Assembly (NCBI RefSeq): GCF_006345805.1
Contig: NC_043019.1
Coordinates: forward strand, 11,965,360 to 12,029,359
Length of the DNA stretch: 64,000 nucleotides
DNA from: Octopus sinensis
Taxonomy: Eukaryota
Direction of reading: 5' to 3'
Of this stretch, positions 1 to 64,000 are shown piece after piece (position 1 is the first letter of the stretch; each line of letters opens with the position of its first letter). The position numbers were made by a program, and so were the translations under genes. The notes under the pieces were generated by a model. The model worked only from the letters and a program-made list of their open reading frames with translations, made no database searches and was not told the DNA's origin.

Positions 1-3000
1 ATAGTATCGATCTCAGTAGTATATTGATATCAATGTAATTAATTGCTAACGCACTGGCGTACATTCGTGGCGCCGTCACTGCTAATGCTCCTGACTACCA
101 AATTTAGGACCCGGTTTCAATTTCTCTCTACAGATCAATATTTGTATATTTTGCTCTCAAGATTTTTATGGCTTGAACGAATCAGAATTGCTCAGCAGAA
201 CTTTTTAACATTCCCCCATGTCAACTATAATAAAAGCCAGAGCACAGACATATCCACTTACGATCCAACATACAGGTTTTTTTTTATGTTCTTGTACACA
301 CACAAACTGGATAAAAGACCATTACAAAAACCGGAAATCATTGAAAAAGAAAAAGCTCGAAATTCCTGGAAGTATACAACAGTATTAAGGAAGCTTTCTA
401 ATGTATTTATTTATATATTTTTTTTGTACACCCATTTGCTTTTATTACTTTATGAATACATATCTATGCGTTTGGCACCAATAAGAAAATGTGTGTATAT
501 ATATCAGCCTCAACCATCACATTTGTTGCACAGCATATGTGAAATTAAAATGAACTCTTTAATTTTGACATTTACATGACGTATGTGAGTCTGGCTGTGT
601 GCATATGTGTTACGTATATATATGACGCTTTACTGGACTGGAAATTATTATTATAAAGTGCTATATTTTTGTAAATATTTAATTCTTTCAACTTCTATGT
701 ATCGACTGTTCTTTAAAAACACCCACGATCTAATCTAAATAATGTGTGTGTGTGTGGATGTTTAAACAACCTCGTTGGTTATTGTGAGTTATATGAATAG
801 TTTTGGGTTAGCTGTCTTTAAATTTCTTTTTATTTGTGTGTGTGTGTGTGTCGCCAGCTATGCTACATCGACAATCACAACAACAGTGTAGCGTACCAAT
901 CCCTGTCTAATATCGAGGCGTGCTGCGTAGGTGGGTTGTATATTTAGTAACATATTTGCCTGTCAGCAGCTAAACGACATTCAAGAGGACGACGACTGCA
1001 GGTTGGGAATGGCGGGGAAGAGACGGGCAAATCTTTGTCAATGTGTTTAAATGGCACAGCGATCCAAAATGTTAAGCAATGATGAAAAAGGTGAAGGTTT
1101 CAACGACGAGTGCGGTTGACAACCAGCTGATTAGTGACACCATAGTTTGCCTCTTTTTTTCTTTTCTTTTCTTTCTTTTTTTTTTTACTCCTACACTTAC
1201 AGGATTGCGGCCATGCTTGAAGCACTTGCCTTAAAGTATTTAGGCAATCAAATCGCCACCTTCCCACCGTGCTTTTTGGTACTTATTTTATCTGGTAATT
1301 TTATCGCTGTATATTTATCGAACTGCTTGGTTACGGGGACGCAAACCGACACCGGTTGTCTGGCAGCACGAAACACAAAAACGTGCACATGTACATAACA
1401 CATACACACACACGACGAGCACTCACACAGTTTCCGGTTTATCAAATGCACTCACAAAACATTGGTCACTTCTAAAACATTTTACGAATAGTGTGTGTTG
1501 GGGTGGGGGTGGGGACTAAGTATTTTAGCAATTACTGGTTTTCTCATTGTAAACTCCAATTTATGATATATTCTGATGTTTTCACATCATCCTCATCATT
1601 TATCGTCCGTTTTCCATGTTGGCATGGGTTGGACAGTTTTGGCAGGATCTGAGGAGCCACAGGGCTGCATCGGGCTCCAATATCAGTTTCGGTCTGGTTT
1701 CTCTGGCTGAATGCCCTACCCAATGCCAACCACTTTACAGGGTGGACAATGTGTTCTTTACATGGCACTAGCAGAGACACAAGGCATTGGTTTGCCTGGG
1801 AAGTAGAAGACACTTAACCAAGGTGTCATGCAGTGGGACTGAACCCAAAACTGTGTGGTTAGGAAACGACTTTCTTAACTGTACAGCCACGCTGGTATGG
1901 ACCAGGCAGTTTGAATCTAATGCTTACCAGGACTGCATTGAGCACCAGTGTCTGCTTTGGCGTGGTTTCTATGGCCAGATGCCCTTCCTGATGCCACCCA
2001 CTTTACAGAGTGTAAGTGGGTGCTTTCTTTTATGTCACTGGCACTAGTGAGGTCACCAAGTAACTCACAAGGCTAAGATCCTCTTTAATTGAACAGAGTT
2101 ACAGTTGAGAGGGAGGTGGCTTTATGTCGGGTATTGAAGCTTAAAGTATGATAGAGGGATAAGTGCAGGTACTTTGCTATATAGGAGATAACACGGCTAG
2201 CCTGAGATTAGCTGGAAGGAAGGAAAAGGTGGTGGTGATGATGTGCTGGTACTCTCAAGATTCAGGAAAGTGAGTCTAAGGGAGAATACAGACATGGGGT
2301 CAGGGAAGGGGGTGTAATTTCATAAGAGTGTGACAGGGTTAGAGATGGGGCTAGAAGTAAATGCAGTGAGTGATGAACAAGGGTGAAGGTGTGGATGATG
2401 GTAGCTAACAAAGCAATCTCCTTTTGATATAGATCTGTGGGGAACAAGTTCAGTGGCATAGCATCATCAGTTTAGAATGTCCTTTTCTTTGACCCTTTAG
2501 TATTTAAACCAGCCATATCTGGCCAAAATATTCTGTTTTATGTTGAAACTGGCCAGATCCAGTCTCTCACACTTGCCCTATAATGCCATGCTAAAAGTAA
2601 ATAATCACGTTATCAAAATCTCAAAGTTGCATAATACATAATTGATTAAAGAATGTGGATATATATATAGGCACAAGAGTGGCTGTGTGGTAAGAAGCTT
2701 GCTTCCCAACCACATGGTTGTGAGTTCAGTCCCACTGCGGGGCACGTTAGGCAAGTGTCTTCTACTATAGCCTTGGGCCAACCAAAGCCTTGTGAGTGGA
2801 TTTGGTAGACGGAAACTGAAAGAAGCACGTGGTATATGTGTTTGTCACCCCACCATCACTTGACGACCGGTGTTGGTGTGTTTATGTCCCCATAACTTAG
2901 CAGTTCAGCAAAAGAAACCGATAGAATAAGTACTAGGCTTACAAAGAATAAGTCCTGGGGCCGATTTGTTCAACTAAAGGTGGTGCTCCAGCATGGCTGC

Positions 3001-4627
3001 AGTCAAAAGAATAAAAGAATATATATATAAGCACTACATTTGACAGAGTAATCTGAATGCTAAAGAGTTAACCATAACATACCTTTGACAACAGCAAACA
3101 CACACGCATATAAAGGGATTTCTCTATATGGTATCCATATTGGCCCACTCCTCCTTAAAGATAGCATACCTTTCACTTCAACACACACACACATATATAT
3201 AATATATATATATATACTATTGTATCTGGAGAGAGTCATTTTCTTTTTGTGCCTTATTATGTAACACACTCACCGGTAAAATTTCCACGTTTTTCTTATT
3301 TTTATTTTCCTAAAATTTTCATTGCATCTTGCAACCTTTTCAATAAAGAATCTTGCAAACCAAATCCCAAAACGAAATATATATATATATATAGTGGTTG
3401 CCCTATATTGTAGGCAAATCGGCCAACCCCTTTGTTTTAAGTGTAACATATCTTAGCAAACACACACATATAAGATGGCCCCCCTGCGAGGCCTCTGCAC
3501 TCCACAATGCTTTATGCTTTGCCACTGAACAGCTTCACAATGATATGTCTCGGTCAAATTTTCTATTCTTCCTTGAATAATTTTACCTACAAAACCGAAA
3601 CAAATCCTTAACTATTTTGTGACTTTTATATTTCTATTTCTATTTTTTTATATTCTTACAAAAGTATTGAACTGTTGAGAACACACAACCGTGAATTCAA
3701 ACCTTGCAACGACCATAGTATCCTCCCACTTATTCCACTAGGTTTCTTATTCTTCAGTGCCCTCCCACTAGCACCACATCCCAGCCAGGGTTTCTTACTC
3801 TACTTGTCTCAGTCAAAGTTTATGTGTCTGTCTGTTTAATGTTCATATCTTTTCAATGTTGATGGCAGGGAGGTAAATACCTCAATGTATTCATTTGGTA
3901 CAGCAGATAATATTATTTATTTGTTGGGTACAATGTAGAGTAGGTACAGTCAATCAAATTAACCCTAATTCTTTACTGATCCTTTTTTTTCTATCAACCT
4001 TGGAGAGACGAAATAGCAAAGTTGGCTCTGACTGGTTTGGTTTTTGGGGGTTTTTTTTTAATGTTACCCACACCCCAACCATGTGATCTGAACTAACCAA
4101 TCCTTCTGCAAAAGAACATTAATATTCTTCTGGAATTCCCTCTGTGTCCTTGATTTTCCTGCCATTGTCGATTTGCTATAATTCAGTAGGAACTTTAACC
4201 AAGTTGATTTCACTTGCCCCGGAGGGACACAGCTTCTCCCTCCGAACTAGTTGTAGTAATAATGATGATAATTTTTTTTATTATAGGTACAAAGCCTTAA
4301 ATTTTGGGAGGGGTGTGGCAGTTACCCCAGAAGGATGAAAGACAAAGTTGACCTTTGTGGCATTTGAACCCAGAACGTAAAGTCAGAAGAAACTCCACTA
4401 AGCATTTTGCCAGGCACAATAATGATAATAATTTTATTTCTTTATTGCCCACAGGGGACAAACAAAGGGATTAAGTCGATTACATTACCCCAGTGCATAA
4501 CTGGTATTTATTTAATTGACTCCGAAAGGATGAAAGGCAGAGTCGACCTTGGCGGAATTTGAACTCAGAATGTAATGGCAGATGAAATACTGCCTGGCGT
4601 GCTAATGATTCTGCCAGCTTGCCACCC

Positions 4628-4664
<37 letters not shown>

Positions 4665-5007
4665 TCCTTTCTACTAAAGGCACAAGGCCTGAAATTTTGA
4701 GGGAAAGGGCTAAGCATTTTGTCCAGCATGCTAACATTTTTGCTGGCTTGCTACCTTAATAATAACAATTTTAACTTTGGCACAGGGCCAGCAATTTTAA
4801 GAGGAGGAGTTTTGTAGATTACATCATCCCGTCTCCCCCTGTATATGACTGGTACTTTATTTTATTGACACTTAAAGGATGGAAGGCAAAATTGACCTCA
4901 GTGGTATTTGAACTTGGTATGTAAAGTCCCGATACAAATACTGCAAACCCTTTAAAGATTCTGCCAGCCCTCAATAGCAATAGTTATTATATTATATTAA
5001 TAATAAC

Positions 5008-5525
5008 TCTGCTTGCGAAGACCTGTTCAGGCAAGTGAAATCGAAATTGAAATCAAATTCGATGACTGGCATCCGTGCTAATGGAGCGCTAAGAGCACCA
5101 TCCAAACGTGATTGTTGCCAGAGCAGTTAACTGACTTTCGTGCTGGTGGCACGTAAAAAGCACCATTCGAGCGTGATCATTACCAGTGTCATCTTACTGG
5201 CACATGAACAAAACAATCGAGCGAGGTCATTGCCAGTGCTTCTGAACTGGCTCCTTTGCAGGTGGCATGTAAAAAACACCATTTGAGCGTAGCCATTACT
5301 AGTACCACCTGACTGGCCCTCGTGCCGGTGGCATGTAAAAGCACCCACTACACTCTCGGAGTGGTTGGTGTTAGGAAGGGCATCCAACTGTAGAAACTCT
5401 GCCAGATCAGATTGGAGCCTGGTGCAGCCATCTGGTTCGCCAGACCTCAGTCAAATCGTCCAACCCATGCTAGCATGGAAAGCGAACATTAAACGATGAT
5501 TGTGATGATGATAATGATGATGATG
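5008..5525 (+). mobile_element. RTE 3' UTR fragment with internal ~60-bp repeats
   Basis: Same ggaagggcatccag...ccaacccatgctagcatgg...(gat)n terminus as 18320-19935. Other copies at ~1585-2060, 21381-21800, 35590-36030, 36840-37220, 40795-41380, 48240-48520 and 58310-58400. Confidence 0.75.
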
Positions 5526-6733
5526 TCTAATACCATAAGGCATTTAGTTTGATGCTCAACTGTTTCAAAAACAACACTCGTGATTTTTAAACTCAGAAGC
5601 TGTGATATTCATGCTTTTCCCAGGATTTTTATGATTGACTGACTCTAGACTACTGTTATACAAATACTTCCTCTAGTGATTCTCCGGTGAAATAAATGGA
5701 CCCCAGCAATATTGTAAAAGAGAATTACATGTCAGAAGAAATTATGAAATGTCAGACTGTCATTTAGGGGTGAAGTGCCCTTAACCCTTTAACATTTAAA
5801 CTAGCCATATCTGGCCTAAATATTCTACTTGTTTTATGTTCCAACTGTCAGAACCTGGCCTGTTGCACCCACTCTACAATGTCATTCTAAAAATATACAA
5901 TCACTTAATTGCAATATCGGAGTTACAAGGTAATGCATGAGCAACTCATATCAATGTGAATAAATAGACATTACGTTTGACAGCAATCTGAATGTTAAAG
6001 GTTTAATCTTCCTTTTTTTTTTTTTTTTTTCTTCAATTAATTGTATCTCTAACCCAATTTTGTAACTGCTACATTCTTGTCACCTGACACAGAAATGTCA
6101 CAGTATTTTTCAGCATACAAGTTACTATAGTAACGAGTTTAAATATTCAAGCATCGTCTTTCCAAATCCTGCTGTATTTCACATGGAATTTTTGCTCTTC
6201 CAAAGGAAATTATTTTTTTTTGTATATTCTGATCAACCCTTTTTTTTTTTGGCTGTAAAAATTTGACTTTTATACTGGAAAATACAGAAAACAAAATTGT
6301 GACTAATCATGAATTGAACTTTGATTAAGCTCCTTCCACTATCACCACTCACTCTTCCCACCACCCAGATTCATGTCCAGAAACCAATCTTAAACTGTGC
6401 ACTCCACATATCATATTGCACACATGGAAACCAAAATACATGAAAAAAAAGAAAGAAAGAAAACACACCTCAACCTGTGGGAGGGACACTACAGAATAGC
6501 ATTCTACTTAATCCTGCATAATCCCTGAATCTACATGGCTAACAAATCCCAAACATCTAATCATCTCCAACCCACCACAACTGCTATTACTGCTACTTCT
6601 ACAACTACTACGTGTTGTTTCTATATATGTACAACCACCTAAACTGCTCTGTAGAATAACCACTACACAAAACCACAGAACACACCTACACAAGTCAATG
6701 TACACCCCTACACAAGTCCATGGTATATCCATA

Positions 6734-7045
6734 ACAAAACCATAGTAGACCCCCTACACAAATCCATAGTGCATCCCTTACAAAACCATAGTAGACCCCC
6801 TACACAAATCCATAGTGCATCCCTTACAAAACCATAGTAGACCCCCTACACAAATCCATAGTGCATCCTTAACAAAACCATAGTAGACCCCTACACAAAT
6901 CCATCGTGCATCCCTAACAAAACCATAGTAGACCCTCACACATAGCCATAGTACATCCCTAACAAAACCATAATAGACCCCTACACAAATCCTTAGTACA
7001 TCCCTAACAAAACCATAGTAGACCCCCCCTACACAAATTTCCATG
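6734..7045. repeat. 46-bp minisatellite (~7 units) built from two related ~23-bp halves
   Basis: acaaaaccatagtagaccccct-acacaaatccatagtgcatccctt repeated. Confidence 0.9.
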
Positions 7046-7956
7046 CGTCTCTACACAAGGTAAAGTTCATCACTAAGCCTCTTTGCTCTAATCAATGTTA
7101 TACCTCAATATTCTGTTTTCTCATTTTGTAAATTTGTTTACTTAAATTACTACGGCAACAAAGACTTAATTCAAAAATCTACATCGACAAACCAAAATAC
7201 ACTTTGCTTTATGTGCCTTATACTCAACACATGGTGGTGCTGTTGGGAACAGGGAATGTCAAAACCCATGCGCTGTTGAAGAAATGAATCTCTATTTTTA
7301 TGATAATCTTGGTAAAGTAATATCTAAGCCGTTTCGCTAACGAACACGCTCCCTGCCCCCTTTCAACAGAGGTGGTCTACAATTTTTAAGTACAATACCT
7401 AATGTATATTTTTTTATATTTCTCGCAGAGTTTTGTTTTAATAAACTTCAAACAAAGAAATAAAGATTACATATTTTCTATTAAAAAAATAAAATAAAGG
7501 AGTTGGAGTTGTCATTCATATCTGATTAACAATGAATATATATGTGTGTGTGTGTGTGTGTGTTATTAGTGGGGGCACAATGGCCCAGTGGTTAGGGCAG
7601 CGGACTTGCGGTTTTGATTCCCAGACTGGGCATTATGTGTGTTTATTGAGCGAAAACACCTAAAAAGCTCCACGAGGCTCCGGCAGGGGATGGTGGTGAC
7701 CCCTGTTGTACTATTTCGCCCCAACTTTCTTCCAGCTGGGGGGAACACATACGCCATAGAAACCAGGAAATTGGGCCCATGAGCCTGGCTAGGCTTGATA
7801 AGGGCGAAAAGAGAAAAGAAAAAGTACGTTATTGAGTAATTACATGTTAGTGTGTAATTATTTGTTGGATGAATGAAAAAACAAATGTTTGCTCCAACCA
7901 AAGCTTTGTAAGTGAATTTAGCTGGCAGAAACTGAAAGAAGCCCACCATATATAAA

Positions 7957-8354
7957 TCTTTATATATAAAAGTGAGGTTGTGCGCTGTCTGTCTCCTACG
8001 ATTTAGATTCCTAACTACTCCCACATTTTGTGGTGCAGTTTAACCAAAACCGGGTATCTTATAGTCGTGATTCATATCGAACCCTTCTGGGTATTAGTGC
8101 GCGTCTACGATGAGTCTACGATTTAAAAAAAATTTACCATCAGTTTTTCCCATTTTTAATGCATTTTTGGCATATATAAGGAAAGTAACTCTCTAAAAAT
8201 TTATTATTAAATCTCAGGACGTAAAAAGCTACAGTGACCCCCCCCCCCCTTTGTGGTTAGCCATATTGAGATGGCTATTATACTTTACATCTCTAAAAAT
8301 GCTTATATAGTAATTTCCCTTACAAACCCGAGCAACGCCGGGCGATACTGCTAG
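7957..8354 (+). mobile_element. Non-autonomous Helitron
   Basis: Inserted between A and T, starts TC(tttatatataaaag), has a subterminal hairpin cccgagcaacgccggg and ends CTAG. No TSD. Confidence 0.8.
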
Positions 8355-8924
8355 TTATATATAATGCATAAACAGACCATGAAAAATTGCTTTAAGATAC
8401 ACGAGATATTTTATAAATATGCCTATTCAAGTGTCATTACAGGATGAAGCTATTAGTCGCTCGTTTGGTTGTGTATTTAATTTGATACACACACGCACAT
8501 CGGGCAACATGATATAACTGTCTGACAAATGGTAATGTGAAACTTTTGAGTAACAGTTTGTGAAATTTTTTCTCAGCTTTAATAAAAGCAAAAATTACTC
8601 AACCGTTGTACCTTTGGTATTTTTCCCCCACTTTGTTTTGCATTCATATGCTTACTTGTGTGTGTCAGTGTGTAGCCTTGTCTTGATATGTAATACTTGA
8701 AAAATTGAAAATACAAGCAATGTCGTTCATTTGAAATATTCTGCAAGAACACATCTGGCCATGGGGAAAATATTACATTGCTTGCAAATGTGAGAGTTGG
8801 CAACAGGAAGTGCATCAAGCCATAAAAAAAGCAGCCAGGAAGACACTCTATCTGATCCATGCAAGCATTGAAAAGTGGATATTAGCTGACATGATGCATA
8901 GGTGTAGGCGTAGCTGTATGGTAA

Positions 8925-9380
8925 GGTGGCGAGCTGGCAGAAACATTAGCGCACCGGGAGAAATGCTTTGTGGTATTTCGTCTGCCGCTACATTCTGAGT
9001 TCAAATTCCGCCGAGGTCGACTTTGCCTTTCATCCTTTCGGGATCGATTAAATAAGTACCAGTTATGCACTGGGGTCGATATAATCAACTTAATCCGTTT
9101 GTCCCTTCTGTGTTTAGCCCCTTGTGGGTAGTAAAGAAATAGGTATTTCGTCTGCCACTACGTTCTGAGTTCAAATTCCGCCGAGGTCGACTTTGCCTTT
9201 CATCTTTTCGGGGTCGATTAAATAAGTACCAGTTACGCACTGGGGTCGATATAATCGACTTAATCCGTTTGTCCCCTCTGTGTTTAGCCCCTTGTGGGTA
9301 GTAAAGAAACAGGTATTTCGTCTGTCTTTATGTTCTGAGTTCAAATTCCACTGAGGTCGACTTTGCCTTTCATCCTTTCT
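8925..9380 (+). mobile_element. SINE family B, often multimeric
   Basis: B-box gagttcaaattcc followed by gtcgactttgcctttcatcctttcggggtcgat..aagtaccag, with a 170-bp period here. Copies at ~4300-4970, 15040-15490, 16210-16520, 32205-32710, 37475-37895, 38005-38600 and 46930-47730. Confidence 0.85.
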
Positions 9381-9382
9381 GG

Positions 9383-9630
9383 GGCAAAGTAGTGCACAAT
9401 GTGAGGCCTCAACACTTGGTCGATGTAGCAAGCAGTGATTATTCCATTGCCCCAGCCTTGGTTGATGTTTTGGAAGACCACTGGTCCAAGTTTCTGGTTG
9501 AGTGAAATCTCACCCCATATCATGATGTTCTGTCCTCCTCATGAGTCTCTCTCCACCACAAAGCCATTGGCATGACATTCATACCTTCTTCTCCAAACCC
9601 TAGCTCTGCCATCTGCCACAGAAATGCAAT
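9383..9630 (-). mobile_element. Tc1-family transposase fragment (disrupted)
   Basis: Translates to DGRARVWRRR...VERDS*GGQNIMIWGEI...TACYIDQVLRPHIV, matching the Tc1 catalytic region. Confidence 0.8.
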
Positions 9631-10177
9631 ATCGACTTACTCTTTTACTTGTTTCAGTCATTTGACCGCGGCCATGCTGGAGCACCACCTTTAGTCGAGC
9701 AACTCGACCCCGGGACTTATTCTTTTTGTAAGCCCAGTACTTATTCTATCGGTCTCTTTTTGCCGAACCGCTAAGTGATGGGGACGTAAACACACCAGCA
9801 TCGGTTGTCAAGCAATGCTAGGGGAACAAGCACAGACATATATATATATATACGACAGGCTTCTTTCAGTTTCCGACTACCAAATCCACTCACAAGGCAT
9901 TGGTCGGCCCGGGGCTATAGCAGAAGACACTTGCCCAAGATGCCACGCAGTGGGACTGAACCCAGAACCATGTGGTTGGTTAGCAAGCTACTTACCACAC
10001 AGCCACTCGCATCAAAGAAGACGACATATACCTATTAATTTTGAAAATCAATGTATAATTGAAAACAACTTAAATTGAAACGGCTTATGGCAAGTTATGC
10101 CTGTATACACACACACACGCACACACATATATATATATATAGCAAAGTGAAATTGTAAGGTACCGCATGAGTGGAAA

Positions 10178-10552
10178 TATATATGAAAGAAAGTTTGAAA
10201 AGGCAATTTTAAAAGACGTTTATTCACTTGACTGCTTTCACTTTTTTAGAAAAAATTGTCAAAAGTAAAATGAAAAGCTTTATAAAGGCTTTGTACTTTG
10301 TTAAGTACTGGTTGTCACAAAATATTACAATACATATAGATGTTCTTTGATAATAATAAGAAAACGTTAAAAGCTATTTTTAACATTTTCTTCTTATTAT
10401 CAAAGAATGTATATAATATGAATTGTAATATTTTGTGACAACCAATACTTAACACAACAAAGCTTTTCATTTTACTTTTGACAATCTTTTTCTAAAAAAA
10501 GTTAAACCAGTCAAGTGAATAAACATCTTTAAAATTGCATTTTCAAACCTTC

Positions 10553-10563
<11 letters not shown>
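10178..10563. repeat. Long imperfect palindrome (foldback) flanked by (TA)n
   Basis: Arms of ~190 bp centred at ~10373, e.g. atatgaaagaaagtttgaaaa...ttttcaaaccttctttcatat. Confidence 0.8.
10223..10269 (-). ncRNA. Degenerate hammerhead-like motif (U3-A8 type) in a foldback element
   Basis: Minus strand reads UUUACUU-UUGACAA-UUUUUCUAAAAAAGU-GAAA-GCA-GUC|AAGUGAA. A mirrored, mutated copy lies at ~10470-10519 on plus. Confidence 0.4.
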
Positions 10564-10599
<36 letters not shown>

Positions 10600-10602
<3 letters not shown>

Positions 10603-10926
10603 CAAATAAGAAAATGGAGAAACACATTAGTTGGTTCATCATCAGCTTTAGGATATTAGAATGTTATGGTTGTAGTTTAGTTAATTAAATAAGACAACAT
10701 TCTAATATCCTAAAGCTGATGAACCAGCTAAAGTGTTTCTCCATTTTCTTATTTGTAATAAAATTAATGGTCAAATATTTCTTTACCTTCACCTATTTAA
10801 TACAATAAGTAAGTTTATTGCATTGCAATTAAAAACACTTGTGTATAAATAATTCGGGTATTATACCAACAGTATATTGGATTATCCCTTAGTGGGTTGG
10901 ATCCACAACCCCTAACTTACTTGGTG

Positions 10927-10928
<2 letters not shown>
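10600..10928. mobile_element. (TA)n-embedded element with 5' inverted repeat, probable Penelope-like remnant
   Basis: Inverted arms ~10600-10665 and ~10695-10758 containing CTGATGA. Bounded by (TA)n. Confidence 0.45.
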
Positions 10929-10960
<32 letters not shown>

Positions 10961-11159
10961 GTTATCGCCATACTAATATGGCATTCTTATAAAAATAAGA
11001 AAAAAGCTGTCCGCTTACTAGCTCCATGAGGCCATCGCCTTAAGTTAGCTATTTGATACACAAACTGTATCCATATACCTTCGAACAAGGGAGGTCAGTC
11101 GCTCCACACTACTTGACCGGCAGCTACAGACGCGTTTCGGGGTATTGCCCCTTTTCAAC

Positions 11160-11201
11160 GCTGCATTGAAAAGGGGCAATACCCCGAAACGCGTCTGTAG
11201 C
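11160..11201 (+). ncRNA. Minimal type I hammerhead ribozyme, U3-A8 core variant (copy 1)
   Basis: GCUGCA-UUGAAAA-GGGG-CAAUA-CCCC-GAAA-CGCG-UC|UGUAGC: 6-bp stem I, 4-bp stem II, palindromic stem III (ACGCGU), GUC cleavage triplet ending at 11195. Confidence 0.75.
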
Positions 11202-11521
11202 TGCCGGTCAAGTAGTGTGGAGCGACTGACCTCCCTTGTTCGAAGGTTATATGGATACAGTTTGTGTATCAAATAGCTAACTTAAGGCGATGGCCTCATG
11301 GAGCTAGTAAGCGGACAGCTTTTTTCTTATTTTTATAAGAATGCCATATTAGTATGGCGATAACTATTATTTTCCGGGAACGCTGCCGCTGTTCTCTTTT
11401 AGAGAGACTTAGTTATTTTAATATTTCTATTATTGAAAACAAGTGGATGTATTCCACCGAAACTAGGTAAATAAAACCATCGAACAGAGATTGTCGGAAG
11501 CGACACCTACTGGCTGGCTAC

Positions 11522-11563
11522 GCTGCATTGAAAAGGGGCAATACCCCGAAACGCGTCTGTAGC
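11522..11563 (+). ncRNA. Minimal type I hammerhead ribozyme, U3-A8 core variant (copy 2)
   Basis: Identical to 11160-11201. Predicted cleavage after 11557. Confidence 0.75.
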
Positions 11564-11789
11564 TGCCGGTCAAGTAGTGTGGAGCGACTGACCTCCCTTG
11601 TTCGAAGGTTATATGGATACAGTTTGTGTATCAAATAGCTAACTTAAGGCGATGGCCTCATGGAGCTAATAAGCGGACAGCTTTTTTCTTATTTTTATAA
11701 GAATGCCATATTAGTATGGCGATAACTATTATTTTCCGGGAACGCTGCCGCTGTTCTCTTTTAGAGAGACTTAGTTATTTTAATATTTC

Positions 11790-11818
<29 letters not shown>

Positions 11819-11820
<2 letters not shown>

Positions 11821-12213
11821 CAAGATAAGGGCAAAAGAATTTTGGATATATTCGGGGTACTTAGGTCTGCTCAGGACTTAGTGCTTGCTTTTTCCATGGG
11901 TATGAGTAAGTATTTCACTTATATCTCGCGTATTTGCCACTGAAGAGGGGAAAATTTATTATTAATTAACCCCGAAATTGGACCAATACGGTTATAACGA
12001 ATTTTTTAGAGATTTCTATCGGTTTGTTTCGAGACGCATAAATTATAATGGTTATTGAAAAGTTTTGTCTTTTTTTCAGCAAATTTGGCATTAGAATTTT
12101 TCTTTTGCCCTTATCTTGTAAATTATTTATAAATTTAACCTTTAAAGGTATTTTTTGATATACTGGCCATTGATAAAATTTTTTTCCCGAAAAAATTTTT
12201 ATCCTACATTAGT
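11819..12213 (+). mobile_element. (TA)n-embedded element with short inverted repeat and partial hammerhead
   Basis: tacaagataagggcaaaagaa (11819-11840) is inverted at ~12100-12120. CTGAAGA-GGGG...CCCC-GAAA at 11940-11977 lacks a proper stem III. Confidence 0.5.
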
Positions 12214-12257
<44 letters not shown>

Positions 12258-12683
12258 TATTTACCCACACACACAGAGTTACTGGTTTCAGCCAGTCAGC
12301 TCGGGGTGACATTCTGAAAAATTGTGTCGATCCCTGCAATATGTATATACACAATGCACAAACTACATTTCTAAACAAATATTATACCTATTTCCCACTT
12401 GATTTTTTTTTTTCTTTTTTTTTTTTAAGGTAAATGTTGTAAAAATAGAAATAAAGAAAAGGCTATTGTAAATTTCCATATTAGGATATAATATTATCTG
12501 AAAAATAAAAAAAATGAATAAAAAGAAATCAACAATATATAAAGCAGACCATAAATGTCATGTGTCCTTATCATGGAGAAAACAATATGAAAAACAAGAA
12601 ATATTCAAGCATTAGGGCTGTGCAGGCCACCCACCAGCACCAGCACCACCACCAGTAGCACAGCCATCAGACACCTTTGAACA

Positions 12684-12684
<1 letters not shown>

Positions 12685-12741
<57 letters not shown>

Positions 12742-12899
12742 TATATATATGCACATCTTCAAAGTAGGCCCCACCCTTGTCTATCAAGACAAACGGGGAA
12801 AGAAAAAATAAGAAAAAAAAAATATATATATATATATATACACATATATACATATATATATATACATATATATATACATATACATATATATATATATAC

Positions 12900-12945
<46 letters not shown>

Positions 12946-13129
12946 ATACATATACATATATATATATATATACACATACATATATATATATATATATACA
13001 TATATATATACACACATATATATACATATATATATACATATACATATATATTATATATATATATATATATATACATATATATATACATATACATATATAT
13101 ATATATATATATTTACATATATATATATA

Positions 13130-13176
<47 letters not shown>

Positions 13177-13178
13177 TA
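12685..13178. repeat. Compound (TA)n/(CA)n/(TACA)n microsatellite; similar tracts at ~48010-48415 and ~56475-56920
   Basis: Direct reading of the sequence. Confidence 0.95.
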
Positions 13179-15544
13179 GGTGCAGGCTGGGATGTGTGGT
13201 AAGAAGTTTGCTTCCCAGCTACATGATTCTGTGTTCAGTCCCATTGCATGGCATGCCGGGTAAGTATCTTCTACTACAGCCTTGGGTTGACCAAAGCCTT
13301 GTGAGTGGATTTGGTAGATAGAAACTGAAAGTATACATTTAAGTATGTCAAATAGATAAAGATCTAAACTGAAGCTGTTTCTATTGCATAATTTGAATTT
13401 TATTCAGCCTAGCAGCCTTTTTGCAATACTGATAAATTGCTTATTCACTATATCTATATACTTCAAACTGTTTGAGGTGGCACAGTGTCACGTTGCACAA
13501 GACTCACAATACACTACCATCTTCCATATGTTGGTACCAAAACCTTGGCTGATATGGTGATTTGTGCATTCTTCCCAATCACCATTACAGGGTGTTTCAC
13601 TTATACCAGATGGACTTCTTTCTTGTTTAATTCTTTAGCATTTAAACCAGCCATACTCTCTTTACTCCTTTACTTGTTTCAGTAATTTGACTGTGGCCAT
13701 GCTGGAGCACCGCCTTTAGTCAAGCAAATCGACACCAGGACTTATTCTTTGCAAGTCTAGTACTTATTCTATCGGTGTTTTTTGCTGAACCGCTAAGTTA
13801 TGGGGACGTAAACACACCAGCATTGGTTGTCAAGCGATGTTGGGGGCACAAACACAGACACACAAACATACATATATATACACATATATACGATGGGCTT
13901 CTTTCAGTTTCCGTCTACCAAATCCACTCACAAGGCTTTGGTCGGCCCGAGGCTATAGTAGAAGACACTTGCCCAAGGTGCCACGCAGTGGGACTGAACC
14001 CGGAACCATGTGGTTGGTAAGCAAGCTACTTACCACACAGCCACTCCTATCTAGCAAAAATATTCTACCTGTTCTATGGTCAACCTAGCCAGATTCAGTC
14101 TCTCACAAATACTCTACAATGTCTTCCTGAAAATATACAATCATATTGTTGAAATCTCAAAGCTGCAAAATAATACATGATTAACTCAAAACTGTGAATA
14201 AATAAGAATAATATTTGACAGATTAATCTGAATTCTAAACAGTTAAAGAGGGCATCAGGTGCTTATTTGATTTTCTTGCTATCTCTGCAAAACTTTACTT
14301 GCCTATACCACTTCTTTTGTTGTAAATATTTTTGTAATTATTGTTGCTGTCTCCGGCATTGTTGTTGTTGTTACTGCAAGTCTCATTGTTGCGTGTGTCG
14401 TTGAGAAAACATTATCACAACCATTATTTGTTCAGTCATGAAACTGGTAGCACTAAAACGTTTTTCCTACCACTGACGTATCAAAAGTGTTGGTGGGTGT
14501 TAACAATGTCATAATTTCAACAAGAAAAAATAACTAACAAAAAGTAATATTTATTATAGAAACTATTTTTTACGACACATTTTGGCAGTTTCCGTCTCCA
14601 CCCAGTGGAGTTGCTTGTTCCTTCTCGAACCACGCCTGGATCATAAAAGCCGGTTTCCTTGGCGTATAGGTTCCCCACCTGGACAGGACGCCAGTTCGTC
14701 GCAGGCGAGCAGCGAGATGTAGGAGGAAAGAGTGAGAGAAAGTTGTGGCGAAAGAGTCAGCAGAAGTTCGCAATTACCTCCTGCCGGAGCCGCGTGGAGC
14801 TTAGGTGTTTTGCTCATAAACACACACATCGCCCGGTCTGAGATTCGAACCCGCGATCCCTCGACCGCGAGTCCACTGCTCTAACCACTTGGCCATGTGC
14901 CTCCATGTACCCAGTGGAGTAGAAGTTCTTATTTCACAAATCAATGATAAACTTTTGGTAGTACACAAATTCACAAATTATTCTAAGAAAATTGAACAAA
15001 CCTTTGGGAACAAACCTAATGTCCACACAAGCAATAATAATCCTTTCCATTATAAGCACAAGGCCTAAAATTTTGGGGAAAAGGGGCTAGTCAATTACAT
15101 CAACCCCAATACTTGACTGGTATTATTTTATCAACTCCGAAAATATGAAAGACTATGTCAAGCTCAGTGGAATTTGAACTCAGAACATGAAGACAGACAA
15201 AATGTCACTTAAACATTTTGCCTGGCATGCTAACAAGTCTGCCACCTCAATAATAATAATAATGATGATGATGATGATGATGATGGTTTCACATTTTGGA
15301 ACAAGGTCAGCAGTTTTTGAAAGGAAAAGGAAGTCATTACATTGACCTCAGTACATGACTGGTACTTATTTTATTGACCCTGAAAAGATGAAAGGGGAAG
15401 TCGATGACCATGGCAGAATTTGAGCTCAGAATGTAAAGATGGACAAAATACTGCTTAGCATTTTGTCTGGCATGTTAATGGTTCTACCAGCTCACCATGA
15501 TGCAATAATGCATACAACCAAAGTGCAATATAGGTCTGGACAGA

Positions 15545-16210
15545 AAGATGCACTCTCTTGTTTCCAAAGAAAGGACGCCGTTTTCTGACCACCAACTACA
15601 GAGGTATCGCTCTTGTGGCTAAAATTTACAGTGCAATGATGCATAATCAAATCCAACCTGAAATGGGGAAAGTTCTTTGTCCAAACCAAAATGGATTCAT
15701 AAAGAACCTGATCAACACTTGGATATTATCTGTGCAAAGAATCAAACGATTGAAAGGAAGGAACTTAGAAGCCTTTTGTTGCTCTTTGTGAACTTCTGGA
15801 AGGTCTTTGATTTAGGACTTCAGGGGACATCTCATCCAGACCAGCTACTTTCCTGTTCTTGAACATCACATTGCTGACAAAATTTGAAACATCATTATTA
15901 TTATTATTATTATTATTATAACTTTTGCACAGCTCCTAACGCTGGATATGTACTATAGTGTCAGCTGTTCACTATCAGTGAACTAAGGTAACACCTCTTA
16001 TTTTCCAAGCACCTTCCGGAGTATTCAAGTGGTTCCAAATAAAGATGGTCGAAATATTGGGGATTTGCTGAATACTGCAGGAAACAATGGAAGCAGTCAT
16101 AATGCCGTATAAGCATGCAGAACAGGGTGCTGTAATCTCCTGATGGTGATACAGACTTTCTGATATTCGGGTGGAAGTATCACAAAGTGGTACACTTGCA
16201 CCCTTCTTAT
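15545..16210 (+). mobile_element. RTE-like LINE reverse transcriptase fragment, interrupted
   Basis: PKKG...NYRGIAL.AKIY...PNQNGF, then after an insertion SPDGDTDF...Q..TLAPFL. Frameshifted. Confidence 0.7.
15891..16045 (-). mobile_element. R4/Dong-like LINE 3' end with (TAA)n tail, nested in the RT fragment
   Basis: Minus strand LFGTT*ILRKVLGK* resembles the LLGTARILRKVL terminus, followed by a short UTR and (TAA)n. Confidence 0.55.
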
Positions 16211-17203
16211 TTTTTCTACTCTAGGCACAAGGCCCAAAATTTTGAGGGAGGGGGCCAGTCGATTACAATGACCCCAGTAAGCAACTGGTACTTAATTTTA
16301 TTGACCTCCGAAAGGATGAAAGACAATGTCGACCTCAGCAGAATTTCAACTCAATATTTATTGTGCTAAACATAGAGGGGACAGATAAAGGGATTAAATC
16401 GAATACATTGACTAAAATGTGTAATTGGTACTTATTTAATCGACCCCGAAAGGATGAAAGGCAAAGTCGACCTCGGCGGAATTTGAACTCAGAACATAAG
16501 AGCAGATAAAATACCGCTAAGGCGTAGGAGTGGCTGTGTGGTAAGTAGCTTGCTTACCAACCACATAGTTCTGGGTTCAGTCCCACTGCATGACATCTTG
16601 CGCAAGTGTCGTCTACTATAGCCTCGGGCTAACCAAAGCTTTGTGAGTGGATTTGGTAGACGGAAACTGAAAGAAGCCCATCGTATATATGTTTTTGTGT
16701 CTGTGTTTGTTCCCCCCCAACATTGCTTGACAACCGATGCTGGTGTGTTTACGTCGCCGTAACGTAGCGGTTCAGCAAAGGAGACCGATAGAAGTACTAG
16801 GCTTATAAACAATAAATCCGGGGATCGATTTGCTCGACTAAAGGCGGTGTGCTCCAGCATGGCCACAGTCAAATGACTGAAACAAGTAAAAGAGTAAAGC
16901 CCCAGGATGGTTAAGAGTCCTGTCGTCGAAACTTATCCAGGAGTCAATGAATGGGTGAAAGAGAGCCAGTGTAAGGGAGATAACTACACTTGGTGAAGCG
17001 CGGAATTAATCTCTAATGGGGACAGGTTGACAATTAAGGTTGAGTCGATCTAATGTGTAAATGGTGCTGGATATGGAAGGATGTGTATGAAGTTTCGCTG
17101 TTGCTGTTATTTAGCCTCAGATCAACACTAACTCTGAACGAGCAGACCTTTTATTAGAGGCATGATCACCATGTTTTTTAAGGGTACATAGTAATGACAT
17201 TAA

Positions 17204-17430
17204 TTAACCCTTTAGTGTTCAGATTATTGAATCAAACATAATGCCTATTGATTCCCATTGATTTGAATTAATCATGCATTATCTCATATCTTCAAGATCT
17301 TGATGGTGTAATTACCTAATGTAGAATAACATTGTAGGGTAGGTGTGAGAGCCTGGATCTGGTCAGTTTGAACATAAAACAGATTAACTATTTTGGCCGG
17401 ATATGGCCGGTTTAAATACTAAAGGGTTAA
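17204..17430. mobile_element. piggyBac-type MITE family 1 (~225 bp)
   Basis: TTAA-CCCTTTAG...CTAAAGGG-TTAA. Other copies at 5781-6006, 21430-21657, ~20945-21165 and ~33448-33667, plus SINE-interrupted copies at ~2491-3071 and ~13627-14246. Confidence 0.85.
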
Positions 17431-17865
17431 CCCTTCTTATTACCAACCTGTCCAAGACTGCTTTTCTTGGTTCTGTAATATAAACTTCCTGATTTAAAGA
17501 GATCTAATTTAAATCTTATTCCATCAAAATATGATGTTCATTTATTTTCCAAATACCAGCTTATAATAATAAAATTATTTTACTATATTCTTTATTATTT
17601 TCAAAATTTATTTTAAGTCAGTATAAGAGGGGCTGCTGAAAAGTTCCTGGTTTTGGGTAAAAGAAAATACAGGAGGATCAGTTAATTATAATTTTATTCA
17701 ACATATTTCCCTCTCAGATTCACACACTTATTGCAATGGTCCTTCAGTTTTTCTAAACCCTGTAAAAGAACTCGGAATGTTGGGCCTCCAACTAAGCCTT
17801 TCAAAATATCCTTGAAACTAAGAACTTATCGGCACCCCTTTTACGTATATATATATATATATATT

Positions 17866-18320
17866 TCGTTTTGGGATTTGGCTTGCAAGATTCTTTATGT
17901 GAGTTCGTGTGTTGAAGCATATTCTGTTGTGTCTGGAGAGAGTCATTTTCTTTTTAGTGCCTTATAATTTAACACACCGGTAAGTGTGTTAAATTATAAG
18001 GCTCAAAAAGAAAATTACTCTCCCCAGACACAACAGTATATATATATATAATTTTTGTATTTGGTTTTCAAGATTCTTTATGTGAATTCGTGTGTTGAAG
18101 GATATTTTGTTGTGTCTGGAGAGAGTCATTCGCTTTCAGTGCCTTATTATTTAACACAGTCACCGGTTCGATTTCCACTCATTTGCATATTTATTTTTTT
18201 CTAAAATTATCTTGCAACCTTTTCAATAGCCATTGGCTCTCAACTACTGAAAAGGTTGCACAATGCAATGAAAATTTTAGAAAAATAAATAAGTAAATGA
18301 GTGGAAATCAAACCAGTGAA
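17866..18320. mobile_element. (TA)n-associated element with direct and inverted segments; related copy at ~3218-3376
   Basis: Duplicated unit (caagattcttt..atgtga..ttgtgtctggagagagtcatt) and an inverted repeat ~18165-18320 containing (C/T)TGAAAAG-GTTGCA..TGCAAT-GAAA. Confidence 0.5.
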
Positions 18321-19935
18321 TCATCATCATCATGAGTTAGACGGTCTGACTGAGGGCTGGCAAACCAGAAGGCTGCACCAGGCTCCAATCTGATCTGGAA
18401 ATGTTTCCACAGCTGGATGCCCTTCCTAACACCAACCACTCTGAGAGTTTAGTGGGTGCTTTTTGCATGCCACAAGCACAGGGGACAGCCAGGCGATACT
18501 GGCATTGACCACATTCAGTGCTTTTTATGTGTCACTGGAGCAGGTGCCAGTCAGGTGGCACTGGCAATGACCATGCTCGAATGGTGCGTTTTATGTGCCA
18601 CCAGCATGAGTCAGGCAGTACTAGATTTGACCACATTCATATGGTGTATTTTACATGCCACTGGCATGGAAGCCACTCAGGTGGGACTGACATCGACTAT
18701 GCTCGAATGGTGCTTTTTACGTGCCAGTCAGGCAGTACTGGCGTCGGCTACGACAACAATTTCACTTGACTCAATAGGTCTTCTCAAGCACAGTTTATTG
18801 CCCAATGACTGAAGGGTACTCTTAAATGGACTGGTTATGCTACACTGGCATAGGCCACGGTTATGGTTTCACTTGGCTTGCCCGGTCTTCTCAATCACAG
18901 CATATCTCAAAAGGTCTTGGTCACTTGTCATTGCTTCTGTGAGGCCCAACGTTTGAAGAACACACTTCACCACCTCATCCCAGGTATTCCTGAGTCTACC
19001 TCTTCCACAGGTTCTCTCCACTGTTAGGGTGTGACACTTTTTCACACAGGTGTCCTCATCCATATGCAACACATGGCCATACCAGCCCAGTCATCTCTCT
19101 TGCACACCACATCTGATGCTTCTTATGTTCAACTTTTCTCTCAGTGTGCTTACATACTATCCTCAGCTGTCACAGCCCATGTTTCACTCTGAGCGAGAGG
19201 CCCTTTGTTACTAGCAGAGGTAGGAGCTTGCTGAAATTTGCCCAGGCTATTCTTATTCTAGCAGCTATGCTCTCAGAGCATCCACCCCCACTATTGACTT
19301 GGTCACCTAGGTAACAGAAGCTATCAACTACTTCTAATTTTTCCTTTTGGCATGTGACAGAAGCTGTTCTCTGCACATTTTCAGTGTTCCTTGCCTCTGT
19401 GCATTTGCCACACACAAAAACTATCTTACTAGTTAGCCTTTCTTTCACATTACTGCACCTCTTATGAGTCCATAGCTTACACCAGGTACATCTTTTGGAG
19501 TTTCTACCTATGCATTTTCTACAAATCGAGCAGGGCCATCTACCTGAAGGGATTTGTGATTTTTCTGCCTTTGTACTTACTAAGATTTTGGTTTTTGTTA
19601 GATTGACTCTAAGGCCCTTCGATTCTAGACCTTGATTCCACACATGAAAATTCTGGTGACTCAGCTATTAGAGCAAGGTCATCAGCATAGAGGAACTCCC
19701 AGGGGCATCCTGTCTTGGATTCCTCTGTTATTGCCAGGACTATAATGAATAAGAGGGGGCTGAAGACTGATCCTTGGTAGGCCCCTACCTGGAATTCTCT
19801 GTACTCGTTGCCAATCCTCACCTTATTGACAGCATCCCTGTACATCTATCCCTAGTTTCTGCATTGACCACCAGATAAGGGATCGGGGGACCCTGTCAAA
19901 GGCTTTCTCCAAGTCAACAAAAGCCAAGTAGAGAG
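18320..19935 (-). mobile_element. 5'-truncated RTE-clade LINE (RT, PHD insert, C-terminus, repeat-containing 3' UTR, (GAT)n tail)
   Basis: FVDLEKAFDRVP, QGSVFSPLLF, FLYADDL, VDSFCYLG and RGR...TWDEVV motifs with frameshifts. Contiguous with the 'gttgg(c/t)gttaggaagggcatccagc' 3' UTR. Confidence 0.9.
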
Positions 19936-22349
19936 CATTTTAGAATGCCCAGAAAAATCACTATATACCTGTAAAGGTATGTTCAAATGGTTCATTTTCT
20001 GTCAGATATAAATAGTGGGGCAATTTTTTTCAGATCTACACTAATTGGAAGATGTAAAAAAAAACTGTCTTGAAAAATGTCACATCCATTTTTGTCACGC
20101 ACATCACGCCTGCTAAATGAGAATTGTGATCAGACATTGTAGCCCAGCAAATTCATTATCATTTTTTATAAAATTTCAAAGTCGATATAAACAAAAACCA
20201 CAAGACTTCTAATGCTGCTCTTCTGGAGAAATTCAGAGCAGTCAATATTTTTAGGTGAAAAACAGTTATTTTGTGCAATGTCACGTATGCTACGCTTTTT
20301 TTGGATCATCTTCAAAAAATTCAACATACATTCTATGTACAAAATTCTTTTGCTTAATACTTGCCTGAATAGTCAAACTTTCCTGTGAAAAAATGAACTG
20401 ATTGATCTTGTAAATGTTCAAGGTTTGCAGCTTAGGTATTTCGTAATTTGTGTATCACACACGGATGGCTCAAAGGCTGTCATAAAGTTGAGATAAGTAA
20501 CAACCATCCAGGAGTACTGATATACAATTCAGGTGATGTCTTCAAGAAATTTGATGAAGAGGCAACTGTAGCTGATATTAAGAGTTTTCAGATGACAGAG
20601 TCAAGGTTGAGAGAAATTTTGCTACTTTTAAATATATCCTGAGCCAGCAAACCAATGATCACATGGATATAATTTTTTTGTAGCCAGAGCATCTAGGACT
20701 TCACTGGCCCATTTCCCTTCCTAATTTCCAAATCCTTTTTTAAAGGTTGGGTGTGACCTGGGGTACATTCAGTTATCACTTTCAGCATACTGAATAACCA
20801 CTTGGGGAACCTTCTCTAGTTTAACTTTGAAAATAACCTAGTAAAATAATGTTGTCCTCGTTAATCTAATATTTGGAGTTCATTAATTCTTTAGCTGGCC
20901 CAGGCAATCAGCCTGACTGGATGATGCTTCGATAGGAAAAACAATCCTTTAGCATTCAAGATTACTTTGTCAAATGTAATACTTATTTATTCACACTGTT
21001 TTGTATTGATCGTGCACTGTCTTGTAGCTTCAAGATGGCAATGATGTAATTGTTTATTTTCTGAATGACAATAAAGGGAAGGTGTGAGAGGCCTCGTCTG
21101 GCCAGTTTGAACATAAAACAGGTAGAATATTTGGGCTGGATTTGACCAATTTAATGCTAAAGGATAAAACTGACCAAAGTCTTGTGAGTGGAATTTGATG
21201 AACAAAAATGGTGGGGGAAGTCTATCTGAGGGTCTGTTCCTGTTATTGGGGAAGGGGTAACAGACATAACCCATCAACAAGTCTAACACAAGCATCAGGT
21301 CTGTAGGTTATCTTTAATGGGTCCATTCTGTTGCTAACATTTAAGATAGGTCATAAGCATCACTCTTCTGAATGAAACCATCCTCATCATCATTTAATAT
21401 CTGTTCCCTGCTGGCATGGGTTGGATGGTTTAACCCTTTAGTGTTCAGATTATTCTGTCAAATGTGATGTTTGTTTATTTAAAATGGTTTGAACTAATCC
21501 TGCATTATCTTGTAGTTTAGAGATTTCGGTGATGTGATTTTTTAGTTTTAGAATGACATGGTTGGGCTGAGATGAAAGGTGAGATATGGTCAGTTTCAAT
21601 ATATAACAGGTTAAATATTTTGGCCAGATATGGCCGGTTTGAATGCTAAAGGGTTAACAAAGATCCCAAAACTGCATCATGTTCATGTGTCTGCTTTGGC
21701 ATGGTTTCTATGGCTGGGTGCCCTTCCTAATGCCAACCACTTTACAGTGTATACTGGATGCTTTTTTCATGTTACCTGCACTAATAAGATCACCGTGCAG
21801 CTTGCAAGACAATAATTATTACATTTTATACCATTTAATCTTAAGTTTCTCCATGAAGTGAAACTGTTATTATCATACAGGAGTGGCTGTGTGGTAAGTA
21901 GCTTGTTTACCAACCACATGATTTCGGGTTCAGTCCCACTGCGTGGCATCTTGGGCAAGTGTCTTCTGCTATAGCCCCGGGCCAACCAATGCCTTGTGAG
22001 TGGATTTGGTAGACGGAAACTGAAAGAAGCCTGTCGTATATATGTATATATATGTTTGTGTGTCTGTGTTTGTCTCCCTAGCATTGCTTGACAACCGATG
22101 CTGGTGTGTTTACGTCCCCGTCACATAGCGGTTCGGCAAAAGAGACCGATAGAATAAGTACTGGGCTTACAAAGAATTAGTCCCGGGGTCGATTTGCTTG
22201 ACTAAAGGCGGTGCTCCAGCATGGCCGCAGTCAAATGACTGAAACAAGTAAAAGAGTAAAAGAGAGAGTATGCTATTGAAGTAGACAAGTAGAGGTGCAT
22301 GGCTTAATGGTTAGGGTGTTGGACAACTTGATTGCAGATCCTGGCCTGG

Positions 22350-22452
22350 AATGTATCCAGGAACTCGAGGCAGCGATGATGGACCAAGAGGTGTTGTGGG
22401 TGGATACCATTGCTGTGGCCCCAGTTGGAACTCGACCATAATAATAATAATA
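22350..22452 (+). mobile_element. RTE-like LINE extreme 3' end
   Basis: ELEAAMMDQEVLW...RP* directly followed by a (TAA)n tail. Confidence 0.45.
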
Positions 22453-22760
22453 CATAACTGTCATGATCCCTGCCAAATATGATCAATGACGACGAAATAC
22501 CAGTGCCACAAACCTGAGACAAGTCTGCACATCATTGTGGTTCATAGATTTATTTTTTGCATCTTTGGAGGTATGTGGGAGCCGTTTTCCACATGATTTC
22601 ATAATCAATGCTGTGGGGTTTTTTTTTTCACTGTTTAGAAAGTGAATAAAACAAAACATTAATAATGCAAAATCTTATTGCTACTATTACAACTGTTTAG
22701 TTTTAGAAAATTGATAGACTTTTATCCAGTGATAGCAGCTAAATTAAATTAAAATATATA

Positions 22761-22933
22761 GGCGCAGGAGTGGCTGTGTGGTAAGTAGCTTGCTTACCAA
22801 CCACATGGTTCTGGGTTCAGTCCCACTGCGTGGCATCTTGGGCAAGTGTCTTCTGCTATAGCCCTGGGCCGACCAATGCCTTGTGAGTGGATTTGGTAGA
22901 CGGAAACTGAAAGAAGCCTGTCGTATACATGTA

Positions 22934-22971
<38 letters not shown>

Positions 22972-23189
22972 ATATGTTTGTGTCTGTGTTTGTCCCCCTA
23001 GCATTGCTTGACAACCGATGCTGGTGTGTTTACGTCCCCGTAACTTAGCGGTTCGGCAAAAAGTAACCGATAGAATAAGTACTGGGCTTACAAAAGAATA
23101 AGTCCCGAGGTCGATTTCCTCGACTAAAAAAGGCGGTGCTCCAGCATGGCCGCAGTCAAATGACTGAAACAAGTAAAAGAGTAAAGAGT
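22761..23189 (+). mobile_element. tRNA-derived SINE family A (CORE-like), representative copy; more than 20 copies in the window
   Basis: Box A/B-like head (tggctgtgtggt...ggttcagtccc), CORE-like ...cttgggcaagt, internal (TA/TG)n and (AAAAGAGT)n tail. Copies at ~2670-3020, 9640-10008, 13660-14048, 16521-16898, 21878-22267, 25333-25745, 26052-26449, 34400-34655, 39253-39660, 45076-45439, 45466-45915, 45940-46292, 49775-50156, 56922-57325, 58610-58800, 61320-61724 and 63293-63620. Confidence 0.9.
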
Positions 23190-23784
23190 ATATATTTAAA
23201 AAAAACTCTTTTTTAAAAGAAGGATTCGAATTTTTAGGATATTAATTAAATAAAATTAAGCTGCATTGTTCATAACTTCAATGAAAACACACATACACAC
23301 ACAAAAGAAAAACATTAGTAACAAAGGGAAACACGGTATTTGATTCCACGGCGCCAAATAAGGTTCCAATGAATAAAATGAGAGAGAGTTGTTTTGCTGG
23401 AAAATACTTTGTGCTGTCTTTAATGGAAATCTTCTTACAAAGCAGGATCTACCTAAAGAAAAATCACACACACACAAAAGAAGATATTAATTAACAAAAC
23501 TTCAAACACACAGAAATGTGCGACGTGTATGTATAATAATAACTGGGACTTGAGTGTTTGTTGGGCTGGAGCTCAATTGATGTCTTTAATAGATATAACA
23601 TAAAAGAAGAAAAAAAACCAACAATATTTCGGTCATCTTTCCTTGTTTTATATATGTTTAGGAAGGTTAAAAAAAAAAAGAAAAGGGCATTCAAGGAACA
23701 AGTGTCACAAAGTATAAAGTAATAATGACAGGCACAGAAATAGTAAAAAAACAAAGAAAATCTGTTCCTTTGAAAAGGGCCAAT

Positions 23785-24534
23785 TCAAGCCCTACCTACT
23801 TTACCAAGCCTAGTGTCAGTTTTGGGGTTCGCCGTCAAAGCTTGTACCCCTACAATAATGCTATTTATGTTAGTTTGCAACTCACGGAGTTCCTTGATGT
23901 GCAGCAGACGCAATACCTTAGCAGCATCGTTCAATATGTAATCGCCAGCATCGAAACCTAACACTGTCTTATCAATTGGGATATGGTCCTTAGGGTTGCC
24001 CGAAAAGTTGCTTTTGGCAAGGGCTTCCTTGGAGAATTTCTCCTGCACCAGAATACAGATGGCTTTTAGCTGTTCCAGGTGATCGGGATGGGGTGGAATC
24101 TGCAGTATCATGGATAGAGATGCGATGCCGGCTTTGAAATGGGGGTCGTTAAAGTCCAGATTGTCGAGAGGATTCGAAGACTGGGTCTTTCCGTCGGCCT
24201 TCAGTCGTTTCACCGAATCGGCAGTGGCCACTTTGTACTTCTCCAGGTTGTCGCCGTATTCCAGACGAACGGCGTAACCCAGCAGCCAGTCCATCACCGC
24301 GGGGGTCTCGTCGGCGTTGTAAGGGCAACCCAATTCCGAGAGGTAGTTCTTGAAGGCTTCTTGCCATGTGTCGCTCGCCGTGTCGCGGATTGCGTCGCGA
24401 TCGGAGATCTTGTAATGACGAATCTTTTGGTCTTCTAGCCAATGGACAATGGCTCGAATGCACTTATCGTCCTTGATGTTAAATGCCTCCGGGTTATGAT
24501 ATTCCAAAGCCAACAGTTTCCGCCTGAAAGACAT
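23785..24534 (-). CDS. RTRAF: RNA transcription, translation and transport factor (C14orf166/CGI-99/hCLE), subunit of the RTCB tRNA-ligase complex; CDS is intronless
   Basis: 249-aa ATG-to-stop ORF. It starts MSFRRKLLALEY, contains WLEDQKIRHYKI..R and DWLLGYAVRLEYGD, and ends LRELQT.IN..IV.VQALTANPKTDTRLGKVGR, all typical of the family. Confidence 0.96.
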   Translation of the reverse strand: MSFRRKLLALEYHNPEAFNIKDDKCIRAIVHWLEDQKIRHYKISDRDAIRDTASDTWQEAFKNYLSELGCPYNADETPAVMDWLLGYAVRLEYGDNLEKYKVATADSVKRLKADGKTQSSNPLDNLDFNDPHFKAGIASLSMILQIPPHPDHLEQLKAICILVQEKFSKEALAKSNFSGNPKDHIPIDKTVLGFDAGDYILNDAAKVLRLLHIKELRELQTNINSIIVGVQALTANPKTDTRLGKVGRA

Positions 24535-24640
24535 TGTCGATGAATAAACAAACTAAAAATTTCGCCGACGACAAATAAATGACAATATGGCGGACTACGG
24601 AACTGCTGCTACCATCTGGCGATCGATCGATGTTGCTGTT
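24535..24640 (-). promoter_or_regulatory. Putative RTRAF 5' UTR and core promoter
   Basis: CpG-rich unique sequence directly upstream of the ATG. YY1-like CCGCCATATT on the sense strand (~24584-24593) and CTCF-like TCGCCAGATGGTAG (~24609-24622). TSS unknown. Confidence 0.45.
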
Positions 24641-27563
24641 CTAAGGGAGAGCACTGTTGGTATTCAAAACAATATAGACACACTTCAACGTGCTTTCTTT
24701 CCACCGCTGTAGTTGTAGTCTACCCTCCGGCAGGGGATGGTGGTGATCCCTGCTGTACTCTTTCACCACAACTGTCTTTCACTCTTACTTCCTGTTTCTG
24801 TTGTACCTGTATTTCAAAGGGCCGGCCTTGTCACTCTCTGTGTCACGCTGAATATCCCCGAGAACTACGTTAAGGGTACACGTGTCTGTGGAGTGCTCAG
24901 CCACTTACACGTTAATTTCACGAGCAGGCTGTTCCGTTGATTCGGATCAACCGGAACCCTCGTCGTCGTAACCGACAGAGTGCTTCCATGCATTCTACCC
25001 ATTATTATTTTGGGGAATTTTCAGAAAAATTTTTTGCGACTTTGTGTTCTACGCACAGGAATTCATACTGTAATGCAAAACTCAAGCACAGAAAAAATTT
25101 TGGTGCGTGACTTAAAGGCTGATATTTTTAACACAACAAAACGTCAGAGGGTCAAAGAAACGAGGAGGGTATTAGGTAGTCGTGAGATGTGCTAAAAATA
25201 GCAGCTAAATAGCCTTTAAATCCCGAAAAAATGTTTGGGTTTTTTTTTATAGTTGTATAAATTCCACTCTGTAGAATAAAAAATTGCCAAAATTTCCTGA
25301 AAATTCCAAAAAAATAAATAAGTTAGGAGGCTGGAGTGGCTGTGTGGTAAGTAGCTTGCTAACCAACCACATGGTTCCGGGTTCAGTCCCACTGCGTGGC
25401 ACCTTGGGCAAGTGTCTTCTGCTATAGCCCCGGGCCGACCAATGCCTTGTGAGTGGATTTGGTAGACGGAAACTGAAAGAAGCCTGTCGTATATATGTAT
25501 ATATATATATGTATGTGTGTGTGTTTGTGTGTCTGTGTTTGTTCCCCTAGCATTGCTTGACAACCGATGCTGGTGTGTTTACGTCCCCGTCACTTAGCGG
25601 TTCGGCAAAAGCGAACGATAGAATAAGTACTGAGCTTCCAAAAAGAATAAGTCCCGGGGTCGAGTTGCTCGACTAAAGGCGGTGCTCCAGTATGGCCGCA
25701 GTCAAATAACTGAAACAAGTAAAAGAGTAAAAGAGTAAAGAGTAAGTTATGAGGTGTTATATGGGGTGCTTAAAACAGAATTCCACTTAATCCAGTACAC
25801 CTCTACTTTTTTTTCGTCACTTGCAATGGTAGTGAATTAACAGAATTGTCAGAGTTTCAGGCATAACAGTATTTAGTTATGGTTCTTAATGTTTTGGGTC
25901 CTTGCTTTTTCAGACCAGCCAGTACAGTATTCTATAATGCATTGGAGATGTGACTAGAATTAAAACAGAACACAACAAAACTCAAAATTAAGGAAATATT
26001 TCCAGTACATGAACACCTACCAAAAGGAACATTAAGAAGAAATATAATCTAGGCACAGGAGTGGCTGTGTGGTAAGTAGCTTGTCTACCAACCACATGGT
26101 TCCGGGTTCAGTCCCACCTCGTGGCACCTTGGGCAAGTGTCTTCTACTATAGCCTCGGGCCGAACAAAGCCTTGTGAGTGGATTTGGTAGACGGAAACTG
26201 AAAGAAGCCTGTCGTATATATGTATATATATATATGTGTGTGTCTGTGTTTGTCTCTCTAGCATTGCTTGACAACCGATGCTGGTGTGTTTATGTCCCCG
26301 TCACTTAGTGGTTTGGCAAAAGAGAACGATAGAATAAGTACTGGGCTTCCAAAAAGAATAAGTCCCGGGGTCGAGTTGCTCGATTAAAGGCGGTGCTCCA
26401 GCATGGCCGCAGTCAAATGACTGAAACAAGTAAAAGAGTAAAAAGAGTAATCTAAGAAATTTTTGTATTCAACTATTGGTGATGTGAGTGGATAACAAAA
26501 GAATAAAAAATAACATAAGAATTTTACGTTTCAGCAATCAAAACGATAGAGAAATATATCGACAGTAGTTCATATATCCCCAAAAGAAACATATTCTAAA
26601 GCATTAGAGCAATAATGTATTTTTTTAGGAAGTTAATAGTATGGAAAGCATAGTTGACTTCCATAGACCAATTTGATTAGTTTAAATATTGGGGTTTTTT
26701 TTTCTTCAAACAGAAATGTCTTCTTCTTTAGGTTGAAGGAGAAACAGGAATTGAGGTGTTTAATGCAAAAAACGATTTTTTCCTTTTTTATATTAGTACA
26801 AGACTACAAGATCGTACAGGGAGCATACAGTTCTTGCTTCCAAGTTTGTAGTGGGAAACGTTTTAGATGTGGGCATTGACTGAATACTTTATTCCTGGAG
26901 TTTAAAAAGGTCCCTGGATTGAGAAAGTTTTTTAAGATTCTTTCCCTCTCTGCCAAGTAAAGCTTTCATCATTTGCTCTCATTTATATGAGTCCAAAAAA
27001 AAATAACAAAATATGAATTAAAATGATCAATCTTAAGTTGAACAAAACCATATGAAATTGTATGAAGATATGAACTATGCCTAGAGGAGTCACTCCAGAT
27101 ATTTATGCCAGAGAGTAACCTAATTAACTGTTGATAGGAATTTGTGATAAACTAAGTATTTCTACAATAAATTTTTCAGTAGGTTCCCGAGATAACTTTA
27201 ACACAATAGCGAGAGACATTGGTCATGATGAATATGATACCTGAGGGATAAATGCAAATCATCTTATCTAATTTATGATATGTGTATATATGTGTATGTG
27301 CATATGAATATATATAAAATCTTTTTAATTTCTTTAAATTAAAAAAATTATTTATTTATTTTATTGACTTTATTATTGTTATTTTCTAATTTTTGTATAT
27401 AAAAAATATTTTAAACATTTAAAATTTTTTAAAATTTTCTTTAATTTCTAATTTTTAATTTTAATTTTTTAAAAAGTCTTTTAATTCAATTAATTTAAAA
27501 TTATATTTGGCCTTTAATTTTATTTTATTTTTGATTTTCAAAATAACTCTCTTTTATCTTATA

Positions 27564-27692
27564 AGGTTGTCCCAAAAGTTCATAAACACTTGCGAAAATT
27601 TGAATTTTTATGCAATTTTTAATTGTTTGTTTGGGTTTATATTGTTATAAAATTCAATTTTCGCAAGTGTTTACGAACTTTTGGGACAACCT
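27564..27692. mobile_element. Tc1/mariner-like palindromic MITE
   Basis: ~43-bp TIRs aggttgtcccaaaagttc..aaacacttgcgaaaatt / aattttcgcaagtgttt..gaacttttgggacaacct. Confidence 0.7.
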
Positions 27693-28390
27693 AATATTTC
27701 TATGTTTGACTTCATATTTCTCTCTCTATCTCTGTTTAATATCCACTCTCACAAAAGCTTCTTCTACCTTGCCATCATAATACAATTACTGCTGATTTTT
27801 CATTCACTTTTTAATACAATTCCTTTCTGTGTGGAATAGTATGAATGACTAAATATTGAAGAGTTGACCATGAGAGTAAGTGGCTTATAATCAAATTTGA
27901 CCTGAAGACAATGCAACTGTTTTTGTGTTATGACCCAATTACAAAAACTAATGCTTTTATGACTGTTCTTTCCTCAATTTCGGAGCATCCTCTGCTCCAT
28001 TTCTATCGAATGCCTCCCTCCTCCATTCTATTCCTTCCTCTCTCCCTTTCTTTCCTTTAGTCCTTCTTTTCCAATTCATCACTTTTTTCTTTCCCTTTCC
28101 TCTTTATCTCTCTTCCACTACCCTAAACTTATACTTATTGCCTCTCTTCACCCTCCTCCCCAAGCCTGTACCATTCTTTCAGTGTTCTGTTAGGTTATAA
28201 CCAGAAATAAGTCTGACAAAAGTGACATCAATTTTCTAGGTTGTTCAATTTTTCTCAGCTTAGCAATGACCCAGTTGAATAAATTTATCAATAGGAATCT
28301 ATAATGACTATTGGATACAGCTATAAGTAAAATTTACTACAATAAAGGAAAATATTTAATGACCATTATTTATACCTTATCTTATATAGA

Positions 28391-28616
28391 TACGAGGTGG
28401 GGGCAGTTATTGAAAAGTTCCTGGTTTTAAGGGTATTATGAAAGGCCTGGTTGGAGGCCCAACCTTCCGAGTTCTTTTACAGGGCTTAAGAAAACTGAAG
28501 GACTGCTGCAATATGTGTGTGAATCTGAGATGGGAATATGTTGAATAAAATCATAATTAATTGATTCTCCTGTATTTTTTTTTACCCAAAGCCAGGAACT
28601 TTCCAGCACTCCCTCG

Positions 28617-28619
<3 letters not shown>
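28391..28619. mobile_element. Mariner-type MITE; also at ~17624-17845 and ~31341-31562
   Basis: TA-flanked, TIR tacgag(g)...gaaaagttcctgg / ccaggaactt...ctcgta. Three similar ~220-bp copies. Confidence 0.75.
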
Positions 28620-28830
<211 letters not shown>

Positions 28831-29049
28831 TTTCACAACAAATTCCTATAGAATCAGTATCTATACCAATTGAAATGTGTACTTGTAGAAATTTTCATTA
28901 AAATATGTCCATTTTCTGGAAATAATGAGGAAACAAAGTACAGTGTGAGCACACACGTGTAGGAATGCCGAAAAAAAACTCATTTTTCTGAAAGTTATGA
29001 GGAAACAAAGCCGGTTCGTGTGAATTTTCCGAAACTCCTCTTCTCACCC

Positions 29050-29523
29050 ATAGAGAGTTTTTCCCAACACAATCCGATATGTTTACAAAGTAGAAAACAG
29101 CACAGCTCCCATGACTTTAGGAAACATTTTTTCACGCTAAGAGTTGCTGAAGCATGGAACAAACTGCCGACATCAGTTGTTAGTTGTCGGAGCACTGCAT
29201 CCTTCAAAACTTCCATGCTTCCTGAGATTCGCCGACACTACACCTGATTTTCTCCCCTCCATACACACGCAAGCATGTATCTGACTCATACACTCTTCAA
29301 AACTTCCATGCTTCCTGAGATTCGCCAACACTACACCTGATTTTCTCCCCTCCATACACACACAAGCATGTATCTGACTCATACATTGTTCGCTTCCCAG
29401 ACATTTGTACATTACTGCATATGCTTTATACACACTTTTGACAAGTTGTGGTGCACCTGAGCACTGTATACAATAATTTCATCATTACTATTATTATTAT
29501 TATTATTTTTATTATTATTATTA
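29050..29523 (+). mobile_element. CR1/L2-group LINE 3' end with 93-bp tandem duplication and (ATT)n tail
   Basis: RKHFFTLRVAEAWNKLPTSVVSCRSTASFK terminus. Duplicated units start at 29202 and 29295. Confidence 0.8.
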
Positions 29524-29669
29524 TCGGAATCGAGGGTGGGGCACACATGTGTAGGAATGCCCGAATGTCCTGGATTTCTATAAATAGAAAAGCTCGATAA
29601 TTCTGAATGACTAATAAATTATATACGGACTTGTTAATATATTTGTTCGTATTTAGAATCAGAGTGGGA

Positions 29670-29900
29670 TTTCCCCGGTGAGTTGGCACGAAGGAGCCCC
29701 GCCTCGCCCCCCACCCCACCACCACCGAAGGAGAAATGGAACGACTTTTGTTAGAGAGTTATCTTTCCTTGACCGGAAGTAGTTCTAGTTGTGTTTTCGG
29801 CTGCCAAGTACTTCCGGCAATATGGCTGTCGTGTGAAACGTCACCTTCCAAGAAAAACAATTCGATATCATTGATCTTGTTTATTTAATGTAAACCGACC
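29670..29900 (+). promoter_or_regulatory. Putative UNC50 core promoter and 5' UTR
   Basis: GC/CpG-rich stretch with two oppositely oriented ETS sites (CCGGAAGT 29773-29780, ACTTCCGG 29810-29817) and a YY1-like AATATGGCTG (29819-29828). Confidence 0.55.
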
Positions 29901-30746
29901 ATGCAGCCGTTTGGTAAAGTTCCACACTCTCCTACACCTTCACCCAAACCTCAACAATCGCCATTCGACGGCTTCAGACGGTCGACTTCTTTAGAAAGTA
30001 ATTCGTCGACGATCAGCCAAGAAAATGGTTTGGCCCGACTGACTGCGGCTGCCAAGAGGAAGAAATACTTTCGGAGATTGTTCAAGTTCCGCCAGATGGA
30101 CTTCGAATATGCTTTCTGGCAGATGATTTACCTGTTTGTGTCCCCTCAAAAAGTCTACAGGAACTTTCAGTATCGCAAACACACCAAGGACCAGTGGGCC
30201 CGCGACGACCCTGCTTTTCTCGTTTTGCTCAGTTTCTGGTTACTGGTGTCCTCAATTGGATTTGCTTTTGTTTTGAAACTACATTTCGTTGGATTTCTAA
30301 AATTTATTGTCTGGGTAATTTTCATTGACTGCATCGGTGTCGGCATTTTGATCGCCTCTTTGTTGTGGTTCGTCACAAACCGATACCTCATCATTGCACC
30401 ACCCCGCGGTCAAGATGTCGAATGGGGATACGCGTTCGACGTACACCTGAACGCTTTTTTCCCTTTACTCATGATATTACATCTCTTCCAGCTAGCCTTC
30501 TTAAATTCTGTGATAAACTATGACTTGTTCCTGTCCAGACTGTTTGGCAACACCCTCTGGCTTGTTGCTATCGGATACTATGTCTACATAACTTTCCTCG
30601 GCTACAGTGCGTTGCCTTTTCTCAAGAACACCCGCTCCCTGCTGTATCCAATGACGTTGCTAGTGTTTGTGTACTTCCTGTCTCTCATTGCTGGTTGGAA
30701 CTTCAGTAATGGTCTCTGCTATTTCTACAAATATAGGGTGCTCTGA
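29901..30746 (+). CDS. UNC50: Protein unc-50 homolog (Golgi/inner nuclear membrane multi-pass protein); CDS is intronless
   Basis: 281-aa ORF with family motifs RRLFKFRQMDFEYAFWQM, KHTKDQWARDDPAF, DVEWGYAFDVHLNAFFP and YITFLGYSALPFL, several hydrophobic segments, and good start context (ccgaccATG). Confidence 0.97.
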   Translation: MQPFGKVPHSPTPSPKPQQSPFDGFRRSTSLESNSSTISQENGLARLTAAAKRKKYFRRLFKFRQMDFEYAFWQMIYLFVSPQKVYRNFQYRKHTKDQWARDDPAFLVLLSFWLLVSSIGFAFVLKLHFVGFLKFIVWVIFIDCIGVGILIASLLWFVTNRYLIIAPPRGQDVEWGYAFDVHLNAFFPLLMILHLFQLAFLNSVINYDLFLSRLFGNTLWLVAIGYYVYITFLGYSALPFLKNTRSLLYPMTLLVFVYFLSLIAGWNFSNGLCYFYKYRVL

Positions 30747-31563
30747 AGAAATACTAACACTCATCCATTCTTTCACGTGTCTTGCTCTCCTTCCAGCACT
30801 TGTTTCTTTTAAAACTGCCAAAACAATTCTGAAAACTCTGGCGTTTTCTCTTCTATCAGAAGTGAGAAAGCGAATTTTACGAAAACAACTCATGTTAAAG
30901 TAAGAATTCCTATCAAAACATCACTGAGTGTGTAAAAATAACACAAACAAACAAAAACTCCCTTCTCCATAATTTACTAAACTTTCCTTGATTTAATTTT
31001 TATCCTTTTTGTTTTGTTTACATTTCTTTCCCGTTTCTTCCTTTTCCTTTTCCTCTGTCCTTTTTTTTATTTCTTTCCTTCCTTCCTTCCTTCCAAACTT
31101 CGTCTCTGTTGGATTGCTAAACTTAGGGTAACACCCTCCTATTTTTTTTTACCCCTGATCTACTTTTCTACTTTCATCCCTTTCTCTTCTAACTCACCTG
31201 CTTCTAAGATAATTCTTCAATTTAATTTAAACTGCATGAATGAAGTAACTAAACCCATTCCAGTTTTCATAGTTTCAACACTGAAACTAATATATATATA
31301 TATTATATATATATATTATATATATATATATGTATGTATATACGAAGTGGGTGCTGTAAAGTTCCTTGCTTTAAATGTATCACAAAAGGTCTGGTTGGAG
31401 GGCCCAACCTTTCTAGTTCTTTTTACAAGGCTTAGAAAAACTGAAGGACCACTGTAATAAGTGTGTGAATCTGAGAGGGGAATATGTTGAATAAAATCAT
31501 AATTATCTGATCCTCCTGTACTTTCTTGTACTCAAAGTCAGTAACTTTTCAGCATCTCTCATC

Positions 31564-31632
<69 letters not shown>

Positions 31633-34600
31633 TATATATACCAGAGTAAACACATAAATGTGAAACAAGGTGGAAAAAAGAGTACTCAAATACCAGGGTT
31701 ACTGCTTTTAAATAAAGTATATATATATATATATATATATATATGATCTGGGGATCCAAGTGTAGGAAGTTTGTAAGCTTCAAGCAGTAAGTGGCTGATA
31801 TAGAGAACAAAATGTGGACAGTATATCATTAGATACAATAACAATTTAATGGCATTGAGAGTTATACACTTTTCCTTTTTGCTTTTATTTTTGTACTTAT
31901 AAGAATATTTCAAGAATTTATTATCAATTTCTAACATTTTTGTACAAATGAAAATAATGAAGACATTATTATTATTGCTTAGAGTAGATCACCTGTGTCT
32001 TTCTTCTGCATTCAAAACCATACAAGGGTTAACTTTGCCCTTCAACCTATCCTGGCACAGTAATAAACGGGGTGGGAGTGGAGAAAGGACAAACCATACA
32101 ACTGTGCCCCACTCATCTTATAAACTTGGTTTTGTAAGATAAGTGGGGCTTAGTTGGATGTCTGTGTGTGTGTGTGTACATACATAGTCATACAATATAA
32201 TATATTTTTTTATTGCCCACAAGGGGTTAAACATAGAAGGGACAGACAAAGGGATTAAGTCGACTACATCGACCCCAGTGTGTAATTGGTTCTTTATTTA
32301 TCGATCCTGAAAGGATGAAAGGTAAAGTTGACCTCGCCGGAATTTGAACTCAGGACGTAACGGCAGACGAAATACCGCTGAGTATTTTGCCCAGCGCGCT
32401 AACATTTCTGCCAGTACTCACACACACACACACATCCATATTTTCATAAACATTTGACTCTTACTGAGATTTTTTATTTTTTATTATTAAATAATAATTC
32501 AAGGTGGCAAGAAGCTGGCAGTATCATCAGAGTGTCGGACAAAATGCCTAGCAACATTCCTTTATGTTCAGAGTTCAAATTCTGCCAAAGTCAACTTTGC
32601 CATTTCTTCCTTCAGCGTTGATAAAATAAAGTACCAGTCAAGTACTAGGACTGATGTAACGAACTCCCTTTCCCCTTCAAAATTGCCGGCCTTGTGCCAA
32701 AAATTAGAATTATTATTGCTCCTAATACAATATTTTTTGTTCATGCTTACAAGTATAATTCACTTTAATACTTTTGGTACCAACCCACCCAAGACCACCT
32801 TTGCTTCTATGATATAAGCTTTCCATTTTAAGATGATCTAAATAAAAATTTCTCATTAAGCTTCCATGTTAATGTATGCCCCAATTACCACCTAGTTATT
32901 TTAATTAATTCTTTATTATTTTCAAAATTAATTGAAATAAAGAGGGTGTATTTCAACAGAAATATGGTAACTAACGGGTTGAGTAAGGTACCTGCAAGTT
33001 GCATCTTATATTATAAAATATGAAACTAGGGTTTTTGATTTTTCCCAAGGGGACATTCACATACAGAATTTTTTTACTGTTCTTGATGTGGTTTTTAGTC
33101 CCTGGTATTGCTGCTGACCTTCCTTCCCCCCTACTGTAACTCTGGGATGTTCTTGTTATATAGCTTCTGTTGGCCTTCCTTGATCAGATGTTTATGTAAA
33201 TATCTCAATCATTGGATGTGACCAACATCCAGCACTCTGGATGTATTGTACCTCCATTTGCTTGACAAACACACTCTGCACACCCAACACGAAACCGTTT
33301 CTTCTGCAGGGTGCAGTGTTTCATTATCTCAAATTCCTGCTGATGTTAACTTTGCCTTTCATCCTTTTGGTGGTTGATAAAATAGATACCAGCCAAGTAC
33401 TGGCATCGATGTAACTCCCACCCACAAAATTTCAGGCCTTGTGCCTGTAACCCTTTAGCATTTAAACCAGCCATAACCAACCAAAATACTCCACCCATTT
33501 TATGTTCAAACTAGCTAGATCCGGCCTCTCACACTTACCTTACAATGTCATTCTTAAAATATACAATCACATCATTGAAATAATCAAAGCTACAAGAAAA
33601 TGCATTATTTATTCAAAATGATGGGAATAAATAAGTGTTACATTTAACAAAGAAATCCAAATGTTAACTGTCCACTGTCCGGGTTCCACTAGTGGTGGTG
33701 GTCATGGTAGAGACAGAAAATGGTAGATTTGGTTGTTTCCCTTCAGAAGTCTTGAGTTTTAGTAGTTTACTAAGAAGTCATTATTTCTTTCAGACTGTAG
33801 CCAGCACCATTTGGTTGCTATTTTTAGTAGGTCGACTATAGATATTTTTTATTTATGCACCCTTTTCAAGCCTAGCCAGGCTCATGGGTCCGGTTTCTAT
33901 GGCGTATGTGTTCCCCCCAGCTGGATAGGACGCTAGTCCATCACAGTGTTACTCAAGAAACAGGAAGAAAGAGTGAGAGAAAGTTGGGGGGCAAAGGAGT
34001 ACAACAGGGGTCGCCACCACCCCCTGCCAGAGCCTCGTGGAGCTTTTAGGTGTTTTTGCTCAATAAACACACACAACGCCCAGTTTGGCAATCGAAACTG
34101 CGATCCTCTGACTGCAAGTCCGCTGCCCTAACCACTGGGCCAGTCTGCCTCCACTCGACTATAGATAAGCTCACAGAAATTTGAATTCACAATTTAAAGT
34201 TGCTGTTGTGCTTCGTTAGTCCCAAATCAACCCAGAACTAATTCATTTATGATGAAAAGCATTGTAACTCTGACCATTGTCTTTTTCTTCTCCCCTGCCC
34301 CCCAGGCATAGTATATCTAGGTTTCCACTACCAAGTATGTTATATTTCTTTTTTAAGATAACAGAGTATCAACCCCAGTACTTATTTTTTAAAATCATGA
34401 CACTTAATCTACCAGTCTCTTTTGCCAAACTGCTAGGTTATGGGGACATAAACACACCACCACTGGTTGTCAAGCAGTGATGGTGGAAGACAAACACAGA
34501 CACACATATATATATATATATATACACATATGTATATAAAGGGCTTTGGTCGGCCCAAGTCTATAGTAGAAGACATCTTACCAAGGTGCCACTGTGGGAC

Positions 34601-35611
34601 TGAACCCTGAACCATGTGGTTGGAAAGCAAGCTTCTTACCACACAGCCACGCCTACAAACTTCCTGTTTAAAAGTGATCTAAATTTAAAACTTTCCATCA
34701 AAATTTCACATTAATCTATGTTTTAAACATGAGGTTAACATTGTTCTTTGTCGTTTTGAAAATTGAGACAAAACCAGTACATTTCATTGCAACAGAATTT
34801 CGGCATCAAAAGACTTAAAAGGCTGAGCAAAGACATAAAATGTCCTTTGGGTCACTGCCTGGAATCGAACTCGGAATCTTGGGGTTAGTAGCCCGCGCTC
34901 TTAACCGAGATTCCGAGTTCGCTTTCATAGACATAAAATGTCCTTCATTGTCATGTGTGATTTCAGGTTTTGAACTATTTCTCAACTTGGTTGTACTGTT
35001 ATTAACTTCAGAGAAAGGACCAATGTCACAATGTTCCATTCCACACTAAATATGTTTTGATTTAACCCTCATCTAATAAAAAAACAACTCTCCCTTTTCC
35101 AATCAACTTTCAATAACATTTGTACATATTGGGTGAAATACATCTTGATGACATACAACAGAAATCTACAACATTTAAAGTTTTTCTTTGAGTGAAATCT
35201 TCATTAACAGTGTGCTATTATCATCTTCATATTTCTTTACACTGTCACCACAAAATCTGGTGATCAACAGTTGTGGTCAGGGTGTGACCTGGCTGGTTAT
35301 ATCTGGCTACTGGGTGTTATAGCCAGAAGCATGGAACAGTAAGATGTGCATTAAATTATTGTTACCTCTGAAAAGGTGTTCAATAATTTATAATTTCTTT
35401 TCTGAGTTTATCATTTGAACTTCATTATAAGGGGTTACTAATTACATATTGTTTTACAGTTGTATATATACAAAGAAAATGTATGAAAAAATTGTTATGT
35501 ATAGTTTATTGAAATATATAATAAAATCATATAAAATGGAACTTTTGTTTCTTATAATATTTATAAAGTACATAAATATATGCCTATCATCATTATCATC
35601 ATCATCATCCT

Positions 35612-35841
35612 TTAACCCTTTCGTTACCAACCTGGCTGAAACCGGCTCTGGTTCTGTAGTACAAATGTCTTGCTTTCATAAGTTTTCAATTAAAATCATC
35701 CACCAAAACCTTTGTCACAATTTATGTTCCTAACACTAGCTTAATGATAACTAAGTTATTTTACTAAATTCTTTCTTATATTTAAAGTATTTGAAAGAAA
35801 CACAGAGCATCTCAAAATAAATACAGTAACGAAAGGGTTAA
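35612..35841. mobile_element. piggyBac-type MITE family 2 (~225 bp)
   Basis: TTAA-CCCTTTCGTTAC...GTAACGAAAGGG-TTAA. Other copies at 44477-44704 and 60632-60860, diverged ones at ~17427-17610 and ~32770-32982. Confidence 0.85.
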
Positions 35842-36192
35842 CATCCGTTTTCCATGCTGGCATGGGTTGGACGATTTAACCAGAGCTGGCAAGCTGGGGA
35901 GCTGCACCAGGTTATGTTATGATTTGGCTTGGTTTCTATGCCTGGATGCCCTTCCTAACACCAACCATTTTACAGTGTGTACTGGGTGCTTTTAATGTGG
36001 CACTGACACAGAACTCTTGCAGGCCGATCCTCTTCATCAAAGCTACAAGATAATGCATTGTTTATTCAAAATAATGGGAATAAATTCCACTGTGAAGGAC
36101 TGGTTTTTTTTTTTGAGTACATCAAGGTGCCAGGTAACTTGGTCTTTTGTCATCTCATCCAAAAGGTTCAGTGTTCTGAAGTTGTCCTTCAT

Positions 36193-36603
36193 ACGAGGGT
36201 GAGTCAAAAAGTAATGCCATTTTGTTTCGGGCAGGTATAATTACCAACACAGGAACATGTATCATACATTAAAATGAAGCTGGTCTTCTGTGGATCACAT
36301 CCCTACTTCTCAACACAGTCACCGTTTCTCTCAGTAGCAATGTTCCACCTTCGAATAAGAGCATGTATCCCTGCCCCATAAAATTCTGTTGACTGTTCTT
36401 TGAGCCACTTCTTCACTACAGTTTTCATTTCCTCATCACTGGACTATCATCTCTTTGGTCCCATGAAAGAGGATTTGAGAGGCAAACATTATTCCAGTGA
36501 CAAGGAAGTGAAAACTGTAGTGAAGAAGTGGCTCAAAGAACAGTCAACAGAATTTTACAGGGCAGGGAATTATGTTCTAATTCGAAGGTGGAACATTGCT
36601 ATT
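36193..36603. mobile_element. Mariner-derived foldback element
   Basis: TA-CGAGGG terminus and DYHLFGPMKEDLRGKHY...VKKWL...RW transposase C-terminus. 36333-36443 is the inverted copy of 36493-36603. Confidence 0.8.
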
Positions 36604-39600
36604 ATGGTGAAGAGTCAGCGGGTGAGCTGCAAGATGCTGGAGGAAACAGTGAGAGAAAGTTGTGGTGAAAGAGTCAGCAGAAGTTCACCATTACCTTCTG
36701 GTGATGGACAGTTACATGAAACTCTGAGTTTGCTTCAATAAAATTGCACTTTATTCTACTTTTGATGTTTGAGTACTATTTTCTCCCTTTTGTTTTATAC
36801 CTATGTGCTTACTTGTGTGTGTATGAATATATACATATATACTGGCTTCTGTGCTGGTGGCATGTAAAAAGCACCATCTGAACATGGTCGATGCCAGTGC
36901 CGCCTTGACTGGCTTCTGTGCCGGTGGCACGTAAATAGCACCATCCGAATGTGACCGATGCCAGGACCGCCTTGACTGGCTTCCGTGCCAGTGGCACGTT
37001 AAAAGCACCAACCGATCGTGGCCGCTGCCAGGCTTCCCTGGCACGTAAAAAGCACCCACTACACTCATGGAGTGCTTGGCATTAGGAAGGGCATCCTGCT
37101 GTAGAATCACTGCCAGATCAGACTGGAGCCTGGTGCAGCCTTCTGGCTTCCCAGACCCCGGTCGAACCGTCCAACCCATGCTAGCACAGAAAACGGACGT
37201 TAAACGATGATGATGATGATAGGTTCTTTTATTCTTTTATCTGTTTCAGTCATTTGACTGCAGCCATGACAAATTGATCCCAGGACTTATTCTTTGTAAG
37301 CTAGTACTTATTCTATCGGTTTCTTTTGCTGAACCGCTAAGTTACAGGGACGTAAACACACCAATATATATCACTGTTAACTTGGTCACCTAAGTAACAG
37401 AAAATGTCTGCTACTTCTAAGGATGACCCCTGACATTTGAAGGAGTCTATATTTTGAACATTCCTGGTGTTTAATATACCTATTTCTTTATTACCCACAA
37501 GGGGCTAAACATAGAGGGGACAAACAAGGACAGACATAGGTATTAAGTCGATTACATCGACCCCAGTGCATAACTGGTACTTAATTTATCGACCCTGAAA
37601 GGATGAAAGGCAAAGTCGACCTAGGCGGAATTTGAACTCAGAACGTAACGGCAGACGAAATACCTATTTCTTTATTACCCACAAGGGGCTAAACACAGAG
37701 GGGACAAACAAGGACAGACATAGGTATTAAGTCGATTATATCGACCCCAGTGCGTAACTGGTACTTAATTTATCGACCCTGAAAGGATGAAAGGCAAAGT
37801 CGACCTCGGCGGAATTTGAACTCATAACGTATGACAGACGAAATACGGCTACGCATTTCACCCGGCGTGCTAACGTTTCTGCCAGCTCGCCGCCTTTGTT
37901 TAATATACCTGCACGTCTGCCTCATGTAAAACCTATTTTCTCTGTTAATCTTCCAGTGATGCCACTGTTTTCCTTTCAAGCTGGTGTATGGGGGTGGTGG
38001 GGTTGCAGGAGCTGGCAGAATTGTTAGCATGCTAGGTGAAATGCTGAGCAGTATTTCGTCTGCCGCTACGTTCCGAGTTCAAATTCCGCCAAGGTCGACT
38101 TTGCCTTTCATCCTTTCGGGGTCGATTAAATAAGTACCAGTTACACACTGGGGTCGATCTGATCGACTTAATCTGTTTGTCTGTCCTTGTTTGTCCTCTC
38201 TGTGTTTAGCCCCTTGTGGGTAGTAAAGAAATAGGTATTTTGTCTGCCATTTCATTCTGAGTTAAAATTCCGCTGAGGTCGAATTTGCCTTTCATCCTTT
38301 CGGGGTCGATAAATTAAGTACCAGTTACGCACTGGGGTCGATATAATCGACTTAATCTGTTTGTCTGTCCTTGTTTGTCCTCTCTATGTTTAGCCCCTTT
38401 GTGAGTAGTAAAGAAATTGGTAAAATGCTTAGCAGCATTTCTTTTGTCTATATGTTCTAAGTTCAAATTCTATTGAGGTTCACTTGGCCTTTCATCATTT
38501 TAGGGGTCGATAAAATAAGTACCAGTTGAGCAGTGGGGATTGATGAAATCGACTAACTCCCTCCCCTCAAATTACTGGCCTTGTGCCAAAATTTGAAACC
38601 ATTATTCAGCAGGTGTCTGGAGCTTAAATTAAAATGAAATTTTGATGGCAGGGGGCCTCAGTCAGATTTGTATCAAAAGGCTTAGAAGTCTTGGACTGAA
38701 AGCTGAAATAGTTAATTACAACCTGCTTAATTAACTCAAAGAAAAAAAAATCAATCACATCATTTTCAATGGCCTGGTCGCCATGACAACAGAAGATATG
38801 CATAGACATGACCATGTAAATTAGTATATCTTGAGGCTGTCACATCAAAACTGAATTTAATTTGTTAAAACCATGCACCTAACCTTGTTTTTGACAGTGA
38901 TGTGATTTTAATATTCTGGGACATGCCTGTTCAGCTTGATGAGGAAGTCAAAGTGAACTGCCCCACACACGGAAATTAAGGTCAGCAAGAAAACACTATG
39001 TACAACCATGAGTCAACAACCATCCTATACATGGTTGTTTGATCTGCTAAAGTTAGTGGCCAAATCTTTTGAATTGCATTCGAATGTCTTGAAAAAAAGA
39101 AGGATAAATTGAATAATAAAGTTTTTGATACGCTATGTCTGAAAAATAGATGAAAGGTTTCACCTGGAATGCTATTTGATCATAGGTATACCTGATAAAG
39201 ACTGACCTAGAACTAAGCAACAAATATATTCAGGTACATACACATACATATAGGCGCAGGAGTGGCTGTGTGGTAAGTAGCTTGCTTATCAACCACATGG
39301 TTCTGGGTTCAGTCCCCCTGTGTGACACCTTGGGCAAGTGTCTTCTGCTATAGCCTCGGGCCAACCAAAGCCTTGTGAGTGGATTTGGTAGACGGAAACT
39401 GAAAGAAGCCCATTGTGTGTGTGTGAGTGTGTGTGTGCGTGCATGTGTGCTTTTGTGTGTCTGTGTTTGTCCCACCACTATTGCTTGACAACCAGTGTTG
39501 GTGTGTTTACATCCCCGTAATTTAGCATTTCAGCAAAAGAGACCAATAGTATAAGTACTAGGCTTACAAAAGAATAAGTCCTGGGGTCAGTTTGTTCGAC

Positions 39601-39744
39601 TAAAGGCTGTGCTCCAGCATGGCCACAGTCAAAACGACTGAAACAAATAAAACAATAAAAGGGTCACACCATCACTGGAGAGTACCATGCCGACTTGCCG
39701 AGGCAGTTATGAATGGCTATCAAGACTATACCCCCACAAAAACT

Positions 39745-40075
39745 GACAAAAGGGGCCTTGTTTCATCAGGACAATACACCAGCAAGCAAATCCTAAGTTT
39801 TCAATGGCTGCTGGGTGTGAATGTGGCTTTGAACTGATTGATCATCCTCCTTAATCTCCTGATTTAGTCCCATCTGATTTAGACTATCGTCTGCTCTTCA
39901 ACATCAAAAAGCATTGGGCTGGGAACCCTTATTGCAGTGATGGTGACATCATATCTGCTGTTGATGACTTTTTTTGAGCCACAGGATGAAAGCTTTCTCA
40001 CCAATGGGATTCAAGCACTACAACACTGATAGCAGAACTGTGTGAAACGCAAGGGGAACTATATTGAAAAATAAA
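39745..40075 (+). mobile_element. Mariner transposase C-terminal fragment (disrupted)
   Basis: LFHQDNTPA...GFELIDHPP*SPDLVPSD...NGIQALQH...KGNYIEK*. Confidence 0.85.
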
Positions 40076-40287
40076 CCTCATTTACCCACATTCCATTAGA
40101 CCACCAGATAAGAGATCAGGAGACCCTGTCAAAGGCTTTCTCCATGTCAACGAAATATATATATATATAGGCACAGGAATGGCTGTGTGGTAAGTAGCTT
40201 GTTTACCAACCACATGGTTCCGGGTTCAGCCTATTAACTTTTCAGCTGACCTTCGTATGCATGCATTCATACATACATACATGCATG

Positions 40288-40319
<32 letters not shown>

Positions 40320-40598
40320 CATACATACATATATATATATTCCGAAACACGGAATAAGTCGAAGTAGGGGCAGCTGAAGAAGGGGAATGTTCCTTGTGTT
40401 GTATGTCTTGTACTGTGTTTTTTTCGATGTTTGAAAAAGTCTGTTTCCATGTTTTGTTTTTATGTTTTCATTTCTCGTTGTGTTCTACGTCTTTTTTGTG
40501 GTGTCCTGTACTCATATATGCATGTATATATATACATATAGATGTAGGCATGTACATATATGTATGTATGTATGCATATGTTTTATTTATTTAATTGT

Positions 40599-40638
<40 letters not shown>

Positions 40639-40969
40639 TTTAAACTTGTTTATGAGAGATGTTTGGAATATGCAAATACAGCTCCAATTTCATTATGCTG
40701 GTCACAGTCTAATGATGCTGACTGGTGAACTAGTTTTTTGGGATTGCATTGAACTGTACCGATATAATGTGGGATAAATATAGTAATAATCATAATCATC
40801 ATCATCATCATCATCATCATCATTTAGCGTCCGCTTTCCATGCTAGCATGGGTTGGACGGTTCAACTGGGGTCTGTGAAGCTGGGAGGCTTCGTCAGGTC
40901 CAGTCTGATCTGGCAGTGTTTCTACGGCTGGATGCCCTTCCTAACGCCAACCACTCCGTGAGTGTAGTG

Positions 40970-41380
40970 GGTGCTTTTTACGTGCCACCCGCACAGGTGC
41001 CAGACAGAGCTGGCAAACGGCCACGAACGGATGGTGCTTTTACGTGTCACCGGCACGGGGCCAGGCGATGCTGGCAACGGACACGAACGGATGGTGCTTT
41101 TACGTGCCACCGACACGGGGCCAGACAGAGCTGGCAAACGGCCACGAACGGATGGTGCTTTTACGTGTCACCAGCACGGGGCCAGGCAATGCTGGCAACG
41201 GACACGAACGGATGGTGCTTTTACGTGCCACCGACACGGGGCCAGACAGAGCTGGCAAACGGCCACGAACGGATGGTGCTTTTACGTGTCACCAGCACGG
41301 GGCCAGGCGAAGCTGGCAACGGACACGAACGGATGGTGCTTTTACGTGTCACCGACATGGGGGCCAGACAGAGCTGGCAA
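40970..41380. repeat. Alternating 61/60-bp minisatellite within an RTE 3' UTR
   Basis: Units start at ~40970, 41033, 41093, 41154, 41214, 41275 and 41335, alternating types A and B. Confidence 0.9.
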
Positions 41381-42049
41381 GTAATAATAATAATAATAAT
41401 AATCGTTGGATGGAATTTATAAACATTTAATGTGTCGCAGTATTGGTCAGACTATCAGATGTTGTACATTGTTGGTGACAATGTGCTTTGCATTGTTTTA
41501 ACCTGTAAATGATGGCACTCTGAAAAGGTGTCAAAAGAATCTCCATTGTTTGTTCATTCTCGAGTCATACCTGGCTCATAAGGGCCGGTTTTCCCGGTTT
41601 CTTGGCGTATAGGTTCCCCACCTGGATGGGACGCCGGTCCGTCACAGGTGAGCTGCAAGATGCAGGAGGAAAGAGTGAGAGAAAGTTGTGGCGAAAGTGT
41701 CAGCAGAAGTTTCGCCATTACCTTCTGCTGGAGCCGCGTGGAGCTTAGGTGTTTCGCTTATAAACACACACATCACCTGGTCTGAGATTCGAACCCGCGA
41801 TCCCTCGACCGCAAGTCTGCTGCTCTAACCACTAGGCCATGTGCCTCCACAAAAAATGGACGAAATTACGTTTAAGATTTTGCCAGCCATGCTAACGATT
41901 CTGCCAGCTCGCTGGCCCACCAAAAAGAATTTCCATACGGTGTACCAAGTGCAAGCTGAGGACTCATAAGAGGTGTAGCAGCATCACTGGGAGACTAACA
42001 AGGAAAGTAGTCTTTACATGTGGTAGACGTGCAGTTACATTAAACATGA

Positions 42050-43095
42050 AGAATGTACGAAACAAGACTCCCTCAAATGTCAGGAGATATCCTTAGAAGT
42101 AATAGACAGTTTCTGTTACTTAGGTGACCAAGTTATTAGTTGGGGGAAGTTGTTCCAAAAGCATAGAATAAGAAGAGGCAGGGCAAAGTTCAGAGCATTA
42201 CTACCTCTCTTAGAAACGAAGGGCCTCAGAGTGAAGGGCAGATTGTATGATGCATGTGTACAAACAGCTATGCTACATGGCAGTGAGACACGGGCTGTGA
42301 CTACTGAGGATACGCAAAAGTTTGGAAGAAATGAAGCCTGTATGATTCACTGGATGGATAATGTCAGTGTGTATATATGACAGAGTGTAGTGACTTGAGA
42401 GAAAAACTGGGTATAGAAGGTAGTGTGCAAGAGAGAAGACTGCACTGGTGTGGCCATGTAATGCATATGAATGAAGACAGCTGCATCAAGAGATTCAAAT
42501 TTCTAATTGTGTAGGGAACATGTGGAAGGGGTAGACCCAGGAACAACCACCACCACCACCATCATCATCACCATCCTCGTTGTCTATCCTCTATGTTCAG
42601 CCCCTTGTGGGCAATAAAGAAATAAGAAGGCATGCAGATAGTTCCTTACATCTGTTTCCAGAATAGTTGTGCATATAGTGTATATCGGTTCATTTTTTAG
42701 CAAATGAAGAAAAAGTGGTGGGAAAGGATCTTCAGAAGTTGAGTCTCACAGAGGGGATGACAGGGGATTGAGGCTCCTGGCAGTTTGCTGTGTTTGAGAA
42801 GGCGTGTCAAGCTAAGTAAAATTGTGGCCGTCTTTGCATACGAGTATGTCCCCTGCATCCCTCTTCAGCTGACTGAACCTAATCTTGCAAGCTCATGGGT
42901 GCTGGGACCATACTGGTGCCATCTAAAAGTACCTAGTACACTCTGTAAAGTGGTTGGCATTAGGAAGGGCATTCAGCCATAGAGACCATGCCAAAACAGA
43001 CATGTAGCCCCGGGCAGCTCTTCAACTGGTCAGCTTCTGTCAAACTGTAACCAATCCATGCCTGTATGGAAAACAGATATTAATGATGATGATGA
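42050..43095 (+). mobile_element. 5'-truncated RTE LINE of the same family, with internal insertion
   Basis: LEVIDSFCYLGDQ, KFRALLPLL, VKGRLYDACV..AMLHGSET, GRGRPR, then the same 3' UTR and (GAT)n tail. Confidence 0.85.
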
Positions 43096-43277
43096 TATAT
43101 ATGTATGCGTCTGTGTGTGTGAGTGTGTGTGTGTATACACACAGACACACACATGCATACATATACACATACATACATCCATACATGCACACGCCCACAT
43201 ATATATACATATTGTCTCCTGCTGTAATTAGATAAATATTTATTTGACAAGGGGGTAATTAAATGAAATGTAAGTCA

Positions 43278-43344
<67 letters not shown>

Positions 43345-43679
43345 CAGATAATAAAGCAGGAGTCGGTAAAACAATAAAGATAACCAACAATTCTCAAAGT
43401 GACAAGTACCAGACACCTCCCCGACCATACAGAAACTCCTAAAAATTTGTGAAATGTTTTTGTCCTCCCCACAACACACCTTCTTTATTAATGCAAAGAT
43501 AAATGGGTCTACATTCATAGAATTCTTCTCTTTCCAATGCCATAGTGTTAGAGAAGATTAATTATTATGTTCAAACTACCTTAATGTTAATTAAACATGG
43601 TAACTTATATGCTTCCTGCTTTGTCCCATATTGCCCCTATTGCCATTTTTTTAATTATTACTGGCCACCTGCTCTGAAA

Positions 43680-44018
43680 AACATCATCATTATAATCATC
43701 GTCATAATCATCGTTATTAGCTTTACCATCATCAACCACCACCACCACCATCATCATCATCATCCTTGTTGTCGTTTTAATTATTGTTGTTGTTGTCGTT
43801 GTCATCACTGTCATTGTCATCATCACCATCATCATTGTCATCATCATCATCATCATTATCGTCACCCTCATCACCCTAATTTCTCATTATTATCAGCGTC
43901 ATTATCATCACATCATCATTGTCATCATCATCATCATCATTGTCATTATCATCATCATCATCGTCATCGTCGTCGTCGTCGTCATCATCATCATCATCAT
44001 CATCATCACAATCACCAT
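43680..44018. repeat. Degenerate (CAT)n/(CAC)n/(CGT)n trinucleotide tract
   Basis: Direct reading. It produces the spurious His-rich ORF. Confidence 0.9.
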
Positions 44019-44994
44019 TGAATTTACATGTCTAAACATAGTTATAGATCTGTTTACAATAGAGTTGTTATAACAAATTGGAGTGCATGGTAGAACTAAG
44101 GGAACAAAAAGGCATGCAGTTAGTTCCTTACATCTGTTTCCAGAATAGTTGTACATATAGTGTATATGGGTTTATTTTTCAGCAAACGAAGATAAACATT
44201 TAAGCATTTCAATTGTTAGCTAATATATAGGAATGTTTATCTTCCCCATAAGCACTATGGTTACATATATTCAGGTAACAGCTGTAAAAGACTATTAACA
44301 CACCTTCTTACTCCTACTTTATTTCTATGATACACTCTATTGTGTTCTAACAATACTATTATAACAGCTTCACAACTATGTTTAGATATATGAATTCCAT
44401 GTTCTAAACTGACACCAGTTGTTTGTCTGTTCAGTCTTTCTTTCTAAAGCAGACACTGCAACATAGAAATTTTCTTTTAACCCTTTCGTTACCAACTTGG
44501 CTGAAACCGGCTCTGGCTCTGAGTTCAAATGTCTTGTTTTCATAAGTTTTAAATTAAAACCTTCCACTAAACCTTAGTCACAATTTATGTTCCTAACACT
44601 AGCTGAATGATAACTAAGTTATTTTACTAAATTCTTTGTTATAGTTAAAGTAATTGAAAGAAACACAGAGCATCTCAACAGAAATACAGTAACAAAAGGA
44701 TTAATGTGATGGAGATTAAACCAGTGAAATTTTGGATTTATTAATCCTTAATGACGATATCCTTGAATTGACTGGCTACACACACACACATACACACATA
44801 CATTTGAAAAAATGAATTAAAATGGCTTTTCTGATAATTTTTCCTCTTTAATAATTGGATGTTTATAAGTTTTTGTAAACTAATAAACATCTAATTATTA
44901 AAGTGGAAAAATTATCAGAAAAGCCATTTCTATTTATTTTTGTAAATACACAATACTGTACCAAGGATTATCAAGGCTTTTCTATTTCTTATTC

Positions 44995-45067
<73 letters not shown>

Positions 45068-45619
45068 ATATATATTTTTACTTGTTTCAGTCATTTGACT
45101 GTGGCCATGCTGGAGCACCGTCTTTAGTCGAGCAACTCGACCCCGGGACTTATTCTTTTGTAAGCCCAGTACTTATTCTATCGGTCTCTTTTGCCAAACC
45201 GCTAAGTGACGGGGACGTAAACACACCAGCATCGGTTGTCAAGGGGGACAAACACACACACACACACACATATATACGACAGGCTTCTTTCAGTTTCCGT
45301 CTACCAAATCCACTCACAAGGCATTGGTCGGCCCGGGGCTATAGCAGAAGACACTTGCCCAAGATGCTACGCAGTGGGACTGAACCCGGAACCATGTGGT
45401 TGGTAAGCAAGCTACTTACCACACAGCCACTCCCGCGCCTATATATATTATATATATATATATTAGGAGTGACTGTGTGGTAAGTAGCTTGCTTACCAAC
45501 CACATGGTTCCGGGTTCAGTCCACTGCGTGGCACCTGGTGGGCAAGCGTCTTCTACTATAGCCTCGGGCCGACAGCCTTGTGAGTGGATTTGGTAGACGG
45601 AAACTGAAAGAAACCCGTC

Positions 45620-45694
<75 letters not shown>

Positions 45695-48076
45695 TGTGTG
45701 AGTGTGAGTATTTGTCCCCCCCAACATCGCTTGACAACCGATGCTGATGTGTTTACGTCCCCGTAACTTAGCGGTTCAGCAAAAGAGGCTGATAGAATAA
45801 GTACCTGGTTTACAAAGAATAAGTCCAGGGGTTGATTTGTTCGACTAAAGGCAGTGCTCCAGCATGTCCACAGTCAAATGACTGAAACAAGTAAAATAGT
45901 AAAGAGAGTAAAGAGTAATATATATATATATATATCTTTTTCTCTCTTTTACTTGTTTCAGTCATTTGACTGCGGCCATGCTGGAGCACTGCCTTTTAGT
46001 CGAGCAAATCGACCCCGGGACTTATTCTTTGTAAGCCCAGTACTTATTCTATTGGTCTCTTTTGCCGAACCGCTAAGTGACGGGAACGTAAACACACCAG
46101 GAGGACAAACACAGACACACATATATATATACATATATACGACAGGCTTCTTTCAGTTTCCGTCTACCAAATCCACTCACAAGGCATTGGTCGGCCCGGG
46201 GCTATAGCAGAAGACACTTACCCAAGATGCCACGCAGTGGGACTGAACCCGCAACCATGTGGTTGGTTAGCAAGCTACTTACCACAGAGCCGCACACACA
46301 CACACACACACACACAATTGCCTTTTTTCAGTTTCTGTCTACCACATCCACTCACTAGGCTTTGATTTCCAAGATTTACATCTTATAAATTTTATAAATC
46401 AAAGCCTAGTGTAACATTGGTTGGCCCAGGGATAGAGTAGGTACTTTCTTTGGGTTCAGCTCTACAGCATGGGACTGAACCCAGAACCATATGCCATACC
46501 TGCATCTAACTTACATATATTATATTTTATAAGTTAGTTGTCTAACTTTCATTGGTCCAGGCCTATAGCAAAAGGCACTTCCCTAACCATAGGGCTAAAA
46601 AACAAGTTCCTTAACCATACAGGCATGCATCTAGCTTATATATATATATTTTTTATAAATCAGTTGTTTAACTTCACACCAGCAAATAATGTTGAAAATT
46701 ATTTATGTATCTTTGGAGACAAGAGTATTTACTCACCAGTCACTGCTGTCAGTAAGTTCAGCAGTGAACAAATGCAAAACACACATACAAAATTATTGAT
46801 TTAATACAGATGTACTTGGCATAAAACTGATTTATTTCCGACACAGGAAAAATGTCTCATGTTATAGAAATTGTAGAGAAACAATATGATTACATGGTGC
46901 TAGTGCATTTCTCAAATGAAATAATCTTTTCTTCTATAGGCATGAGGCCTGGAATGTTGGGGGAGGGGACTTGTTGATTATATTGATTCCAGTGCTGGAC
47001 TGGTTCTTATTTTATGGACCTCAAAAAGATGACAGGCAAAACTGACCTTGGCAGAATTTGAACTCTGAACATAAAAACAGACGAAATACCTATTTCTTTA
47101 CTACCCACAAGGGGCTAAACACAGAGAAGACAAACAAGGACAGACAAATGGATTAAGTCGATTATATCGACCCCAGTGCGTAACTGGTACTTAATTTATC
47201 GACCCCAAAAGGATGAAAGGCAAAGTTGACCTCGGCGAAATTTGAACTCAGAACGTAACGGCAGATGAAATACTGCTAAGCATTTTGCTCGGCATGCCCA
47301 CGATTCTGCCAGCTTGCTTCCTTCTCAAATGAAATAAAGATTTGTATGACTCTTCCAGGATACATTGAGTGCCATTCTAAGCGTCCTCGTATAACAACCA
47401 CCCAACTGTTTCTTCAATGCTTTAGTGAACATTCATGTTTCAGCCCTGTATAGAAGAACAGACTCCACTGTTGCCAGAAACAACCTCACTTTCAATTTCC
47501 TTGAAAATACAATATGTTAGTTTCAAATTTTGGCACAAGGCTAGCAATTTTAGGGAGCGGGTGAGTTGATTAAATCGACCCCAATGTTCAATTGAAACTT
47601 ATTTTATTTACCCCAAAAGGATGAAAGGTAAAGTTGACCTTGATGGAATTTAAACTCAGAATGTAAATGTGGACTAAATGCCACCAAGCATTTTGTTTGG
47701 CATCTAATGATTTTACCAGCTTGCTGCCTTATGAAAATATAATATACTAAACAGACAGTATACAAACATAAATTATTGATTGATCCAAGGAGATACCTGG
47801 CGTAGAAATAAAACTTATTGATTTTTTTTGAACCAGGTATAAATACAGGTGTGGCTGTTTAAATTAAGAATTTTGTTTTACAGTCACATGGTTTCAGATT
47901 CTGTCCCTCCGTGCGACATGTTTCTTGTGCCACATGGCACAGGTGTTGTCTATGTATATAACTTCGTGCTAACCTTCTGAGTGAAATTTCATAGTGAGAA
48001 GCTCTACAGAAATATATGTATTTATTCACACACACACACACAGATATATGTATGTGTATGTGTGTGTATGTATGTC

Positions 48077-48131
<55 letters not shown>

Positions 48132-48151
48132 CATACACATATATGTGTATG

Positions 48152-48183
<32 letters not shown>

Positions 48184-48333
48184 TATATATATATACATAC
48201 ACATATATGTGTATGTATATATATATATATATATATATTGGTGTTAGGAAGGGCATCCAGCCGTAGAAACACTGCCAAATCTGACTGGGCCTGATGAAGC
48301 GGACGCTAAATGATGATGATGATATATATATAT

Positions 48334-48380
<47 letters not shown>

Positions 48381-48568
48381 TATACATACATACATACATA
48401 CATGCATATATATGTAGATTGGAGCCTGGTGCCGCCATCTGGTTCGTCAGCCCACTGTCAAAATCGTCCAACCCATGTTTGCATGGAAAGCGGACATTAA
48501 ATGATGATGATGATGATGATGGACTCTTTCAAACACATATTGCAAAAAGCATTATTACCCTAATATAG

Positions 48569-48887
48569 CATTCCAGTATTGATAATAGACTAAGTAATAC
48601 TTCTGGTATGCTATTATTCTTTTGGTTATGCATGTGGTTAGCTAGTGAGGTAGACTTATTTCGTTTAGAAAAAGTAAATGAACAAAGGTGAGCTAAATAT
48701 CATTGCTTAATGTTTATGGTGGTACCAATGTATATATTAATGGAATTCTGTTCTTTGTTAAGGACATTGCATTTCTAGGGGCAATTATCATGTATCCTAA
48801 AGTTGCATATCTTCCTATTGGATGTGCTTCTGCAATGTTTATTATTTGTAGTCTTATTGGTTTTAAATTTTGGCCCAAGGCCAGCAA
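48569..48887 (+). other. Candidate coding exon pair of an unidentified membrane protein
   Basis: ...GMLLFFWLCMWLASE|gtagac (48649/50) and ttctttgttaag|DIAFLGAIIMYPKVAYLPIGCASAMFIICSLIGFKFWPKAS|gtaatg join in phase 0. No homology recognised. Confidence 0.3.
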
Positions 48888-49285
48888 GTAATGTTGTGAG
48901 TTCAAGTTCTTGGACCGTGAAGCATATTATGTCTTTGAGCAAGGCAGTTGAGTGGACTGGAGCAACTGGAGTGAAGTAAGTGCTTTGCCCAAGAACATGA
49001 TGCACCCCACCCCTATATCTTTTACTTGTTTCACTCATCAGACTGTGACCATGCTGGGGCACTGCCAGTTTGAATGTAAAACAGAATATTATGGGCTGGA
49101 TATGGCCGGTTCAAACGTTAAGGGGATATACGATAGTATCTCACATATGTACTATACAGAGTGGAAAAATTTCAATTAACTGTCATTATCCCTGTCATTG
49201 GTGGACAAAAGCTCCCTTTAGTGGATGGTTAGAGTCTAAAAACAAAAAGCAAAGGATATAATATTTGATTATTGATTATTTTCAG

Positions 49286-49666
49286 ATGGAAGCACGTCGG
49301 TTACGACGATGAGGGTTCCGGTTGATCCGAATCAACGGAACAGCCTGCTCGTGAAATTAACGTGTAAGTGGCTGAGCACTCCACAGACACGTGCACCCTT
49401 AACGTAGTTCTCGGGGATATTCAGCATGACACAGAGAGTGACAAGGCCGGCCCCTTGAAATACAGGTACAACAGAAACAGGAAGTAAGAGTGAGAGAAAG
49501 TTGTGGTGAAAGAGTACAGCAGGGATCACCACCATCCCTGCCAGAGCCTCGTGGAGCTTTAGGTGTTTTCGCTCAATAAACACTCACAACGCCCGGTCTG
49601 GGAATCGAAACCGCGATCCTATGACCGCGAGTCCACTGCCCTAACCACTGGGCCATTGTGCCTCCT
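49286..49666 (-). mobile_element. tRNA-derived SINE family C (two tail variants)
   Basis: Head tggcc(c/t)agtggttag..gactcgcggtc..ggtt(t)cga(t/a)tc. Copies at ~7570-7810, 14615-14907, 24725-24988, 33865-34155, 41555-41850 and 59781-60073 (12-bp TSD). Confidence 0.85.
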
Positions 49667-50643
49667 ATTTTCAGATAGAGCAGCCATCACTTGCCAATGA
49701 GTATGACTTAGTAACATATACTATGTGTTTATGCTCCTTGCTCACCATCTTTGTTTCCTCATAACTTACAGAAATACTCTTTTACTTGTTTCAGTCATGT
49801 GACTGTGGTCATGCTGGAGCACCACCGTTAGTCGAGCAAATTGACCCCAAGACTTATTCTTTGTAAGCTTTGTACTTATTCTTTTGGTCTCTTTTGCTGA
49901 ACCGCTAAGTTATGGGGACGTAAATACACCAGCATCGGTTGTCAAGCGATGTTAGGGGCACAAACACACACACACATATATATACATATATACGACGGGC
50001 TTCTTTCAGTTTCCGTCTACCATATCCACTCACAAGGCTTTGGTCAGCCCGAAGCTATAGTAGAAGACACTTGCCTAAGGTGCCATGCAGTGGGACTGAA
50101 CTCGGAACCATGTGGTTGGTAAGCATGCTACTTACCACACAACCACTCCTACGCCTAAAATAAGAAATTTAAAAATGAAATTTTCTACAAACTTCTGTAA
50201 GACAGTGTAGACTATGATTATATAGATTATGATTATGTAAATTACGATTATACCAGAATTTGTCGACAAAAATTTTTAGAGGTGGTGAGTCAGAGAAATT
50301 TTGGATAATTCACAGGAAATGATTTTGTTTCCTCAAAACTTTTTGAAAAATGGGCAGTTTTTAATGAAATTTTCTCCAAATATCTTTCAGATGGCGTAGA
50401 TTTCAATTATGTCATAATTTAATGTGATATAAAAAAAACAAAAAACTTTTGGACGAATAGACATACATGCTGATACACATCACAATTTTTTTTTTATAAA
50501 ACTTCAAATTTCATTTTATAAATATATACGTGATGTGTGTCAGTGTGTATGTGTGCACGCTAAGAAATTTTATTTTTCCCCATTAAATTCCCACATTATC
50601 TGAAAGGCATTTGTAGTAAATTTCATAAAAAAAAAAATCACAA

Positions 50644-51001
50644 TTTTTCTGAAAGTTATGAGGAAACAAATTCGGTGAGGGCACACTTGTGTAGGTATAC
50701 TCTTTTTTTTTTTTCTTCGGTCAAAGAAATTCAAATAAAATGCCTTGCTCAATGACATAATATGCTGCACGGTCCAAGAACTTGAACTCACGACATTACG
50801 ATCCGATCATGAGCTAAAAAAAATCTCAGTTTTTCTGAAAGTTACGAGGAAACAAATTCGGTGAGGGCATACTTGAGTAAGTATACTCTTATTTTTTTCC
50901 CCTCAGCCGAACAAATTCAAATAAAATGCCTTGCTGAAAGGCATAATATGCTGCACGGCCCAAGAACTTGAACTCACGACATTACGATCCGATCATGAGC
51001 T
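50644..51001. repeat. ~186-bp tandem duplication
   Basis: ttttctgaaagtta.gaggaaacaaattcggtgagggca...cattacgatccgatcatgagct occurs at 50644-50815 and 50830-51001. Confidence 0.85.
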
Positions 51002-51059
51002 GAACACTCTAACCATTGGACTACGTGCCTCCTTCAGTGAAGTGGAGAAAACGAGTTAT

Positions 51060-51196
51060 TTCCCCTGACCGGTGTCACAGTTGGTGCTTGATTTAGATTC
51101 CTCCTTCTGTGTGGTCGGTCTGTGATTGCATTTCTTCCACTGTAAACAAACACAGGTTTACAGTTCTAATCCCAGCAGGGGAAAACTAAGGTACGT
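51060..51196 (+). promoter_or_regulatory. Candidate non-coding first exon with splice donor of an unidentified gene
   Basis: Unique sequence ending AAG|gtacgt (GT at 51191), followed by ~3.5 kb that looks CpG-rich and SINE-poor. Confidence 0.35.
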
Positions 51197-52436
51197 ACGC
51201 ATTCAACCCCTCTATCGTTCTTGTTGCCTGTTTGTTAAGCAAATCGATTTTTGAAAAAAAATAAATCGTTTTATATCTAATTATAATGATTCTTCGAAGG
51301 CAAAGTCTCTGTCTCACACGAAATGTTTAACCTCTGTCGCCGTTGGACCTGGTTTTTTGTTGCTCTTTCTCTTTCGCGTTGGTTCTTTAACTCCAATCGA
51401 TTGCCGGCATCTGTCTTATTCTTGTAATTCTACAATCTATTGTTTTCTTGAGGATTGCTTGCATTTCTCATTATCTACAACGGTTAATTAGCGTTATAAT
51501 TATTACGCATCAGCTATTGATCATCATTATCACTATCATCATCATCATCATTATTATCATCATCATCATCATCATCATTCATCATCCCCGCTGCCTCAAT
51601 TATCATAATTATTATTACCACCGTCATCATCTCCCAAGCATTCTACCCTGCTTATAGTTGTGTAGGAATAACAGATGTAGTTAGTAGAGTAGCTTTGGTA
51701 TTATTAGTAGTATTAGTGGTAATATTGGTTGGTGGTCGATATAAAGTGGCGTGTCTGGTAAGTAATGCAATAGTAGTTGTAGTAGTAGTAGTGAATAGGT
51801 TCGATTTATTTACCATTTCTCACGTTACAGTAAATGCCTGTGAACACTTTTATTCTCAACAACATGTCTTTTCATTTGGTGCCCGTGACTCATCCCAAGA
51901 AGTATTCCGTTCGATTCTGATTCATGTCTTTTTTTGTCGTCGGTCTGTCTTTCTTCTCTTCGTGTCAATATTTTTATTGTACGAAAGCAAGAATAAAAAT
52001 ATTATATAATTATAATAATAATAATAATAATAACAGCAACAACAAACCGAGGTTGTGTTAGGTTTCTATGACCAAACCAAATATAAATTTCGGGTAGAGC
52101 CCTTCATTAAATATCTCTGCCTTGAAACATTTATTATACATCTATCTAGTCACGGCAACCTAACATACACAATATATCTTCTCAAACTGCTAGTCTCTTC
52201 ATATTCTGCTTGTTATATATACATGTGCCTGTTCTTTTGGTTGTATGCCTATTTCTAGATGCCTCGCTCTGTTTATCTGGTTCTACGAGCATGTATATCT
52301 CTGACTTTCTATTTCTATATCCATCTGTCTATCTGATTGCCTCTCTGGTGCTCTACTCCTTTATTAGCTATTTTATTTCTCCTAAAACATTACAATTTGA
52401 CGTGTGGGTCTATCTATCTATCTATCTATCTATCTA

Positions 52437-52477
<41 letters not shown>

Positions 52478-52482
52478 GCGTG

Positions 52483-52540
<58 letters not shown>

Positions 52541-53542
52541 TATATCGATTTGTCTATCTGGTTGTTGTTTCTACGTACAAATTCTCTCTTCTTGTAGAAA
52601 TAGGAGAGGCATTTAGAACACAAATACAGAGGCAATCTTTATCTTTGTCTGTAGAAATTACGTTCCCACTGGAATAACGTTAAGATCCATTTTAGATTAA
52701 TAAATATATAAATAGATAGACAGAGAAAGTGACAGAATGAGAGAGAGAGAGAGAGAGGGGGGGAAGAGATAAATGGATAGAAAGGGGATAAAGACAGACA
52801 GATAGAAACACACACAGAAAAAAAAAAAAGAGAGATAGAGATACAAGTAAATGGATAGAAAGAAAAAGATATACACACACACACAGATAGATAGATAGAA
52901 AGGGAAAGGGAAAGAAATGTGCGTGAATAAGTTAGTTTCATTATAAAGTTAAGACTTGTTGGCGACCCTGGGTAAGCATGGTTTTATCTCTCTCTTTCAT
53001 ATCAAAGATTAAAAAAGGCTGCCTTTTGATTACGTCGGTTCTCTTGTTACTAACTCTATATGGGATCGTATCGTGTGTGCGTATGTATGTATGTGTGTGT
53101 TTGCGTGTGTAGATGTGTGGGTGTATGTTTTACGTTTGTATGTGCGTCTGTGTGACATAGGTGTGTGTGTGTTTGTATGTGTATGTGAGTGTGTGTCTAT
53201 GTGTGATGTTGCTGTGTGTATATGTATACGCGTGTGTATGTATGTAAGCGTGTCTACGTGTGGTTATAGATGTATATGTATGTGATTATAGGAGTGTATG
53301 TGATGTAGGGGGTGTGTATATGTATGTGCGTGTGTGTATGTGTGTGGACATTGTTCGAGGTCGAAAACTGAAGGTCCAATATTTATCGAAATTCCAAAAT
53401 CTTTGTTCCAGAATGCATCCTCATTATTATCTCCCTCGTTATGAGCGATGGTGATATTTACAACCTTAATTCGGTTAAGCCACGCGGTTCATCCTAACTC
53501 AACAAACATTAAAAAAACAGATCCACCCACCCACTTTCTCTT

Positions 53543-53584
<42 letters not shown>

Positions 53585-55160
53585 TTTCTCACATATATAC
53601 ACGTATGTTTGTGTGTGTTTTGGCGTCGATCAGTTCTGCTTCAACTGGTATAACACTGAACTAGCTGCATTCTATCCATGCCCATCCTGACTTTATTGCT
53701 GAGACATTGTTTATTCTTAGATTCAGCACTGAGCATGTGGAATCTTGATTTTTTTTAAAGACGACAATGGGGAGGTCTGTTTCGAGAGATTTGGCTGGTG
53801 TGACATTTTTGGAACGGAGGCGGTCGCTTACATAGAATCCCCTCCACCAACCTTGTTGGTTCGTAACTTGAGTATTTTGGGTGGCCTTTGTATAGATAAA
53901 GCAAGGGTTCTTGTACTTTCGCTTCTACACATGTTGCCGCTCCACACGAACATGGCATTCACGTTTGTATGTGTGTTTTTAAAATTTATTTCGGGGGTGG
54001 AAGGTCATGAACGTTGTCACATAATTTCAGATAAAATTTGGCTCTTTAGTCTATAAATAATGATTTATGTTCGATGTTATTTAGCCCTTGGTCGTCCCTG
54101 ATCGACCGATCGGATCAGTTATCAATGGCATTCAAGCCATGACTGTTCATTTTGTTTGTTTTTGTTTTTGTTTCAGATACATTGTGTTTAGAAATACATT
54201 ATCCAGTACGCACAGTTTTTTGTTTTTTTTTCAAAAACAGTAGGGTATGATTCGAGGGAGTTTTGGAACAACTGCTCCCTCCAATTCTCATATCCCGTGG
54301 GAAAAGAAATGGGTACAAGAATGAAAGAGAACAGTAAAAAAAAAATAAAAAGGAAAAGAATAATTGAAATTTTGGAAGAGGAGGAAAAAATTTCAGAATC
54401 TTAATTTTCATTGTATGAAACACAAGACTACTGGAAAATGAAAGGGGGAAAAAAAAAACTGCCTTTCTTTTACCATTTGGTATGGGATTTTGAAGGACAG
54501 CTATCCCCAAACGCTGCAGAGATTTTGGCTATTAGTTTCCAGTTGGTCAGGCAACTACATAGAAGCCATTCTCTGTCGTATTTACTTTATTCAGTGTGAT
54601 GGAGGGTGGGCGGGTGGGGGAGAGAAGAAGAAAAGTTGCCAAAAATATTTGTTGACCCCCCTGAGAGACTGGGGAGAAAGAATAACTGGATAAAAGTGAG
54701 TGGGATCAGTGTTTAGGGAAGATCTGAAATCTGAGAACCCGTGTGCTAAACGATGGTTTGTTTACATTCCTCGCAGCAGCCAAACGTATTGACGAGTTAA
54801 TAAAGAATGGTGGTGGTGGTAGTGGTTGGGGCTCTGTGTGATCGCTTACCCTGCTAGAAATAAATAGCTAGGTATCCCTCAGATCACATTCTACAGCCAT
54901 AAACAGGGAAACAGATGTAAAGGACAATAATACCAGGCTTAGATGTAGGTTAAGGAGTTTGCTTTTCAACCTCTTAGTTTGGGATTCTTCTCTTGGGCAA
55001 GTGTCTTCTACTATAGCCCCAGGCCGAACAAAGCCTTGTGAGTGGATTTGGTAAATGGAAACTGAAAGAAGACTATCATACACACTCACATGACCGTGTG
55101 TGTACCTTTGGCGATTTTTTTTCCTCTGTCTTCCCTTCTCTGGATCTTTCCTTCTCCTAT

Positions 55161-55195
55161 GTTTCCAACGAAGAGCTCTGCTCGAAACGTTAAAC
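55161..55195 (+). ncRNA. Degenerate hammerhead-like motif
   Basis: GUUU-CCAACGAA-GAGC-UCU-GCUC-GAAA-CG-UU|AAAC. Stems are intact but the core deviates from CUGANGA. Confidence 0.45.
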
Positions 55196-55388
55196 CCTCC
55201 TTCTTCCCTTCCTTCCTGAGCGTCCAATAATACTATATTTGTTCCACGTCCTCGCGTTGTTGTGTTTTTTTGTGCTTTCTTGTTTGGATTAACTATATAT
55301 ATATATAGGATGATGATGTGTGTGTGTGTATGTATATACACACACACATACATAAATATACAAAATAAGAGCACAAATGGGTTAAAGG

Positions 55389-55471
55389 TTCACTACAGCT
55401 GTTTCAGATGCATTTTTTTTATTGATGAATAATTTGATTACATGATGAAAGCAACCATTTCTTCAGGTGAA
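55389..55471 (-). ncRNA. Type I hammerhead ribozyme (imperfect stem II)
   Basis: Minus strand reads UUCAC-CUGAAGA-AAUG...CAUCU-GAAA-C-AGCU-G-UA|GUGAA: perfect 5-bp stem I and palindromic stem III. Confidence 0.7.
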
Positions 55472-55693
55472 TTAGTAATTTAAAATTTGGTTAGGAGCTA
55501 AAATACCAAAATGTGGAATGTCAGTTGACCCTCTCATTCTGGCATCATTGAACCAAATTTTAAATTTTTAATTCACCTGATGAAAACAATTTTCTTTATT
55601 TTTTTTCATAATGTAATCAAGTTATCTATCAATAAAAGACATGTATATATATATATATATATATAGGAAAAAAGCAACAAGAATGGATTAAAA

Positions 55694-55780
55694 TCTCGGT
55701 ACGATCGTTTCGTACGAGGACATCTTAATAAGCTACAAAAAATGCAGTGAATACAGATGGCTCGTACTCGTCAGCCGAAA
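55694..55780 (-). ncRNA. Type I hammerhead ribozyme with canonical core
   Basis: Minus strand reads UUUCGG-CUGACGA-GUACGAG...CUCGUAC-GAAA-C-GAUC-G-UA|CCGAGA: all core nucleotides, 6-bp stem I, 7-bp or longer stem II, palindromic stem III. Confidence 0.85.
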
Positions 55781-55879
55781 AAATATCAGAGAATTCCCAA
55801 ACATCAAAAGGGGTAGATATAAAAGAGGTTGTAGGATTAACTGCATTGAAGAATGCATATATATATATATATATATAAT

Positions 55880-55932
<53 letters not shown>

Positions 55933-56695
55933 GATGGGCTTCTTTCAGTTTCCGTCTACCAAATCCACTCACAATGCTTTGGTCAGCCCAAGGCTATAGT
56001 AGAAGACACTTGCCCAAGGTGCCACGCGGTGGGACTGAACCCGGAACCATGTGGTTCGTAAGCAGGCTACTCCTATGCCTATATATATATGCTAGTTGTC
56101 CAACCCATGCTAGCATGGAAAACGGATGTTAAATGATGATGATGATATATATATATATATATATACACACACATGCACAAACATATATAGACATATACGG
56201 ATATGTCTGAAACAAGTAAAAGAAAAAAAAAAGATAAAAGCTGACCAGTGGTGGTCATTGAGTGGACGTTTTATATTTCAGACTGTTTGTCTTTCCTCTT
56301 GGATGTTGTCCAGAATATCTATTTGCATATCGGAGTGCACAGTGTCTATCAAAAACTAATGTAGGGTGAATTTATGACTTTTTTCTCTAATGCTGTTCAT
56401 GGCTGAAGGATTTCCTGGCCCTGAAGAGGAAACTCTGCCTTTGTAATGGCAGTTTTTCTTTGGTGTCTGAACTTAATATATGTAAATGTATCCACACATG
56501 CATGAAAAGTATATGTGTATATGTATGTATATATGTATGCATATGTATTTATATATGTGTACATATATGTATATATGTATACACCACACATATATATATG
56601 TATGGGTATGTATTTGTATGTGTACATGTGTGTATTTATATATGTATGGCTATGTATTTGTATATGTGTACATGTATGTATGTATGTGTGTGTGT

Positions 56696-56727
<32 letters not shown>

Positions 56728-56876
56728 ATATATATATTATATATATATATACATATGTATATATATATGTGTATATAGGTATATACATATATATGCATAT
56801 TTGTATATATGTCTATATATATGTATGTATATATATGCATATATGTTTATATATGTATATATGTGTATGTATATAT

Positions 56877-56920
<44 letters not shown>

Positions 56921-58400
56921 ACTCTCTTTTACTTGTTTCAGTCATTTGATCGTGGCCATGCTGGAGCACCGCCTTTAGTCGAGCAAATTGACTCCAGGAC
57001 TTATTCTTTGTAAGCTTAGTACTTATTCTATTGGTCTCTTTTGCCGAACCACTAGGTTATGGAGACGTAAACACATCAGCATCGGTTGTCAAGCAATGTT
57101 GGGGGGACAAACACAGACACAGAAACATATACACACGCAAACATATATATATATACATATATATGACGGGCTTCTTTCAGTTTCCGTCTACCAAATCCAC
57201 TCACAAGGCTTTGGTTGGCTCAAAGCTATAATAGAAGACACTTGCCCAAGGTGCCATGCAGTGGAACTGAACCCAGAACCATGTGGTTGGTAAGCAAGCT
57301 ACTTACCACACAGCCACTCCTACATCTATGTATTCATATGTATACACACACACACATACATATATATATACGAGAAAATGTTGAGTTCTATATCATCCTT
57401 TAGTTTGTGGGGTTCCAAAGGTCTATTTCTAATAAAGGTTCTTCATATTACATTGGTAGCTTACTGTTGTAAGAATTTTTCGAATTATATATATAGGCAG
57501 AGGTGTAGCTGTGTGGTAAGAAACTTGCTTCTCAACCACAGGGTTCCGAGTTCACTCACACTGTGTGGCATATCTATATTTATGTGTGTGTATCTTTGTG
57601 TCTGTATTTGTCTCTGCATCATTGCTTGGTAACCAATGTTGGTTTGTTTACATTCCCATAACTTAGCGGTTTGGCAAAAAATAGAACAAGTACTAGGCCT
57701 TAAAAAATGCATGTATATATATATATATATATACAGAATATATAAGCACATACACAGATGCACATATATATATATATATACACTTTCACATATATATGTA
57801 TGTATTTATATCAGCCTATGCTAAATGTAAACATATGTTTGTAGATAAACAGGAAATACAATGAACGATGAAAACAAACACACAGAAATGTATACATGCA
57901 TTCACACAAAATTCTATCATGATAGAGTTACATTCACTGTTAAAAATAAAACTCTTAAAATATAAATAAACAGGATATATATGACGTCTATTTTCAATGA
58001 CTGGTTCTGCTGTGGCGTGACTCTTTTCAGATCAAATCATTAAACAAGGATGAAAAGAGAGTCTATCTCAGGTGTGGCTTTGTGGTTAAGAAGTTAGCTT
58101 TCTCATTCCAACCACATGGTGCAAATGTCATCTACTATAGCCTTGAGCTGACTAGAGCCTTGTCGTGGGATTTGATAGATGGAAACAGAAAGAAGCCCAA
58201 AGTATACGAGGTGCATCCAAAAAGTATCTGTTTTTATTTTTTCCTGCCAAAACTAATGCCATGTGCGCAAAAATTTTCGTACTGGTAGACTGTGTCGGTA
58301 ACTGACTGATAGAAGCTTGACAGGAACTGTCAAGATCAGGGATGGCACCAGGTTCCATGGGTTTTTTTGGCTTGGTTTCTATGGCTGGATGCCCTATGAT

Positions 58401-58450
<50 letters not shown>

Positions 58451-58451
58451 G

Positions 58452-58484
<33 letters not shown>

Positions 58485-58504
58485 TATCTATCTATCTATA
58501 TATA

Positions 58505-58551
<47 letters not shown>

Positions 58552-58809
58552 ATATCATCATCATCATTTAATGTCCGTTTTCCATACACACACACATACA
58601 TACATATATACGATGGGCTTCTTTCAGTCTCCCTCTACCAAGTCCACTCACAAGGCTTTGGTTGGCCCGAGGCTATAGTAGAAGACACTTGCCCAAGGTG
58701 CTTCGCAGTGGGACTGAACCCAGAACCATGTGGTTCGTAAGCAAGCTACTTACCACACAGCCACTCCTACGCCTATACTTACCACACAGCCACTCCTATG
58801 TCTATATTT

Positions 58810-60898
58810 TTTCTTGACACACCTTCAATTTCAAAAACCACAGTGACAACTGTTTTAAGAAAAGGTGCAAATGGAGTGGTAGAAGGTAATAATTGTGGAA
58901 GAACAAAAACAAAATCATGGAAAAGCAAAACAATATCAAAATCAAAAAACAAAAATGATGAACAGATGACCCATCACCAAAAGGAGCTTCGCCAACATAT
59001 TTTATTTCCATGAGTTCTAAGTCATTATTGTAGGTCTTCAAGCAACTTGCTGTATCTCTCTTCAGAATTGACCTCGTCAAAAATGTATGATTTGTATGTA
59101 TGTGGAATTATGAAATCAAAATGAAACACAATCCTTGAGCTACACCATATACTGGGGCAAACTTTTCAGTCATTGCCCCCAAAAAAGACTGGTGTGAAAC
59201 CTGTGAAAAGTTTTCTAAACTAGATATTGAAGAAAGAAGAAAACGAAGCAGAAAAATTTCAAGACCATCGCCAAAGGGTGGAAAAAATTCGTGAAATTAA
59301 AACCACTTCGAAGCGAGGAGCTACACAATATACTGGCAAACTTTTCAGTCAATGAACTTAAGTTTTCATTGCCCCAAAAAGACTGGTGTGAAACCTGTGA
59401 AAAGTTTTCTAAACTAGATATTGAAGAAAGAAGAAAAAGAAGCAGAAACATTTCAAGAGCATCGCCAAAGGGTGGAAAAAATTCGTGAAATTTAAACCAC
59501 TTTGAAGCAAGAAAATGACGGAACCAAAATCACAGCTGTATTTGATTTGCAAAAAGCTCTTCCCACTCCAAAATCTGAAGTTTCATTATTTTATTACTCG
59601 TGAAAAGTCTAGACATATAATTTTTCTATATCTGATTTAACTAAGGATGAAGATATTTGTTTTGTCTGGAACGAAACAATATCTGGTCGAGGTAGGAATG
59701 AAATTGGCAGCTGCTTGTTCCAAATGCTGAAACAATGGGATGCAAAAGGAGCAAAGAATTTGACTTCTTTAGTGATGCATCCTTCTCGAGCCGTGCCTGG
59801 CTCATAAGGGCCAGTTTCCCGGTTTCCTTGGTGTATATGTTCCCCATCTGCACGGGACGCCGGTCCGTCACAGGTGAGCTGCAAGATGCAGGAGGAAAGA
59901 GTGAGAGAAAGTTGTGGTGATGAGTCAGCAGAAGTTTGCCATTCCCTTCTGCCGGAGCTGAGTGAACCTTAGGTGTTCCACTCATAAACACACACATCAC
60001 CCGGTCTGTGATTTGAACCTGCGATCCCTCGACCGCGAATCCGCTGCTGTAACCACTAGGCCATGTGCCTCCACTTAGTGATGCATGCCCAAGACAAAAC
60101 CGTAATTGGAACATTCTGGCTTTGTTTCATGCTTTCGTGAACATAGAAGCAAAGAACATCAAAGTGATTAATCACTACTTCTTTGAGTCTGGACATGGCC
60201 AGAATGAAAATGATTCTGTCCATTCTGTTATTGAACATGCAGCAAAGCACTTAGATGTGTTTATTCCTGAACAATGGTACATGCTTATTAGATCAGATCA
60301 AAGAAAAAGAGCTACAAAGTTATTGAATTGGGCCAATCACAAATTTATGATTTTGTAGATGTTGTAGGTCAGACAGTGTTCAGAAAGGGAACAGCAAAAG
60401 TTTTCCAAAATGCAGATTACGAGTTACAAAAGAGGGGAAGTTTTGTACAGTTACTCTGCTCTGAACGAGCCTGTGCCACTAAATGCAACATTCAAAAAAA
60501 TTAAAAGCATCCTATATAAACTTGTAAACAAAGAGGGTTTCAAGCCCATCCAAAAAAGCAAAATGAAAGATTTATCAAACTTGTGTCAAAAATTGGTTAT
60601 TCCTAAGCCATACCATGGTTTTTATCAAAGTTTAACCCTTTCGATACCAACCCGGCTGAAACCGCCTCTGGCTCTGTAGTGCAAATGTCATGTTTTCATA
60701 AGTTTTGAATTAAAATCTTCCACCAAACCTTAATCACAATTTACGTTCCTAATACTAGCTTAATGATAACTAAGTTATTTTACTAATTTCTTTGTTATAT
60801 TTTAAATAATTGAAAGAAACACAGAGCATCTCAAAATAAATACGGTAACAAAAGGGTTAAGAAAAGACACTTGTGTGAATGAAGAACAGAATAAGTAA
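58810..60898 (+). mobile_element. Disrupted DDD transposase, most like Sola1
   Basis: SHYCRSS..LY...KMYDLY, PKKDWCETC, FDLQKALPTP..FYY..YNF, WNE..GRGRNEIGSCL, SDACPRQNRN, GHGQNENDSVHSVIE. Stops, frameshifts and two nested insertions. Superfamily assigned from motif recall. Confidence 0.75.
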
Positions 60899-61721
60899 TG
60901 TTCTTTTGGCAACAAAGCAAGTTTTTAGCATTAAGTTTTGCGTGACATCATAAATGACTGAAGGGGTTTCAACAGTGACCATTAACCATGATCGTTATTA
61001 TGATGTTGTTGTTAGATTCTTTGCATTTTGCGATGAAAAATGTGAATTCTTGCAGTGTATGGAGATATTTTGCCTCACATGAAATTTGCTTATTTTGTAC
61101 TTTTTTTGATTAATGATATTAAATGTTTGAGATGTGATATGTTAGGTGGATGACCTTAAATTTGCTGTTTGTTATACTCGTCTCATTTACTTGAGCACTT
61201 CTCTTGAAGTCCTGTTAACCCTCTTGTTCCTAATAAGAAATAACCACTATTATTTAGAGATAAATATGTACATACAGAAATATACATACATACACACACA
61301 CACATATATATATATATATACTCTTTTACTTGTTTCAGTCATTTGACTGCGGCCATGCTGGAGCACCGCCTTTAGTCGAGCAAATCGACCCTGGGACTTA
61401 TTCTTTGTAAGCCCAGTACTTATTCTATCGGTCTCTTTTGCCGAACCGCTAAGTGACGGGGACGTAAACACACCAGCATCGGTTGTCAAGCAATGCTAGG
61501 AGGACAAACACAGAGACACAAACACATACACACACATACACATATATATATACATATATACGACAGGCTTCTTTCAGTTTCCGTGTACCAAATCCACTCA
61601 CAAGGCATTGGTTGGCCCGGAGCTACAGCAGAAGACACTTGCCCAAGATGCCATGCAGTAGGACTGAACCCGGAACCATGTGGTTGGTTAGCAAGCTACT
61701 TACCACACAGCCACTCCTGCG

Positions 61722-61767
<46 letters not shown>

Positions 61768-61799
61768 AAAGAAAAAATACAGTCTTTGTGTATTAATCA

Positions 61800-62060
61800 A
61801 TGCCCATTGGTTAGGGAAATTTAAATTAGTTAGCTGGGCATGCTCACTGTCATTCAGAGTTGGTGCTGCATTCTGTGCTCCCGTGGGATCCCCTACACAG
61901 ACACTCTAGAAAAGGGAAACCGAGGATGACATATCTCGATACCCTAAGGACAGACACTGGTCTCTGAGAGAAAGAGAACATGGCAGAGATGATGAGGGAC
62001 AAAGACCGCTGGAGAGAATTCGTCCATGGATCTCGGGAATTTTGCTGTATGGTATAGACC
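61800..62060 (+). mobile_element. RTE-like LINE C-terminal fragment
   Basis: LAGHAH.H.EL..H.VL.W.P....RKGKPRMTYLDTLRTDTGL*...MMRDKDRWREFV. Confidence 0.75.
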
Positions 62061-64000
62061 TGGTAGCTTGCCGGTAAAGTATGTTCACTGGCTGGTAGTT
62101 CGTTGGGTATGTAATTAATGAGAGAGATAGAAGAATATGAGAATCTTTATTTATCACTACAATTGTTTTGACCCATCTAGCATTAATCCCTCGTGGGTGG
62201 GTTACTATACAACTTGTTTAGGTGTATCCCTCAGTCTAGATGTGTCTCCTCAAGTGATTTCAAGTGGTATCTTATTTAAATAAACTCTGTTTTGCAAAAT
62301 TTCTTCTTGGTCTTCGTATATAGAAATAACAAATTAAGGGATACGGCTTCATTGTTATAGAAGATCCATAACAAAGGATCAGGTACTTAAAGAAACAAAT
62401 ACACAATACAGCGTATAAAATATTAGATATAAGTGTTAGTAGATAGGAATGTACAAACGCCCACGTGTATGTGGTCTGGTGCATGTACACTTGTTTATGC
62501 AAATGGATATGCACATAAAAGCACACACGTGTCATCTGGCACACATAGGCTTGCACACAGAATTAGGTTATTAATAAAATCAGTGGCTATTAGCGCGGTC
62601 CACTGAGCCTGGCTGGTATACTTTCAGTACTTGTACTGTCATAAATATGGACATAAATACTGAACTAGCAGATCAATATTTTTTGAATGAACAACTAATG
62701 GAATAACCAACATCCTGTAAAAAGCATCAGTACCAGGGTTAAGATATCCTGTGTAGCTTGTCTTAGGTTTTCTTTGTGTTTTCATCCCACCGTGAGTGAT
62801 ACATATTGAGAGACACAAGTTAGTATTTATCTCACTTTAAGCAGTATACAATGGCCAAGGCGTATCCCAGTGACATTGGTAGCTAGTGTGACATTGTGTT
62901 TATAATGGGGAGGTTGTAGCTATTCATCCATACAATTGGGTTAAAGCATGGTTATTAATCTAGTCAACGTTTACTCATTGGCTCACTGTATTGGACACAG
63001 TGTATTGTGGCCCACTGTATTGTGTGAAAGGGCATTTAGTAGCATTCAAGTATCTTGTTAGAATTTTAAAAATCTTATTAGCAAGCTTCTCATTGGTTCA
63101 CAAAATACACAACAATTCTTTGGAATACAGTCTGCATCTCCTGAAAAGAACATTCTACAGTTTTGCATATCTTATTATAGACCAAGTGAGATCATATTTA
63201 CCATATTTTAACTTGTATAAGGAACCCTCTGACTTTTTGGGCTTAAAATTTGGAAAAAGGTTTTGTAAGGGGTTATAATACTATCCATGTATACTCTTTA
63301 CTCTCTTTTACTCTTTTACTTGTTTCAGTCATTTGACTGCGGCCCTGCTGGAGCACCGCCTTTTGTCGAGCAAATCGCCCCCAGGACTTATTCTTTGTAA
63401 GCCTAGTACTTATTGTATCGGTCTCTTTTGACGAACCACTAAGTTACGGGGACATAAACACACCAGCATTGGTTGTCAAGCAATGTTTAGGGGACAAACA
63501 CAGTCACACAAACATACACATACATATATATATATATACATATATACGATGGGCTTCTTTCAGTGTCAAGGTGCCACTCAGTGGGACTGAACCCGAAACC
63601 ATGTGGTTCATAAGCAAGCTAAGAAACTTCCATATTTTTTTAACCTAATTTTTGACAAGAAAATGTTCCTTACACACTTTAAAATTCAGTAATCTTATCC
63701 TCTTTAAGTTGCCACACAAAACCAGCCAAAAATGTCAAAGTGGTTTATGTCAAGGTTCATACAATCCAGTACTAAGACTGAAGGTAGCATCAGGGAGATT
63801 TACTCTACAGTAATCTTTTTCAATATTGATGTTAAGTCTGAAGTTCTTATATTATATCTTTTATGCTTTACTTGTTTCAGGCATTGGACTGTGGCCTGTA
63901 GCCATGCTGGGGGGCATTGCCTTGAAGAACTTTTTGTTGAGTTAATTGATCCCACTACTTATTTTTTGTTAAGCCTGGTACTTATTCTGTCAGTCTCTTT

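Follow-up and report, generated by a model that had tools for sequence, protein, structure and literature searches.

A young family of 362-nt hammerhead retrozymes in (TA)n repeats of Octopus sinensis, likely mobilised by Penelope-like machinery

Two hammerhead-like folds lying 362 nt apart in a (TA)n microsatellite of Octopus sinensis raise the question of whether they mark a small ribozyme retroelement in its own right or the truncated end of a larger one, and by what route such an element would return to the genome. We addressed this by sequence analysis of the window (the whole 64-kb stretch of DNA under study) and of related copies across the genome.

The element in the window

The presence of a hammerhead-bearing non-coding element was confirmed at 10955..11795 (Table 1); the left end given by the first-pass annotation (10955) stood, while its right end (11793) is better set at 11795. 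Two 276-nt direct repeats (11158–11433 and 11520–11795), offset by 362 nt, differ by a single mismatch (11307, G versus A). Both hammerhead folds described earlier (11160–11201 and 11522–11563) were re-found, with C17 at the proposed GUC sites (11195 and 11557) and the palindromic stem III ACGCGU in each, and the (TA)n setting and the inverted 5' copy were likewise located. The description of the element as ORF-less also held: the longest ATG-initiated ORF in the 362-nt unit, circular reading included, is 38 aa, and the longest stop-free frame 55 aa.

Table 1 Features of the window copy (positions in the window; position 1 of the 362-nt unit is 11158)
Feature	Position	Strand	Remarks
(TA)n target, left flank	10928..10957	.	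sequence
Inverted arm, unit ~8–213	10955..11158	-	site A (CTATTAT) end abuts (TA)n; fold-back at start of hammerhead 1
Full 362-nt unit (1–362)	11158..11519	+	42% G+C
Hammerhead 1	11160..11201	+	U3-A8 core 11166–11172; predicted cut after 11195; without distal helix I partner
Site A, ~63-nt 'tail' (predicted hairpin) and site B	11364..11433	+	A = 11364–11370, B = 11427–11433
Weak U1/U2 upstream-element match	11435..11452	+	position -57 relative to unit 339
Guest-LINE target, unit 339–355	11496..11512	+	empty in window copy; putative transcription start
Hammerhead 2, extended bulged helix I	11507..11577	+	core 11528–11534; predicted cut after 11557
Terminal partial unit (1–276)	11520..11795	+	3' end, at site B, abuts (TA)n
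(TA)n target, right flank	11793..11820	.	sequence

Each repeat carries a type I hammerhead with a 6-bp helix I, a 4-bp helix II, GAA, the ACGCGU palindrome and GUC. The core reads UUGAAAA, not CUGANGA, with U3-A8 replacing the usual C3-G8 pair. Beyond a bulge, helix I extends as a long distal helix starting near unit 340, and the fold is hence not of the minimal PLE (Penelope-like element) type I that had been suggested. A scan of the 64-kb window for the canonical or U3-A8 motif returned only these two hammerheads. Hammerhead families were absent from an Rfam scan of 9000–14000 at E-values up to 10, the miRNA hits of which are hairpin and microsatellite noise. A U3-A8 swap can keep hammerhead activity. 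Our literature search found no paper directly on the activity of U3-A8 hammerheads; in the available text of the sources, partial rescue is described for a different core swap, C3G/G8C (PMC11167929), and natural hammerhead core variants are slower (PMC7151607).

Thermodynamic folding gave helices I and II a pairing probability of 0.94–1.0 in the circular monomer, and helix III as one pair, the addition of which costs ~5.6 kcal/mol. Since folding yielded no inter-copy helix III, the proposal that the ribozyme acts as a dimer rests on conservation of the palindrome. Stem covariation among copies was present: both partners change in 4 of 13 helix pairs, compared with 0 in slid controls, in a small alignment of nine related sequences, six of them retrieved by a pattern that fixes part of the motif. 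The covarying pairs lie in helix II (G-C/A-U) and helix III (ACGCGU/ACAUGU/ACUAGU, in sister and older relatives), and both the sister (~80%) and the older (76%) relatives retain the hammerhead helices and core. As a predicted fold, this would add a natural dimer-type hammerhead with a U3-A8 core that is under selection.

The proposed excision of a 362-nt RNA from this particular element appears doubtful. In the predicted fold of the full-element transcript, the whole of hammerhead 1 is paired to the inverted arm (helix probabilities of 0.0), and removing the arm brings its helix I probability to ~0.5; transcription beginning at 11496, the putative internal start, would include hammerhead 2 only. 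Because the inverted arm is predicted to sequester hammerhead 1, excision of the monomer from the window copy is improbable. This copy is probably a dead-end product, incapable of releasing the monomer, and longer arrays elsewhere in the genome are the likelier source of the 362-nt RNA. The inverted arm and unit 1 carry G150, and unit 2 does not; a single circle does not account for this pattern unless fold-back or conversion took place, and a fold-back origin of the inverted arm of this copy is possible.

The same (TA)n holds three stacked elements. The segment 11821–12212 is part of another tandem family that targets (TA)n (~470-nt period; 2,522 candidates) and has a CUGAAGA hammerhead-like fold and two 3' ends ~78 nt apart, and 10600–10927 is part of a third, older repeat family (2,563 candidates, 82–93% identical) with an inverted arm (hairpin 10616–10742). 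Further along the window lie two uninterrupted host-like ORFs of 255 aa (23785–24552, minus strand; covered by a single contig in sequencing runs X3 and X12) and 285 aa (29889–30746, plus strand), which are presumably RTRAF-like and UNC-50-like, respectively.

Genome-wide copies, insertion ends and partner

The 362-nt unit is a true multi-copy monomer. Its exact hammerhead pattern occurs 1,226 times in the 2.7-Gb genome, against 0 matches for a reversed-pattern control, and a sister-subfamily pattern 562 times. A DNA search of 40 of 716 candidates gave 213 matches, most of them with 97–100% identity and frequently arranged head to tail; many loci hold full units in this arrangement, with 1 to ~22 units per array. 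Among full units (n = 139), substitutions relative to the majority base have a median of 0.57% and a 90th percentile of 2.8%, in line with the young age assigned earlier.

To see what adjoins the unit, we inspected 84 non-redundant young loci (100 fetched minus 16 overlapping; about one third chosen by best identity, the remainder taken by position along two contigs), plus 30 loci matching the sister pattern, which overlap the 84 in a few cases. In all of them the 86-nt spacer leads back to a hammerhead or to a LINE, and none has an RT ORF joined to the unit. Because no RT ORF adjoins it, the unit is a real monomer and its reading as a truncated Penelope end fails in the loci examined. PLE fragments occur in the flanks of nine loci, beyond the element ends, with the exception of L148 (1030–1720), where both arms of a sister-subfamily retrozyme are joined at unit ~178 to an antisense PLE ORF start; this is either a chimera or an insertion into a PLE fragment.

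The 3' ends of insertions fall at unit 203–217 (site A, ~213) or 272–282 (site B, ~276), the unit's only two CTATTAT motifs, with a predicted hairpin between them. With one locus at the edge of its stretch left out of the counts, two-armed insertions (n = 62) comprised 57 with one A and one B end, one B+B, no A+A and four with one end elsewhere, and single-armed insertions (n = 21) ended at B in 14 cases, at A in six and elsewhere in one. The 57/58 A+B proportion departs strongly from independent choice of ends (p = 2e-16), and the ~80%-identical sister subfamily uses the identical two ends. We infer that A and B are reverse-transcription start sites, and the one-A-one-B rule suggests one start per protomer on one RNA. 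The suggested microsatellite targeting holds at family level: (TA)4 lies within 20 nt of 122 of 146 3' ends. Duplications of 12–14 nt, partly overlapping the element ends, are visible at four non-TA sites (L020, L029, L131 and L133). Traits of PLE mobilisation are present, namely partial tandems, an inverted 5'-truncated copy and a tail at one end.

The arms were analysed in 54 clean two-armed loci, seven complex loci having been excluded beforehand. The lengths of the two arms show no correlation, and at 27 of the 54 loci arm A exceeds what a fold-back copy of arm B could yield, which rules out fold-back there as a general source of the inverted arm. More than one full unit past the first cleavage site is covered by 22 A arms and 21 B arms. 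The inner 5' ends avoid no region; 25/108 cluster at 74–93, a window picked after data inspection, just 3' of the long hammerhead helix. There is no pile-up at the cut site (4/108 at 36–42) or at 339 (0/108), and templates ending at either point were rejected for this reason.

We searched for a partner among GIY-YIG loci (5,029 candidates, 150 scored; 30 loci and 35 wider stretches examined). Intact RT+GIY-YIG frames exist in the genome, several of 781 aa and one of 775 aa; these PLEs, too, target (TA)n, show two 3' ends and bear hammerheads with a palindromic helix III, in some cases with U3-A8. In the 781-aa family, two termini 35–40 nt apart abut (TA)n, which corresponds to a shorter tail than the ~63 nt of the unit, and the hammerhead is U3-A8 with helix III ACAUGU; another PLE family has a UUGAAAA hammerhead with AGCGCU. 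None of the GIY-YIG loci and stretches examined held a PLE with longer sequence similarity to the unit; the PLEs recovered have different terminal sequences and share with it no more than the U3-A8 core, the palindromic helix III and an end resembling C/TTATTAT. Judged from sequence, the candidate partner is the PLE class, with no named element. The Hydra clade was discarded as partner: the CX4CxxC linker in the two PLE proteins examined fits the description of Neptune/Nematis, not that of Hydra. At L092 (674–2110 and 2032–4374), the young 781-aa family has an overlapping 479-aa upstream ORF, a 3' region with short tandem repeats and many near-identical copies.

Guest LINE, putative promoter and template

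A common 5.4-kb insert, first found in three retrozyme loci, proved to be a LINE with zf-CCHC, APE, RT and zf-RVT domains, which by this architecture presumably belongs to the Tx1 clade. It has the features of the Tx1 type (APE, RT and zinc domains, and one target site with a target-site duplication, TSD), and its homologues come without clade names. All 30 best fetched 3' ends continue into the unit from 339/340 onward, and genome-wide 37 of 39 exact 3' ends join the unit at one site; in one of the remaining two the target carries a mismatch, and two further diverged, truncated copies are off target. The target duplication corresponds to unit 339–355 (17 nt) and is retained in a 5'-truncated copy (L253, truncated at 3301). 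With 36 5' ends against 39 3' ends, most copies are full length, and one has open frames of 512 and 1140 aa. LINE haplotypes differ by a mean of 0.8% (33 alignments, one copy counted twice) and do not track host subfamilies, several of which are occupied; array neighbours carry differing haplotypes, and LINE-LINE tandems are present. Repeated targeting of the retrozyme follows from the haplotypes, which ignore host subfamilies, and from the LINE's own 17-nt duplication. Within one two-armed insertion (G000:C3:72500870-72529900, L226–L229), five units each carry a full-length LINE, and the haplotypes differ.

The LINE insertion site lies 57 nt past a weak snRNA-promoter-like motif. U1 and U2 genes of this genome share ATCAGT at -57 to -61, and an 18-nt matrix built from 10 of 30 loci (L279, being mis-oriented, was not used) scores highest, within the circular unit, at position -57 relative to 339, a site that is identical in the sister unit. 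Shuffled sequences reached the matrix score in 78/1000 (18-nt matrix) and 214/1000 (40-nt matrix) cases, so that the score alone is not significant, and the case for a promoter lies in position and conservation. With moderate confidence, the sequence points to a putative snRNA-type promoter in the preceding unit, with a start at ~339. Directly before this putative start, unit 323–332 (11480–11489) reads GAACAGAG (GAACAGAC in the sister unit), resembles a motif downstream of U1/U2 genes and may represent a 3' box. The U1/U2 loci (L266–L295) comprise at least 48 U2 and at least 42 U1 matches, many of them clustered, with several distinct upstream types. One copy (L074, 1467) has its 5' end exactly at unit 339, next to unrelated upstream sequence, and possibly derives from a transcript starting there.

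Locus-private variants bear on the template. Eight such substitutions are present in every covering segment of their locus, five of them in both arms (L018, L061, L084, L142 and L143), consistent with a single template for each insertion, as rolling-circle copying would give. A further 24 occur in a subset of segments, mostly periodically and in long arrays (L069, L117, L140 and L141), showing that later DNA-level duplication or mixed templates contribute. Arms reading through several cleavage sites fit a circular or uncut template, and an uncut linear multimer accounts for the read-through equally well. The available text of published work describes uncut RNA as the main PLE substrate in vitro (PMC11167929) and cleavage of one of nine predicted retrozyme dimers (bioRxiv 10.64898/2026.07.22.740005).

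In public data, 84–95% of unit words were present in 20 of the listed sequencing runs (12 studies, 7 organism labels). Contigs of four probable RNA runs (X2, X3, X11 and X12, from four studies) cover the unit, although circle and multimer look alike in contigs, and in three of the four a contig bridges the cut site with at least 31 bases on each side. A unique intergenic control had no coverage in any of the four, and the neighbouring gene was covered by a single contig in X3 and X12 and not covered in X2 and X11. In all four runs a loose end belonging to a single host flank appears at unit position 80, so that the unit RNA signal could stem from transcription reading through out of a host locus.

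The reading we favour, and consider likely, is that of a young, non-coding 362-nt non-LTR retrozyme pasted into hundreds of (TA)n microsatellites by the RT/GIY-YIG protein of a PLE, priming on both strands, probably from a hammerhead-released circle. Arrays would be transcribed, possibly from the snRNA-type promoter in the preceding unit; the palindromic helix III would let U3-A8 hammerheads cleave as dimers, and a host ligase would close the monomers to circles. The PLE protein would then cut both (TA)n strands; of the two ends, one would prime at B (276) and its partner at A (213) on a shared template. Each cDNA would run round this template as far as a variable stopping point, and the two would be joined head to head. 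Some arrays may grow later by DNA-level duplication.

The main competing account retains the same PLE-borne element and makes an uncut linear multimeric transcript the template, with a slow or later-acting hammerhead and no need for a circle. We hold it to be unlikely. The U3-A8 core and the single, costly helix III pair of the monomer (~5.6 kcal/mol), the contigs bridging the cut site in three of four RNA-like runs, the periodic recurrence of unit variants, and the ribozyme mutants that left PLE insertion unaffected (available text of PMC11167929) would all suit it. It sits less well with the helices and core conserved in 76–80% identical relatives, with 5' ends that do not pile up at any fixed RNA end and with private variants spanning whole loci, and linear copying alone could only make arrays shorter.

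Two further accounts dispense with an independent PLE-borne unit. A reading of the copies as pLTRs, the 5'-truncated ends of an autonomous PLE, draws on the inverted arm, tail and (TA)n target, all PLE traits, and on an inspection that covered only part of the ~1,200 ribozyme sites; it is largely refuted, and in our judgement very improbable, given that the spacer never enters an RT ORF in the 84 young and 30 sister-pattern loci and that PLE fragments in nine flanks lie outside the element ends, the L148 chimera excepted. Less credible still is mobilisation by the inserted APE-type LINE, or a LINE-retrozyme composite acting as the autonomous element. The 37 of 39 3' ends joined to the unit, the mostly full-length copies (36 5' ends) and the copy with open 512-aa and 1140-aa frames speak for it, but even a 5'-truncated LINE copy (L253) has its own 17-nt duplication inside the unit, and the LINE occupies several host subfamilies without matching haplotypes, differs between array neighbours and numbers ~40 copies against 1,226 ribozymes, and the outer A/B ends are unchanged with or without it.

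Returning to the favoured PLE-borne retrozyme, we tentatively extend it to a three-layer system, an extension that we think rather doubtful in full. A dimeric Penelope-type protein would start one cDNA at each foot of the 63-nt hairpin on one 362-nt circle and roll both into the (TA)n strands; an snRNA-type promoter would lie in the previous unit; and the LINE would be specialised on that start, borrowing the promoter and possibly the flanking ribozymes. If true, a single rule would account for PLE tails and inversions. The return of retrozymes to DNA and the origin of the PLE tail and inverted copy are both stated to be open in the consulted portions of the papers cited here. Both questions become addressable in an existing in vitro assay, since the octopus family is small, young and present in high copy number, sharply predicts that each insertion takes one start at 213 and another at 276, and shares its genome with candidate intact PLE proteins.

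Relation to known systems

The retrozyme class is already published, and the octopus family is a variant of the non-LTR retrozymes. Literature searches, with Repbase and most subscription journals outside their scope, found no paper on a 362-nt retrozyme family and none on a LINE inside a retrozyme; those on octopus hammerhead ribozymes returned no retrozyme paper, and those on octopus PLEs with hammerheads only PMC8557442. A sequence look-up likewise turned up no similar element in other genomes. As far as their available text goes, the metazoan non-LTR retrozymes of Cervera and de la Pena 2020 (PMC7229834) share with the octopus family tandem non-coding units of 150–450 nt (350–390 nt in mussel), one type I hammerhead per unit, a G+C content under 50% (here 42%) and TSDs longer than 4 bp (here 12–14 nt where visible); in axolotl, a weak palindromic helix III comparable to that of the octopus unit needs dimers, and a PLE was proposed as partner. 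Judged by that text, the U3-A8 core, the strict A/B end rule and the (TA)n targeting set the octopus unit apart. Cleavage and circles are shown in that work, whereas the octopus family is known from sequence and predicted fold; the main text, in its available part, contains no cephalopod and no mention of 'octopus'.

Vertebrate retrozymes (Li, Clavereau, Pollet, bioRxiv 10.64898/2026.07.22.740005) are proposed, in the part of the preprint available, to derive from pLTRs and to use PLE machinery, on the grounds of co-occurrence and pLTR similarity, with arrays arising by unequal crossover. In the octopus, by comparison, the insertion ends themselves bear the signature of PLEs, the search turned up no parent pLTR, and arms of several units arise at insertion.

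With PLEs (Poseidon, PMC11167929; Neptune/Hydra/Naiad, PMC8557442; both in the text available) the octopus family has in common tandem and inverted 5'-truncated copies, a hammerhead in the repeat, AT-rich or (TA)n targets and a tail between two RT starts. PLE copies are both tandem and inverted, with a 30–40-nt tail at one end (PMC8557442); in vitro, the tail of Poseidon of Anolis lies between two RT start sites, and cleavage and extension take place on both target strands, with the protein predicted to form a dimer (PMC11167929). The octopus unit differs in its lack of an ORF and in a tail of ~63 nt instead of 30–40, and, whereas no strand difference between start sites was described in vitro (PMC11167929), octopus insertions use both starts, one per arm.

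Newt satellite 2 (PMC2220036, PMC6155905, as described in the accessible text) is a dimer-acting hammerhead satellite with an snRNA-type promoter, the octopus counterpart of which is a weak, position-matched motif only. For the guest LINE, the closest parallels are Tx1 in Tx1D, Keno in U2 and Tx1-Mar (PMC4494074, text available in part), each with one target site in another repeat; satellites are listed among Tx1 targets in a figure legend of that paper. A search for literature linking Tx1, hammerhead, satellite and retrotransposon found none. The octopus guest stands apart from these Tx1-clade LINEs in that its target is a hammerhead retrozyme, making it a LINE whose target is a ribozyme element.
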